64,000 nt of DNA from NCBI GenBank assembly GCA_049510745.1, contig JBEKYR010000008.1, positions 128,001-192,000 of the forward strand, in the 5' to 3' direction. Position 1 is the stretch's first letter. Each line of letters opens with the position of its first letter. The notes below the pieces were generated by a model. It worked only from the letters and a program-made list of their open reading frames with translations. It was not told the DNA's origin and made no database searches. This DNA is from Verrucomicrobiota bacterium. GTDB lineage: Bacteria > Verrucomicrobiota > Verrucomicrobiia > Limisphaerales > Palsa-1400. Below, piece after piece: positions 1-64,000 of the stretch. The position numbers and the translations under genes are program-made.

Positions 1-879
1 GCCGGAGGCGGCTTCCTCGGCGGAAAGCCGGGGGCTAAATTCGAAGACTTTGATCTGCTCCGGCTTGACCAGGGGTTTGAGGGCCGCGAAATCCACCGTG
101 CCGCTGCCCGGGGCGCAATGGTCGCGGCCGGGGAATTGAACGTCATGCACGTGAAATCCGAGCAGGCGCGGCGCCAGGGACTGCAAATGCTGAAAATGAT
201 TGAGGAAGCCCATGTTCTCCTTGATTTGGGCGTGGCCGCAGTCGTGCCAGTAACCGACCTCCGGCCGGTTGAACTGCAGGAAGAGAAACTCGAGGTCCGA
301 GTCCAGCGGGATTTCCTCGAGGGCCTGGCGGTTCTCGACGCCGAGTTTGACCCCGAGTTGGCCGGCGGCGCCGGCCAGGCGTTCGAGGAACTCGCACGAC
401 AGCTCCATGTTCTTTTCCTTTTTTTTCTCGCGTTTCTCCAGCACTTCTTCGCACAAGGCGGCGTATTTCGGGCTGTCCTTTTGGCCGCGTTGGATCATTT
501 CCAGAAGGCGGTCGGTGTATTCTTTCATGTCGATGCGGCCCAGGTGGAGCACCACGACGGGCGCCCGGAGACGCGCGGCGGTTTCAAGGGTCTTGAGGCT
601 GTGGCGCCAGGCGTTCTCCCGCTCGCGCCGGTCCTCGGAGGAAAACAAATAGAGATTGGGGGCGGCGTGGTTGACGCCCATGGGCAGGGGGCAGAAATTG
701 TGCAGGGAGGAAATCTTAATTTCGCCCGCCTCGACCGCCTCAATGATGCCCGGCAGCAAACTGATGCGGATGCCGTGGCTCAGTTCCGCGCAGGCAAGGC
801 CCAGCGAGCGGATTTCGCGCAACATGGCGCGTCCGTCCGTATGCCGGTGGGAATTCCAGCAGGTCGAGAGCGAATACAT
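1..879 (-). CDS. Sugar phosphate isomerase/epimerase (xylose isomerase-like TIM barrel), 3'-truncated by window edge
   Basis: Not in the ORF track (runs off the edge). Manual translation from ATG at 879: MYSLSTCWNSHRHTDGRAMLREIRSLGLACAELSHG...SLHNFCPLP; later ENR, WHD and GFHVHDV metal-ligand motifs. Confidence 0.75.
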   Translation of the reverse strand, partial: MYSLSTCWNSHRHTDGRAMLREIRSLGLACAELSHGIRISLLPGIIEAVEAGEIKISSLHNFCPLPMGVNHAAPNLYLFSSEDRRERENAWRHSLKTLETAARLRAPVVVLHLGRIDMKEYTDRLLEMIQRGQKDSPKYAALCEEVLEKREKKKEKNMELSCEFLERLAGAAGQLGVKLGVENRQALEEIPLDSDLEFLFLQFNRPEVGYWHDCGHAQIKENMGFLNHFQHLQSLAPRLLGFHVHDVQFPGRDHCAPGSGTVDFAALKPLVKPEQIKVFEFSPRLSAEEAASG

Positions 880-943
880 TTAAAAAGAGGCCGAGGGCGG
901 TCCGAATATCGGCCACACTCGGCGGTGAGAATCCAAAACAGGT

Positions 944-1141
944 CTAAAGGTCCGCGTAACGGGCGCTTAACATGGCGGAAAAGCGGGCCGCTTTCATTTT
1001 GCGGCGCTTCCGTTCGCTGGGCTTTTCGAAATGCCGGTGGTTGCGCACTTCCTTCAACGTGCCCTCGCGGTCGATCTTTTTCTTCAATCGCCGCAACGCT
1101 TTATCGACAGGTTCGCCTTTTTTCAGTCTAATTTCGGTCAA
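944..1141 (-). CDS. rpsU: 30S ribosomal protein S21
   Basis: GEPVDKALRRLKKKIDREG...RHFEKPSERKRRK signature; TTG start. Confidence 0.95.
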   Translation of the reverse strand: MTEIRLKKGEPVDKALRRLKKKIDREGTLKEVRNHRHFEKPSERKRRKMKAARFSAMLSARYADL

Positions 1142-1249
1142 AAATTCTCACTTCCTCTCTGATTTAGCGGATGGCCCCCATGGCCGCCGCTCTCAAATGA
1201 ACTCTAAGAGTGCAACCACCCCGCCTTGCTGTCAACGGGCAAAAAAAGA

Positions 1250-1400
1250 CCCAAATCCTCGGCTAACGCGGCCTTACCGCCGAGCGATGACCTATACAAT
1301 TTGGAGAGGAGAGCGAAGAAGCGGTCGGCGAGGGCGCCGACCGCTGCACGCGGGGGCGCGTGCGCTCCCGGATGTGCTGCAACGGTTCTTAGGATTTGGG
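1250..1400. mobile_element. ~150-bp REP-containing MITE-like repeat, copy 1
   Basis: 10-bp terminal inverted repeat CCCAAATCCT/AGGATTTGGG; internal hairpins AGCGGTCGGCG-aggg-CGCCGACCGCT and GCACGCG-gggg-CGCGTGC; near-identical copy at 12729-12879. Confidence 0.8.
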
Positions 1401-1424
1401 AAAGATGAAGGAACAAGCCCGAAA

Positions 1425-3527
<2,103 letters not shown>

Positions 3528-3537
3528 AATCTTCAGG

Positions 3538-4026
3538 TCATGGCCGCTTCTCGCGCGCAATGATCTCGCGCATCGCGGCGGTGTCCGCTTTGTCCTTGTC
3601 GCGCCAGGAGTTTTGTTTGAGATAAATCAAGTCCTCCGGCGCGAGATACGGGATGATCGCTCCGCCCGCCTGGAAGCGTCGCAAGCGGGGCCTGAAATCA
3701 TCCAGCCTTTTTTCGAGCAGGCGCGTGAAAATGTCCAAATCGAACTCCTCCACGACCCGGACGCAGCCTTCCTGCGCCAGGAAGTCTTCGGGCTTGAGTT
3801 CGCGCGCCCAGCCTTCGCCCCACCCGGCCAGGCAGTCGAGCAACTTCTGGAGGTTATCTGGTCCGTCCTGAACGAGGATGTCAGCGTCAATCGTCAAACG
3901 CGGATAGCCGTTGAGAACCACCGCCAATCCGCCGACGACGGCGAAATCAACCCCGCTTTGGGCGATTGCGACCAACAGTTTTTCGAACCGGGAAATAGTC
4001 TCCTTCGAGTTTGATAGGGGTTCCAT
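3538..4026 (-). CDS. Minimal nucleotidyltransferase (AbiEii/MNT-like), putative toxin
   Basis: FAVVGGLAV...G.PRLTIDADILV motif and LIYLKQNSWRDKDKAD C-terminus; ATG at 4026. Confidence 0.75.
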   Translation of the reverse strand: MEPLSNSKETISRFEKLLVAIAQSGVDFAVVGGLAVVLNGYPRLTIDADILVQDGPDNLQKLLDCLAGWGEGWARELKPEDFLAQEGCVRVVEEFDLDIFTRLLEKRLDDFRPRLRRFQAGGAIIPYLAPEDLIYLKQNSWRDKDKADTAAMREIIAREKRP

Positions 4027-4147
4027 GCGCGTGCTTTTTAATGAATTTCGCCAAGTCCTCCACCACGGCCAATTGCTGGGAAACCGACAACGGCCGCCCC
4101 ACAATTTTTCTGATGGGCTGCTGCATCGGCTCAAACTTGTTGTTCAC
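3947..4147 (-). CDS. Small partner protein upstream of nucleotidyltransferase
   Basis: GTG start 6 nt after TTGACG-N18-TATGGT; N-terminus (NNKFEPMQQPIRKIVGR) resembles 27352-27585 (KQPFVNLEEKIDRFVGR); overlaps the NTase start. Confidence 0.5.
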   Translation of the reverse strand: MNNKFEPMQQPIRKIVGRPLSVSQQLAVVEDLAKFIKKHAHGTPIKLEGDYFPVRKTVGRNRPKRG

Positions 4148-4289
4148 GGTTCCACCATAACCGGGGTACGGCCAGCCCGTCAACCAGACAGGCGGCAAAC
4201 CATAAACGAATCAGTGAATCGGAGAATCAGTGAATCAATGAATGGGGAAAGGCGTCCGCAAGGATGAAGGATGAAGACCCATTTCCTTT

Positions 4290-4900
4290 GACACTTGTGA
4301 GGTTTTTCGTCACTGGTCGCTGTCGCCGGATCCGGGTATTTTTTGAATTTGCATTTTTTGGCCGGATTCACTCGGATTTACCCGGATTTGGCCGGATTTT
4401 TCCGGATTTGTCCGGGTTCTTGGGTTTGTTTTCCGGGTTGAATCCGGCATTTTTTGACACTTTTAGGGGTGGTTGCCGGTGTTGACGGTGCATCGGGTCT
4501 GCGGTTGAACCGGTCCGGGATTGAGTTTTTGCGTCAAGGCTGTCCCCCGCAAATGATGGCGAATGGTGCATACGAGGGCGAACGTCCGAGGTTTGACTGG
4601 TGAGCCAATGGGACCAATCGGACCAAGGCGACGAATGGCTGATGCGACGGGAGAGGTCTCCGAGCCACGGGCCGGTGTTGACCGGGCCGCACTGAGCACT
4701 TTGCCTGTTGCATGTATCATTCATGCTGGCTCGATTTAAGCACAGGTCTATCAAGATGAAAAACCTACGGAAGGAAAATTTTTACAAAAAAAAGAGGATT
4801 TTCGCGCAGGCCCACGGACAAGCTGGCGGACAAGAGGATAGATAAGGAATTGAAAGGGGCGGAATCCCGCAAAACCGATAAAATGCGAAACTTGGTAATG
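4290..4900 (-). repeat. ~600-bp dispersed element of unknown class, copy 1 (contains 10-bp CAAATCCGG-type tandem repeats)
   Basis: Colinear blocks shared with 25855-26470, e.g. TCTATC.TCTTGTCCGCCA, TTTTCCTTCC.TAGGTTTTTC.TCTTGATA.ACCT.TGCTTAAATC.AGCCAG.ATGA, TTGACG.AAAAACTCAA, CAAAAAATG.AAATTCAAAAAATACCCGG. Confidence 0.8.
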
Positions 4901-5061
4901 CCTCAGTGAGGGCGGGAAATGCGAAATTGAGCATACCCGCATTGAAAGCCGCAATGCGGGTATGCTAGAGTCGATTCTCTCCATTTGTCAAGGAAAATGT
5001 GCAGACGGCGAAATGAGAATTTTTTAAGCTCCACTTTTTTCCGCCGTCACTGAGGCATTAC
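4895..5061. mobile_element. 167-bp MITE-like element with 25-bp TIRs
   Basis: GTAATGCCTCAGTGAGGGCGGGAAA (4895-4919) matches the reverse complement of 5037-5061 at 23/25; internal perfect 15-bp palindrome at 4930-4966. Confidence 0.7.
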
Positions 5062-5077
5062 TAGAAGAATCGGAGAG

Positions 5078-6796
5078 TCAGTGAATTGGAACGCCGGCGG
5101 CGGCATGGTCTGCCTGGACGTTCGCGGAAAGTGAAGACCCTTCGGCATCGTAGCCAAAGGCGCGGCAGTAGGCGGCCAGTTTTTCCCGCCACGGCTCCAA
5201 CGCCGCCGCGTAATGTTTCCAGCGCCCGACCGCGCGGTTATGCACCGGCTTGGCCACGTCGCTGTAAGTGGGGGAGAAGACCAGTTTGCGGCCGGCCGCT
5301 TCGTGGGAAGCGGCCTGGCCGGGGCGCCAGTCCAGGCCGAGAAAGCCGGTGACCCGGCGCCCTTCCTTTTCCACGTCCGCGACGATGTCCTCGTAGCGCG
5401 TCTCGATCCAGTCAAAGCCCCCCAGTTCGCGCAGCCGCAGCCAGACATCCATCAGGTCTCCGTAATGTTTGACAGCGCGCTCGAGGCTGAGAAAGTTCGC
5501 GTTCATGGGCGTCAACGCCAGGTTTTGGAAGAAACAACTCAGGACCACGTCGCGCGGGTCGCGCAGTGCGATGATGACCTTCGACTCCGGAAAGAGCCGC
5601 AGCCACAGGTGCAGCGAAGCGGTGGGCGATGGGTTCTTGTCAAGCAGAACGTCCGCGGACACCTCCCCCTCCGCCTCGCGCAAGAGGCTTTTGAAATAAC
5701 GCCCCCTCAGCTCCGCCCGGCGGCTGGAAGAAAGGGAATCCAGCGCGCCCGCCTTCAAGGGCGGCGCGGGCGGCGGCGGCGCCAGTTTGTCGCCGATCTC
5801 GGTGACGAACGCCTCCGATTCATCGAAGGCGCGGACGGACGGATGCGCGCCCAAGATTTGTTCCAGCAGCGTCGTGCCGCTGCGCGGATGGCCGCCCAGC
5901 AGCGCGAGCCTTGGGCGCGGCGGCGGGTTTGGGGCCTCCTGGCGCCAGCGGCGCAGCATAGCGGGGGTCAATTGCGCCAGCAACGCGCGGCGCTGGCGGT
6001 CGGCCTTGTCATAGGCCTGTTCGAGGGCCGCGACGTTCTGAAGCCCGCGCGCGGCGGCCTTGGCCTGGAGCAGCCAATCCATCGCCTCGGCGTATTGTCC
6101 GAGTTCATCGAGCACGACGCCCAGAAGGTGGAGGCAGGAGACACGGACATCGGGGTCGCGCACGCCGCTTTTGAGCAAATCGCGCAAGACGGTTTCGGCG
6201 TCGGCGTTGCGGCCCTGGCGATGGAGGAGGAAGGCGCGGTAATAAAGGGCGGCGCTTTCCCGCGGATTGCGGGCCAGGCACGCTTCGGTCTGTTCCCAGG
6301 CCTCATCGAGGCGGCGCTCCCGTTCCAGCCACGCCGCCCAACTGAGCCGGGCGTGGGTCGAGGACGGGTCCGCCTCGACGGCGCGCTGGAAACAGGCGCG
6401 GGCGCGATCCAGGCGACGGAGGCGATGAAATTGCTGGCCGAGCATGACGAGCAGTGAAGGGTCCTTGGCGGCCAGTTGTTCGACGCGCTCAAAGGCCTGC
6501 GCGGCGAGGGCAAAGGCCAGATCGGCCGCAGCGGCCGCTCCCAGCTCGAACCAAAGGTTGACGACGCCGGGGAATCGCTTCACCAACTCCTGATAAGCGG
6601 GAAGGGCCAGGGCCGGACGGCCCGCGCGCAACTGTTCGCGTGCCCTCTGCCAGCGCGCCACGTCTTGCGGCGAGCGTTCGAGCTTGGCGAGGTCAGTCTG
6701 TAAGGCAAGGCCCACGCTGCTGAAATGGCGTTTCCGGAGACAATGCCGGGAAAGCCATCCGTAGCGCAGTCTAATCCGAGGCGGACCCCTGGTCAA
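5078..6796 (-). CDS. TPR-repeat sulfotransferase (true start probably downstream of 6796)
   Basis: N-terminal TPR-like helices; PAPS motif GHPRSGTTLLEQIL, LDKNP, RDPRDVVLS, YEDIV. Confidence 0.85.
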   Translation of the reverse strand: MTRGPPRIRLRYGWLSRHCLRKRHFSSVGLALQTDLAKLERSPQDVARWQRAREQLRAGRPALALPAYQELVKRFPGVVNLWFELGAAAAADLAFALAAQAFERVEQLAAKDPSLLVMLGQQFHRLRRLDRARACFQRAVEADPSSTHARLSWAAWLERERRLDEAWEQTEACLARNPRESAALYYRAFLLHRQGRNADAETVLRDLLKSGVRDPDVRVSCLHLLGVVLDELGQYAEAMDWLLQAKAAARGLQNVAALEQAYDKADRQRRALLAQLTPAMLRRWRQEAPNPPPRPRLALLGGHPRSGTTLLEQILGAHPSVRAFDESEAFVTEIGDKLAPPPPAPPLKAGALDSLSSSRRAELRGRYFKSLLREAEGEVSADVLLDKNPSPTASLHLWLRLFPESKVIIALRDPRDVVLSCFFQNLALTPMNANFLSLERAVKHYGDLMDVWLRLRELGGFDWIETRYEDIVADVEKEGRRVTGFLGLDWRPGQAASHEAAGRKLVFSPTYSDVAKPVHNRAVGRWKHYAAALEPWREKLAAYCRAFGYDAEGSSLSANVQADHAAAGVPIH

Positions 6797-6831
6797 GGCG
6801 GTGGAATTGGGAGTAGTGTCTTAATTTGAAA

Positions 6832-7089
6832 TCATATTTCAGGAGACAACATCGTCGCGAATAGTAAGAGGATGAATATTATCAGACAAATGAGGACAAA
6901 CCGCGCTCGTGGGGTTGCGGTTGAACGAGAAGGGATGAGCAAAAGCAATGGAACAGACGCGAATACTGCGACGGCTATCGCTTGTATGTCCTGAATGCCG
7001 TGTTTGGCATTTGTTGCGAACACGCAGAAAGCCAGTACGAAGCCACACCCACAGCACGAGGACGCCCCCACAATTAAAGCCTTCCTCAT
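6832..7089 (-). CDS. Small hypothetical membrane protein
   Basis: 85 aa with three hydrophobic stretches; ATGA overlap with the upstream gene; AT-richer than the flanks. Confidence 0.5.
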   Translation of the reverse strand: MRKALIVGASSCCGCGFVLAFCVFATNAKHGIQDIQAIAVAVFASVPLLLLIPSRSTATPRARFVLICLIIFILLLFATMLSPEI

Positions 7090-7391
7090 CGTTTTCCTTT
7101 CTTCGCATCCGCCACAATCGACGCCCTGACAGCATCCAAAGCGGATTTTATGGGCGAAAATTCAAGAACGGCAAAAAACCGCTCGCCGTTCGGTGGCTTT
7201 TCGGACCAGCCGTAAGCCCGTTTGGCTTTGGGGTGGCCCGTCAGATCGAAGACTTCAACATCCCCCTTCCAGACTGTCTGGCCGCGAAAAACCTCATGCA
7301 CGGACACGGTTTCGCGGTGAACCGCACCGCAGTTGTGCAGATGCTCTAGGGCCGGCTTTACCCGGCCAATATATTCCGCTTCACTCGCCAC
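7086..7391 (-). CDS. Hypothetical protein (VEVFDL.GHPKA...Y.WS type), probable IS passenger gene
   Basis: GTG start at 7391 overlapping the transposase remnant stop; coherent sequence VHEVFRGQTVWKGDVEVFDLTGHPKAKRAYGWS. Confidence 0.6.
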   Translation of the reverse strand: MASEAEYIGRVKPALEHLHNCGAVHRETVSVHEVFRGQTVWKGDVEVFDLTGHPKAKRAYGWSEKPPNGERFFAVLEFSPIKSALDAVRASIVADAKKGKR

Positions 7392-7527
7392 AGCGTTCAA
7401 CCAATTCCGCAACGCTCCACTGGCTGGGTTCGACGCCCGCTTCCATCGCCGGGGTGCATCGAATCGCGCCGTGAATCTTGCAGAAGTTCTAATACGCGAA
7501 GTGGAGCGCCATTGCAGCTTTAAAATT
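7381..7527 (-). pseudogene. IS1-family transposase C-terminal remnant
   Basis: Translates NFKAAMALHFAY*NFCKIHGAIRCTPAMEAGVEPSQWSVAEL (YNF.R.H...TPAM.AG....W motif); in-frame TAG at 7489-7491; upstream part missing. Confidence 0.75.
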
Positions 7528-7544
7528 GGCTGTTGGCATAATTT

Positions 7545-7602
7545 GGAACTCAAAAAATCAGGAAAACGGGAAAAACATTCTTATCCTGATTTCCTGAGTT
7601 CC
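7545..7602. repeat. Paired inverted 9-mer micro-repeats
   Basis: GGAACTCAAAAAATCAGGAA ... TCCTGATTTCCTGAGTTCC. Confidence 0.6.
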
Positions 7603-7656
7603 TAATCATTCAAACCGCGCCATTACAAAAATTGTGGTGCGCGGCGCAATTTAGGG

Positions 7657-7685
7657 TTGCATCTTGGCGGTTTATGGCCTATTCT
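7657..7685 (+). promoter_or_regulatory. sigma70-type promoter of the rhodanese gene
   Basis: TTGCAT-N17-TATTCT. Confidence 0.55.
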
Positions 7686-7715
7686 GGCAGCGTAGAAAGT
7701 TAAAATTACCTGAAT

Positions 7716-8102
7716 ATGAAAAAATTGTTTGCATCTGTTATCGCGCTCGGCTTTGCGGCCAGCGTTTATGCGGCGGAGTTTCCGACCATCACCATTGACG
7801 GCCTCAAAACCGCCATGTCGTCACAAAAAATTGTCCTGCTGGACGCCAACGGCACCGAGTCCTGGCAGTCGGGGCATATTCCCGGCGCGATTGATTTCAG
7901 CGCGCAGAAGGACAAATTGGCGAGCGTCTTGCCGCAGGACAAAGAGGCGCTGGTCGTGGCCTACTGCGGCAGCCCGCAGTGCCCGGCTTATCGCGCCGCC
8001 GCCGAGGCCGCCAAGAAGCTCGGCTACAAGAACATCAAGCACCTGACCGCCGGCATCTCCGGGTGGAAACAAGCGGGCGAGAAGATGGAAAAGGGGAGCT
8101 GA
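7716..8102 (+). CDS. Secreted rhodanese-like domain protein
   Basis: Signal peptide; LLDAN, GHIPGAI, VAYCGSPQC, GGISGW-like motifs. Confidence 0.85.
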   Translation: MKKLFASVIALGFAASVYAAEFPTITIDGLKTAMSSQKIVLLDANGTESWQSGHIPGAIDFSAQKDKLASVLPQDKEALVVAYCGSPQCPAYRAAAEAAKKLGYKNIKHLTAGISGWKQAGEKMEKGS

Positions 8103-8120
8103 CGGAACTTTTTGATCGCG

Positions 8121-8152
8121 AGCCGGCGGCCATAAACCGCCGGCTTTTTTTT
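8121..8152 (+). terminator. Rho-independent terminator
   Basis: AGCCGGCGG-ccataaa-CCGCCGGCT followed by a T run. Confidence 0.8.
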
Positions 8153-8241
8153 GACGGGTGACGAATCCAACGTCTCGACCCGGACCAAATGCAGCAAGGA
8201 CACTTCCGGCGCAAACTTTGGGAATGTTGTTTCCGGTGCGA

Positions 8242-8655
8242 TTATGGCGCGGGTTCTGTGAGCCAGTTAATTTTGATTTCCTTCTCCAACGGCTTGAACT
8301 CGGTGTCGGCGGTGATAAGCTCGGCCTTTTTGCTTTTGGCCAGCGCGGCGGCGAAGGCGTCAGCCAGGCCGAGGCCGTGCGCGGTTTTCAATTGCGCGGC
8401 GGATTCGGCCAGATCGCAGTCGAGTGGAGCGACTTCCAGTGGCATCGTCCGTCCGAAATGGCGGGCGGCATCCCATCCGGCAGGGCCTTGGCGGCGCTGC
8501 ATCAGATAAAGCACCTCCGCCCAGTTCACCGCCGCGATGAGAAGGGGTCTGTCGGCGTCCGCCGCCTGCTGGAGCAAATGTTCGACCTTCTCGGCGCCTG
8601 GTTCATCAAAAAACAGGGCGAGCAGGGCCGACGCATCCAGGACGGTGGTTTTCAC
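8242..8655 (-). CDS. vapC: VapC-family PIN-domain toxin
   Basis: VLDASALLA, NWAEV, LGLADAFAAALA, LITADTEF. Confidence 0.9.
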   Translation of the reverse strand: MKTTVLDASALLALFFDEPGAEKVEHLLQQAADADRPLLIAAVNWAEVLYLMQRRQGPAGWDAARHFGRTMPLEVAPLDCDLAESAAQLKTAHGLGLADAFAAALAKSKKAELITADTEFKPLEKEIKINWLTEPAP

Positions 8656-8916
8656 TCAGCGGTTCTCCTTTTCGCGGTCGGCGCGGCGTTCCTCGAGATG
8701 TTCGCGCACGGCGGACTTCCCGCCAGGCTTGAGCTTAAACATGCCGCGGAAGCCGCGGATATATTCGCGCGTGACCGGCTGGAAAATGATGCGGTCGCCT
8801 TGCTCGATGAAGTTGACGCGCGTGCCGGGTTTAATGCGGAGCCGGCGGCGAATGCGCGACGGAACAACCAACTGGCCTTTCGATGTCACGTAGGCGGTGT
8901 CCATTGTTTCTGTCAT
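8656..8916 (-). CDS. AbrB/MazE/SpoVT-family antitoxin
   Basis: VTSKGQLVVPSRIRRRLRIKPG motif; abuts vapC. Confidence 0.9.
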   Translation of the reverse strand: MTETMDTAYVTSKGQLVVPSRIRRRLRIKPGTRVNFIEQGDRIIFQPVTREYIRGFRGMFKLKPGGKSAVREHLEERRADREKENR

Positions 8917-8918
8917 TC

Positions 8919-8954
8919 TCAGAATAGGCTAACACGTTCTGAATTGTAAGGCAA
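8919..8954 (-). promoter_or_regulatory. TA promoter with overlapping operator palindrome
   Basis: TTGCCT-N17-TAGCCT, 9 nt before the ATG; inverted repeat TCAGAA-N12-TTCTGA (8919-8942). Confidence 0.6.
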
Positions 8955-9028
8955 TAGAAAACTGTAAGACATAATTACAGCGCCTTTCCACGGTTGGATT
9001 GGAATTGAAAGGGCACGGACGAATGCGG

Positions 9029-12000
9029 CTATTCCTCGCCGTTCCCCGCGTGGCCGCGCTTGTCCCATTGGCGCGGGGCGCGCTGGGGGAGGGCGGCATC
9101 GACTTTGGCGTAATAGGTTTCCTCCCCAAAACGGGCGTCCACGGACTGTTGCAGGTCCAGCGAGGGCGTGACGGAGTATTTTTCGTGGGTCTGGATGAAG
9201 AGCACTTCGCCGCCGGGCCATTTGCAGCAGAGAAACAACGGGCATTTGCCGGGATGGGCGCCAGCCAGGTCGCGCGCCGCCTCCAAGTCCTGGGGCGTCA
9301 GGTGCGCCATCTGCAGGCGCAGGTGAACTTGCTTGGTGTGGACATGGGGGGCGTCTTCGAGCGGGATGATTTCCTGCGGGAAAATCTTCGGTTTGTCCTC
9401 GGAAAGATTGACTTCGCCGGTGAGGAGGAGGGCTTTTTGGGGGACGAGCAGGGGGATGAATTTGTCGTAGTTTTCGTTCAGGCAAAGGACCTGGACGGAG
9501 CCTTCCAAGTCCTCCAGCGTGACCAGGGCGTAAGGTTTGTTGGTTTTTTTTGAAATGCCTTTTTGCACTTCGACCACGAGTCCGCCCAGGCGGGTCATGG
9601 CGCGATTGGACAGGGAGGCCAATTGGCTGGTGTTGTGGACGGCGTATTTTTCCAGGATCGGCGTGAAGGGCGTGAGGGGGTGGCCGGTGACGTAAAAGCC
9701 GAGCAGTTCCTTTTCGTGGGCGAGCAATTCGTGCTGCGGCCATTCGGGCAATTGTTTTTCCGGTTCGGGGCGTTCTTCGGCGCGTTCCTCCAGCTTGCCG
9801 AAAAGGGTGTCCTGTCCGCGTTGCCGGTCCTGAATGATGCCGGCCGCCCGGCGCAAGACGTGGTCAATGCGGGCAAAGAGGGTCGAGCGCGTTTCGCCGA
9901 AGCAGTCGCAGGCGCCCGATTTGATGAGGGCTTCGAGCACTTTGCGGTTGACGGTGCGGGCATCGACCCGCTGGCAGAGATCGGCCAGGGAGGCAAATTT
10001 CCCCCCCTGGCGCGCGGCCAGGATGCTTTCGACGGCGACCTGGCCGACGCCTTTGATCGCGGCCAGGCCGAAACGGATGGCCTGCGGGCCGTTGGCCGGG
10101 GGGCTGGGGGTGAAGAAGACGCCGCTTTGGTTGATGTCGGGGGGGAGGACCTCGATGCCGAATTGGCGCGCTTCGCCGATGAGCACGCCCAGTTTGGCGG
10201 TGTCGCCCATGTCGTTGGTCATCATCGCGGAGAGGAACTCGACGGGATAATTGGCCTTGAGCCAGGCGGTCTGATAGGCAACGACGGCGTAGGCGGCGGC
10301 GTGGGATTTGTTGAAGCCGTAGCCGGCGAATTTTTCGAGCAAATCAAAAATCTGGTTGGCCTTGGCGGCGGGGATATTGTTGACTTTGGCGCAGCCCCGG
10401 ACGAAGCTCTCGCGCTGTTTGGCCATTTCCTCGGCTTTCTTCTTGCCCATGGCCCGGCGCAGGAGGTCGGCGGCGCCGAGGGTGTAGCCGGCCAGGACCT
10501 GGGCCGCCTGCATGACCTGTTCCTGGTAGATGAGCACGCCGTAGGTTTCCCGGGTCAACGGTTCGAGCAGCGGATGCTCGTATTCGATCTTGATCTCGCC
10601 ATGGCGGCGGCGGATGAAATCGGGAATCAGGTCCATCGGCCCCGGGCGGTACAAGGCGACCAGGGCGGTGATGTGCTCGATGGAACTGATCTGGAACTTG
10701 CGGCACAGATCGCGCATTCCGCCGGATTCCAATTGGAAAATGCCGACGGTGTTGGCCTTGTTCAGGAGGTCGTAGGTTTTGGCGTCGTCCAGCGGGAGGT
10801 TGTCAATGGGAATTTCGATCCCCCGCCCCAGTTTGACCAGCTCGCAGGCGTTGCGGATGACGGTCAGGGTCTTGAGGCCGAGGAAATCCATCTTCAGCAA
10901 CCCCAGGTCGCCGACGGGATTCATGGCGTACTGGGTGACAATGACGCCGTCCTCGTCCTTTTTGAGGGGCAGGAGGTTGACCAGGGGCTGATCGCCGATG
11001 ACGACGCCGGCGGCGTGGACGGAAGCGTTGCGGGTCAAATCCTCCAGGACAAAAGCGGTGTCGATCAATTCGTGGGTCTGTTCCTCCGTTTCGTAGGCCT
11101 GCTTGAAGTCCGGGGATTGTTGGAGGGCCTTTTTCAGGTCCATTTTCAATTCGTTCGGGATCATCTTGGCCAGGCGGTCGCACTCGCCGTAGGCCAGGCC
11201 CATGACGCGGCCGACGTCGCGCACGACGGATTTGGCGCCCATGGTGCCGAAAGTGACGATCTGGGCGACGGAGTCGCGGCCGTATTTTTGGCGGACGTAT
11301 TCGATGACGTCGCCGCGGCGGTCGTCGGCGAAGTCGATGTCGATATCCGGGGGGTTGACGCGCTCCGGATTGAGGAAGCGCTCGAAGAGCAGGCCGTAAC
11401 GGATCGGGTCCACGTTGGAGATTTCGAGCAGATAAGTGACGATGGAACCGGCGGCCGAACCGCGCGCCACGCAGGCAACGCCTTTGCTGCGGCCATAGCG
11501 GACGAAATCGCCGACAATCAGGAAGTAGCTGATGAAGCCGGTTTTCTCGATGACTTTCAGCTCGATGTCCAATCGGTCCATGACCGCTTTGAGGCCGGCG
11601 GCGGTGTCGGCCGGGGCGGGCGGGCCGGCGGCTTGGGCGAGGTTGGGCAGCAGGCGGGGATTGTCGATGCCGTCCACCAAAAAGGCGCCGCCCTGGGGGC
11701 GGGCCTTGATGCTGTAGCGTCTGCGCAGGCCCTCGGCCAGGAGTTGGCGCAAGTAATCTTCGCGCGTCTGGTTATCCGGCGGATGAAAGACCGGGAAATG
11801 GAGCTTGCCGAACTGGATTTCGAGGGCGCATTTTTCGGCGACTTCCAGGGTGTTCTGGATCGCTTCGGGCACTTCGCTGAAGCGCGCCTTCATCTCCTCG
11901 GCCGAGCGCAGATAGAATTGCTCCGGTTGGTAGCGCATCCGCTTGGCGTCGCTCAACAAGGATTGGGTGCCGATGCAGATGAGGCAATCATGGGCGTGGG

Positions 12001-12655
12001 AATGCTCCTTTTCGACGTAATGGACGTCGTTGGTGGCGACGAGCTTGAGGCCGAAATCGCGGGCCCAGGAGATGAGTTGGCGGTTGACCTTGAGTTGCTC
12101 GGCGATGCCGTGATCTTGGAGTTCGAGATAGAAATTGTCCGGTCCGAGCGTTTGCTTGAACCAATCGATGGTGTCGCGCGCCCTGGCCAACTGCTCGTTC
12201 ATAATGAGTTCGGGAATCTCGCTGGCCAGGCAGCCGGACATGGCGATCAAGCCGTCCTTGTGGGCGGCCAGCAGTTCCTTGTCGATGCGGGGCTTGTAAT
12301 AATAGCCCTCCAGGTGCGCGGCGGTGACCAAACGGACGAGGTTCTTGTAGCCGGTTTCGTCCTTGGCGAGCAGCCCCAGGTGATGATAAGCGTCGCGCCC
12401 TCCGGCGGCGGCTTTTTTTTCCCGGCGGCTGCCCGGGGCGACATAGACTTCGCAGCCGATGATGGGCTGGATGCCCTTTTCGAGGGCGGCTTTGTAAAAA
12501 TCGATCGCGCCGTAGAGGACGCCGTGGTCGGTGATGGCGAGTTTGGGGAATTTCAATTCATGCGCCTTGTCCATGAGCCGGTCCAGGCGGCAGGCGCCAT
12601 CGAGCAGCGAGTACTCGGTGTGCAGATGCAGATGAACAAAATCGGCGCGCGCCAT
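9029..12655 (-). CDS. dnaE: DNA polymerase III alpha subunit
   Basis: HLHLHTEYSLLDGA PHP domain, RGSAAGS, PDIDIDF, YGFNKSHA, C-terminal OB fold. Confidence 0.97.
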   Translation of the reverse strand: MARADFVHLHLHTEYSLLDGACRLDRLMDKAHELKFPKLAITDHGVLYGAIDFYKAALEKGIQPIIGCEVYVAPGSRREKKAAAGGRDAYHHLGLLAKDETGYKNLVRLVTAAHLEGYYYKPRIDKELLAAHKDGLIAMSGCLASEIPELIMNEQLARARDTIDWFKQTLGPDNFYLELQDHGIAEQLKVNRQLISWARDFGLKLVATNDVHYVEKEHSHAHDCLICIGTQSLLSDAKRMRYQPEQFYLRSAEEMKARFSEVPEAIQNTLEVAEKCALEIQFGKLHFPVFHPPDNQTREDYLRQLLAEGLRRRYSIKARPQGGAFLVDGIDNPRLLPNLAQAAGPPAPADTAAGLKAVMDRLDIELKVIEKTGFISYFLIVGDFVRYGRSKGVACVARGSAAGSIVTYLLEISNVDPIRYGLLFERFLNPERVNPPDIDIDFADDRRGDVIEYVRQKYGRDSVAQIVTFGTMGAKSVVRDVGRVMGLAYGECDRLAKMIPNELKMDLKKALQQSPDFKQAYETEEQTHELIDTAFVLEDLTRNASVHAAGVVIGDQPLVNLLPLKKDEDGVIVTQYAMNPVGDLGLLKMDFLGLKTLTVIRNACELVKLGRGIEIPIDNLPLDDAKTYDLLNKANTVGIFQLESGGMRDLCRKFQISSIEHITALVALYRPGPMDLIPDFIRRRHGEIKIEYEHPLLEPLTRETYGVLIYQEQVMQAAQVLAGYTLGAADLLRRAMGKKKAEEMAKQRESFVRGCAKVNNIPAAKANQIFDLLEKFAGYGFNKSHAAAYAVVAYQTAWLKANYPVEFLSAMMTNDMGDTAKLGVLIGEARQFGIEVLPPDINQSGVFFTPSPPANGPQAIRFGLAAIKGVGQVAVESILAARQGGKFASLADLCQRVDARTVNRKVLEALIKSGACDCFGETRSTLFARIDHVLRRAAGIIQDRQRGQDTLFGKLEERAEERPEPEKQLPEWPQHELLAHEKELLGFYVTGHPLTPFTPILEKYAVHNTSQLASLSNRAMTRLGGLVVEVQKGISKKTNKPYALVTLEDLEGSVQVLCLNENYDKFIPLLVPQKALLLTGEVNLSEDKPKIFPQEIIPLEDAPHVHTKQVHLRLQMAHLTPQDLEAARDLAGAHPGKCPLFLCCKWPGGEVLFIQTHEKYSVTPSLDLQQSVDARFGEETYYAKVDAALPQRAPRQWDKRGHAGNGEE

Positions 12656-12666
12656 GAACCCACCTT

Positions 12667-12700
12667 AAAGTTCAAAGTGCAAAGTTCAAAGTTCAAAGTG
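12667..12700. repeat. Heptamer tandem repeat (TTTGAAC)n overlapping the dnaE promoter
   Basis: AAAGTTC AAAGTGC AAAGTTC AAAGTTC AAAGTG on the + strand. Confidence 0.75.
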
Positions 12701-12728
12701 ACGGGAAGGGACGGGCACGGAGAGGCGT

Positions 12729-12879
12729 CCCAAATCCTCCTAACGCGGCCTTACCGCCGAGCGATGACCTATACAAATTGGATAGGAGAGCGAAGGAGCG
12801 GTCGGCGAGGGCGCCGACCGCTGCACGCGAGGGCGCGTGCTCTCCCCGGGATGTACTGCAACGGTTCTTAGGATTTGAG
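12729..12879. mobile_element. ~150-bp REP-containing MITE-like repeat, copy 2
   Basis: Colinear with 1250-1400, same hairpins, CAAATCCT/AGGATTTG ends. Confidence 0.8.
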
Positions 12880-12985
12880 CGCGTGGTGATGGAACAGAGT
12901 TTCTCATTGGAAATGGCCCGCTGAAAGATCACAAATCGAATCCTTGTTTAGGAAGCGAAATTCAGGTTAGAATGCGTCCAATGTG

Positions 12986-13531
12986 ATGAAAAGCAAAACC
13001 GTCATTCTGGGAGTCACCGGATCGATCGCGGCGCACAAGGCGGTCGATCTGGCCAGCTTGCTGGTCAAGGGCGGGTTCGCGGTGCATGTGGTCATGACGG
13101 CGGACGCGCAACGGTTTGTCACGCCGCTGCCGTTCAAAACGCTCTCGCGCCATCCGGTGGTGACCGACCTCTACGAGGTGGAGGAAGGATGGAAGCCGGC
13201 GCACATTGAGTTGGCGGAGGCGGCGGACCTGCTGCTGATCGCGCCCGCGACGGCCCGGACACTGGCCAAGCTGGCGCACGGGTTGGCGGATGACGCGCTG
13301 GGCTGCGTGGCGCTGGCGCTCAATCCGGCGGCCAAGTTGCTGCTGGCGCCGGCGATGAACGGCCAGATGTGGCTGCACCCCGCCACGCAAGCCAATGTGG
13401 CCTTGCTCAAAAAACGCGGGGCCGAATTCATCGGTCCCCACAAGGGTCTTCTTTCCTGCGGCTACGAAGGGATCGGGCGCCTGTGGCCGGTGGAAGAAAT
13501 CGCCCGGAGCGCCGCGACCCTCCTCCGGTGA
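12986..13531 (+). CDS. coaC: Phosphopantothenoylcysteine decarboxylase (stand-alone CoaC flavoprotein)
   Basis: LGVTGSIAAHK, HIELA, IAPATA, APAMN, LSCGYEGIGRL; no CoaB domain. Confidence 0.85.
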   Translation: MKSKTVILGVTGSIAAHKAVDLASLLVKGGFAVHVVMTADAQRFVTPLPFKTLSRHPVVTDLYEVEEGWKPAHIELAEAADLLLIAPATARTLAKLAHGLADDALGCVALALNPAAKLLLAPAMNGQMWLHPATQANVALLKKRGAEFIGPHKGLLSCGYEGIGRLWPVEEIARSAATLLR

Positions 13532-14924
13532 ACGACGACCCTAAATCGATTTTTGGCGGAAGCGACACGCTCCAAAAGCTGACCCGGTTGCTGGCGGCGC
13601 CGGTGATCGAGCCGAGCCAGCGGGCGGCCCGCATTCAAACGGTGGAAAGGGACATAGTCCTGCCGCTGCGCGTGCTGATTATCGGCATCCTGGGTTACTA
13701 CTTTTTCTTTTCCGGCTGGCTTGATACGCCGGGGGCGACCAGCGCGTCGGATTGGAGTTTGCAGAACGCCTTGGTGCTGAAGGATTCGTTCATCGCCTAC
13801 GCCCTGCTGAACCTGATCGTGGGCGCGACTCTGATTTGGGCGCGGCATCTGACGCTGACGAAGATTGAATGGATGGTTTTTGCCGCCGGGACGCTGGACT
13901 GCGTCCTGATGGGAGCATTGACCATTGTGAGCGGCGGTTTCGACAGCAAGCTCTATTGGGTGTTCGTGGGCCTGATCCTCCACAACGCGATGGCCATTCC
14001 CGTGGCCTTTCCCCAGCTCCTGCTGAATTTTCTCTCCATCGGCGCCTTCATGGCGGGGGGGATTCTGGACAACCAGATCAACATCAAGGCGCCGATCATG
14101 GATGTGGAAAGCATTTCGCAGGAGAAACCCGTGGACCGCATCATCGTGCTCATCGCCTGGGCGCTTTGTTGTTACGGCATCCAATTGCTCTTCGAAAAAC
14201 AGAAGCGGGCCGAGGCGGAAGCAACCGAGCTGGCCGTGCGGCAGGAACGATTGCGCACGGCCGGGCGCCTGGCGGCGGAGATCGCCCATCAAATCAAAAA
14301 CCCGCTCGGCATCATCACCAACGCCGCCTTTTGCCTCCAGCGCGCCGCCCGCGAAGGGGAGACTTCGGTGGACGAACAGATCCAGATCATCCGGGAGGAA
14401 GTGGAGCGGGCCGACCAAATTCTCACCGAGCTGATGGGCTACGCGCAATTGGCGGAAGGGAAGGTCGAGCGGCTGGAGGTGACGGAGGAACTGGACGGCG
14501 CCATCCATGAGGTCTTTCCCCCGGCCGCCAAGTACGACGTGCGCATCCACAAGGATTACGCGCCGTCCCTGCCGGCGTTGCTGATGCAAAAGCGGCATCT
14601 GTCCGGCGTTTTGGTCAACTTGCTGCAAAACGCGCGCGAAGCCATGCACGGCCGCGGCCAGGTGGAGGTTTCGGCCAAATATGGCGACCATGACTCGGTG
14701 CGCATTGTGATCGCGGACAACGGCCCCGGCATCCCGCCGGACAAGATCGACAAGATCTTCGAGGCCTACTTCACGACGCGGGAGAAGGGCACGGGCCTGG
14801 GCCTGGCCATAGTCAAGCATAACACCGAAATGTACGGGGGCGCCGTGACGGTGCATTCCGAGCTTGGAAAGGGCACGGCGTTTGCGATAGAATTCCCGGC
14901 GAGAATTTTAGTGAGGTTAAGCAA

Positions 14925-14928
<4 letters not shown>
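13528..14928 (+). CDS. Membrane sensor histidine kinase (PilS/NtrB-like)
   Basis: Multiple TM helices; AHQIKNPL H-box, NLLQNA, DNGPG, GTGLGL; GTG start overlapping the coaC stop. Confidence 0.9.
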
Positions 14929-16343
<1,415 letters not shown>

Positions 16344-16363
16344 GGCCGGCGGACCGGCCGTGA

Positions 16364-17236
16364 ATGACGCCCCAGAGCCGCACCATCACGCGCAAGAGCG
16401 CCTCGAATCTCGCCCTGGCCTTCGTTCTATTGCCCAAGGCCAAGCGCGACGCCATGTCCGCCCTCTACGCCTTTTGCCGGGAGGTCGATGACGTGGCGGA
16501 CGAGGAGTCGGCGCCGGTGGAAAAACGCCGCGCCGAGCTGGCGGCCTGGCGCGAGGATGTGCGGCGGGCCGTCGCAGGCGGCGCGCCCGAGTTCGCGGTC
16601 AACCGTGAACTCCAGCCGGTCATCGCCCAATACCGGCTCCCCTTCCCGCACTTCGACGAATTGATCCGCGGGGTCGAAATGGACCTGGACATCAAACGCT
16701 ACCAGACCTGGGAACATCTGGAAGAGTATTGCTATCGCGTCGCGTCGGTCGTCGGCCTTCTGAGCATTGAGATTTTCGGCTACCGCAATCCGGCCTGCCG
16801 CGATTACGCCGTCCATTTGGGCAAGGCATTGCAATTGACCAACATCCTGCGGGACGTGCGCGCGGACGCCGGGCGCGGGCGCATTTACCTGCCGCTGGCG
16901 GAATTGGAGCGGCACAAAGTTTCGCCCGAGGAGATTCTGCGCTTGGAGTATTCCGAACGGTTCGAGCGTCTGGCGGAGAGCGTGGCGGCACAAGCCCGGA
17001 AGCACTATGCCCTGGCGCGCCAGACGTTGCCGGCGGAAGATCGGCGGGCGATGATCGCGGCGGAACTGATGGGGTCGGTTTATTGGCGGCTGTTGCGCCA
17101 GTTGGAGCGGCAACGATTCAACGTCTTCGGCCCGGCGCTGGCGCGGGTGAGCCGCGGCCAAAAAGTGCTGCTCATTTTTGGCGCCTGGCTCCGGCTGGTT
17201 TGCGGCGCGGCGGCGCCGGATTATGGGACGGTGTGA
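16364..17236 (+). CDS. hpnD: Presqualene diphosphate synthase (squalene/phytoene synthase family)
   Basis: LYAFCREVDDVAD, YCYRVASVVG, ALQLTNILRDV, GRIYLP. Confidence 0.8.
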   Translation: MTPQSRTITRKSASNLALAFVLLPKAKRDAMSALYAFCREVDDVADEESAPVEKRRAELAAWREDVRRAVAGGAPEFAVNRELQPVIAQYRLPFPHFDELIRGVEMDLDIKRYQTWEHLEEYCYRVASVVGLLSIEIFGYRNPACRDYAVHLGKALQLTNILRDVRADAGRGRIYLPLAELERHKVSPEEILRLEYSERFERLAESVAAQARKHYALARQTLPAEDRRAMIAAELMGSVYWRLLRQLERQRFNVFGPALARVSRGQKVLLIFGAWLRLVCGAAAPDYGTV

Positions 17237-17314
17237 GAGTCAAGCCCTTGTCATCCACCAAAGAACGTATCAAAGCTGAAAATTTGTCGTTCAACTGATA
17301 ACCGCCGGGAATCG

Positions 17315-17830
17315 TCACGCCGCCACGCCGGCGGACCTGAAATCAGGCAAAGCGGACGCCTCCCCTTCGCACCGGGCGTAACAGGATTCCAAATGCGGCT
17401 TCAATCCCAACAAACGCTGCTTCAGAGCTTGGCCCGAAACCCCGCAATCCCTGAGAAAGAGAATGGTGCTCACGCCTTCAAGTTCATGGGGTGAAAGGGA
17501 GTTTAAATGCCGCGCGGTTTCGGCCCACGCCGGCTCTTGTTCCTGTCCAATCTTCCTCACCAATGTTTCCAGCTCATCCGTCTTTTCCAGCGAATAAGAC
17601 ACAGTCGTTCCCGCGACAGTTGGCGATTCCTTGACGAGATTCTCGCTTTCTAATCGTTCGACCTCACTTCGCAACTGCTGCGAATACATTCCATAATAGG
17701 AATACTCGAAACGTTCTGGAAACGGGGCGCCCCGTTCTTGCAGGATATGCACAATTTTCTGAAGTTTCTTCCGCCCCCCAATTCGACCCAGCACGTGGAG
17801 CAACTGCAATAATGGCACAATCGGATGCAC
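17315..17830 (-). CDS. YwgA-family winged-helix protein
   Basis: GRKKLQKIVHI...F.Y.YYG.YS..L and LEGVSTIL motifs; directly downstream of the HD gene. Confidence 0.7.
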   Translation of the reverse strand: MHPIVPLLQLLHVLGRIGGRKKLQKIVHILQERGAPFPERFEYSYYGMYSQQLRSEVERLESENLVKESPTVAGTTVSYSLEKTDELETLVRKIGQEQEPAWAETARHLNSLSPHELEGVSTILFLRDCGVSGQALKQRLLGLKPHLESCYARCEGEASALPDFRSAGVAA

Positions 17831-17837
17831 GGGTTAA

Positions 17838-19250
17838 TTAAGCATGATTGAGTTGCAGTTGTCCAAACAATTTCTCAACGGGTTCCGCCACGCGCCGATG
17901 AAAATATAATCTGTGAATTGAGTGTCGGGGGTTGGTTCCCAGCGCCCGCAAAATGAGCGATGGCCCTTCCACGGGCCGGGAGCTTGAGCCAAGCGGTCCA
18001 TCCGCCAGCAGAATCGCCTCGGTGGAAGCCGCTTCGTCCTGCCCCTCCTTATCAGGAGTGCTGGAACGAAAAACAGAGTCAAAATCACGGTAGGAATTAA
18101 AGTCCAAATCATCCAGCACCCAATCCAGATTCTTTTTCCCGACGGCGTTCAGCGCCTCACTCAACTTCACCAGTTGCCCCACCGTTGCTCCGGCCAGATC
18201 CTTGCAAAGAAACACTTTCTGCCGGGCCAGAAAACATCCGGCCAATTCCCCCAGCCGCTCATGTTCCGGCGCGGCGCAGAGAGACCAAACCTGCATGGCG
18301 GCAATCAGCGTGGCTTCGTCGCACATCAGGAAATCCGCGATGGAAAGCCTTCCTTCGCTGGCGAAGAATCGCTGCGCGACTTCAGGCGTTCGCTCCGGCA
18401 GCTTGCCCTCCTTCGCCAGCGCGGCGGCGTGATTGAACAAGCAAAGCAGATGCGCCTCCCAGCCCCGCGTCGCCTTGTGAAAATACACCTGCAGGCTCAT
18501 GTGCATTCGCGCAATGATCAGTTGTTCCGCGGAATGAAGCCCGCGCTTTTCTTCCAGGCAGAGGCGCCATTCTGTTTCCGCTCCCGGCGCGCGGCCCGGC
18601 TCGGTTCCGATGCAGAGGCTGTTCATCAGCCATTCCAGGTCAAACGCTCCGTATTTCACTCCGGTCGCCAGGGCGTCACGCAGGATGTAATCCATTCGGT
18701 CCGCATCCAATTGGCTGCTCACGATGTCCACCAACAGTCGGTGTTCGGAAACCTGTTTGATAATGTCCCTCACCCTTTCTGGATCCAGTCCATGGTCGCG
18801 CAAAACCGCCGGGATGCTCGAAGCGCGGTCGGTGACCAATTCTTCCGTGCGTTTCTCATGCTTGGCCCTCGCGCCAAAGGCTCGCTCCATCATGTGCGAA
18901 AAAGGAGCGTGCCCGATGTCGTGCAAAAGCGCCGCTGCTTTCACCGTCTGGTCGTGTGCCTCGAGCAGGGCCGTCGCGGCGGAGTCCTTGCGGTAGCGAT
19001 GCCGCAGTGTGATGAGAATTCGTTGAGCCAGGCACAGCACACCGAGACTGTGAGCGAACCGCGAATGTTCCGCTCCCGGATAAGTCAAGCTGCTCACTCC
19101 CAACTGGCGCACCCGCCGCAGCCGCTGAAATTCCGGCGTGTTAATCAAATCGAGCAGAAAGCTGTCCTCTGGCTCTATTCGTATCAGCCCATGCACCGCG
19201 TCCCGAAAGACCTTTCCGTGCGGGCCGATTTTCGCTTTGCCATTGCTCAT
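17838..19250 (-). CDS. HD-domain phosphohydrolase (YwfO/SAMHD1-like dNTP triphosphohydrolase)
   Basis: FRDAVHG, EFQRLRRVRQLG, EHSRFAHSLGV, LLHDIGHAPFSH, LDADRMDYILRD, VYFH. Confidence 0.88.
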   Translation of the reverse strand: MSNGKAKIGPHGKVFRDAVHGLIRIEPEDSFLLDLINTPEFQRLRRVRQLGVSSLTYPGAEHSRFAHSLGVLCLAQRILITLRHRYRKDSAATALLEAHDQTVKAAALLHDIGHAPFSHMMERAFGARAKHEKRTEELVTDRASSIPAVLRDHGLDPERVRDIIKQVSEHRLLVDIVSSQLDADRMDYILRDALATGVKYGAFDLEWLMNSLCIGTEPGRAPGAETEWRLCLEEKRGLHSAEQLIIARMHMSLQVYFHKATRGWEAHLLCLFNHAAALAKEGKLPERTPEVAQRFFASEGRLSIADFLMCDEATLIAAMQVWSLCAAPEHERLGELAGCFLARQKVFLCKDLAGATVGQLVKLSEALNAVGKKNLDWVLDDLDFNSYRDFDSVFRSSTPDKEGQDEAASTEAILLADGPLGSSSRPVEGPSLILRALGTNPRHSIHRLYFHRRVAEPVEKLFGQLQLNHA

Positions 19251-19409
19251 TCGGTGTCCCCTTCCGTTTCGCGGGGCGCATTGCCCGCCAAACCAAGCCA
19301 ATACTTGATGTCATTCTTGGCTTTGCTCATGGGATTGAGTGGTGAGGGTTTCAAACAGTTCATCCAGCAACCAAACTGTCACATTCGACAGCGGGAAAAC
19401 AAGACTGGA

Positions 19410-20750
19410 TTACCGCCGCAACATGGGGGGGATGCCTCCCATTTTGCCCATCATTTTTTGGAATTTGCCCATCTTTTTCATCATCTGCTGCATCTGGCCG
19501 AAGCGGTTGAGCAAATTGTTGACTTCCGCCACTTGCACTCCGCTGCCCTTGGCAATGCGGATGCGGCGCCGGGCGTTGAGGATCGCCGGGGAGCGCCGTT
19601 CCTGCGGCGTCATCGCGCAGATAATCCCTTCCATCCGTTTGAAATCCTTTTCCTGCTTCGCCAGGTCCGCCCCTTTGAGCATCTCGGCGCCGCCGGGCAG
19701 CATCCCGACCAGGCTCTCCAGCGAACCGAGCTTTTTCATCTGGCGCAATTGCTCCAGAAAATCCTCCAGCGTGAACTGCCCCTTGCGCAGCTTTTCCTCC
19801 ATGCGCCGCGCGTCGTCCAGATCGACCGATTCCGCGGCCCGTTCCACCAGGCTGACGACGTCGCCCATGCCCAAAATGCGCGAGGCCATGCGCTCGGGGT
19901 GAAACGGCTCGAAGTCCTCCAGTTTCTCGCCGACACCGCCGAACTTGATCGGCTTGCCCGTCACCGCCCTCAAACTCAGGGCCGCGCCGCCGCGCGCGTC
20001 GCCGTCCAACTTGGTCAAAATCGCCCCGGTGACGCCCAGGGCCTGGTCAAAATGGGTGGCGACGTTGACCGCCTCCTGGCCCGTGGCAGCGTCAAGAACA
20101 AGGAGAATCTCCTGCGGCTGGACCAGGTCGCGCAGCCGCGCCAATTCGCGCACCAGCGGCTCGTCGATCTGCAAACGGCCGGCGGTGTCGAAAATGAGGG
20201 TGTTGCGGTTATTCTGCCGGGCGAACTCCAGCGCCTCGCGGGCGATTTTCAACACGTCCGTCTCGCCGTGGCGGACGAAGACGGGCAACTCCAGTTGTTT
20301 GCCCAGCATTTCCAACTGGTCCATGGCAGCGGGGCGGTAAACGTCCGCCGCGACCAGCAGGGGCGTGCGGCCCTGCTTGTGCAGGAGGCGGGCCAGTTTG
20401 GCGCTGGAAGTTGTTTTGCCCGAACCATGCAAACCGACCATCAGGACGCAACTGGGATTGCCGCTCAGAGCCAAGGCGGCGTTGGTCGAGCCGAGCAAGC
20501 GGACCAATTCGTCGTGAATGATTTTGATGATCTGCTGGCCGGGCTGGATGCTTTGCACGACCTCCTGACCGAGGGCCTTGACCCGGACCGCCTCGATGAA
20601 ATCCCTGGCGACTTTGAAGTTGACATCGGCTTCCAGGAGCGCCATGCGCACCTCGCGCAGGGCTTCGGCGGTGTTGGACTCGGAGATTTTGCCCAGGCCG
20701 CGGAGATTGCGAAAGGCATTTTGGAGTCTTTGGCTCAAGGCATCGAACAT
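19410..20750 (-). CDS. ffh: Signal recognition particle protein
   Basis: ALLEADVN, GSGKTT, DTAGR, TKLDGDARGG, RILGMGD, Met-rich M domain. Confidence 0.97.
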   Translation of the reverse strand: MFDALSQRLQNAFRNLRGLGKISESNTAEALREVRMALLEADVNFKVARDFIEAVRVKALGQEVVQSIQPGQQIIKIIHDELVRLLGSTNAALALSGNPSCVLMVGLHGSGKTTSSAKLARLLHKQGRTPLLVAADVYRPAAMDQLEMLGKQLELPVFVRHGETDVLKIAREALEFARQNNRNTLIFDTAGRLQIDEPLVRELARLRDLVQPQEILLVLDAATGQEAVNVATHFDQALGVTGAILTKLDGDARGGAALSLRAVTGKPIKFGGVGEKLEDFEPFHPERMASRILGMGDVVSLVERAAESVDLDDARRMEEKLRKGQFTLEDFLEQLRQMKKLGSLESLVGMLPGGAEMLKGADLAKQEKDFKRMEGIICAMTPQERRSPAILNARRRIRIAKGSGVQVAEVNNLLNRFGQMQQMMKKMGKFQKMMGKMGGIPPMLRR

Positions 20751-20801
20751 GGGCGCAATTTAAGGCCGGGGCGCCCAACCTTCAAACAAATCTTCCGGCG
20801 A

Positions 20802-20862
20802 TTCAGAGTTCAAGGGTCAACGTTTTTTGGCGGACGATTTAAACTTTGAACTTTGAACTTGA
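20802..20862. repeat. Inverted heptamer repeats (TTCAAAG/CTTTGAA type)
   Basis: TTCAGAG TTCAAGG GTCAA ... AACTTTG AACTTTG AACTTGA. Confidence 0.55.
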
Positions 20863-20919
20863 GATTGGGGCGGAGGTTTGGCTAAATCCCCGTTCCTTCG
20901 GCGGAAAGCCGTGGGCGGG

Positions 20920-21005
20920 GGTAGGTTACCCAAGTGGCCAACGGGGGCAGACTGTAAATCTGCTGGCTTACGCCTTCGATGGTTCGAATCCATCACCTAC
21001 CACCA
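20920..21005 (+). tRNA. tRNA-Tyr (GTA)
   Basis: Acceptor GGTAGGT/ACCTACC+A+CCA; anticodon arm GCAGA-CTGTAAA-TCTGC; long variable arm; GGTTCGAATCC. Confidence 0.97.
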
Positions 21006-21308
21006 TCTGGAAATTCGACATAAGTGACTATCAATAAGGCACTTGTAAAACACCTCCTGAACCTGACCCTTTGGCCGTCACGTCTGACTCCGCTTTCGCA
21101 TGGGCGTGGCAAAGGACAGGAAGCTGAACGAACGCCACAACCCACCAGCCGGGCAATCGAGGAATCCTTCCGAGGCGGCTTCTTCCAATCCTTTTCCAAG
21201 ATGCGTTTGCGGCCAGTGCATGCGGCTGAAGGTATCCGCCGCCCTGTGCAGAGTTGATGGGGCGCATCGAAAAGGGGTGGTACCTCGCCGCCGCGCAGAC
21301 GCGACTTG

Positions 21309-24300
21309 TCAGTCGGAGGTGCGATAGTAGCGATGCGGGTAAAGGCTGGCGTTGGTGTCCTTGAATTCGAACAGTCCGTAGGGAGAGGCGGTGGCGCTGC
21401 CAATGATGCTCCATCTGACCAGATCGGTGGAGGCCTCGAAGTTGTAGGTAGTTCCGGGATTTCCGGCAAATTGAATCGTCGCCTGCCCGCCGCTCACTGT
21501 GGCGCCGAGGACGGACGAGCCGTTGCTGTTGGGAGGTTCCACCAAAACCGTTACGGCTCCATTGACAGCCAGGCCGAAGGAGGGCGCGAGCACGTAGTCG
21601 AAAGAGTCCGCGCCTATGAAGGCCGGCGGCGGGCTGTAGGTGATAAAGCCGTTGGCCAGTTGCACCGCGCCGCCTTGAGTGCTGGTGGGATCGACGGAGC
21701 CGACGACGAACGAATTGGCTGGCTGAACGGCAGATGGGAGTGTGAGTTGGCCGGTGGCGATCTGGGCGGGTTCGCCCGGCGCGGTTTGCATAACGTACGT
21801 CACGAGCAGGACAGCATTGGAACTGACGGCAGACCCGGCGCTGTTGCTGGCAATCACGCTATAGCTGCCGCCGTCAGTGGGCACGACATTGGAAATGGTG
21901 AGCGAGGGCCGGTTGGGCGCGCTGGGAATAGGAAGATTGTTGACTTGCCAGTGAAAATCGGGCGGCGGCGAGCCCGTGGCGGCCACAGTGAAGCTGATGG
22001 GACTTCCTGCGACGGTGTTCTGGCTGACAGGATTGGTTAGGATGGTCGGAGAAAAGTTTGTCGGCGAGATAACGACGTCATCCAACCCCAAAGCAGAGCC
22101 AAAAGTCTCAGAGGATGTGTCGGTGAAAATAATGGCCGTGTTCGTGGTGGTCGGGGTGAAGAGAAGTCTGAAGAGGCGCCACCCGCTTCCCGACGGGACG
22201 AACGTGTTGCTGGCCAAAACCGAGCCGTCGCTTGCGAGCGCCCTGGCTGAAAGGCTGACTCCGAACGGATACCCTTCCTCCAACGCGAGGGTCATCACGT
22301 AGCTTTGGCCCACAGAGGTGGTGAAGGTTTGTTCCAAAATGCCCGCAGGATGGGTGGAGCTGTCGTAGAAATTAATCCATTGACTGCCTGAATAGGCGCC
22401 GGTCACATGTTTGAGATAGACGGCATTACTCGGGCCGCCCACCGCCCACCCAGTCAACGAGAGTTGGCCCGGCTGGATTATGCTAGACGAGCCTGAACTA
22501 AGGACCGGAACCTCAAAATCACCGTTGGTGAAGGGCAAACCGAGAACGGTGAGCTGGGCTGCCGCGCTCACTGCGCCACCGGCCAGGTTCGTCGCCGTCG
22601 CCCAATAAAAACCCGCGCTCGGGCCGGACGCCGTCAGAGTCAAATTCGTGCCGTTGGCTCCGGAAATGGCGTTGGACCCTAGCGGCGTTCCCTCAAACCA
22701 TTGAAGGACGCCCGGTCCACCACCCAATGCGATATTGAACGTGACCGAGTTTCCGGCCGCCGCTGTTTGGCTGATGGGATTAGTCATGATTTCTGGCGCG
22801 ACCAGGTTTGTCTGGACAACTAACACATCATCCAGCGCCAAATCGACCGACGTAGTTTGTGGTGAAGTGTCCGTCAAGACAATCGTCGTCTCGGTGGTGG
22901 TCGGCGTGAACAGAAATCCAAAAACGCCCCACGCGCCTGTCCCCGGTACGAATGTGTTGCTGGCCAGGATGGAGCCGTCTCCGGCCAAAGCCTTGGCCGA
23001 AAGGCTGACCTTGCCCGCAGTGCCTCCAAATTGTCTCAAGGCGAAGGTAATCTCGTAGCGTTGGCCCACTGAAGCATTGAATGTTTGCGCCAGGATTCCG
23101 CCGGGGGGACTGTTGTTGGCGTTGAAGTCAATCCATTGATTTCCCGAATACGCGGCAGCGGAATTGCTGACGACAATGTCGCCGCCCGGCCCACCGACAA
23201 TCCATCCCGTCAGCCAGGTATCACCGGGATTTAATGTTTGGCTGGAATTTGCCACGATCGTTGGCGTCTCAAAATCGCCATTGGTGAAGGACTGGCCCGT
23301 AACCGTCAACTGCGCTGCCGTGCTCACCGCTCCGCCGAGGATGTTAGTCGCTATCGCCCAATAATAACCTGCCGAGGCACCAGACGCGGTCACCGTCAGG
23401 TTCGTGTCGATGCCTCCGGTGATGGCGTTGGAGCCAATCACCGTTCCGTAAAACCATTGGACGGCAGATGGGCCGCCGCCCAAAGCAATGTTAAACATTG
23501 CCGGGCTTCCCGCCGCCGCCGTTTGGTTGACCGGACTAGTCAGGATGATGGGGGGAGCGAGGTTTGTCGCCGTGACAGCCGTGTCATCCAGCGCCATGTA
23601 CCAGGAGTTTCCTTGCGGCGAGCTGTCCGTCAATATGATGCTCGTATCTTCCGTGGTCGGCGTGAACATCAATCCAAAAAGGCGCCACGCGTTGAGCGGT
23701 GGCACAAACGTGTTGCTGGCCAAAATAGAGCCGTCGCCCGCTACAGCCGTCACAGTCAGGCTGACCTGACCCGCGGTCCCTCCAACTTGCTCCAAGGCCA
23801 GGCTTAACAACTGGCTCTGCCCAAGCGGCGCGGTGAACGTTTGCTCCAAAACGCCTCCCGTCGAAAGGTGGTAATGGAACGTGATCCATTGATTTCCCGA
23901 ATAGCCGCCGCCGGAGGAATCATTAAGGTCAACGCCACTCAAACCTGCAATGGTCCATCCCGGCAGCCCAGTGTCGCCGAGACCGATATACTGGAAATTT
24001 GGCGCGATCACAGGCGTTTCAAAATCCCCGTTGGTAAAGGGCAATCCCAGCACGGCCAATTGCGCTGTCGCACTGACCCCCGTGCCGGCGACATTTCTCA
24101 CCGTCGCCCAATAAGAGCCTGCGGTGGTGGCGGACGCAGTCACGGTCAATTCTGTCCCGATGGCTCCGGGGACGGCGTTGGTTCCAAGCGCCGAGCGGTG
24201 AAACCATTGAATCTCGCCGGGACCGCCACCCGCCTCGATGCCAAAGGTCGCCAAACTTCCCACTTCCGCAGTTTGACTGGCGGGATTGTTCAGAATGGTG

Positions 24301-25823
24301 GGCGGGGCAATGTTCGTTGGCGCGACCATGACGTCGTCCAGGGCTAAATCGACCGCCTCCGTATTTCGGGAGGTGTCCGTCAATAAAACCGTCGTGTTGG
24401 TGGTGGTCGGAGTAAAGGGCAATTCGAATACGCCCCAAGCGGTTTGCGGAACAAACGTGTTGCTGGCCAGGACTGAACCGTCGCTTGCCAGCGCCGTCGC
24501 GCAAAGGCTGACCTCGTTGCTCGGGATTCCAGACCCGCTAATTTGCAGCAACGCCAAAGTCATCACGTAGCCTTGCCCCACAGAGGTGGAGAAAGTCTGC
24601 CCTAGAATGCCTCCTGGAGCACTGTCCCCTGCGTTGAAACTGATCCATTGATTTCCCGAATAGCCGCCGGAGGAATTATTGACGTTAATGTCGCCACCCG
24701 GCCCGCCGACGATCCATCCCGTCAGCCAGGTGTCGCCGGGATTTAACGCTTCAGAAGAATTCGCCGCCAGGACCGGCGTCTCGAAATCTCCATTGGTGAG
24801 CAGTTGTCCCAGGACGGTCAACTGCGCTGGCGTACTGATGGCGGCGGCGAGGAGATTCGTTACGACCGCCCAATACCAGCCAGCGGTAACGCCAGAGGCT
24901 GTCACGGTCAGATTAGTGTCGTTGGCTCCGGCAATGGCGTTGGTGCTGATTGCGGTCTCGTAGAACCATTGCACGACACCAGGTCCCCCGCCCAGCGTGA
25001 CGTTAAACGTTGCCGAATTACCCGCGACCACCGTTTGGCTGGCCGGATTGGTCAGGATGGTAGGCGGGGCAAGGTTCGTCGCCGCAATGTCCACGTCATC
25101 CAGCGCTAGGTCAACGGCAACCGTTTGCGGCGAAGTGTCAGTCAAGACGATGGTCGTAGTGGTTGCGGTTGGCATAAACAGCAACTGAAAAATTCCCCAG
25201 GTGCCTTGCGGCGGTGTGAAAGTGTTGCTGGCAAGGACCGACCCGTCGCCCGCCAGCATCTCGGCCGAAAGGCTAACCTCGTTGGCCGACCATCCTGCGA
25301 GTTGCTGTAGTGCCAGAGACATCACGTAGAGCTGGCCAATGGCGTTGGTGAAGGTTTGCGACAAGATCCCCCCCGGAGAACTGTCGCCGCTGTTGAAAAC
25401 GATCCATTGATTTCCCGAATAGCCGCCGGAGGAATTATTGACCGTGACGTCGCCGCCCGGCCCACCAACGATCCATCCCGTCAGCCAAGTGTCGCCCGGA
25501 TTCAACGCCTGGCTGGAATTTGCCGCGATCACCGGCGTCTCAAAATCACCGTTAGTGAATGGCTGGCCGGAGGCCAACAGGCAAGCTGAAAGATAAAACG
25601 CCAGTGAAAACGACGAAGCGCGCGAAAAGGTTGAAAAAGGAATGGATGCTTGGTTGTTCGCGGCTGAGATTACTGACGTTTTCGCTTCGGTTGAGAACCT
25701 ACGGGCCGTGCAAGGCGCAACCATTCCGCACCGTTCACCTCCGGGAGGCTTGCGGAGGCCTTTTGCCGTTCGAACAGCATCTCCCCCGGAGCTTCTTTGC
25801 GTCAATCTCCCCCGCTCTTTCAT
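21309..25823 (-). CDS. Giant secreted protein: 5x (DUF642/CBM-like + Ig) repeats, Big_9-like domain and C-terminal ...RYYR domain (start uncertain)
   Basis: Five units starting (F/L)TNGDFE, each followed by PxILTNPxSQ...QW...Y Ig repeats; YSPPPAFIGADSFDY; signal-like SFSLAFYLSACLLASG. Confidence 0.8.
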   Translation of the reverse strand: MKERGRLTQRSSGGDAVRTAKGLRKPPGGERCGMVAPCTARRFSTEAKTSVISAANNQASIPFSTFSRASSFSLAFYLSACLLASGQPFTNGDFETPVIAANSSQALNPGDTWLTGWIVGGPGGDVTVNNSSGGYSGNQWIVFNSGDSSPGGILSQTFTNAIGQLYVMSLALQQLAGWSANEVSLSAEMLAGDGSVLASNTFTPPQGTWGIFQLLFMPTATTTTIVLTDTSPQTVAVDLALDDVDIAATNLAPPTILTNPASQTVVAGNSATFNVTLGGGPGVVQWFYETAISTNAIAGANDTNLTVTASGVTAGWYWAVVTNLLAAAISTPAQLTVLGQLLTNGDFETPVLAANSSEALNPGDTWLTGWIVGGPGGDINVNNSSGGYSGNQWISFNAGDSAPGGILGQTFSTSVGQGYVMTLALLQISGSGIPSNEVSLCATALASDGSVLASNTFVPQTAWGVFELPFTPTTTNTTVLLTDTSRNTEAVDLALDDVMVAPTNIAPPTILNNPASQTAEVGSLATFGIEAGGGPGEIQWFHRSALGTNAVPGAIGTELTVTASATTAGSYWATVRNVAGTGVSATAQLAVLGLPFTNGDFETPVIAPNFQYIGLGDTGLPGWTIAGLSGVDLNDSSGGGYSGNQWITFHYHLSTGGVLEQTFTAPLGQSQLLSLALEQVGGTAGQVSLTVTAVAGDGSILASNTFVPPLNAWRLFGLMFTPTTEDTSIILTDSSPQGNSWYMALDDTAVTATNLAPPIILTSPVNQTAAAGSPAMFNIALGGGPSAVQWFYGTVIGSNAITGGIDTNLTVTASGASAGYYWAIATNILGGAVSTAAQLTVTGQSFTNGDFETPTIVANSSQTLNPGDTWLTGWIVGGPGGDIVVSNSAAAYSGNQWIDFNANNSPPGGILAQTFNASVGQRYEITFALRQFGGTAGKVSLSAKALAGDGSILASNTFVPGTGAWGVFGFLFTPTTTETTIVLTDTSPQTTSVDLALDDVLVVQTNLVAPEIMTNPISQTAAAGNSVTFNIALGGGPGVLQWFEGTPLGSNAISGANGTNLTLTASGPSAGFYWATATNLAGGAVSAAAQLTVLGLPFTNGDFEVPVLSSGSSSIIQPGQLSLTGWAVGGPSNAVYLKHVTGAYSGSQWINFYDSSTHPAGILEQTFTTSVGQSYVMTLALEEGYPFGVSLSARALASDGSVLASNTFVPSGSGWRLFRLLFTPTTTNTAIIFTDTSSETFGSALGLDDVVISPTNFSPTILTNPVSQNTVAGSPISFTVAATGSPPPDFHWQVNNLPIPSAPNRPSLTISNVVPTDGGSYSVIASNSAGSAVSSNAVLLVTYVMQTAPGEPAQIATGQLTLPSAVQPANSFVVGSVDPTSTQGGAVQLANGFITYSPPPAFIGADSFDYVLAPSFGLAVNGAVTVLVEPPNSNGSSVLGATVSGGQATIQFAGNPGTTYNFEASTDLVRWSIIGSATASPYGLFEFKDTNASLYPHRYYRTSD

Positions 25824-25854
25824 GTTGGAATTATGAGGAGAAGCCGCTTTGGTG

Positions 25855-26470
25855 TCATTAAATATATTTTTGAATCATATCGGTTTTTGGCGTTTTGTCC
25901 GTTGCCACTCCCTGTCTATCTTCTTGTCCGCCATAGCCTTCCGCCAGCGGAGGTCTCCCTTCGCGGCCGGGAAAAATTCTCGCGTTTTTCCTTCCATAGG
26001 TTTTTCGTCTTGATACACCTCTGCTTAAATCAAGCCAGGATGAGAAGAAAACATCTCAGAGAGAGCCGCGGATGCAGCGCCCAAGGATTTGGGCCCGCAA
26101 CGAGACACAAGGCGGGCCTGCCCGCCTTCTTGTCCGCCGTAGCTTTAGCGAAGGCGGAAGACGACAGACGCCGTCGCGTCGAACATCTCCTCGGCGTCGC
26201 GGGCGGCCCCGACGCCAACGGATTTGACGTAAAAACTCAAACCTGGTCCGGTCCAAACGCCGACATCATGAACCGCCAACACCGGAAACTGCTCCTAAGA
26301 GCCGCCAAAGAAGCCGGAATCGACCTGGAAAACGAAGTCCTGAACCCGGAGAAATCCGGACAAATCCGGACAAATCCGGACAAATCTGGCCAAATCTGGC
26401 CAAAAAATGAAAATTCAAAAAATACCCGGCCCCGACGACGACGAACGGTTACAAGAAACCTTACAAAGCT
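25855..26470 (+). repeat. ~600-bp dispersed element, copy 2 (with ORF 26040-26504)
   Basis: Homologous to 4290-4900 (reverse strand); tandem CAAATCCGGA repeats at ~26350-26400. Confidence 0.8.
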
Positions 26471-26595
26471 CGGCGCCGATGAGAGCAATTTTGACTCTGC
26501 CTGACATTTGGCGTTAAATCGTCGGGATTGAACGACACCGCTTCCCATATCGCCATGCCGGCCAGAAGGAAAACCTTGTTTCGGCCGCCCCGCCC

Positions 26596-27315
26596 ATGAC
26601 CGGCGCGATCATCAACGCCATCGGCATCGTGCTCGGCGGACTGTGGGCGCTGGCGATCCGCAAGCGCATCCCGGCGCGGTATCAATTCGTGCTCAAAGTG
26701 GCGCTGGGCGTTTATACCTGCTGGTTCGGGTTGAGGCTGACTTGGGCGAGCTTCAACGGGAGCTGGCGGCAACTGACCAAGGAACTTTGCATCGTCCTTT
26801 TGGCCATGGCCCTGGGAAAAATGGCCGGCAAACTCATGCGCCTGCAAAAAATGTCCAACTCCATCGGCCATTACGCCACGCGCTCCCTGGCCGCGCCCGC
26901 GGGCCGCCGGCAATTCAGCGACGGATTCCTGCTGGCGACGGCGTTGTTTTGCGCCGGGCCGCTGGCGCTGCTGGCCTCGGTGCAGGAAGGGCTGACCGGG
27001 TTCTCGCCCGTGTTTCTGGTCAAGGCGGGGACCGACGGGCTGGCGACCCTGGCCTTTTGCGCGACCTACGGATGGAGCGCGGCGGTGTCGGCGCTGCCGG
27101 TTTTGGCGTTTGAAGGGGCGCTCATCCGGGCGGTGCGTTTGCTCGAACCGACCCTGGCCGCCCAGCCCTGGCCGCTGATCGATTCGATCAACGCGGTGGA
27201 CGGATTGCTCATCTTCTGCGTGGCCATGCTGATTTTGGACCTGAAAAAAATCTCCGTGGCCGACTATTTCCCCAGCTTGATCTTCGCGCCGCTGCTGACG
27301 TGGTGGCTGTGGTAA
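26596..27315 (+). CDS. DUF554 (YqgA/YdfK-like) membrane protein
   Basis: MTGAIINAIGIVLGG start, FSDGFLLATALFCAGPL, VQEGL, multiple TM helices. Confidence 0.8.
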   Translation: MTGAIINAIGIVLGGLWALAIRKRIPARYQFVLKVALGVYTCWFGLRLTWASFNGSWRQLTKELCIVLLAMALGKMAGKLMRLQKMSNSIGHYATRSLAAPAGRRQFSDGFLLATALFCAGPLALLASVQEGLTGFSPVFLVKAGTDGLATLAFCATYGWSAAVSALPVLAFEGALIRAVRLLEPTLAAQPWPLIDSINAVDGLLIFCVAMLILDLKKISVADYFPSLIFAPLLTWWLW

Positions 27316-27337
27316 AACGCCCGCTTGGACATTCAGG

Positions 27338-27397
27338 AGGCGGGCGGCACTCTAGGTCTTGCCCAGGCCGCTGCGCGCGAGCATTTTCATCATCCAT
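27338..27397 (-). pseudogene. Probable truncated 5' end of a nucleotidyltransferase gene
   Basis: Overlapping start MDDENARAQRPGQDLECRPP, then runs into the convergent DUF554 3' end; positional analogue of 3538-4026. Confidence 0.35.
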
Positions 27398-27585
27398 TGA
27401 TCCGCCTCCTCGTGGGTTTTGAAGCGATAAACGCCTTTGGCCGCCCAGCGATGCTTGAACGCCCGGTGAAATTCCACCGCCGCCGCCTGCAATTGCATCC
27501 CGGCTTTCAGACTGTCGGGTGTTTTTGTGCGGCGACCGACAAATCGATCAATCTTTTCTTCCAGGTTGACAAAGGGCTGTTTCAC
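27352..27585 (-). CDS. Small NTase-partner-type protein (KGVYRFKTHEEADQW)
   Basis: GTG start after TTGCTT-N17-TATCGT; similar N-terminus to 3947-4147. Confidence 0.6.
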   Translation of the reverse strand: MKQPFVNLEEKIDRFVGRRTKTPDSLKAGMQLQAAAVEFHRAFKHRWAAKGVYRFKTHEEADQWMMKMLARSGLGKT

Positions 27586-27646
27586 GCCGCGATCACGATA
27601 GGCCCCGACGCGGCACAAAGCAAGCAGGCACGTCCAGCGCCACCGA

Positions 27647-28801
27647 TCATCCGGCGCTTTTCAAAATGGCGGCCAACTCGGCGGGCGTCAGAACAATGGG
27701 ATTGGCTTTCATGCTGCTGGCTTTGGCCGCTTTTTCAATCACTTCGGACGCGTCGCGGGCGGTGAGTCCATAGGTGGCCAGCGGTGGAATGCGCAAGTCG
27801 CCCACCAGTTGGCGGACCCATTCGATGCCGTGCTCGGCCGTTGCGGCGGCGTTTCCGGTGAGGATTCGCGCCACGACTTCGTAGCGGCGCAGGCCTTCGC
27901 CGGCGGAGTCGCGCTCGCCGAGCGCGCGGATGTTCGCCTTCATGACATGCGGGAGAAGCGCGGCGCAGACGGCGCCGTGCGGCGCTTCAAACATGCCGCC
28001 GATGGCGCCGGCAAAACCATGCACCGCGCCCAAGCCGGCGTTGGCCAGCGCCATCCCGCCAAACAGGCTGGCCAGCGCCATGTCTTCGCGCGCGGCGGCG
28101 TCCTGGCCCCGTTCAACAGCGACCCGCAACGAGCGCGTGGCGCGGCGCATCCCTTCGACACACAGCGCATCGGTCATCGCTTGGGCGCGGCAACAGACGT
28201 AAGGCTCGATGAGTTGGGTCAAGGCGTCCAGCCCGGTGCTGGCGGTGATGGCGGGCGGCAAACCGTAAGTGAGTTCCGGATCGACCAGCGCGATTTTCGG
28301 GAGCATCGACGGACTGCGCAGACTGGCCTTCACGCGATGGACGGGCGAGGCGAGCACGGCGTTGCGCGTCACCTCCGTGCCGGTGCCAGCCGTCGTCGGG
28401 ATGGCGAGGAACGGCGCGGATGGCTCGCGCAAGGGTTTGCCGCCGCCGATGACTTCGAGATAATCGAGCACGTCACCGGGATTGGTCAGCATCGCGGCGA
28501 TGGCTTTGCCGGTGTCCAAGGCGCTGCCGCCGCCGAAGCCGATGACAAGGTCGCAATTCTCCCCGGCGGCGCGCTTCACGCCGTGTTCAATGGTTTCAAT
28601 GCCGGGTTCTCCGGAAACGGAAAAGGGCGAGGACAGAACTCCGTTTTCCCGGAGGGAATCGAGCAGAAAATGCGCGCGAGCCGCGTCGCGCCCGGTGACA
28701 ACGAGCGCGCGCCGGCCGAAGTCCCTGGCGAGCCGCCCGGCCTCGCGCGCCGCGCCGGGGCCAAAAATGACGCGGCCGGCGGTGGCGAATTCAAACCGCA
28801 T
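27647..28801 (-). CDS. Iron-containing alcohol dehydrogenase
   Basis: GFGGGSALDTGK, IPTTAGTGTEVT, GLDALTQ, GAVHG, PHG. Confidence 0.92.
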   Translation of the reverse strand: MRFEFATAGRVIFGPGAAREAGRLARDFGRRALVVTGRDAARAHFLLDSLRENGVLSSPFSVSGEPGIETIEHGVKRAAGENCDLVIGFGGGSALDTGKAIAAMLTNPGDVLDYLEVIGGGKPLREPSAPFLAIPTTAGTGTEVTRNAVLASPVHRVKASLRSPSMLPKIALVDPELTYGLPPAITASTGLDALTQLIEPYVCCRAQAMTDALCVEGMRRATRSLRVAVERGQDAAAREDMALASLFGGMALANAGLGAVHGFAGAIGGMFEAPHGAVCAALLPHVMKANIRALGERDSAGEGLRRYEVVARILTGNAAATAEHGIEWVRQLVGDLRIPPLATYGLTARDASEVIEKAAKASSMKANPIVLTPAELAAILKSAG

Positions 28802-28804
28802 AGC

Positions 28805-29110
28805 TCACCACTTGGAATTGTCGGGAAATAGATTGACGAACTTCACACTGCTGCGCGGCTCCACCGTCAGGCCCGCGACGGCATCGCGCCAGACTTGGTA
28901 ATGTTTCGTCTCCTTATGCCGGGCGGGCGCCTCGGCATTGCGATAGGCTTCGACCAAGATGAAGCGGGTTGGATCATCGGCCTGCTGAAGGCAGTCGAAG
29001 CGGGCGATGCCCGATTCCCTGAGACTTTCGCGCGCGTTGGCCAGAGTAGCCCGCTGGAACGCCTCGACGCACTCCGGCTTGACATGGATGTGAACGTGAA
29101 CAATGAGCAT
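28805..29110 (-). CDS. ABM-family (LsrG/quinol monooxygenase-like) protein
   Basis: [31 protein letters not shown]. Confidence 0.85.
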
Positions 29111-29169
29111 AGATTATGCAATAACCTGCCCGAAACCCGCCCACACGTAAAGCCGCAGTCTTCTCTTTG

Positions 29170-29823
29170 TCAGTGCGCGCTGATGTCGCCGGAGCCGGTG
29201 ACGTTTTTCCGCACTTGCGGCGGATTCCCGTAATAATGCACGTCGCCCGAGCCGGTCACGGTGGCCTCCAGTTGTTCGGTGGCCCGAACGGTCGCGTCGC
29301 CGGACCCGGTCACGTTGACCCGGACGTCTTTGGCGGCAAGATCGCCGGCCTGCAAGTCGCCGGAACCGGTGATCTGCGCGCGCAGGTGATCGGCGGCGCC
29401 CTTGAGGGTGACATCGCCGGAGCCGGTCACGGTGGCCTCCATGTCGCCCGCCTTCAATCCCGTGACGTGGATGTCGCCGGAGCCTGAGACCGACACGCCG
29501 TTAAGCTCGGGCACGGTGATTTTCACGTTCACGCCGTGGCTGGTGTTGTAGGACTGTTTGGAGCCGATTTTGAGCGTGTCGCCCTCGACCGTCGTTTCGA
29601 TCACGGGGAGAATGTTGTCATCGGCGGTGACGGCCACCGAGGTGGCGGGACCGACGGCGACTTCGACATCGGGCGAGCCGGTGAGGTCGATTTTCGAGAA
29701 GGAGCCGACGGCGCGGGACTCGGTTTTGGAGATGCCGGAGCCGTGAATGGCGTTGGGGTTGCAGTCACCGACGGTGACCAGGCCGAGACATAAAACGGGT
29801 AGGGACGCGATTCTCATACTCAT
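29170..29823 (-). CDS. DUF2807/head-GIN domain putative lipoprotein
   Basis: Repeated VTGSGD beta-helix motifs after IHGSG. Confidence 0.85.
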   Translation of the reverse strand: MSMRIASLPVLCLGLVTVGDCNPNAIHGSGISKTESRAVGSFSKIDLTGSPDVEVAVGPATSVAVTADDNILPVIETTVEGDTLKIGSKQSYNTSHGVNVKITVPELNGVSVSGSGDIHVTGLKAGDMEATVTGSGDVTLKGAADHLRAQITGSGDLQAGDLAAKDVRVNVTGSGDATVRATEQLEATVTGSGDVHYYGNPPQVRKNVTGSGDISAH

Positions 29824-29969
29824 TGGACACGCCTGGAGGCGTAAATGTTTCAAAAAACTCCGGGCCGGAGGTCCGGCTGGAAAACGGGACTTTTGAATGT
29901 GTCAGCCAGGGGCGCTCGACAAAGCCGCCAAGGGAATCCACTGAGAGTGGACGCGATGACGGGAGAATC

Positions 29970-31310
29970 TCAGTGGCTTTCGGCAGCGCTCGATTCGATT
30001 CGGTAGAGGTGGGTCCGGGTTCGGAGGAAGAACGCCTTGCCTGCCGCCGCCGGCGACGCCATGAAGCCGCCGGCCAGCGTGTTGGTCGCCAGGACTTCGC
30101 AGGTGCGACCGGGCTTGAGCACGGTCGTGGTGCCCTGTTGATTGAAGAAATACAATCGTCCGTCCGCATAAATGGGAGAGGCTTCGTAGCCCCCGCCGAT
30201 GCGTTCGGTCCAGACGATGTTTCCCGTGGCGGCGTCCAGGCAGGAAAGGAAACTCTCCTCGGCCGCGGTGTAAATGAGGCCATCCACCAGAATCGGCGAA
30301 GCGTACTTGCCCACGTGTGTTTTGGCCTTCCACAGCACGTGCGTGTCGGTCACGTCGCCCTGGCCGTCGGCCTTGACGGCCCACAATTCGGTTTTCTCCA
30401 GGCCGGTGACGAAGTAGGCCAAGCCGCGGTCAAAGAGCGGCCTCGGCGCCACGGACCAATCAGCATAGCGAACGCGCCACAGTTCCCGTCCGGTGCGAGG
30501 ATCGTAGGAGTAGGCCGCCTTGGCGCCGGCGCTCAACATCTGAAGTTTATCTTCCGGCCTGACGATAAGCGGGGTGCTGTGGGCTTTGCGCCGGTCGCCG
30601 TCCTTGACCATTTGGCTCGGGTCATCCTGATCGTTCCACGCCACAGAGCGATCGGTTTTCCAAACGGTGCGCCCGCTGTTCTTGTCGAGAGCGACGCTAT
30701 ACTCCAAATTGACGCCATCCAGGGTCAGGATCAACAAGTCCTCGAACAGGACGGGAGAAGAAGACGGCCCTCGATAATGCCGGCACGGCAGGTCGTCGCG
30801 TTTCCAGACGACTTTGGCCGTCGCCGTGTCCAGGCAGGCCGTGCCATAGCTGCCGAAGTGCAGGTAAACACGACCCGGCTCAATCGTCGGCGAAGGGGTG
30901 GCATAGCTGTTGACATTGTTGCCCAGCCTCTCCGGAGTATCGCAGTGAAAAAGTTTCTCATTGAAGCGAATTTTCCCCGTGTCAGCGTCCACACAAAGGG
31001 CGAAGAAGTCATGTCCATCTTCCGTGGCAGTGGTCAACCAGACCTGGCTCTCCATCACAACCGGGGTGGACCAGCCGCGATACGGGATTTCAGTTTTCCA
31101 TTTGACGTTCTCCGTCTCGCTCCACTGGAGCGGAAAACCGGCCACTTTGCTGTCTCCGGGAGCCGAGACATGGCCGTCACCCCAAGGCCCGCGGAACTCC
31201 GGCCAGACCGCTCCGGCTGTCGCCGACCGGCCGGCCAGTGCAACCAGGATGGCAGCGGAAACGGATACGCTATCAAAGATGAAGCACGAAGCTTTCATAG
31301 ATTGGGACAT
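29970..31310 (-). CDS. PQQ-binding-like beta-propeller protein
   Basis: WPEFRGP, ENVKWKTEIP, GWSTPVV, repeated TG...W blades. Confidence 0.88.
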   Translation of the reverse strand: MSQSMKASCFIFDSVSVSAAILVALAGRSATAGAVWPEFRGPWGDGHVSAPGDSKVAGFPLQWSETENVKWKTEIPYRGWSTPVVMESQVWLTTATEDGHDFFALCVDADTGKIRFNEKLFHCDTPERLGNNVNSYATPSPTIEPGRVYLHFGSYGTACLDTATAKVVWKRDDLPCRHYRGPSSSPVLFEDLLILTLDGVNLEYSVALDKNSGRTVWKTDRSVAWNDQDDPSQMVKDGDRRKAHSTPLIVRPEDKLQMLSAGAKAAYSYDPRTGRELWRVRYADWSVAPRPLFDRGLAYFVTGLEKTELWAVKADGQGDVTDTHVLWKAKTHVGKYASPILVDGLIYTAAEESFLSCLDAATGNIVWTERIGGGYEASPIYADGRLYFFNQQGTTTVLKPGRTCEVLATNTLAGGFMASPAAAGKAFFLRTRTHLYRIESSAAESH

Positions 31311-31335
31311 TACTTATGTGATTGGGGAGTTCCGC

Positions 31336-34300
31336 TCATGGTTCGAGGGAGATGGCGCCGGCGTTGGTTTTGGTGACGAAAAAGCCGCCGGCATTGGTCG
31401 CGTCTTGTAAGCAGGCGCCAAAACCGGTGGTGGTCGCGTTTCCCTCGCCGTTGCCAAAAATGACTTTCAGCGCGCCCGTTTTCGGATTGATCGCGCCGCG
31501 CAGCGAATTGGCCGGGCCGGATTTGGCGATCACGGCGTTGTTGCTCAACGCGACCTGATAGGTCAGGTCGAGGCTCGCGTTGGAAATGGCCAGGGTCCCC
31601 GCCGAAAGAGGGAACGCCGCCGCGGCGGACCAGGCGGAGCCTTGCACGGAAAGGGAATTGGTGAAGCCGTTGGCGTAAATCCCCGGCCGGCCAGCGGGCT
31701 TGATCCAAACGAGGTTGGTTTCACCTTGGGGCGCCCCGCCGGCCAGGTTGATCCAGCCCAGAAGCAAGCCGGCATTGCCATAAAGGCTGGCATAGATCGG
31801 GACGTATCCTGACGGGCTGATCGGCACGGACTGGCTGAACGCCGCGCCATCGGCGAGCCTGCCGCTGAGAGTGAGATGGCCGTCGTGGTTGGTCAGCAAC
31901 GCGTAACCAAAACCCGGCGGGATGCCGGCGGCGTTGGCGGGCGGCGCCAGCAGCATCGTGTATTCGGCGGGAGAAGAGGAAGCTTCGGCCAATTCGGCCG
32001 TGAGCGCGGCGGTCCATTCCATTTCCTTCGTGCCGGAAACCGTGCCGGTGATTTCATCGTTGGTCCACTGCAACATCATTTGCACCGTCACCGGTCCGCC
32101 CCGCGCGGCGGAACGAGGGATGCGATTGCTGGCGGAACCGGAGAGGGCGAAACCGCCGTTGAGGGCGTAGGCGGAGCCGTCGAGAAGCAATCGGCCGCTG
32201 TAAACGCCGCGCGAATTGACGCTCAGATGGCTGAGCATGCCGGCCGTTTGCTCCGTGACGCCATTGGTCGCGTCGAAGAACAGGCCGCTGTAAATCCCCG
32301 CCGTGGCAATGAACGGGTTGGTGACGAAATGGGCCTGCAACGACAGGTTGGAGGCCATGACGAAGTGGAGCGGATTGGACGCGTTCGTGAACGCCCCCGA
32401 AGTCCAATTGACAAATAGATTTCCAGCGTCCGGCTTGGCGGACACCGTGTAGCCCTCGCCCAGATTGAGCAGGGCATTGCTGCCCGGACGCGCATTGCCC
32501 GCCACCGACGCGCTGCCCGAAACCGTCCCGTTTCCGTCAATGGAAAGGCCGAAGACTGACGGGACCGCGCGGAAAATCCGGCGGGTGACGACCGGAGAGA
32601 CGTGGCCGGAGTAATCCACGCTTTGGACCGCGACGATGTTCGTGCCCGGCAAAAGCGCGTTGGCAACGGACCACGCCTTTACTGTGGTCCCGTTGGTCGA
32701 GAGGAGCGCGTTGACGCCGGAGGGCTTGTTCGAGCCGGCAAAGACATTGGTAACCCAGCAGACGACATTGGTCACCTGCGCGTTGTCCGACGCCGTCCCG
32801 GAAACGGTGGAATTGGTGGTGCGCGCGCCGGGCGCGGGCGACGTAATGGCCACCGCGGGGCGGGTTTTGTCCGCAACGACCGTCAACCGGGCCACGACGC
32901 TGGTAACGCTGCGGAAAAAATTGGAAACGACGACGGAATAGCCGGCTTCGTCGCGGAAGGCGACGGGGTTGAGGGTGAGGTTGCTGGTGGCGGCGCCGTG
33001 GATTTCGTTTCCGTCGGTGAGCGCGACGCCGTTCGACCGCCATTGATAAAAGAGAGGCGGCCCGCCTGTGGCGGCGACACGGAAGGTGACCACCCCGCCC
33101 TCCGGCCGGTTGAGTTTGGCGGACGGCTGGACCTTGATGGCGGGCGCAATGGGGAGGGCCAGGACCGCCACCGAACTGGTGGCCGCGCCGTCCAGAAGGG
33201 AGGGGCTGACAACCACCTGGTAATCGCCCTCGTCCGCCGGGTTGACCGTTTTGACGGTGAGCGCGCCGCGGTTCGCGCCGGAGAAACTCGCATTGTCATA
33301 TATATTTGTGCCGCCAAGCTGCCATTGGTAGCCCAGGGCGTTCGGGTCGCCGGCGTGGTTCGTGGCAGTGACGGAGAACGTAACCGCCAGCCCGAGCGGG
33401 CTGATCTGGCCGGCGGGCTGGCTCGTGATGGAAGGAGGGCCGATATTGGCCTTGACTGTGAGCAGGCGGGCGCTGGACTCGAACGCCCCGGCGGAGGCGG
33501 GGGTCCCTCGCGGCATTTGCCGGGCGTCAAAGGCGGGGAAAGAGAGGCCGGGAACGCCAGCCACCGCCCCTGCGGCCGGGCCGCCATCCAGGACGGCCAG
33601 CGTCAACATGGCGAAGCCCGCGACGTTGGTGGGGCCAAGGGCGGGGCCGCCGTTGGTGGAGGAGAGCGTCGGAGCCAGGCCCGGGTCGGTGTAAGCGACA
33701 GTGGTCGAGGTGGCCGCGGCCAGGCTGCCGTCCGAGTTGATGTTGTAGCCGGCATCGGTGACCCCGGCTGCGTTGGGGGAGGGATTGGGTGTCAGAGTGG
33801 CGCCGCCGGAGAGAATGGAGTTGGCCAACCGCAGCGCGCCGGCGCTTCCGCAAATGTCCCAACCTGACGTCTGCCCCGCCGCGCCATTGGCTCCCTGAAC
33901 GCCCGAAGCGGTTCCGCCGGCGCCGCCCGCCAGAGTGTTCGTGGCCAGCGTGCAATTGCGCGCCACGGCCAAAACCGCCGCGCTCGCCAATCCGCCGCCG
34001 GCCGCCGGGCCGCCATCGCCCGCCCGCGCCTTTTGGCCGGCCGCAGCGCCGCCGGCGCCTCCGGCGCAGGAGTTGTTGAGAAAGGTGGTGTTTTCAATTT
34101 CGGCGTTTGTCACGCCGCCGTCGAGATAAAGTCCGCCGCCGGCCGCCGGGCCGCCGGCCAGTCCATCCGAGCCGGTTCCGTCGCTGAAGACCTGGCCGGG
34201 ACCGCTGGCGCCCGCGGTGACAGAATTGGTGTAAAAAAGGCAGCCGGACATGGACAACGACGTTGTCACATAAACCGCGCCTCCGCGAGCCAGGCCGCCG

Positions 34301-35088
34301 AACCCGCCGGACCCGGTGTTGCCCGACGAGTAGAGGCCCTGGCCGGCTGCGCCGCCCGCTCCACCCGAACCGGCGAAGCATTCGTTGCCGATGAATTCGG
34401 TGGCCACGAAGACGTTGCCGTTGCCGCTGCTGAAAACGGCCCCGCCCATCGCGCCGCCCCCGTTGCCGCCGTTGCCCCCGTTGCCGCTGAAGACAAATGT
34501 GCCCGTGCCGGCGCCGCCGCTGCCGCCAGCGCCGGCGATCACGGCGTTGGTTCCGAAGACGCAGTAGTAAAGGCTGACCGGACCGAGGCTGAAAATGGCG
34601 CCGCCCGCCGCGCCGCCGCCGCCGCCGCCATCGCTGCCGTTGCCGCTGCCGGGGTCAGCCGCTCCATCGGCGCCACTGGCGTTGGTGGCGGCGTTGCCGG
34701 ACAGGACGCTATTGCTGACAATGAGAGCGCCTTCATTGAAGACGGCGCCGCCGTTGATGCCGATGCCGTTGAGCAGTTGAAGATTGTTCAGGATCAGCCG
34801 GCAGTTGGGATGGACGTGGATGATCCGCGCCGCGCGCTGGCCGTTGATGACGACGCCATTGGTCCCACCGTCGATTTCCACGTTGTTCGAAATCTGCAAC
34901 GTCTGCCCCGCGGCCAGGGTGATGACCGAGCCGCTGAGGAAATTGGTGAGGCAACTGGAGGAGGCCAGGGCGTTGGTGAGAGAAGTGTAATTGGAGATGA
35001 GAATTTGCCCGCAGGCGACGCGGCCGGCCAACGGCAGCAGGGCGGCGGGCAGCAGCAGTCGAACAATTCTTTTCCAGGGCATCTCCAT
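31336..35088 (-). CDS. Giant secreted Gly-rich beta-helix + Ig-domain protein, paralog B
   Basis: Signal peptide, GGA.F Gly-rich repeats, two Ig domains, C-terminal GIYSGLF domain. Confidence 0.8.
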   Translation of the reverse strand: MEMPWKRIVRLLLPAALLPLAGRVACGQILISNYTSLTNALASSSCLTNFLSGSVITLAAGQTLQISNNVEIDGGTNGVVINGQRAARIIHVHPNCRLILNNLQLLNGIGINGGAVFNEGALIVSNSVLSGNAATNASGADGAADPGSGNGSDGGGGGGAAGGAIFSLGPVSLYYCVFGTNAVIAGAGGSGGAGTGTFVFSGNGGNGGNGGGAMGGAVFSSGNGNVFVATEFIGNECFAGSGGAGGAAGQGLYSSGNTGSGGFGGLARGGAVYVTTSLSMSGCLFYTNSVTAGASGPGQVFSDGTGSDGLAGGPAAGGGLYLDGGVTNAEIENTTFLNNSCAGGAGGAAAGQKARAGDGGPAAGGGLASAAVLAVARNCTLATNTLAGGAGGTASGVQGANGAAGQTSGWDICGSAGALRLANSILSGGATLTPNPSPNAAGVTDAGYNINSDGSLAAATSTTVAYTDPGLAPTLSSTNGGPALGPTNVAGFAMLTLAVLDGGPAAGAVAGVPGLSFPAFDARQMPRGTPASAGAFESSARLLTVKANIGPPSITSQPAGQISPLGLAVTFSVTATNHAGDPNALGYQWQLGGTNIYDNASFSGANRGALTVKTVNPADEGDYQVVVSPSLLDGAATSSVAVLALPIAPAIKVQPSAKLNRPEGGVVTFRVAATGGPPLFYQWRSNGVALTDGNEIHGAATSNLTLNPVAFRDEAGYSVVVSNFFRSVTSVVARLTVVADKTRPAVAITSPAPGARTTNSTVSGTASDNAQVTNVVCWVTNVFAGSNKPSGVNALLSTNGTTVKAWSVANALLPGTNIVAVQSVDYSGHVSPVVTRRIFRAVPSVFGLSIDGNGTVSGSASVAGNARPGSNALLNLGEGYTVSAKPDAGNLFVNWTSGAFTNASNPLHFVMASNLSLQAHFVTNPFIATAGIYSGLFFDATNGVTEQTAGMLSHLSVNSRGVYSGRLLLDGSAYALNGGFALSGSASNRIPRSAARGGPVTVQMMLQWTNDEITGTVSGTKEMEWTAALTAELAEASSSPAEYTMLLAPPANAAGIPPGFGYALLTNHDGHLTLSGRLADGAAFSQSVPISPSGYVPIYASLYGNAGLLLGWINLAGGAPQGETNLVWIKPAGRPGIYANGFTNSLSVQGSAWSAAAAFPLSAGTLAISNASLDLTYQVALSNNAVIAKSGPANSLRGAINPKTGALKVIFGNGEGNATTTGFGACLQDATNAGGFFVTKTNAGAISLEP

Positions 35089-35095
35089 CGCCGGA

Positions 35096-38000
35096 TCACG
35101 GTTTCAATGAGATGAAGCCGGCGTTGGTTTTGGTGACGAAGTAGCCGCCGGCATTGGTCGCATCCTGCAAAAGGGCGGCGTAACCGGTCGTGGTCGCTTT
35201 GCCCTCGCCGTTGCCAAAGATGAGTTTTATCGCGCCCGTTTTCAGATTGATTGTTCCGCGCAAGGAATTGGCCGGGCCTGATTCCGCGACCACCAGGTTG
35301 TTGTCGAAAGAAACCCGGTTTGTCAAGTAAAGGCTGGCATTGGAAATGGTCAAGGTCCCGGCGGTCAGAGGCAGCGCGGCGTCAGCCAGCCAGGCGGAGC
35401 CCTGCACGGAAAGCGAGTTGGTGAAACCGTTGGTGTAAATCCCCGCCGCGGCGGCGGGCTTGATCCACGTGAAGTTGGTTTCACCCTGGGGCGTCCCGTT
35501 GGTCAGGCTGATCCAGCCCAGGAGCAGGCCGGCATTGTGGTAGAGGCTGGCGAACACGGGCACGTTCCCCAACTTTCCAATCGGCACGCTTTGGCTGAAA
35601 GCGGCGCCGTCGGGCAGCGCGCCCGCGAGGGTGAGATAACCAAGGTGGTTGGTCAGAAGCACGTAACCGTAGCCGGGCGGAACCTCGCCGACAACGTTGG
35701 TGGACGGCGGCAGCAGCACGGTGTATTGGCCGGAAACGGCCAACGGGGCCGCCCCCTCCTCGGCACACAGCGCGGATTCCCACCCGCCTTCATTGGTCCC
35801 GGAGACGCTGCCGAGAATCTGATGGTTGGTCCATCCCACCGCCATCACCACGCTCACCGGCCCGCCCCGCGCGGCCGCGCGGGCAATGTGATTGCTGGCA
35901 TGGCCGAAAATGTCAAAGACACCGCCGAGGGAATAAGTGGCGCCGTCGAGCAGGAGTTTGCCGCTGAACCGGCCGAGCGAACCGAGCGTCAGATGGCTGA
36001 TCAGGCCGGCGGTATGCTCGGTGAGGGCCTTGTTGGTCGGGAAAAAGAGTCCGTTGTAAACACCCGCCACCGCCATGAACGGGCTGGGCACAAAATTGGC
36101 CTGGATCGACAAATTGGGGGTCATGACGAAGTGAAGGATGTTGCCGTTGCTGGTGAAGCCGGGCGAAGTCCAGTTTGTCAACAAATAACCCTGGCCCGGC
36201 GTGGCCGACAAAGTGTAGCCCTCGGTCAGATTGAGTTGGGCGCCGTTGGTGGGCCGCGCGCCCCCCGGAGCCGAGGCGCTGCCCGCCACACTCCCTTTTC
36301 CAGTGATGGAAAACGCAAAGGGAGACGGTACGGCGTAAAAGAACTTGCGGACGACAATCGGGGAAACGTTGCTCGAATAATCGACGCTTTGCACCGCGAC
36401 CATGTTCGTGCCCGGGAAAAACGCATTGGTGAGGCTGGTCCACGTCTTTTTGGTCGTTCCATTGGTGGAAAGAACCGCGGAGGTGACGAGGTTCGTGCCC
36501 AGGAAGAAATTGGTTGCCGAGACAGAGACGTTGGTGACCTGGGCGTTGTCCGAAGCCGTGCCGGAAATGACCGCATTGGTGGAGCGCGCCCCGGGGGCGG
36601 GCGAGGTGATCGTCACGGTGGGGGGGGTGGTGTCCGCCTTGACAGTCAACCGGGCCACAACACTGGTGACGCTGCGATAGTAATTGCCCACCACCACGGT
36701 GTAACTGGCCGCATCCTGGAAGGTAACGGGGTTGATGGTGAGGTTGCTGGTGGCGGAGCCGGAGAATTCATTGCCGTCGGTGAGCGCGACCTCGTTGCTC
36801 CGCCATTGAAAAGAAAAAGGCGGCGCGCCGCCGACCTTGACTTTGAAGGTCACCACCGCGCCGTACGGCTCATTGAGTTTGCTGGACGGCTGGGTTCGAA
36901 TGGAGGGGGGAATCTTCACCAGGAGGTAGGCATTGGAGCTGACGGCCTCGCTGTCCAGGAGGGACGGGCTGACGACCACGCGGTAGGCGCCCAGGTCCGC
37001 CGCGCTGATGTCTTTGACGGTCAGAGTGTTGCTGGTGGCGCCGGCAAAACTCGCGTTGTCAATTAGATTTGCGCCGTTAAGCTGCCACTGATACCCCAGG
37101 GGGTTCGGATCACCGGAGTTCGCCACGGCGGTGACGCTGAAGTGAGCGGCGGCCCCGACCCTGGCCGTTTGGTTTGTCGGTTCACTGATGGTGGCCGGAG
37201 CGGTTTCGTAAACAGTGATGCCATTCACTTCAAAGGCGCCCACACTGCCCGGCGTTCCTCTGGGTGCGCCCCGCTCATCGGTGGCCGGGAAGGTCAGGCC
37301 CGGCACGCCTGGAATTGCGTTAGTCGCCGGGCTTCCAGCGATCACCTGCAGTGTCAGCATCGGAGGCCCGGCGCCGTTGGCGGGGCCAAGCGCGAACCCG
37401 CCATCGGCGGTCAAGCCCGCATCCAATCCGGGATTGGCGCTGTTGCGGGTGGTGGAGGTGGACTTGGTCGGGCTGGCATCCGAACTGATGTTGTAACCGG
37501 CGTCGGTGACGCCAACCGCGTTGGAACTCGCCCCGCCCGAAAGAATCGAGTTGGCCAACCGCACCACACCGGCGCTGCAATAAATTTGCCAACCGTTTGT
37601 GCTTCCTTCCAGGCCGTTGACGCCGTTGGTGCCGGAGTCGGAGCCGAAGGTTCCGGGGTCCAGCGTGTTTGTGGCCAGGGTGCAATTGCGGATCATCGCC
37701 GCCGCCGCGCCCGAGAAGATTCCGCCGCCATAAACCGCGCCGCCATTGCCGGCAATGGTCGAAGCTCCCGCTGCGGGGCCGCCGGGGCCGCCCACGCACA
37801 GGTTCCCGAAGAATATGGTGTTTTCAATGTCAGCCGTCGGCGCCGAGTTCGAGAGATAAATCCCGCCCCCGCCGGCCGGAGCGCCGGCAATCCCGTTGGC
37901 GCCGGTGCCATCCGCCAGGAGTTGGGCCGCGCCGCTGCCGCCGCCGACGGCAACGTTATTGAAAAACAGGCAATCGGCCACGAACAACGACCCCGTGGCA

Positions 38001-38857
38001 TAAAGGCCGCCCCCCGCCGCCGCGCCGCCGCCCGCGCCCTGGCCGGAGGCGCCATTGCCGGTGGACAACGCTCCCACGCCGCCCGAGCCGCCCGAGCCGC
38101 CCGAGCCGGCGACGCAGTTGTTGCTGATGAATTCGGTGGCAAAGAAAACATTGCTGTTGCCGGTGCTCATCACGGCCCCCCCGAAAGCCCCGCCCCCCGC
38201 GCCGCCATTGCCGCCGTTGCCGGCGAAACTGCTGTTGGCGCCGTTGCCGCCGATGCCCCCGGAGCCGGCCAAGGCTTGGTTGGTCAGAAACACCGAGAAG
38301 TAAACGCTGACAGGTCCGTGGCTGTAGATGGCGCCGCCCAAGGCGCCGCCCCCGCCCGCCGCGTCCGTTCCGGCGAGGCCGCTGTTGGTGGCGGCGTTGA
38401 TGCCGTTGGTGCCGTTGAAATTGGTGGCGGAGTTGCCCGCGATGATGGCGTTGCTGATGATCAGGGTGCCTTCGTTGAAAATGGCGCCGCCGCCGCCATT
38501 GGTGCTGAGGCCGCGCAACAGTTGAACGTTGTTGAGCACCAACCGGGCGTTGGGATTGACGTGAAACAACCGAAAGAGATTGTTTCCATCAATCACAACA
38601 GTATTGGTCGTGCCGTCGATCATGACGTCGTTCGTGATCTGCAACGTCGGGTAGTTGGGCGTCAAATTGATCACGGCTGTGCCGGCAAAATTGGTGATGA
38701 CGGGGGAGGAGGAGGATTGAATCGCGGCGTTGAGAGAGGTGTAGTTGGACACCACGATGGCCTGCCCGCAAGCGATCCATCCCAGAAAAGGGAGCAGCGT
38801 GGCGAGCGGCAGCAGAACCCGCCTGGGCGGAATAAACCTTTTCAAGAGCGTCTCCAT
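35096..38857 (-). CDS. Giant secreted Gly-rich beta-helix + Ig-domain protein, paralog A
   Basis: Start METLLKR at 38857 (upstream part of the ORF is antisense to the GT gene); colinear with 31336-35088 to the C-terminus (FVTKTNAG.ISL.P). Confidence 0.8.
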   Translation of the reverse strand: METLLKRFIPPRRVLLPLATLLPFLGWIACGQAIVVSNYTSLNAAIQSSSSPVITNFAGTAVINLTPNYPTLQITNDVMIDGTTNTVVIDGNNLFRLFHVNPNARLVLNNVQLLRGLSTNGGGGAIFNEGTLIISNAIIAGNSATNFNGTNGINAATNSGLAGTDAAGGGGALGGAIYSHGPVSVYFSVFLTNQALAGSGGIGGNGANSSFAGNGGNGGAGGGAFGGAVMSTGNSNVFFATEFISNNCVAGSGGSGGSGGVGALSTGNGASGQGAGGGAAAGGGLYATGSLFVADCLFFNNVAVGGGSGAAQLLADGTGANGIAGAPAGGGGIYLSNSAPTADIENTIFFGNLCVGGPGGPAAGASTIAGNGGAVYGGGIFSGAAAAMIRNCTLATNTLDPGTFGSDSGTNGVNGLEGSTNGWQIYCSAGVVRLANSILSGGASSNAVGVTDAGYNISSDASPTKSTSTTRNSANPGLDAGLTADGGFALGPANGAGPPMLTLQVIAGSPATNAIPGVPGLTFPATDERGAPRGTPGSVGAFEVNGITVYETAPATISEPTNQTARVGAAAHFSVTAVANSGDPNPLGYQWQLNGANLIDNASFAGATSNTLTVKDISAADLGAYRVVVSPSLLDSEAVSSNAYLLVKIPPSIRTQPSSKLNEPYGAVVTFKVKVGGAPPFSFQWRSNEVALTDGNEFSGSATSNLTINPVTFQDAASYTVVVGNYYRSVTSVVARLTVKADTTPPTVTITSPAPGARSTNAVISGTASDNAQVTNVSVSATNFFLGTNLVTSAVLSTNGTTKKTWTSLTNAFFPGTNMVAVQSVDYSSNVSPIVVRKFFYAVPSPFAFSITGKGSVAGSASAPGGARPTNGAQLNLTEGYTLSATPGQGYLLTNWTSPGFTSNGNILHFVMTPNLSIQANFVPSPFMAVAGVYNGLFFPTNKALTEHTAGLISHLTLGSLGRFSGKLLLDGATYSLGGVFDIFGHASNHIARAAARGGPVSVVMAVGWTNHQILGSVSGTNEGGWESALCAEEGAAPLAVSGQYTVLLPPSTNVVGEVPPGYGYVLLTNHLGYLTLAGALPDGAAFSQSVPIGKLGNVPVFASLYHNAGLLLGWISLTNGTPQGETNFTWIKPAAAAGIYTNGFTNSLSVQGSAWLADAALPLTAGTLTISNASLYLTNRVSFDNNLVVAESGPANSLRGTINLKTGAIKLIFGNGEGKATTTGYAALLQDATNAGGYFVTKTNAGFISLKP

Positions 38858-38944
38858 AGCGTTAGTTTGATAACAGACTGTTGGTTGCGGATAAACAACA
38901 TTCCTTGGAAAAGGTTTCGCTCCGGTCGCGCCCATACTGGCCGC

Positions 38945-40609
38945 ATGAAGCTGTTTTACACATCCCCGATGAAGTGGAAAGAGCCGGGCACGGCCGGGGC
39001 GCTCTTGCTGCTCACGCTGGCGACGCTGGGCTGTCTGATGCCGTTCCTGGACAAGGCGGTTCACATGGACGATCCGCTCTTTATCTGGACGGCGCGCCAA
39101 ATCCGGTCGCACCCGCTGGATTTTTACGGCTTCCCGGTCGAGTGGGACAGGGCGGAGTTGCCCATGGCCGTCGTGATGCAGAATCCGCCGTTGACGGGCT
39201 ACTATCTGGCAGCGGTCGGCTCGGTGCTCGGCTGGAGCGAGAGCGCGCTGCATTTCGGGTTTCTCCTGCCGGCTTTGGCCCTGGTGCTGGGCGTGTACTT
39301 CCTGGCCCGGAACTTCTGCCGTCATCCGGCGGCGGCGGCTTTGGCGACCCTCGCAACGCCGGTCTTTCTGGTCTCCAGCACGAGCCTGATGTGCGATACG
39401 ATGATGACGGCGCTGTGGGTTTGGGCGATATTCTTCTGGATGGAGGGGCTTCGCCGGCAATGCGCGCTTCGTTTGTTCTTGGCGGCGCTGCTGATCGCGG
39501 CCAGCAGCCTGACAAAATACTTTGGCGTGTGCCTGGTTCCGCTCTTGTTCGTTTATGCGGCGATGCAACAACGCCGTCTGGGCGCGTGGCTGGCCTGTCT
39601 GGGTTTGCCCGTTCTTGTTCTGGCCGGCTATCAGGCTGTAACTTATCGCCTGTACGGAACGGCACTGCTGACCAATGCGGCTGCCTATGCCACCACGCTG
39701 CGGGTGGGAGGCGGGCTGACGGCGAAGCTCCTGCCGGCTCTGGCGTTTACCGGCGGATGCGTCTTCATTTCTCTGGCGGCCGCGCCGCTGCTCTGGGGCA
39801 GGAAAGGCCTGGCCCTCTGCGGCGCCGGCGTGGTCGCGCTGGGGTTGCTCCTCGCCGGGCTTAAGCAGGTGGGGGCATTTTCCCTCATCGACGCCGGGCA
39901 TGTGAAATGGCTGGTGCTGGTGCAAATCGCGGTCTTTGTCTGCGGCGGCGCGTTGATCTTCATCCTGGCGGCGGCGGACGTGTTCGCTCGCAGGGACGCG
40001 GCCTCGGTGCTTTTGTTGCTTTGGACGGCCGGCACGTTTGTCTTTGTTTGGGCGGTGAACTGGACGATTTCGGGCCGCAATATCCTGCCTTTGGCGCCGG
40101 CGGTTTCTTTCTTGCTCATCCGCCGCCTGGAGTCGCAGGCCCCGGCGGAGCGCCCGGAGGAAATCGGCCTGTTGTGGGGGCCGTTGGGCCTCTCGTTGGC
40201 CGTCGGCTTGGCGGTGGCATGGGGCGACTGGAAACTGGCCGATTCGGCGCGGACCGCCGCCTTTGCGCTTCAACAACCATCCGGCCCGCGCTCCGGCAGG
40301 ATGCGATTCGAGGGCCACTGGGGATTTCAGTACTACATGCAACTGCTCGGGGCCAGGGCCGTCAGTGTGACGCACCCGGACTTGGTCTCCAACGAATTGA
40401 TCGTCGTGCCGCTCAATAACACCCATTTGTTTCGACTGCCCGGCGACCGGATCGAGACGGTGTTCCAGTACCATGGCGCCGCCGCCGGCTGGGTGACCCT
40501 GATGAGTGCCGCCGCGGGCGCCGGCTACTATTCGGACGCTTGGGGGCCGGCGCCGTTTGTCTTCGGCCCGGCGCCGACCGAAGATTACGTTCTGTTCCAT
40601 GTCAAATAG
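38945..40609 (+). CDS. GT-C fold glycosyltransferase (ArnT/PMT, GT39/83-like)
   Basis: HMDDPLF, NPPL, MCD, LTKY motifs and many TM helices; ATG at 38945. Confidence 0.75.
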
Positions 40610-40661
40610 GGACTGAAATTGGCGGTTGGCGGAGGGCGGTTGATTCAGTATCTTCAAGGGC

Positions 40662-41808
40662 ATGTTCGAGAAGATCATTGACCAGTTGCCCGCCGCCGCC
40701 GAAAAAGTTGCCCACCTGCGGAGGTTTCTTTGACGTGCCCAGCGTGCAGAAGCGCCTGGCGGAACTGGACGCTTTGATGGCCCAGGAAAACTTCTGGAAC
40801 AACCGCGAAAAGGCGCAGGGCCTCATCGACGAGGCCAACGGCCTGCGCAAAAGGATCGAACCCATCCTCAAAGCCGAGCGGCAAATCGACGATTTTCGCG
40901 TCATGCTTGAACTGGCCCAAGCGGAGCCGCTGGCCGAGCAGGCCAAACACGACGCGGAAATGGGACAGGAGTTGACCCGCTTTTGCCGGGACCTGGAGAG
41001 CCTGGAATTGAAGGTTTTTCTCAACGGCCCGCATGACAAGAACAATTGCATCCTGGGCATCAACGCCGGCGCCGGGGGCACCGAGGCCTGCGATTGGGCG
41101 GAGATGCTCCTGCGCATGTACCAGCGCTGGGGCGAAGCGCGCGGCTGGGAAATGGAATTGACCGACGTGCTGCCCGGTGAAACCGCCGGCCTCAAAAGCG
41201 CCACGCTCCTGGTGCGCGGCGATTACGCCTACGGCTTTTGCAAGGCCGAGCGCGGCGTCCATCGCCTGGTGCGCATTTCCCCCTTCGACTCCAACAAGCG
41301 CCGCCACACCAGTTTTGCCAGCGTGGACGTGATCGCGGAGATCGAGGAAACCAGCGCGGACATCGTCCTGCCCCCGGCCGAGTTGCAGGTCGATACCTAC
41401 CGTTCCGGCGGCAAGGGCGGGCAGAACGTCAACAAAGTGGAGACGGCCGTGCGCATCACCCACCTGCCGACCGGGATTGTGGCCGCCTCGCAAAGCCAGC
41501 GCTCGCAACACCAGAACCGCGCCACCGCCATGCGCCTGTTGATCTCCAAAATCTACGCCAAACGGCTGGACGAACAAAAGGCCGAGCTGGAGCGGTTCTA
41601 CGGCGAGAAAGGCGCCATCGCCTGGGGCCATCAGATTCGCAGCTACGTCTTCCAGCCTTACCGCATGGTCAAGGACCTGCGCACCGGCGCCGAAACCAGC
41701 AACACCCAGGCGGTGATGGACGGCGACCTCGACCCGTTCGTCAACGCCTGGCTCCGGGCCGGCTGCCCGGCCAAACGCCTGGCGGGAGTGAAGGACGACG
41801 CGGATTAA
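40662..41808 (+). CDS. prfB: Peptide chain release factor 2 with programmed +1 frameshift
   Basis: ORF1 MFEKII...RRFL then CTT-TGA-C (40728-40734) with GGAGG just upstream; ORF2 has SPF and GGQ motifs. Confidence 0.96.
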
Positions 41809-42588
41809 ATGCATATTCTTGACAAAATCGTCGCCCACAAGCGGAGCGAAGCCGCCCCGTTGCCGGCCCGCAACGTCACCGCCCCGGCCATCCGGGCAGC
41901 GCGTTCGGCGCCGCGCGATTTTTTGGGGGCCTTGCAACACCCGCCGCGCGGCGGGATGGCCCTCATCGCCGAAATCAAAAAGGCCTCCCCTTCCGCCGGC
42001 GTTATTTGCGCGGACTTCGATCCCGTCCGCATCGCGCGCCAGTTCGAGGCGGCCGGCGCAAGCTGCCTGTCGGTGCTGACAGACGAACGTTTCTTCCAAG
42101 GCTCGCTCGACCATCTGCGGCAGGTTCGGGCCGCGATCCCTTTGCCGTTGCTGCGGAAGGATTTCATCATCGACGAGCGGCAGATTCTTGAGTCGGCGGA
42201 GAACGGCGCGGACGCGATCCTGTTGATCGTGCGGATTCTGACGGACGCGCAGTTGAAGCATTTTCACAGTCTGGCGGCGGCCGCCGGCCTGGCCGCGCTG
42301 GTGGAGGCGCATGACGAGCGGGAATTGGAGCGCGCCCTGGCCGTCGGCGCGGACCTCATCGGCATCAACAACCGCAATCTGGACACGTTCATCGTGGACC
42401 TGGGGGTGACCGAGCGTCTGGCGGCGGGCGCCAAAGGCAAATTCATCGTGGCCGAGAGCGGCCTTCACACGCGCGCGGACGTGGAGCGGGTGCGGCGCGC
42501 CGGCGCAAGGGCGATCCTCGTGGGCGAGTCGCTGATGAGGGACATTGGCGGGATCGCCGCCAAGATTGCCGAACTGGTTCTGATTTAA
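41809..42588 (+). CDS. trpC: Indole-3-glycerol phosphate synthase
   Basis: IAEIKKASPS, SVLTD, LRKDFI, GINNRNL, VAESG, LVGESL. Confidence 0.95.
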   Translation: MHILDKIVAHKRSEAAPLPARNVTAPAIRAARSAPRDFLGALQHPPRGGMALIAEIKKASPSAGVICADFDPVRIARQFEAAGASCLSVLTDERFFQGSLDHLRQVRAAIPLPLLRKDFIIDERQILESAENGADAILLIVRILTDAQLKHFHSLAAAAGLAALVEAHDERELERALAVGADLIGINNRNLDTFIVDLGVTERLAAGAKGKFIVAESGLHTRADVERVRRAGARAILVGESLMRDIGGIAAKIAELVLI

Positions 42589-44327
42589 CCATTCGCCGCC
42601 TCCCGCGGTCCGGCGCCTCTTTTCGTTTCCTCGATCAGGCGGGCGAAGGTTTTTGTCTTGGCCAGCAGAGCGGGGTCTTGATCCAATTCCGCCACGGTGG
42701 CGTCCAGGCGCCGGGACCAGTTTTCCAGGCTGACGGCGCCGGGGGTGTTGAAGCGAGCGGTTTGCCCAAAGAGGTCGGTGATCATCACGACGGCGAGCCA
42801 GGAGTTGGATTCGAGAACCCGCCGCAGGCAGGCCTCGTGCAGGCGGTCGGTGAATTGACGCGGGGGCGGCTCGTCGCCAAGGCCGGCAAAGGCCATCAAG
42901 CGCCGGAGTTCGCGCTGGTTTTCCTCGACGTTCCGGCCGGCGTCGATGTTGCCCCAGCATTCCGCCCAGGCGGCGGCCAGCGGCGGATGGTCGTGGGTTG
43001 CGGGTTGGGCCAGCGACAGGCGCGGATACTTGGCCGGATCGCTGTAGCTGCCGTCGTGCTCGCGGAAAAGCGACGGGATGCGAAAACCGGGAATCCCCAG
43101 TTTGTGCAGGGTGACCGGGACATAATCGGGCACGACCCCCAGGTCTTCCGCCACGACGGTTGTGTCGCCGGAAGCTTCCTGCACGACGCGCAAGATTTCC
43201 TCGCCTTGCGCCTGGTTGGCGGCTTTGTGTTCGGGCGTGTCATCGGGAAAGGGCTTGAAGCCGGGCAGCCTGCCGCCGGTTTTGACGGCGGCCTGCGCCT
43301 CGTCCAGCGGCAGGAATTCGGCGTTGCGGTCGGGCGTCCAGGGAAAGGAATAGATGCGGAAGAAGCCGAGGGCGTGGTCGATGCGGTAAAGATGAAAATG
43401 CTTGCGGATGTTGCCGACGCGGGTGCGCCACCAACCAAAGCGGCGGCGGCGCAATTCGTCCCAGCGGTAATTGGGGATGCCCCAGTTCTGGCCCCACTTC
43501 TCCGTGAACGGATCGACCTTGAACACCTTTTCGGGCGGCGCGCCGCCGCTCCAGTCCAGGTCGAAGAGGGCCGGGTTGGCCCAGACATCGGCGCTGTAAC
43601 GGCCCACGCCGAAGGGGATGTCGCCCATGAGAAAGACCCGCTTCTGCGCGCCGTAACTTTTCAGGGCCTGCCATTGATCGAAGGCGATCCATTGCACGTA
43701 GGCGAAGAAAATCTGCTTGCGCGTCAACGCCTCGCGCCGCGCTTCCGGCAGGGCGAGCAGCCAGGTGTGGGCGCGGTGCGGGTCGCGATGTTCGGCCGGC
43801 CAGCGGTCCCAGGTGGGCAGGCCGCCGTTCTCCTCCATCAACGCGCGGAAGAGGGCGTAGTCGGAAAGCCAGTCGGCGTTGTCCGCCATGAAGCGGCGAA
43901 AGGCGGCGGCGCGCGGGGTGTCTTTGCGGAAATGGGACCGCAGGAAACTGCCGAAGGCCGCTTCCAACAATTGGCGTTTCAGCCCCCTGGTTTTCGGATA
44001 GTTGACAGACCCTTGCCGCAGTTCCGCCAGCAAGGCGGGCCGGGCGAGTTCCTGGAATTGCCTGGGCGGCAGGTCCGGCAGGCGGGCTGGCGAGACGGCG
44101 ATGGTTCCCGGATCGATGGCCTGGGAACTGATGGCGTTATAGGGGCTGTTGTCGTCGCTGGTTTCGTTGATCGGCAGGGTTTGGAAGAGGTGCAGGCCGT
44201 GGCGGTGGCACCAATCGATCATTTGGCGCACGCCCTCGGTGTCGCCGATGCCGAGGTCGTCAGCGGTGCGGATGGCGAAGACCGGTTCGAGGATGCCGGC
44301 CAGCGATTGGTCTGGACTTAATTTCAT
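42585..44327 (-). CDS. malQ: 4-alpha-glucanotransferase (amylomaltase, GH77)
   Basis: GIGD, QTLP, SPY, MGDIP, GQNWGIP, RIDH, AEDLG, THD, NTPG. Confidence 0.92.
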   Translation of the reverse strand: MKLSPDQSLAGILEPVFAIRTADDLGIGDTEGVRQMIDWCHRHGLHLFQTLPINETSDDNSPYNAISSQAIDPGTIAVSPARLPDLPPRQFQELARPALLAELRQGSVNYPKTRGLKRQLLEAAFGSFLRSHFRKDTPRAAAFRRFMADNADWLSDYALFRALMEENGGLPTWDRWPAEHRDPHRAHTWLLALPEARREALTRKQIFFAYVQWIAFDQWQALKSYGAQKRVFLMGDIPFGVGRYSADVWANPALFDLDWSGGAPPEKVFKVDPFTEKWGQNWGIPNYRWDELRRRRFGWWRTRVGNIRKHFHLYRIDHALGFFRIYSFPWTPDRNAEFLPLDEAQAAVKTGGRLPGFKPFPDDTPEHKAANQAQGEEILRVVQEASGDTTVVAEDLGVVPDYVPVTLHKLGIPGFRIPSLFREHDGSYSDPAKYPRLSLAQPATHDHPPLAAAWAECWGNIDAGRNVEENQRELRRLMAFAGLGDEPPPRQFTDRLHEACLRRVLESNSWLAVVMITDLFGQTARFNTPGAVSLENWSRRLDATVAELDQDPALLAKTKTFARLIEETKRGAGPREAANG

Positions 44328-44661
44328 GGTCAATTCGGGAAGACTATCCCCGGAGGACGCGGTGTTCGTCAACCTTCCTCCCACCGCATGGATATGCGAG
44401 TGCCAAAAGGGAGGGGGCGGCGCACTGGAGACTCCGTCATGGGATTTTCTGACGATCGGTGGCGAGGGAGTTCATAGTTGAAGAGGGCAGGCTTGTTTCA
44501 TCGATGGGTGTGATACCACAGGATTATGGATGCTGGCAAGAACTTTTTCCCGGAAAATCGCGAGGTCAGAATTAGTGGGTTGGGGAAAGGCGGGGGATTG
44601 CCACGATGGGGCAAAAGCTGTTTTTGCGCGAGTCCTCAGCCGTATCCATGTAGTTGAAAAA

Positions 44662-44846
44662 TGGTAGCGCGACCGTCTCGGTCGCTTCCAGTTGGCCCAC
44701 GCGCCAGCGTCTGCCCGACAATTTGTTCTGATGTCCCGCCGACTGGCTCTGGGTGCCAAACGAATCACCTTTCGGTGAACCCTCTCCGGGATCGAATGCC
44801 TTCGGCGAGACGCCGAAGGCTGCGGGCGAGGACGCCCGTGCTCCCC
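44662..44846. repeat. REPIN-like pair of inverted REP hairpins
   Basis: GTAG-cGCGACCGtctCGGTCGC at the left end; right end reads GGAG-CACGGGCG.tcct.CGCCCGC plus GCCTTCGGCG/CGCCGAAGGC on the minus strand, same architecture as the 1320-1370 core. Confidence 0.6.
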
Positions 44847-44868
44847 AATCCTTCTGCATCGTTCCGGC

Positions 44869-45405
44869 TCAGTCCGCGAATGGCGTCCAGTTTCCCAAAT
44901 CAGCGGCGGAGACCGCGGGCGGCGAGGGCGGGGACGGTGGCGAAGCCGGCTGGGTTGGCGTCCGCGGTTCTTTGGCTGTCTGGATGTTTGGTTTGTGTTC
45001 TTTGGGGGACTGAGTTTTGGCCGTTTTCCGCTCGAAAACCTGAATTCTTTCGCCGACCAGGGCCAGGAATGCCGGGGATTCGACCTGCAACTGGTGTGCG
45101 GTGACCAGGGCTTCGTCGATCTTGGCGGCGAGGAAGTTCTGGCAGGCTTCTTTGGTGAACGGCGTTTTGGCCGTCTTGAGGAAGCAGCCTTTGCCGGGGA
45201 TGATTCTGATAACGCCGAGGGATTCCAACTCGGCATAGGCCTTGGCGACGGTATTGCGATTCAAGCGCAACTGAGTGGCGAGCGGCCGGATGGTTGGGAG
45301 CGATTCTCCGGTTCGCAAGGCCCCGGAAGCCGCGCCGAAGCGGACCTGATCGACCAATTGCCGGTAAAACGGCACGCCGGACTTGACGTCAATCTGAAAT
45401 TGCAT
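44869..45405 (-). CDS. GntR-family regulator (YtrA subfamily)
   Basis: PFYRQL, LPTIRPLA..L.LNRNTVAKAYAELE, GKGCF; Pro-rich tail. Confidence 0.88.
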   Translation of the reverse strand: MQFQIDVKSGVPFYRQLVDQVRFGAASGALRTGESLPTIRPLATQLRLNRNTVAKAYAELESLGVIRIIPGKGCFLKTAKTPFTKEACQNFLAAKIDEALVTAHQLQVESPAFLALVGERIQVFERKTAKTQSPKEHKPNIQTAKEPRTPTQPASPPSPPSPPAVSAADLGNWTPFAD

Positions 45406-45445
45406 ACTGTCCTATGACAGTATTACCATGCGGCGGCGGGGTCAA
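45404..45445 (-). promoter_or_regulatory. GntR promoter with perfect operator palindrome
   Basis: TTGACC-N17-TACTGT; ATACTGTC-N4-GACAGTAT at 45404-45423 overlapping the -10 and the start codon. Confidence 0.7.
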
Positions 45446-45514
45446 GAGGATTTGCCGTCTTCAGGTCGCAAGGGATGCATTCCCCTCTTTTTTTGGGTGG
45501 CGGTTTTTGGTTCG

Positions 45515-45635
45515 TAATCTTAATCTTGCTCTTAATCTTAATCGGAATGAATTTCGATGCTCGTGGGTTTAACCAGAGCCAATTCTCATTACCGGTTGCA
45601 CGAGGGAGATTAGATTAGGATTAGGATTAGGATTA
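45515..45635. repeat. Inverted hexamer tandem repeats
   Basis: (TAATCT)n at 45515-45543 and (GATTAG)n at 45608-45635. Confidence 0.7.
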
Positions 45636-45649
45636 ATCAGCATTCGATT

Positions 45650-46240
45650 ATGAATAGAATCTGGAAAACCCATGTAATCCTGGGGCTTTTGGCGGCGGCG
45701 CTGTCCTGTTCAGGACAGGCCACCAACGAGCTCAGGGACGCCGTTGTCTTAATCATCCGCCACGCGGAAAAACCGGAGAGCGGGAAGGAGTTGACGGTCG
45801 AGGGCGAAGCGCGGGCGCAGGCCTACGTCAAATACTTCGGAGAGTTCCAGCTCGATGGCAAACCGCTCAAGCTGGACAGCCTGTTTGCGGCGCACGACTC
45901 GAAGAACAGCAATCGTCCGCGCCTGACGCTGGAGCCGCTGGCCCAGGCGTTGAAACTGCCGCTGGACAGCAGCTTCAAGGACAAGGAGCCGGAAAAACTG
46001 GCCGCGGAATTGCAGACCAAGCCGCACGGGAAGAACATTCTCGTCTGCTGGCATCACGGGGGGATTCCGGGTCTGGCGCGCGCCCTGGGCGCCGATCCGG
46101 CCACGCTCCTGCCCGGTGGAGCGTGGCCCGACAACGTCTATGGCTGGGTGATCGAATTGCGTTACGACGGGGAAGGCCGGCTGATACCGGGCGAATGCAA
46201 ACGGATCAACGAACATCTCATGCCGAAAGATGTTGAATAA
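45650..46240 (+). CDS. Secreted histidine-phosphatase-fold protein
   Basis: Signal/lipoprotein-like N-terminus; IIRHAEKP, SNRP..TL.PL, LVCWHH. Confidence 0.7.
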   Translation: MNRIWKTHVILGLLAAALSCSGQATNELRDAVVLIIRHAEKPESGKELTVEGEARAQAYVKYFGEFQLDGKPLKLDSLFAAHDSKNSNRPRLTLEPLAQALKLPLDSSFKDKEPEKLAAELQTKPHGKNILVCWHHGGIPGLARALGADPATLLPGGAWPDNVYGWVIELRYDGEGRLIPGECKRINEHLMPKDVE

Positions 46241-46358
46241 GAATTTCGTCGTTCGCCCCTTCGCCGCGGTGGGTCCATTTCACTGTTTTTCGGGTAGCCC
46301 CTCCTGCTCGTAATCGTAATGACAACGGGCTGTATGTTTGACTGACTGCGCGCTCAAC

Positions 46359-46736
46359 TCACGGCAGAACGTGCGTCGCCGGGACGATCCGGCAGACCGG
46401 CTTGGCCGCCACGTTTTGGGGAGCATAGCTCGTGGCGAAGGTCCGCGCGGGGTCTGCCGGACACGACGGCAATTCACCGCCGGCTGTGCGGCCCAGGTAG
46501 GGCTGGAGGTCGCTGTCAGCGGGAGTGTCGGCGTCCTGCTTGCGCGATTCCAACGCCCATTGCTGCTTGGCCCCGTCAATGAGGCGCAGGTTGCTGACGC
46601 ATCCGTTCATTTGGGCCGTCAAACGCGCCCGCACGAAGTTGGGGATGGCGATGGAGGCCAGGAGGCCCATGATGGCGACAACGATCATGATTTCCACCAG
46701 GGTGAACCCGGCTGGCCGGGTGATTCTGCTTTTCAT
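46359..46736 (-). CDS. Prepilin-type N-methylation domain protein (pilin/pseudopilin)
   Basis: GFTLVEIMIVVAIMGLLASIAIP, CVSNLRLIDGAKQQWALE. Confidence 0.9.
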   Translation of the reverse strand: MKSRITRPAGFTLVEIMIVVAIMGLLASIAIPNFVRARLTAQMNGCVSNLRLIDGAKQQWALESRKQDADTPADSDLQPYLGRTAGGELPSCPADPARTFATSYAPQNVAAKPVCRIVPATHVLP

Positions 46737-47014
46737 AACTGCATACCTTTCCGATGCGGCGTGAACCAGGCGGAAGGCGGGTTTATATAAGTGCGAATTT
46801 GTTCACGGATTGCCTTTTGCCAACCGCACCATGCCGTTATTAACCCCTCCCTCGCCGCATGGTTTCGGGTCGGGCGTGACACGGTCCGAGCGTCAGACGG
46901 CAAACGCCCGCCGCTTTTGTTGGCGCGGATCGCGGGTTTTTTAATTAACCGCAAAGAACGGAGAGAAACGCAAAGAACCAAAGGCACAGCAAGCCGCAAT
47001 CAAAAAAGACGTTT

Positions 47015-47096
47015 TTGACAGGATGAACAGGATTTACAGGATAAAATCTTCTTGTTCTTCCATTTCCGAATCCTGTTCATCCTGTTCATCCTGTCA
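47015..47096. repeat. Inverted 9-mer tandem repeats
   Basis: TTGACAGGATGAACAGGATTTACAGGAT ... ATCCTGTTCATCCTGTTCATCCTGTCAA. Confidence 0.8.
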
Positions 47097-47375
47097 ATTT
47101 TTTTCCGAGTGTGAACGGTTTTTGGGACAGCAGGGCAAAGCCGCAGGGTGAATATTTCTAATCCTCCGTCTTGCCCTCAGGCACTGGGGAGAGAGAATCA
47201 ATGTCTTCGAGCGCCGGCGCTGACAATTCCAGGCCAGATGAACTGCTGACCGTGCGTCCAATGGCCTTTCCGGGGTCCGAAAATTGGTTGCCGCTCCCGG
47301 CTAATGTGTGGCAGTATTCAGCACGCAACGAAGGCGCCGGCGAACGCCCGGTTTAAGGCGCCGGACTTCCAGAGT

Positions 47376-47451
47376 GCCCCTGTACCTCAAATGGATAGAG
47401 GAGCGGTTTCCTAAACCGTCCATCCCGGTTCAATTCCGGGCGGGGGTACCA
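47376..47451 (+). tRNA. tRNA-Arg (CCT)
   Basis: GCCCCTG/CGGGGGT+A+CCA acceptor; D stem CCTC/GAGG; anticodon GCGGT-TTCCTAA-ACCGT; T arm CCCGG-TTCAATT-CCGGG. Confidence 0.93.
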
Positions 47452-47452
47452 A

Positions 47453-48955
47453 TTATGCCGCGCAACATTTCCAGTTGACAGTGCGCATGTCGCCTGTTTC
47501 GGCGAAGGCCAGGTGCATGGCAAAAGCGGCGCTGAGTGTCGCCGGACTGTGCGCGGCTCCCGCCTGCGCCACGTAGTCGCGCAATATGGGGCGGTAATCC
47601 GGATGGGCGCAGTTTTCGATGATGGTTTTGGCCCGCTCCGCCGGACATTTGCCGCGCAGATCGGCGATGCCTTGCTCGGTGATGATGATCTGGACGGAAT
47701 GTTCGCTGCTGTCAAGATGACTGACCATGGGGACGAGGGTGCTGATCTTGCCGCCCTTGGCGGTGGAGGGGCAGGTGAAAATGGAGAGGAACGCGTTGCG
47801 GGCAAAGTCGCCGGACCCGCCGATGCCGTTCATCATGTTGCGCCCCAGCACGTGGGTGCTGTTGACGTTGCCGGTGATGTCCACCTCGATGGCGGTGTTG
47901 ATGGAGAGGATGCCCAGGCGGCGGATGATTTCCGGGCTGTTGGTGATCTCCTGCGGGCGCAGCAGCAGCTTGGAACGAAAGGACTCGATGTTCTGGTAGA
48001 TGTCGCGCAGGACAGGCTGGCTCACGGTGAGCGAACAACCGCTGGCGAAGCGGATTTTCCCCTGGTTGATCAGCGCAATGACCGCGTCCTGAATCACCTC
48101 GGTGTACATGTCAAACCTGGGAATTTTCGGGTGCTCGCCCATGGCCTTGAGCACGGCGTTGGCGGTGTCGCCGACCCCCGATTGAATGGGCAGGAAGGCG
48201 GCCGGGATCAGCCCGCGTTGCAGTTCGGCGGCGAGAAAGTCGGCGACGTTTTCACCAATGCGCGCCGTCGTCTCACCGATGGGGCTGAAAGCGCCCACTT
48301 CATCGGGTTGATTGGTTTCGACCAGGCCGGCGATTTTCTTCGGATCGACTTTGATCGTGGGCACGCCGATGCGGTCGTTGGGGCGGACAATGGGCACCGG
48401 TTTGCGGTGAGGCGGGTCCTCGGGTTCGTAGATGTCGTGGAAGCCGCGCAGCGCCTGGGAATGGAACTGGTTCAGCTCAATCAAAATCTTGTCCGCCACG
48501 CGGCAGAAGGTGGGCGCGGCGCCGACAGAGGAGGTCAGGGTGATTTCGCCGGAAGCGGTGACAGCGCAGGCTTCGATCACCGCGCAGTGGATCGGGCCGA
48601 GAAAGCCATAGCGCACGGCCTGGGGCAACTGCGACAGATGCATGTCATAGAATTTGGTCCGGCCCTCGTTGATGCTTTTGCGCAAATCAGGATCGTTCTG
48701 GTAGGGCGTGCGGAAAAGGATGGCGTTGGCGCGGGCGAGCGAGCCATCCAGCGACTGGCCGGTGGAAGCGCCGGTGATGACGCCGATGCGAAACGGCTGG
48801 CCGGCGGCTTGCGCGTTGGCGGCGCGGGCGGCGATGGCCTTGGGGATTTCCTTGGGAGCGCCGGCGGGCGTGAAGCCGCTGAAAGCGAGCGTTTGGCCGT
48901 TTTGAATCTGGGCGGCGGCCTCGGCGGCGGTGAGACGCGGGAAGGTGTCTTTCAT
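47453..48955 (-). CDS. Succinate/propionate CoA-transferase (acetyl-CoA hydrolase family, ScpC-like)
   Basis: SGFTPAGAPK, GASTG, PIQSGVG, GNVNSTH, MMNGIGGSGDF. Confidence 0.9.
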   Translation of the reverse strand: MKDTFPRLTAAEAAAQIQNGQTLAFSGFTPAGAPKEIPKAIAARAANAQAAGQPFRIGVITGASTGQSLDGSLARANAILFRTPYQNDPDLRKSINEGRTKFYDMHLSQLPQAVRYGFLGPIHCAVIEACAVTASGEITLTSSVGAAPTFCRVADKILIELNQFHSQALRGFHDIYEPEDPPHRKPVPIVRPNDRIGVPTIKVDPKKIAGLVETNQPDEVGAFSPIGETTARIGENVADFLAAELQRGLIPAAFLPIQSGVGDTANAVLKAMGEHPKIPRFDMYTEVIQDAVIALINQGKIRFASGCSLTVSQPVLRDIYQNIESFRSKLLLRPQEITNSPEIIRRLGILSINTAIEVDITGNVNSTHVLGRNMMNGIGGSGDFARNAFLSIFTCPSTAKGGKISTLVPMVSHLDSSEHSVQIIITEQGIADLRGKCPAERAKTIIENCAHPDYRPILRDYVAQAGAAHSPATLSAAFAMHLAFAETGDMRTVNWKCCAA

Positions 48956-48965
48956 AGTCAATCAA

Positions 48966-49721
48966 TCAGTCAATTTCTCTCAAAGAGCGGACTTGATGGG
49001 CGTGGTAAGCGGTTTTGTGGCCGGCCTCGCTCAAAAGCAGCAGCTCCCCATTTTCGCCCACACCGGCAAAAGTCCCGCGGCGGAGGTCGCCATCCAAGTC
49101 GAGTTCGACCCGGCGCGGGCCGCCCCAGAGCTGGTTGACGCGCGGGAGCAGCGCGGAAAAACCGCCCGTTTGCATCTGGCCCACGACCGAGCGCAAGCGG
49201 CTCAGGACAACGCGGGTGAGATGGCGCAAGTCCGGCGGGGAGGCCATTAGATCGGCCAGGCGGACGGTTTGATTTGTCAAGCCGGGATCGTGAGTTTCAG
49301 GGTGATTGAAAACGTTGATGCCGATGCCGGCCACGGCCAGTCCGGGAACGGTCTGTTCGAGCAGCAAACCGGCCAGCTTGCGCTGATCCACCAGCACGTC
49401 ATTGGGCCATCGGACGCGCAACTGTTTCAATCCGATTGACCGCAGCGCATCGCACACGGCCAGGCCCACCGCCAGCGGCAGGGCCTGCCAATCGGAGGCG
49501 TTCGGTCCGGTTGGAACAACGGCGGAGAGCCACAGGCCGCCTTCGTCAGAAACCCAGCCGCGCTGAAAACGTCCCCGCCCGGCGGTCTGGCTGTCGGCGC
49601 GGACGGCCTCCCAGGCGGCAAGATTGGCGGCGACGAGGTTGGTCGAGTCAGTGACCGGAAGCTCATGGACACGCCAGCCCTCACAAAGAAAACAGCAACC
49701 GTCTGTCGCCGCAAGCGTCAT
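48966..49721 (-). CDS. birA: Biotin--protein ligase (no HTH)
   Basis: DSTN, QTAGRGR, WPNDV, KLAGLL, GIGINV. Confidence 0.9.
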   Translation of the reverse strand: MTLAATDGCCFLCEGWRVHELPVTDSTNLVAANLAAWEAVRADSQTAGRGRFQRGWVSDEGGLWLSAVVPTGPNASDWQALPLAVGLAVCDALRSIGLKQLRVRWPNDVLVDQRKLAGLLLEQTVPGLAVAGIGINVFNHPETHDPGLTNQTVRLADLMASPPDLRHLTRVVLSRLRSVVGQMQTGGFSALLPRVNQLWGGPRRVELDLDGDLRRGTFAGVGENGELLLLSEAGHKTAYHAHQVRSLREID

Positions 49722-50116
49722 GGTTTCAAATCCTCAATCCGCGCCAGCACCTGGCCTTCTTCGACCGCCGCACCGACCGTCGTGAGGATTTCCGCCACTC
49801 TCCCCGATTTGGAGGCAAAGACCGAGGTGTTCATCTTCATCGCTTCGATCGTCAGGATATGATCGCCCTGTTTGACCTCCTGGCCGGGTTTGGCAAGGAT
49901 GGCGATGATTCGGCCGGCGAGAGGGCTGGGCACCTCTCCGGGGCCGGCGCCGGCTTTTGCGCTGGGCGCGGCCGGGGGAGGAGGAGGCGGCGCACTGACG
50001 GGAGGCGCGCTTGCGGAAGGCGGCGGGCCGGCGGGAGAGGCGCCCGGTTCATCGGGGATTTCCACCGTCACCTCGTAGGCTTTGCCATCCACCGTGACGC
50101 GAAGTTTTTTGATCAT
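49718..50116 (-). CDS. Biotin carboxyl carrier protein (transcarboxylase 1.3S / MmdC-like)
   Basis: LRVTVDGKAYEVTVE, Pro/Ala linker, EAMKM biotinylation motif. Confidence 0.92.
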   Translation of the reverse strand: MIKKLRVTVDGKAYEVTVEIPDEPGASPAGPPPSASAPPVSAPPPPPPAAPSAKAGAGPGEVPSPLAGRIIAILAKPGQEVKQGDHILTIEAMKMNTSVFASKSGRVAEILTTVGAAVEEGQVLARIEDLKP

Positions 50117-50136
50117 AGTTCTTATCGGCAAAATGG

Positions 50137-50484
50137 TTAGCGGACCCTGTGAGACATGAACTGCTCCACGCGGCCTTCCATGGCCCAAATGTTTGGCGCC
50201 CCCGTGGGCGCGGCCGCCTGCTGCACGGCGACAACCCGGTAAGGCCGGTCAAGTACAACCGTGATCGCCGCGGCGATGACAGCAAGAATCTGAGGAGGCA
50301 CCGGTTCCGGCACGGGCAAGGTTTTTGGCGGCGCGGCGACGGGCGCGGCCAGCGCGGGCGCGGAGGCCGCCGGCGGTTCTGACACGGGGGGTGCGGACGG
50401 CTTCTTGCGGGACACCCACAGGTGGTAAAGCGTCACCACCAACAGTGAAATGGCAACCTGGATGAGAAGCGCGGGGATGGACAT
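50137..50484 (-). CDS. OadG/MmdD-like membrane-anchored small subunit
   Basis: N-terminal TM helix, Pro-rich linker, LAVIAAAI, WAMEGR. Confidence 0.7.
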   Translation of the reverse strand: MSIPALLIQVAISLLVVTLYHLWVSRKKPSAPPVSEPPAASAPALAAPVAAPPKTLPVPEPVPPQILAVIAAAITVVLDRPYRVVAVQQAAAPTGAPNIWAMEGRVEQFMSHRVR

Positions 50485-50490
50485 GGCGGT

Positions 50491-52041
50491 TTAAAGCGGG
50501 ATGGTCCCGTGTTTCTTTGGGGGACGGGATTCGCGCTTGGTCAGGGTGTTGCGCAACGCCAGCGAAATTCTGGCGCGGGTTTCGGAAGGGGCGATGACGT
50601 CAGTGATCATGGCTTTTCTGGCCGCTTCGTAGGGGGAACAGAATTTGTCGCGGTATTCGGCCACCAGTTCCGCTTCCTTGGCCTTCGGGTCCTTGGCGGC
50701 GGCGATTTCCCGCCGGTAGAGGATCTTGACCGCGCCTTCGGCGCCCATGACAGCGATTTCAGCAGTGGGCCAGGCGAAAACAAAATCCGCGCCCATGTCG
50801 GCGCTGCACATGGCCAGGTAAGCGCCGCCATAAGCCTTGCGGAGAATCACCGTGATTTTCGGCACGGTGGCGGAGGCATAAGCAAAGAGCATCTTGGCGC
50901 CGTGGCGGATGATGCCGCCGCGCTCCTGTTGAATCCCCGGCATGAAACCGGGAATGTCCACCAGCGTGACCAGCGGAATGTTGAACACATTGCAGAAGCG
51001 GATAAAGCGCGCCCCCTTGTCCGAGGAATCAATATCCAGCGTGCCCGCCTTGACGGCGGGGTTGTTGGCGACGATGCCAACGACAATGCCTTGAATGCGG
51101 GCGAAGCCAATGACGAGATTGCGCGCCCATTCGGCGTGAACTTCGAGCAGATCGCCATTGTCCACCAGACGGCCGATGACTTTGTAAATGTCCAGGGCGT
51201 CTTTGGCGGATTCCGGGAGCAGGGCGTTCATTTCCGGATCGGCCTTCAAATCGATCTGCGGCGTGGGCCGGTGAGGCGGGTCCAGCAGGTTGTTGGAGGG
51301 GAGAAAAGTGAGAAGGCGGCGGGCAATCTGGATGGCGTGGGCGTCATTGTCGGCGACAAAATGGACGTTGCCACTGATGCTGGCGTTGGTCGCGGCGCTG
51401 CCGATTTCATCCATCGTGCATTTCTGGCCGGTGACAGCCTGGATGACCTCCGGCCCGCAGATGAACATGTTGGCGCTGCCTTTGACCATGATGAGAAAAT
51501 CCATCAAGGCGGGCGAATAAGCGGCGCCGCCGGCGCAAGGTCCGGCAATAATCGCGATCTGAGGCACGACCCCGGAAGCCAGAACATTGCGAAAGAACAC
51601 CTGGCCGTAGGCGGAGAGCGAGGCGATCCCTTCCTGAATGCGCGCGCCGCCCGAATCGTTGAAGCCGATCATGGGGCAGCCCGTTTTGAGGGCGTAATCC
51701 ATCAGGTCGCAGATTTTCTTGGAGTGAATGCGCCCCAGAGCGCCGCCGCCGACGGTAAAATCCTGGCTGAAGGCCGCCACGGCGCGGCCATCCACGGTGC
51801 CGATGCCCGTGATCACGCCGTCGGCGGGCATGGATTTTTCCTCCATGCCAAAGTTGTGGCAATCGTGCTCGGCATGAAGGCCGGATTCCTGGAAGGTGCC
51901 GGTCTGGAAAAGCGCCTCGATGCGGTCGCGGGCGGTCATCAGGCCCTTTTTGCGGCGGGCGTCCAGTTTGTCCTGGCCTCCGCCCGCGCGCGCGGCGGCA
52001 CGCTTCTTTTCGAGGTCATCCACTAATGTTTTAATTTTCAT
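50491..52041 (-). CDS. Methylmalonyl-CoA carboxyltransferase (12S/MmdA/PccB family)
   Basis: DGVITG, QDFTV.GG, DSGGARIQEG, CAGGAAYSPAL, GIIRHGAK, KKHG.IPL. Confidence 0.93.
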   Translation of the reverse strand: MKIKTLVDDLEKKRAAARAGGGQDKLDARRKKGLMTARDRIEALFQTGTFQESGLHAEHDCHNFGMEEKSMPADGVITGIGTVDGRAVAAFSQDFTVGGGALGRIHSKKICDLMDYALKTGCPMIGFNDSGGARIQEGIASLSAYGQVFFRNVLASGVVPQIAIIAGPCAGGAAYSPALMDFLIMVKGSANMFICGPEVIQAVTGQKCTMDEIGSAATNASISGNVHFVADNDAHAIQIARRLLTFLPSNNLLDPPHRPTPQIDLKADPEMNALLPESAKDALDIYKVIGRLVDNGDLLEVHAEWARNLVIGFARIQGIVVGIVANNPAVKAGTLDIDSSDKGARFIRFCNVFNIPLVTLVDIPGFMPGIQQERGGIIRHGAKMLFAYASATVPKITVILRKAYGGAYLAMCSADMGADFVFAWPTAEIAVMGAEGAVKILYRREIAAAKDPKAKEAELVAEYRDKFCSPYEAARKAMITDVIAPSETRARISLALRNTLTKRESRPPKKHGTIPL

Positions 52042-52078
52042 CTGCTTCCATTTTGCCTGAGTCACCGGCCATTGGCCA

Positions 52079-52492
52079 CTATGGACCTGGCTTGGGCATG
52101 CAAAGTTCGGTCAGCACGCCAAAGGTTGATTTGGGATGGAGAAAGGCGACCAGCTTGCCGCCCGCGCCATCAAAAGGTTTTTCGTTAATCAGCTTCACGC
52201 CCGCGCCGGCGGCCTGGCGAAGCTGGCTTTCGACATCATCGGAGCCGAACGCAATATGATGAATTCCGCCGGCGGGGTTTTTCTCCAGGAATTTGGCAAT
52301 GGGACTGTCCGGGCTGGTCGGTTCGAGAAGTTCCAGGTGGACCTCGCCCACGGCAAAAAACGCGGTGCGGACTTTTTGCGAGGCCACTTCCTCGCGGTGC
52401 TGGCATTTGAGGCCGAGCGCCTTTTCATAGTAAGGCACGGCTTGATCCAGCGATGGGACAGCGATGCCGAGGTGGTCAATTCTTGTGATCAT
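52079..52492 (-). CDS. mce: Methylmalonyl-CoA epimerase
   Basis: [38 protein letters not shown] at 52492. Confidence 0.93.
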   Translation of the reverse strand: MITRIDHLGIAVPSLDQAVPYYEKALGLKCQHREEVASQKVRTAFFAVGEVHLELLEPTSPDSPIAKFLEKNPAGGIHHIAFGSDDVESQLRQAAGAGVKLINEKPFDGAGGKLVAFLHPKSTFGVLTELCMPKPGP

Positions 52493-53495
52493 AATCTGGT
52501 TTCTCCGGGTAACCGTCGAAGTCCGCCAACAGCAGGCGCGCGGCGGCTGCAGCGGTGATTTCCCCGCGCAGCAGGGATTCCCGGAGTCCGGGAAGACGGG
52601 CCTGCACACGCGGGTGGCGCTCAAAACGGGCTTGCAGCTCATCACGAACCAAATCGGCCAGCCAATCGACGGCCTGTTGTTGACGGCGTTTGGCGATGAG
52701 GCCTTGCGGCTCCAACTCGCGGAAAAATCGTTCGATGCGCTGCCAGACATGAGGAATGCCCTCGCCGGTCCTGGCCGAGCAGAGGGCCGCTTCGGCCTTC
52801 CAGCCGGGCGTGGCCGGTTGCAGATAGGAAAGAGCGGCCTGCTGTTCGAGGCGGGCTTGTTCGGCCCGCTGCCGATTCTCGCCGTCCGCTTTATTGATGA
52901 GAATGTCATCGGCCATTTCGATGATGCCCCTTTTGATGCCCTGCAATTCGTCGCCGGCGCCCGGCAACAAAAGCAGCAAAAAGAAATCCACCATCGAACG
53001 CAGAGCCACCTCGCTCTGGCCGACGCCCACGCTTTCGACCAGGAGCAGATCAAAACCAGCCGCTTCGCACAAAAGCATCGTTTCGCGGGTGCGCCGGGCC
53101 ACGCCGCCCACACTGTCACCGGCCGGTGACGGACGAATGAAGGCGCGCGATTCCCGGCTGAGATTCTCCATCCGGGTCTTGTCGCCCAGGATGCTGCCGC
53201 CGGAACGTTTGCTGGTGGGATCAATGGCCAGGACGGCGACCGAATGGCCCTGGCCAATGAGGTAACATCCGAACGCCTCAATAAACGTGCTTTTGCCCAC
53301 GCCGGGCGCGCCGGTGATGCCGATGCGTTTGGCCTTGCCGGTGTGGGGCAGGAGCTTTTGCAGGACTTTCTGGGCCTTCTTTTCGTGCAGCGGCGACTGG
53401 CTCTCGATCAACGTGACGGCGCGCGAAAGGAGGACGCGGTCGCCGGCCAGCACGCCGGCAACATAGTCATCAATGGTTGGATCAGGAGCGGTCAT
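52476..53495 (-). CDS. meaB: Methylmalonyl-CoA mutase-associated GTPase
   Basis: [38 protein letters not shown]. Confidence 0.93.
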
Positions 53496-55675
53496 GCTTT
53501 GACCCGCGCGCTTAAGCGGGTCAGGACTTCCCTGGCGGCGTCCGGGATGCATGTTCCCGGCCCGAAGACGGCCGCGGCGCCGTTCTCTTTCAAGAACTCG
53601 TAGTCTTGCGGCGGGATGACGCCGCCGACCACGGCCATGATGTCGGAGCGTCCGATCTTGCCCAGTTCCTGGACCAGTTGGACGAGCAAGGTCTTATGGC
53701 CGCCGGCCAGCGAACTGATGCCGACGACATGAACATCATTGTCGGCGGCCATGCGCGCGACTTCGTCCGGCTGCTGAAATAACGGCCCGATGTCCACGTC
53801 GAAGCCCAGATCGGCGTAGGCGGTGGCGATGACTTTGGCGCCGCGATCATGGCCGTCCTGGCCCATCTTGGCGATGAGGATGCGCGGGCGGCGGCCATGC
53901 TTGCGGGCGAACTCGTCGGACAGCCGGCGAACCTGCTCGATCTGCGGGTCCCGCCCATATTCGGATTGATAGACGCCGGACACGGAACGAATGACAGCTT
54001 TGTGGCGATGAAAGATTTTTTCAAGAGCGAAGGAAATCTCCCCCAGGGTGGCGTGGGCGCGGGCGGCGTCAATGGCCAGGGCCAGCAGGTTGCCCGCGCC
54101 GGTTTCGGCCGCGCGGGTCAGGGCGTCCAGGGCGATTTGGACCTTGGGGTTGTCGCGTTCCGCCTTGAGTTTATGCAGGCGCTGGATTTGCGATTCGCGC
54201 ACGGCGGTGTTATCGACTTCACGGAACTCGAGTTTCTCGGCTTTTTCCAACCGGAAAAGATTCACGCCGATGATGGATTCCTTGCCCGAATCGATGCGGG
54301 CCTGGCGGCGCGCGGCCGCTTCCTCGATGCGCAACTTGGGCAGGCCCGTTTCGATGGCTTTGGCCATGCCGCCCAGTGCCTCGATTTCCTGGATGTGCGC
54401 CCACGCCCGTTTCATCAGGGCCTGGGTCAGCGCCTCGACATAATAGGAACCGCCCCAGGGATCAATGACCTTGCAGATGCCGGTTTCCTCTTGCAGGAGA
54501 AGCTGGGTGTTGCGGGCGATCCGCGCCGAAAAATCGGTCGGCAAGGCGATGGCTTCGTCCAGCGAATTGGTGTGCAGCGATTGCGTCTGGCCGAAGGCGG
54601 CGGCCATCGCTTCGACGCAAGTGCGGGCGACATTGTTAAAGGGGTCCTGCTCGGTCAGAGACCAACCCGAGGTCTGCGAATGGGTGCGCAGGGCCATCGA
54701 CTTGGGGTTTTTGGGATGGAACTGCGCGATGATCTTCGCCCACAAGGCGCGGGCGGCCCGCAGTTTGGCAATCTCCATGAAAAAGTCCTTGCCCTGCGCC
54801 CAGAAAAACGAGAGCCGCGGCGCGAAAGCGTCAATGTCAATGCCCGCCTTCAGACCCGTGCGGACATATTCCAGGCCGTCAGCCAAGGTATAGGCCAGTT
54901 CCAGGTCCGCCGTCGCGCCGGCCTCCTGCATGTGATAGCCGGAGATGGAGATGGAGTTGAACTTGGGCATGTTTTTGGAGGCGAACGCAAAGATGTCCGC
55001 CACGATGCGCATGGAGGGGCCGGGCGGATAAATGTAGGTGTTCCGCACCATGTACTCCTTGAGGATGTCATTCTGGATCGTGCCGGAAAGTTGCTCCAGC
55101 TTCACTCCTTGTTCCTCGGCGGCGACGATATAGAACGCCAGCACTGGAAGCACCGCGCCGTTCATGGTCATGGAAACGGAGATGCGATCCAGGGGAATTC
55201 CGCCGAACAATATCTTCATGTCCTCGACCGAATTGACCGCCACGCCCGCCTTGCCGACGTCCGCCAAGGCGCGCGGGTGGTCGGAGTCGTAACCGCGGTG
55301 CGTTGGCAAATCAAAGGCGACGGACAAGCCTTGCTGGCCGGCGGCGATGTTGCGGCGATAAAATGCGTTGCTCTCCTCGGCTGTGGAAAAACCGGCGTAT
55401 TGGCGGACGGTCCATGGCCTGGTGACAAACATGGAGCCATACGGGCCGCGCACATAGGGGGCGAACCCGGGCATCGAGTCCAGATGCTCGCAGCCGTTGA
55501 GGTCGGCGGCGGTGTAAAGGGGCCGGACCTCAATCCCCTCCAGCGTTTGATGCACGCATTCGTCGAATGCCTTGATGACGATTTCCGATTCAAAACGGGC
55601 GCGCCACTGCTCGGGGGTGACGTCGGCGGGAGCGGCGCGAAAGGGGACGGTGGTGAAGTCAGGGAATGTATTCAT
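53492..55675 (-). CDS. mutB: Methylmalonyl-CoA mutase, catalytic B12-binding subunit
   Basis: [29 protein letters not shown] (DxHxxG). Confidence 0.95.
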
Positions 55676-57843
55676 AATTGAATTCCGAGGCGGAGATGAA
55701 GCGCAATTAATAATTCAAGCGCGTCGGCGCGGGCGTGAACAAATTCGTCCACGCCGGCCTTCTTGTGGGCTTCGACCTGGCCCGCCGGCAACCCGGCCAG
55801 GACGATGATGGCATCGGCGCGTTGCGCGCGGAGCGCCTGGACCAGGGGCGGCACCAGGGCGGGATATTTGTCGTCGGTCGAACAGATGACCGCAATTCTC
55901 GCCTTGGACTCGGCAAAGGCCCTGGCCGCGTCTTCGGGAGCGCAGAATCCTTCGGGCGAAATGACATTGTAGCCGCCCGCAGCGAAAAGGCCGCGCGAGA
56001 AATCGGCGCGCGCCTTGTAGTCGGCCAGCGCCCCCATGTTGCAGAGAAAGACGCGGGGGCGTTCGATTTTTTGGCTGGCGGCATGGCGGGTCAAGGCCGC
56101 GCGCAGGCGCTCAAAGCCCGCGGCCGCGCGGCTGATCTGCACCGGAGCGATGCGGCTGCACGGGCTGTCGTGAATGCGGATGGCGCGGGCGATCTCCCCC
56201 AGCGTCGCCCCGGCCGCGGCCGCGTCCACGCAGGCGTCGAAGACGCGCGGGCTTTTGAGATCGATCACTTTGCTGAGTTTCTGGAGAACCAGTTCATTGT
56301 CCGAATCTTCCAGGTTGGTCCGATACGAAGTGACCTGAAGGACGCGGCGCTTATAGAAGGCTTCCGTGTCCGAGGCTGGAGGTTCCAGCGCCACTTCCTT
56401 GGGATTGGCGTATTGGTTGACTCCGATGATGGAATCACGACGGCGATGAACGGCCTTTCGTCTCTCCAGAGCGGCCGCCGCCACCGCTTTTTGCGGAAAA
56501 CCCGCCCGCAACGCCGCCTCCATGCCGCCCAGTCTCTCGACTTCCTGAAAGAGCGTCCAGGCGCGGCCGGCGAGGTCGGCGGTGATCGCTTCCACATACC
56601 ACGAACCGCCCGCCGGATCGATCACCCGGCCCAACTCGCACTCCTTCTGGAGAATGAGCTGGGTGTTGCGCGCGATGCGCTGGCTGAAATCGTCGGGTTG
56701 CCGAATGACCTCGTCGAACGCGCCCACCTGCATGCTGTCACAGCCGCCTAAAACGCCGGCCAGGGCTTCGACGGTCGTCCGCAACAGGTTCGTGTAGGGG
56801 TCCAGAACGCTTTTGTTCCACCGCGAGGTGCGCACGTGCAGCGAGAGTCTTTGCGCCTGTTCGCCGCCGCCGGCGACGGCCACGGCGCGCGCCCACAACA
56901 TCCGCAAGGCGCGGAGTTTGGCGATTTCCATGAAGAAATTTGCCCCGACCGTCACGGCAAAACGGATGCGCGGGGCCACGCTCTCGGCGTCGAGGCCGCG
57001 CCGGTTCATTTGCCGAAGATACTCCACGCCGGTGGCCAGGCTGAAAGCGAGTTCCTGCACGGCATGGCCGCCGGCCTCGTGCCAGGAACGGCTGTGGACG
57101 CAGACGGTTTGAAGGTGAGGCGCGCCGGCCGCCGCCCAGCGGAGCAGGGCCGCCATTTCGCGATAGGCCCCTTCGAGCGATTGCGGCAGGCAGCCCTCGT
57201 GGGACAAAACGCCGAGCGGGTCCATTTCAATGCAGCCATAAAGGCAGGCGGGCGCTTTCTTGCGCTGGCGGGCCAGCGCGACCAGGAGCGCGGCGAAGGG
57301 CATGGCGGAGGCCCCGGAGCGGACGAAGAGCGAAGTGTTTCCCAGATCAATGCCTTCCAGCGCGCGGTCCAGGTCATCGACCGTCGCGATGGAGAGTCCG
57401 CCGGAACCGACTTCATCGGGTTGCGCCCAATCGGGGTCGTGGCCGTTGCGGGTGGCCTTGTCCACAACGATGTTCAAGGCGTTCAGGCCCCGTTCCAGCG
57501 AATTGCGGGCGGCGTGATTGAATTCCGTCGGGCTGGAGCAGGTGATTTCCTGGGAAATGGCCCACGGCTGGCGGGCATAGCCGCTGGCCGTGGTCCCGCG
57601 CACAAAGGGGGCGAAGCCGGAAAAGGAATTCAGGTGGGGAAGGTCCGCGATGTCTTCCGGCCGGTAGATGGGCTTGAGGGTGATGCCTTCGTAAGTGACC
57701 GTGAACATTCGCTTGTCAAAAGGCGCGCCTTTCAGCTCGCTCTCGACCAGACGATGCCAGTCGCCATAACCGACGGGCGGGAATTCCGCCAGCAGCCGGT
57801 CTGTCACAGGTTTGGTTTCAGTCGCGTTCATAACAGTTTCCAC
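55672..57843 (-). CDS. mutA: Methylmalonyl-CoA mutase, non-catalytic subunit
   Basis: Mutase fold ([20 protein letters not shown]) lacking DxHxxG; ARADFS and ICSTDDKY. Confidence 0.88.
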
Positions 57844-57846
57844 GGT

Positions 57847-59316
57847 TCAGCCCTCCAAGGTCTCGACCAGCACGTCGTGCCGCCGGCCATTGAGGGTGAC
57901 GAACAAATGTTTGCCCTGTCCGTTGCCTTGGGCGATGGGAGCCGGACGGTCCAGGGACGGGGCCGGAGAGGCCGGAGCCGCTTTCGGCTTCAACAAGGCT
58001 TCGACTTGCTGGGGGAACATGGCAAAAAGGACGACGATTTCATCTTCGACGGGCAGGCCCTTTTCGGCGCATTGCTTGCGATAGTTTTCCAGGCCGGGTT
58101 CAAGGAGGTCGGCCGGGCGGGCCGTGATAGGCTTTTTGCCGGAGAGCTTCTCGACCTGGGCGAGCACATCGGGATCAATCTGTCCCGGCGTTTTGCCGTA
58201 TTTGCCGAGGGCGACGTCCTGGGCGGGCTGGCAGATCATTTTCCAGCGGCCAAACTTGACGTTCATCATGGCTTGAGTGCCGACAATCTGCGAGGTGGGC
58301 GTCACCAGCGGAATCCAGCCCAGGGCCTGGCGCACCACCGGAATTTCGCGCACGACTTCGTCGAAGCGGTCGGACATGCCTTGCTCTTTGAGTTGGGTGC
58401 GGAAGTTGGAGAGCATCCCGCCGGGGACCTGATAAATGAGAATATCGCTGTCCACCCGCTCGTTGGCGGGGCTGGTGAACTTGGCCAGTTCTTTGTAAAC
58501 GCCCTCGAAGTAGGTTCGCAGTTGCGCCAGTTTTTCCAGGTCGAATTTCGGGCAGCGCGGATGGCCTTCCAGCAGCGCCAACATGCGTTGCGTATCCGGC
58601 TGCGAAGTGCCGTTGGCGAAAGGGGCAATCGAAACCTCGACACAGTCCACCCCCGCGTCAATGGCCGCCAGATAACTGGCCGCGCCCAACCCGGCGGTGT
58701 CATGCACGTGCAGGGTGAGGGGAATGCCGACGGTGCGCTTGAGTTCCTTGACCAGGTCGAAGGCGATGCGCGGTTGGAGAATGCCCGACATGTCCTTGAT
58801 GCCGAGCGAATCGCACCCCATCTTTTCCAAGGCAATGCCCATCTTGACAAAATTCTCGACCGTGTGGACCGGACTGATGGTGTAGCAAAGTTCCCCCCGG
58901 GCGTGCTTTTGGCATTTCCTGACGGCGCGAATCGCCGTCTGGAGATTGCGCAGGTCGTTGAGGGCATCGAAGATGCGGACGATGTCCATCCCGCATTGGC
59001 ACATGCACCGCACAAAGGCCTCCACCACGTCGTCGGGAAAACTGGCGTACTGGACGATGTTCTGGCCGCGCAAGAGGGCCAGTTGCGGGGTTTTGGGAGC
59101 GGCCTTTTTAAGAGCGCGCAACCGGTCAAAAGGGTTCTCGTTGAGAAAACGCAGGCAGGAATCAATGGTGGCGCCGCCCCAGGTTTCCAGGCCGTTGAAA
59201 CCCATCGCGTCCAGGAGGGGCGCGGCGGGCAGCATCTGGGCCGTGGTCATGCGCGTGGCGGCCATCGATTGATGTCCGTCCCGCAGCACCGTGTTATTGA
59301 ATAAAACCGGTTTCAT
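57847..59316 (-). CDS. Pyruvate/oxaloacetate carboxyltransferase (transcarboxylase 5S / OadA-like, no biotin domain)
   Basis: LRDGHQS, WGGAT.D, IKDM.G, HVHDT, QVPGGMLSN, PLVTPTSQIVG; no AMKM. Confidence 0.9.
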   Translation of the reverse strand: MKPVLFNNTVLRDGHQSMAATRMTTAQMLPAAPLLDAMGFNGLETWGGATIDSCLRFLNENPFDRLRALKKAAPKTPQLALLRGQNIVQYASFPDDVVEAFVRCMCQCGMDIVRIFDALNDLRNLQTAIRAVRKCQKHARGELCYTISPVHTVENFVKMGIALEKMGCDSLGIKDMSGILQPRIAFDLVKELKRTVGIPLTLHVHDTAGLGAASYLAAIDAGVDCVEVSIAPFANGTSQPDTQRMLALLEGHPRCPKFDLEKLAQLRTYFEGVYKELAKFTSPANERVDSDILIYQVPGGMLSNFRTQLKEQGMSDRFDEVVREIPVVRQALGWIPLVTPTSQIVGTQAMMNVKFGRWKMICQPAQDVALGKYGKTPGQIDPDVLAQVEKLSGKKPITARPADLLEPGLENYRKQCAEKGLPVEDEIVVLFAMFPQQVEALLKPKAAPASPAPSLDRPAPIAQGNGQGKHLFVTLNGRRHDVLVETLEG

Positions 59317-59625
59317 AGTCTCCCTCACTGTCACCGCAACGGGGAAAACAGACTAACCGATATTTGTCGAACCACAAGCCAAAATTGCTCAGGGCCGCGA
59401 CAAAAAATGCCAAGGGTCGCGCAAAGGATGCGAAAAGTTTTCCAAGAAAGCCGATTAGTTTTCTTGAATGAATGACTTCGAGGGATTCCGCCCGGCGCGG
59501 CGTAGTAATGAATGTGAACCAAAAGAGTTCCAAGTCGCGCCGTTGAAATAATCGTGGCGACTCTGTTTCTGAACCATTAAAGTGCGAAAGGCGGCGGGCG
59601 GCACTGCCGCCTTCGCTGACATAGT

Positions 59626-59967
59626 ATGAACACAAACGAACCGGGCCAGCAGGACGAGGCGCTTCGCATGCTTCTTAAAGAGTGGCGCACTGACTCTCCG
59701 TTGCCTCCGCGTTTTCAGGAAGCAGTTTGGCGGCGCATTGAACGACCACAGGCGCCGGCGGCGCCTTCAGTCTGGGACGTGATCGCCGATTGGATTGGCA
59801 CGGCGCTGCCACGGCCGGCGTTGGCGGCTTCTTACCTCGCCCTCCTTCTCACCCTCGGCGTGGCCGCCGGTTGGACGCAGGCCCGGCAGGAAAGCGCGCG
59901 GGTGAAGGGTGAACTGGGCGACCGCTACATCCGCACCTTGGATCCTTATCAAGCTCCCCGCCAATAG
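59626..59967 (+). CDS. Putative membrane anti-sigma factor
   Basis: LLKEW, PPRFQEAVWRRI, one TM helix, YIRTLDP; upstream of the metal sensor and ECF sigma. Confidence 0.55.
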   Translation: MNTNEPGQQDEALRMLLKEWRTDSPLPPRFQEAVWRRIERPQAPAAPSVWDVIADWIGTALPRPALAASYLALLLTLGVAAGWTQARQESARVKGELGDRYIRTLDPYQAPRQ

Positions 59968-59971
59968 TTCG

Positions 59972-60433
59972 ATGAAGAAAGGCCTTTTCATTCTCGTGCT
60001 CGGTTTGGCCGTGGCGGCGGCGGCTTACGGCTGCGTTTACTTCGTCTGCACGGCGCCGGCGCGCCACCTGGAGCGGAGCAGCCAGCCGGAACTGGCCTGG
60101 CTAAAGGCGGAATTCAACCTGAGCGATTCGGAATTCAAGCGCATTTCAGAACTGCACGCGGCTTACCTCCCTCAATGCGCGGAAAGGTGCCGGCAGGTCG
60201 AGGCCCAAAACCAGCGGCTAAGAGCATTGCTCGCGGCCACCAATCAAATGACGCCGGAGATCGAATCAGCTATTGCGGAAAGCGCCCGCTTGCGTGGCGT
60301 ATGCCAGCGCAACATGCTCGCCCACTTTTACGAAGTCAGCCGCACGATGCCGCCGGAACAAGGACGCCGCTACCTGGCATGGGTGCAGGAAAGAACCTTC
60401 CTGTCGGGTGAAGGCATGATGCGCGACAAATGA
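59972..60433 (+). CDS. Periplasmic heavy-metal sensor (CnrX/ZraP-like helical)
   Basis: TM anchor, LAWLKAEFNLS, HAAY..QCAERC, CQRNML.H, MPPEQ.RRYL. Confidence 0.7.
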   Translation: MKKGLFILVLGLAVAAAAYGCVYFVCTAPARHLERSSQPELAWLKAEFNLSDSEFKRISELHAAYLPQCAERCRQVEAQNQRLRALLAATNQMTPEIESAIAESARLRGVCQRNMLAHFYEVSRTMPPEQGRRYLAWVQERTFLSGEGMMRDK

Positions 60434-60572
60434 ACGGGGCGCTTTCAGATTTGACTCGAGGAATGCCATTCATCAAACGACCATCAATCGAAATGAAACC
60501 TGAATGCGATACCGCAAGAAGAACATCAACGCGAATACCAACGGTGAATCACAAAAAACACTGGAATAAAAT

Positions 60573-60872
60573 ATGAAAAAAACATTACTGACCCTCACGA
60601 CACTGGCCCTGTTGGCTGGCCTACCCGCGCTCGTCCGCGCGGGCGACACAAACACTCCGACCAGTTCGACCAACACTGCGGTGAAACCGTATCCACTCAC
60701 TTACTGCCTCGTCTCTGGCGAGAAGATCGGCGAGATGGGCAAGCCGGCTGCCATCACCTACAAGGGGCAGGAAATCAAATTCTGCTGCGGGGATTGTGTG
60801 ACGGACTTCAAAAAAGACCCGGACAAATTCCTCAAAAAGCTGGCAGAGGAAGAAAAAAAGGCGAAGAAGTAA
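60573..60872 (+). CDS. Secreted YHS/TRASH-like metal-binding protein
   Basis: Signal peptide; CLVSGE, YKGQEIKFCC.DC...F.KDP. Confidence 0.75.
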   Translation: MKKTLLTLTTLALLAGLPALVRAGDTNTPTSSTNTAVKPYPLTYCLVSGEKIGEMGKPAAITYKGQEIKFCCGDCVTDFKKDPDKFLKKLAEEEKKAKK

Positions 60873-60964
60873 TCGTTCGTTGTATTGCACCGATCCGTCG
60901 GCCTCTCTTATGGAAAAACACCGGCGGTCATTGGCAACGCGCTGCGGCTGCGCGGCACGAAATT

Positions 60965-61609
60965 ATGAGTCTCGGCGACAACTCAAATCTCGAAAGCGGC
61001 GGCCCCGGCTTCGCCGCGAGCCTGTCAGCCGCCGACCAACTGGACGGCCAGGAGATGGCGCGATTGGCCGCCGGCCAAGGCGCGGCCCTCAACACTTTGA
61101 TGGAGCGCCACGCGGAGAAGCTGTTTCACTTTCTGGTTCGCGCCTTGCAGAACGAAGAGGACGCGGCGGACCTGGCTCAGGAAACCTTCGTCCGCGTGTA
61201 TCAAAACCGCGCGAAGTTTGATCCGCGCCAGAAGTTCTCCGCCTGGCTCTACGCCATCGCCGGCAATCTGGTGCGCGACCGCTATCGCTGGCGCAAACGC
61301 CATCCGCAGATTTCGCTCGACGCCGCCCATGAGGCCGCTGGAAATGATGTTGGCGAAATGCTTCCGGACCATGCGCCTTCAGCAAGTGAAACGCTGCAAG
61401 GCAACGAACGAGCCGAAGCCGTGCGCCGCGCCATCGCCGCCCTGCCGGAGGAATTGCGCATTCCGCTGATCCTTGCGGAATACGAGGAGAAGTCGCACGC
61501 GGAGATCGGTGAGATTCTTCGGTGCTCGGCCAAAGCCGTCGAGGGGCGCGTCAGCCGGGCGCGCCGGCAGCTTCGCGCCAGCCTCGGCCGGTTGCTGGAG
61601 ACGATGTGA
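60965..61609 (+). CDS. ECF sigma-70 factor
   Basis: DAADLAQETFVRVY, FSAWLYAIAGN, SHAEIGEIL, RVSRAR. Confidence 0.92.
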   Translation: MSLGDNSNLESGGPGFAASLSAADQLDGQEMARLAAGQGAALNTLMERHAEKLFHFLVRALQNEEDAADLAQETFVRVYQNRAKFDPRQKFSAWLYAIAGNLVRDRYRWRKRHPQISLDAAHEAAGNDVGEMLPDHAPSASETLQGNERAEAVRRAIAALPEELRIPLILAEYEEKSHAEIGEILRCSAKAVEGRVSRARRQLRASLGRLLETM

Positions 61610-61667
61610 GCCAAACAGTTCAAGGGGTGAGGCGCCCCGGCGGCGTATCACAATCGGAAGCAGGTTT

Positions 61668-63119
61668 ATGCAAACGCATAATCAAAAACGGATCAACACG
61701 TCGCCAAGAATTGGGGCGGACGGAAGCAAATCAGGATGCAATGCCGCCATGGCGGCGGCCAGCCTGACTGTTCTTGGCCTGCTGCTCGGAGGCTGCAAAG
61801 GTGTTCAGCAGCCCGGCGAGCAACAGGCCCGCGGCGATCTGGCGTCAGTCGCCCGTCTGTATCGGCCACAGGGCGAGCGCCCGGCATTGCCCTCGCTGAC
61901 CACGAACGCAGCGTTGGGAGATTTCCTAGCCTACGCCATGCTCAAACAGCCGCAGATTGAAGCCGCTTACTTCGATTGGGCGGGTTCCGTGGAAAACATC
62001 ACCGTCGAGCGCTCGCTGCCGGACCCGCAGTTGACTTTCCAGATGGACATCGCCGACATCGTCACGTCGGTGATGCCCGGTTTTATGCAGCAATTTCCCG
62101 GCCCTGGGAAACTCCGGTTGCAGGCCAAAGCGGCGTCGGCCGAAAGTCAGGCCCGCTACTTCGATTTTGAAAACGCGGTGCTGCAAGCCGCTTTCGCGGT
62201 CAAGCGCGCCTATTACCAGCTCTGGTTTCTGGACGAGAAAATCCGCATCAACCGCGAGATGCTGCGCCTGCTCTCGGAATTGGAGCAGAGCGCGCGGGGA
62301 CAGAACGCCGTGGGCAAAGTCACGTTGCAGGATGTCTATCGCGCGCAAATCGAGCAGGACCGGCTGGCGACCGAGATCGCAAACCTGGAGGACTCGCGCC
62401 TTCCGCTGCTGGCCGAGTTCAAGGCGGCGTTGGGAATGACGCGCGAGCAGCCCGACCCGCCGGCGCCCGGCCAATTTGAAGCCGCCACGCTCGACCTGCC
62501 GCCGGAGCAGCTTTTGGCGGCGGCCTTCGAGCGCAATCCCCGGCTGAAAGCGATGGAAGCCGGCGTGCGCCGTGCTCAAGCCTCGCTGGACCTCGCTTAC
62601 AAGGCGAAGGTGCCCGATTTCAGTCTGGGCCTCATGGCCGATGCGAAGATGGCGCCGGTTCTTTATCGGCCGCTGGCGGGCGCAACCTTGCCGATCTGGC
62701 GCGACAAGATAGCCGCGGAGATGGCCGGGGCGCAGGCGGGCCAGCGCTCCGCCGAGGCCCGGCTCGCCAACGAACAGATCGCGCTCGCGGTGGATTTCGC
62801 TGAAAAAAGCTATGACTACCGGGAGATCAGCCGCAACCTTGCCTTGTTGCAGCGGCAACTCATCCCCAAGGCGCGGATGTCCCTGGAGATTGCGCGCTCG
62901 GGCTATCTGTCGGGCCAGATTGATTTCTTCAACCTGATAGACGCGGAACGAACGCTGCTGGAATTCCGCCTCTCGGAAGTCCAGGAGCGAACCCAGCGGG
63001 AACTGGTGGTGGCCGACCTTTCCTTGCTGATCGCCGGCGTGCCCCCGGCCAACGCGCCTTTGCTCGCTCCTTCCGCCGACGCTCCCGTTGCGGCGCCAAA
63101 ACCTGCCCATGCCAAATGA
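61668..63119 (+). CDS. TolC-family outer membrane efflux lipoprotein
   Basis: LLGGC lipobox, SLPDPQL, FPGPGK, NPRL, TLPIW, YLSGQIDF. Confidence 0.88.
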   Translation: MQTHNQKRINTSPRIGADGSKSGCNAAMAAASLTVLGLLLGGCKGVQQPGEQQARGDLASVARLYRPQGERPALPSLTTNAALGDFLAYAMLKQPQIEAAYFDWAGSVENITVERSLPDPQLTFQMDIADIVTSVMPGFMQQFPGPGKLRLQAKAASAESQARYFDFENAVLQAAFAVKRAYYQLWFLDEKIRINREMLRLLSELEQSARGQNAVGKVTLQDVYRAQIEQDRLATEIANLEDSRLPLLAEFKAALGMTREQPDPPAPGQFEAATLDLPPEQLLAAAFERNPRLKAMEAGVRRAQASLDLAYKAKVPDFSLGLMADAKMAPVLYRPLAGATLPIWRDKIAAEMAGAQAGQRSAEARLANEQIALAVDFAEKSYDYREISRNLALLQRQLIPKARMSLEIARSGYLSGQIDFFNLIDAERTLLEFRLSEVQERTQRELVVADLSLLIAGVPPANAPLLAPSADAPVAAPKPAHAK

Positions 63120-64000
63120 AACACTCCAATTTTGATATGTCCGCCGGGAAAAACATCGTCCTCTTGTTTCTCGCCGCCACGGTCGCCGCCGGGGCGTTCA
63201 TGGCCGGCTGCTCCAAAAGCCGGGAGAACGGCGGCGCGGCACAAGCGGCAAAAACACTCTACACGTGCGGCATGCACCCGCAGGTGATTCAGGACCATCC
63301 CGGCAATTGCCCGATCTGCGGCATGAAGCTCACGCCGATTCGCAAACAAGCCGGCGTCGAAAACGCCGCCGCCAGCGCGGGCGCCCAGCCCGGCGAACGC
63401 AAAATCAAATACTACAAATCCACCATGATGCCGGGCGAAGCGCGGCCAACGCCGGGCAAGGACAGCATGGGCATGGACATGGTTCCCGTGTATGAAGACG
63501 AAGCCGCCGCCGAGTCGCAGACCATCGCCATTGACCCTGTGACGATTCAGAACATGGGCATCCGCACCGCCGCCGTCGCGCGCGGGCCGTTGCGCCGGAG
63601 CATCCGCACCGTTGGGGTCATTGATTACAACGAGACGACGCTGGGCGACGTGACCACCAAATTCAAGGGCTGGGCTGAAAAGCTTTACGTCAATGCCACG
63701 GGCCAGTTGGTCATGCGCGGCGACCCGCTGTTTGAAATTTATTCGCCCGAACTTTACAGCGCACAGGTCGAGTATCTGCTGGCGGCCGGTTCGCCCGCGA
63801 ACGCCGCGCCCGGCGCGGAAGGCATCCGCGCCAGCGCCCTCACCAAGCTCAAGTTCTTCGACATCTCCGATGAACAAATCGCCGAGTTGGAGCGCACCCG
63901 GCAGCCGCGGAAAACCCTGCGCATCCTGGCGCCGCAGGACGGCTTCGTCGTCGAAAAAAATGTCGTCGAAGGCCAGATGGTGGACTCGGGCATGAAGATT
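63116..64000 (+). CDS. Heavy-metal RND periplasmic adaptor (CusB-like), truncated by window edge
   Basis: Manual translation from ATG 63116: YTCGMHP...CPICGMKL, YYKSTMMP...PGKDSMGMDMVP, GWAEKLYV, IYSPEL. Confidence 0.88.
   Translation, partial: MKHSNFDMSAGKNIVLLFLAATVAAGAFMAGCSKSRENGGAAQAAKTLYTCGMHPQVIQDHPGNCPICGMKLTPIRKQAGVENAAASAGAQPGERKIKYYKSTMMPGEARPTPGKDSMGMDMVPVYEDEAAAESQTIAIDPVTIQNMGIRTAAVARGPLRRSIRTVGVIDYNETTLGDVTTKFKGWAEKLYVNATGQLVMRGDPLFEIYSPELYSAQVEYLLAAGSPANAAPGAEGIRASALTKLKFFDISDEQIAELERTRQPRKTLRILAPQDGFVVEKNVVEGQMVDSGMKI

Follow-up and report, generated by a model that had tools for sequence, protein, structure and literature searches.

Short dispersed repeats in a Verrucomicrobiota genome as probable remnants of an orphan Mu gp27-like small-terminase cassette and candidate packaging-start signals

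Two short stretches, referred to here as copy 1 and copy 2, of a 64,000-nucleotide window of the genome of a Verrucomicrobiota bacterium are very probably internally deleted copies of an orphan small-terminase (terS) cassette of the Mu gp27 type, as judged from their alignment to a longer parent cassette in the same genome. The family to which they belong is non-autonomous, satellite-like DNA in which the frame, the promoter, and a 10-bp array are kept while the protein sequence is barely constrained. These cassettes could well act in cis as packaging-start signals for a host-kept, GTA-like particle system derived from Mu.

The Two Copies and Their Parent Cassette

An earlier note, made from the letters of the window, had described six ordered blocks, (i) to (vi), in both copies, and these are confirmed in place and orientation, with the 3′ blocks of the two copies aligning well above chance (E 5e-50).

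Block (i), leader match: 4871-4880 (copy 1), 25878-25887 (copy 2)
Block (ii), 55-nt block with ATG at its end: ATG at 4724-4722 (copy 1), 26040-26042 (copy 2)
Block (iv), DxKTQ codons: 4521-4535 (copy 1), 26226-26240 (copy 2)
Block (v), 10-bp array: 4360-4419 (copy 1), 26342-26401 (copy 2)
Block (vi), A6 tail: 4345-4359 (copy 1), 26402-26416 (copy 2)

The following features of copy 1 (minus strand) and copy 2 (plus strand) can be placed.

4825..4900, minus: copy 1, AT-rich upstream leader (block i)
4764..4774, minus: copy 1, dyad CCTTCCGTAGG, then a T-tract; predicted activator site of a late-type promoter
4734..4744, minus: copy 1, extended -10-like element TGTGC-TTAAAT, hexamer 24 nt after the dyad
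4368..4724, minus: copy 1, ORF of 118 aa, leader fused in frame to the terS C-terminal extension
4420..4540, minus: copy 1, block (iv), C-terminal extension of a gp27-like terS gene
4360..4419, minus: copy 1, 10-bp array, 6 units, A-tracts in helical phase
4290..4359, minus: copy 1, tail with A6 tract, AAAAATACCCGG, and inverted half-dyad GACGAAAAACCT at 4295-4307
25860..25945, plus: copy 2, upstream leader (block i) and start of a REP-like palindrome (25926)
25990..26030, plus: copy 2, late-type promoter block with dyad (25990-26000), T-tract, and -10-like element (26020-26030)
26040..26504, plus: copy 2, ORF of 154 aa, parent leader fused to terS residues ~171-248
26132..26160, plus: copy 2, REP-like palindrome at the deletion junction (~26157)
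26157..26416, plus: copy 2, 3′ part including the array (26342-26401) and A6 tail

The block (i) leader of copy 1 is common to six copies of the element and one lone site. The middles of the two copies (block iii) had been called non-homologous, which is true of copy 1 against copy 2 but not of the family, in which both middles have matches: the middle and ORF of copy 1 are 80-93% identical across 17 copy-1-type copies, and the middle of copy 2 corresponds, at 73% over 168 nt, to the leader in the long parent cassette. The ORF of copy 1 stops within the array and that of copy 2 reads through it, as had been seen, but slippage is not the cause, the stop having been lost by a base change with the array at 60 nt in both copies. 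No inverted repeats are found at the termini, in agreement with the earlier description, but a 12-bp inverted match exists internally (between AGGTTTTTCGTC in the 5′ block and, in most copies of the copy-1 type, the complementary sequence in the tail), which is degenerate in copy 2, shows no covariation, and is embedded in repeated sequence extending past the match. No terminator-like site is present on the element's own strand within either copy.

The parent cassette is carried on another contig of the same genome (G000).

G000:C8:69001-70008: parent cassette, comprising the 5′ block, a leader of 55 codons, a gene of 248 aa, and the 10-bp array of copies 1 and 2

Copy 2 is this cassette minus its middle, both ends being alignable (5′ end 73% over 168 nt; 3′ end 91% over 260 nt, G000:C8:69735-69994), and its deletion junction coincides with the REP-like palindrome. 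All other copies match parent residues ~173-248, with block (iv) of copy 1 showing 48% amino acid identity over 75 aa to the parent (G000:C8:69225-69968). The N-terminal DNA-binding domain and the helical core are missing in copies 1 and 2, where only parent residues ~171-248 are kept. A longer autonomous copy carrying a recombinase or a reverse transcriptase had been suggested as something to look for; the long parent has neither and encodes a terminase subunit.

The assignment of the parent as a putative Mu gp27-like small terminase rests mainly on gene order. Its family is large (2468 clusters at E<=0.001), with matches in 20 of 24 same-family genomes and multiple copies in relatives. Among viral-contig homologs, the large-terminase gene (TerL) starts <=1.5 kb downstream in 73 of 75, and a TerL match accompanies 2 of 25 chromosomal orphan terS loci. 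A homolog in a relative (G031), linked to the parent family at 98.9%, stands in gp25-gp26-gp27 order and matches both PF11985 (E 6.9e-6, 27 bits vs a cut-off of 28) and PHROG 426; 10 of 90 homologs match PF11985, and three paralogs match PHROG 426 at E ~0.002. The parent protein itself matches neither PF11985 nor PHROG 426, a Foldseek search with it places a DUF3486 protein at rank 2 (prob 0.95, with a weak E of 0.085, none reaching E<=0.001), and the gp27-like protein of G031 has no match in GenBank phages by tblastn. Block (iv) lies beyond the usual end of gp27 and is a subfamily-specific extension, predicted in the parent as a hairpin plus helix (pLDDT ~90). A match of the blocks to a known gene family would have spoken against the earlier reading, and such a match is present in part, the block (iv) family being linked to Mu gp27/DUF3486-like terS genes.

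In Mu, the packaging signal is located at the genome end and not in gp27. The pac site of P22 is located in terS, and the C-termini of TerS bind TerL in lambda and P22 (PMC9611059). The island that spans TerL to the parent terS (G000:C8:64300-70030, L018) is flanked by a 25-bp direct repeat that includes the -35-like sequence upstream of the gene gap.

Size and Make-up of the Repeat Family

Two copies had been counted in the window; BLAST of the whole of G000 (5.6 Mb, 85 contigs, 94% complete) raises this to ~25 short copies. The 5′ and 3′ blocks are paired at 20 places, made up of 17 elements of the copy-1 type, copy 2, one long 1-kb parent, and one element with another array, while the 5′ block occurs alone at six places and the 3′ block alone at 11, of which seven have the same array type; short copies with the CAAATCCGG-type block number 25. 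The copies are not assembly artefacts, because in run X1 the summed contig depth is 430-700 over the main repeat blocks vs 22-36 over most unique flanks (~20-30x flank depth), and nine independently assembled metagenome loci that contain the 28-nt pattern each agree with a filled site of G000 at 99.6-100% identity. At the DNA level the element is lineage-specific, since a search with copy 1 among 40 relatives returned two weak matches only. Pfam and PHROG scans assigned the short ORFs to no family, and searches of the open literature for this system and its repeats turned up no description of such elements.

The view of a non-autonomous dispersed element holds as a description. The ends are ragged and modular, without the terminal inverted repeats of a MITE or IS and without target-site duplication, the longest shared word being 5.5 nt in own flanks vs 5.2 nt in unrelated flanks (19 elements, with ends set by the extent of the repeat only). 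No joint skipping copy 1 or copy 2 was detected in eight runs, the contigs of which break at repeats, and no new insertion was seen in the runs examined. Likewise, neither an integrase, nor a replication module, nor excision as a unit, such as would mark a PICI, was found in or beside either copy or the parent.

A Predicted Late-Type Promoter with Coupled Leader ORFs

In G000, both the portal and the packaging operon are also preceded by the element's 5′ block, as are an orphan TerL and two terS genes. A 41-column promoter matrix, derived unsupervised from the portal-upstream DNA of 10 relatives, nine of which had the motif, finds its top G000 match at the packaging operon on C10; 20 of the top 21 matches are element 5′ blocks (23 distinct sites in the top 45), with that of copy 2 at rank 5 genome-wide. 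In a 20-kb locus of G011 with a contiguous Mu-like late operon, the best match lies 125 nt before the first late gene; in the G010 and G031 loci no match is found at the late-operon start, and the exact promoter pattern occurs in none of the viral contigs. Before its late operon, the Mu-like prophage of G010 carries a perfect inverted repeat of a different kind (L113:11948-11972, 9-bp arms and a 5-bp spacer).

The layout consists of a dyad (ideally AAAAACCTAC-N-GTAGGTTTTT) followed by TGTG-n-TNWAAT, with the hexamer 24 nt after the dyad, a spacing that is identical in copy 1 and before the portal and packaging operons. The dyad centre, taken from the sequence, falls at ~-42. Late promoters of Mu have a -10 but no -35 and a dyad centred at -43.5 (PMC2582627). 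The block here shares the architecture of the Mu C-type late promoters, with a -10 that has no spaced -35, a dyad near -43, and a position upstream of late operons, and so resembles, by prediction, an activator-dependent late promoter. A search for a Mor/C-family activator (PF08765) gave 0 matches at E<=1 in G000, 94% complete, with the control positive in 9 of 14.

The first start codon, 6-10 nt past the -10, opens a leader ORF. At five of five G000 sites this ORF either shares the frame of the phage gene or terminates where that gene begins; in relatives, the ends of all the leaders (15-49 aa; five parsed of nine loci) overlap the portal start in an ATGA. We infer that the transcript would be near-leaderless and that its first ORF would serve to deliver ribosomes. 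The promoter block is the best-conserved part of the element (0.95-0.97). It is not obligatory, since some copies of the 3′ block and several full terS genes have ordinary sigma70-like promoters instead; seven copies are without the late-type promoter.

A second promoter module, TTGCA...TGTGTCATATT...TTTGACATAAAG, is present at 13 G000 sites (e.g., C10:38157, C25:17337, and C62:8770), many of them joined to CAAATCGTGC arrays and three to the 3′ block of the copies. By eye, the bases just upstream of the portal dyad (AAAAATCGTGCC-like; L056, L060, L062, L063, and L067) resemble a unit of one 10-bp array family, hinting that the 10-bp arrays may have arisen from the upstream A-tract region of the promoter.

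A Frame Kept Open with Little Constraint on the Protein, and an Array of Fixed Length

Among the 17 ORFs of the copy-1 type, omega is 0.83 (halves 0.77 and 0.90; other frames 0.87-1.14), and the parent motif W-x-G-P survives in one of 17, so that the small-protein family proposed earlier finds no support. The frame itself is kept: the start codon is present in 17 of 17 copies (one as GTG), six of seven distinct gap events are multiples of 3 and one shifts the frame, and no new in-frame stop is observed vs 8.4 sites simulated, with 0 of 1000 runs giving none. For the other five frames the simulation gives too many stops (37 sites vs 25 observed), and ~5.7 is therefore the fairer expectation. 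Four of the in-frame gaps are 9-nt repeat units. In this combination of an open frame with little amino-acid selection, the ORF is like the leader ORFs coupled to the same promoter elsewhere.

Of the 24 copies in which the array was measured, 21 have a length of exactly 60 nt, seven rows not being measurable by pattern, and array length is thus not tuned by 10-bp slippage, as had been supposed. Its A-tract phasing lies above the 99.9th percentile of the genome (99.99th for copy 1).

Parallel Amplification in Relatives and Arrays Elsewhere

An exact variant of the dyad is amplified in relatives, with 70 sites in the congener G002, 45 matches in G046, 28 in G004, and one in G041 (four of 31 genomes), the reversed-dyad controls being 0 in G002, G046, and G004. 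The copies of G002 consist of the dyad, N-terminal remnants of terS (many of 43 codons, others with a frameshift), and a 10-bp array of another sequence. The dyad is present at 11 of 11 G002 loci fetched by protein match and the array at nine of nine dyad-picked G002 loci with enough sequence, a count confined to G002, since the orientation in G046 and G004 was chosen to favour matches. By sequence comparison, G002 has independently amplified the predicted promoter together with a different piece of terS and a different 10-bp array, and the common denominator across lineages is the putative promoter plus the array, not the protein part.

Of 23 chromosomal terS loci in relatives, which as kin are not independent, 13 have a 10-bp array nearby, not always downstream; the corresponding figures are 0 of 75 viral terS loci, one of 18 portal loci, and 91 of 1657 G000 windows. 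Being absent from all 75 viral terS loci, the array is not an inherited phage pac site. Genome-wide, G000 holds 102 ten-bp arrays of several sequence families, 82 of them with A/T tracts; the first eight contigs have 40, vs 0 after shuffling.

Mu-like Particle Genes Kept by the Host

The Mu-like genes of G000 are distributed over three contigs as follows.

G000 C23: Mu-like head-tail operon without terminase
G000 C10: packaging operon, lipoprotein-lipase-gp26-like-TerL
G000 C3 (L117:6679-8612): repressor-like HTH gene and, divergent from it, a MuB remnant and an intact Gam

Additional orphan TerL/terS pairs are present, and the same gene order is contiguous in the Mu-like regions of G010 and G011. 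A Mu portal is matched in 14 of 24 same-family genomes, as a single match in 12. Between the repressor-like gene and the MuB remnant and Gam (L117:6679-8612) there is no MuA gene; searched against G000, the G010 prophage's putative MuA and MuB reach E values of 1.5 and 0.55 at best, and the search with PF02914 (Pfam MuA) is blank in G000, its control being silent too. The host has kept conserved phage structural genes without replication or integration genes, as expected of a GTA helper, in a genome that is 94% complete. In genus g7, all four genomes have many terS copies and none of these four has a portal match. A CRISPR-like repeat array lies near a partial portal match in G021 (L068).

Placement, Neighbours, and Turnover

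The link to accessory DNA noted for the two copies holds family-wide. In 16 of 21 cases codon use is closer to that of the host in the 4 kb downstream than in the 4 kb upstream (Wilcoxon p 0.002), with a null of 50.6% in 959 control gaps. From their protein starts, inspected by eye, we take the upstream neighbours to resemble restriction-modification, toxin-antitoxin, and transposase genes and the downstream ones housekeeping genes. Copy 2 ends ~15 nt before a DUF554 promoter region conserved in G001 and G002; these congeners share the promoter from ~26485 on and have DNA upstream that is unrelated in each. Copy 1 is one module of a repeat stack upstream of a nucleotidyltransferase (NTase) gene and parC, upstream of which relatives carry other genes. 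A clean pre-insertion allele is accordingly lacking for both. Repeats unrelated to this family are also stacked at sites of this type, and the placement at island edges may for that reason be general. The strict sigma70 pattern occurs downstream of 4 of 26 elements vs 51 of 875 random gaps, the cases being few.

Several further features surround the copies in the window. Directly upstream of copy 1 lies a ~170-bp dispersed module (4891-5063, minus) with TTGACA-18-TAGCAT and a hairpin, which has 14 G000 matches at E<1e-15, other copies likewise ending just before promoter-like sequence. Between the tail of copy 1 and the NTase genes (4143-4290, minus) are heptamer-type repeats (CCTTCAT, ATTCACTG) and further repeats in a C-rich, G-poor segment that could suit Rho termination. 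The DUF6036 nucleotidyltransferase gene and a small upstream ORF (3538-4198, minus) are inserted before parC. On the other side, a 1504-aa Ig/DUF642/CBM surface protein (21309-25823, minus) is encoded between tRNA-Tyr (20920-21005) and copy 2, and two further Ig-repeat genes are located at 31336-40678.

The copies exchange sequence, as evidenced by a recombination signal among 17 of them, in which incompatibility rises with distance (P 0.0065). In run X2, the depth over 169 nt of copy 2 (26168-26336) is doubled without any sequence differences, whereas the parent in G000 departs from copy 2 there at nine sites, which suggests, for this one run, a strain-specific conversion. The parent's 18 alleles, seen at the 3′ end of copy 2 in run X8, are not counted, as the switch falls in a 37-nt identical stretch and may reflect an assembly chimera; a replication-strand bias (18/24 and 13/17, p 0.049) is left uncounted as well, because the skew flips within contigs and the islands are themselves skewed. 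Retro-copying was rejected, the single reverse transcriptase being unlinked and the copies including sequence upstream of the predicted start; the only G000 reverse transcriptase match (L121, G000:C25:47912-48577) is unlinked to the elements. Site-specific recombination at the split dyad was also rejected, the spacers differing and the G002 tails having no half-site by eye.

Model of Transfer and Alternative Explanations

In the model favored here, in which the cassettes act as packaging starts, an activator of the particle genes would also fire the cassette promoters, and ribosomes would translate the open frame as far as the array, keeping the transcript going to the bent DNA, where TerS and TerL supplied in trans would begin headful packaging. 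Accessory DNA from the flank would thereby enter a new cell with the cassette at its edge, and recombination, at host genes and at other copies of the repeat, would fix it there and also mix modules between copies. Precedents exist in the terS-borne pac site of P22 (PMC9611059) and in the pseudo-pac sites of SaPIs, which direct one-way packaging of linked genes (PMC6687093). The model builds on the origin by deletion, the number of copies, the motif common to the packaging and head-tail operons, the open frame with its weak protein constraint, the phased array of fixed length, the polarity of the flanks, and the expansions in relatives. Several findings weigh against it: the viral terS loci have no array, the packaging signal of Mu is outside gp27, the parent protein has no match to PF11985 or PHROG 426, no Mor/C-family activator and no empty site or new insertion was found, ordinary promoters serve some copies, genus g7 combines many terS copies with no portal match in four genomes, and unrelated repeats occupy similar sites. 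A broader and tentative reading would make these elements a new class of mobile DNA: half a kilobase in length, with no transposase, integrase, or reverse transcriptase, and spreading as the preferred packaging start of a domesticated Mu-derived GTA. Island edges would then be launch points for the one-way transfer of defence and accessory genes, and the signal would be a DNA shape, i.e., phased A-tracts reached by a transcribed and translated leader, reinvented in each lineage.

The main rival is a selfish or neutral spread of terS-cassette repeats without any packaging, either by HUH/Y1 (RAYT-type) transposases in trans or by recombination between short repeat modules stacked upstream of host promoters, with gene conversion homogenizing the copies. 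It is considered rather unlikely, even though the seven Y1_Tnp (PF01797) matches in G000 would provide RAYT-type transposases, the REP-like palindrome at the deletion junction of copy 2 and the ragged, modular ends without target duplication are in keeping with it, and so are the recombination signal in the 17 copies, the unvaried doubled segment of copy 2 in run X2, and the abundance of terS copies in genomes without a portal match. However, a strict REP pattern is found <=300 nt upstream of only 3 of 26 5′ blocks, the ends are not precise, hairpin-defined ones with an inverted REP doublet, and such spread leaves unexplained why promoter, open frame, and array length are kept and why the same parts were retained independently in G002. 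The elements might instead be portable late promoters kept by the host, which would place neighbours under the particle activator or soak up that activator so as to damp the particles, the frame carrying transcription onward. That the promoter block is the best-conserved part and scores like true operon promoters, that the next downstream gene is co-oriented in 20 of 27 cases, and that both copies are free of terminator-like sites on their own strand would agree with this. Yet ~58% co-orientation is expected from gap classes alone, downstream genes often have promoter-like sequence of their own (for DUF554 conserved in relatives), seven copies have no such promoter, and the array would be superfluous, all of which makes this explanation improbable.

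It is highly doubtful that the products are the point, i.e., that ~120-aa proteins with the TerS C-terminal extension serve as TerL decoys or adaptors, perhaps against incoming Mu-like phages. The universal start codon, the absence of new stops, the six of seven gap events in multiples of 3, the confidently predicted hairpin plus helix of the parent extension, and the TerL binding of TerS C-termini in lambda and P22 (PMC9611059) could be read in this way, but omega is 0.77-0.90 in both halves, W-x-G-P is lost in 16 of 17 copies, four of the in-frame gaps are simply 9-nt repeat units, and what remains of terS in the copies of G002 is the opposite end, in many cases out of frame. A structured non-coding RNA, another of the earlier proposals, is extremely improbable: two of 16 windows do fold more stably than shuffled sequence (z of -2.9 in the array region and -3.6 on the reverse strand), but there is no Rfam match, the windows show 0-1 compensatory pairs each and a structure conservation index of 0.05-0.75, and the 12-bp inverted match does not covary.

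Should the packaging-start model be correct, an abundant peat and soil lineage would possess Mu-derived gene transfer with multiplying address labels that choose which chromosomal DNA is packaged, and the question of random, host-directed, or cheat-exploited packaging in GTA-like systems would become directly testable. Without packaging, terS debris still accounts for many of the unannotated repeats in these genomes, a large class, and for their short "hypothetical proteins", and a late-promoter motif with coupled leader ORFs becomes available for finding the regulon.

Comparison with Known Systems

The parent family is homologous to Mu gp27/DUF3486 (PF11985, PHROG 426) of transposable phages, in which it directly precedes TerL in 73 of 75 viral loci. 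In contrast to these, the genes described here are chromosomal orphans, often after TerL or alone, they have the C-terminal extension and the 10-bp array, the latter absent from viral loci, and copies 1 and 2 are without the N-terminal domain. The promoter block is similar to the late promoters of Mu (Plys, PI, PP, and Pmom, with activator C) in having a -10 without a properly spaced -35, a dyad centred at ~-42 to -43, and a position before lysis/packaging and head operons. It differs from them in the sequence of the dyad, in that no Mor/C-family gene was found in G000, and in the amplification of the motif to 26-70 chromosomal sites.

MITEs and REPINs are non-autonomous dispersed repeats, and the elements here are like them short, non-autonomous, intergenic, and present in tens of copies with lineage-specific bursts. 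Unlike them, they show no terminal inverted repeats, target duplication, or REP doublet at both ends, they derive from a terminase gene and not from a transposase, and they have a promoter and an open frame.

As in the multi-locus GTAs represented by RcGTA (PMC5026251), head, tail, and packaging genes are split over loci, and the genes are mostly single-copy and conserved across genera, with no transposase match found. The system here differs from RcGTA in its Mu-like ancestry and its Verrucomicrobiota host, and its particles are putative. GTAs by definition package DNA near-randomly, whereas dedicated, dispersed, terS-derived cassettes would bias packaging. In that, the cassettes come closest to the terS-pac hijacking of SaPIs and other PICIs (PMC6687093), with which they share additional terS genes and sites in the chromosome from which linked accessory genes would be packaged in one direction; in contrast to SaPIs and PICIs, the cassettes are ~0.5 kb in size, with no integrase, replicon, or excision unit, and their helper is resident and, by gene content, non-infectious.
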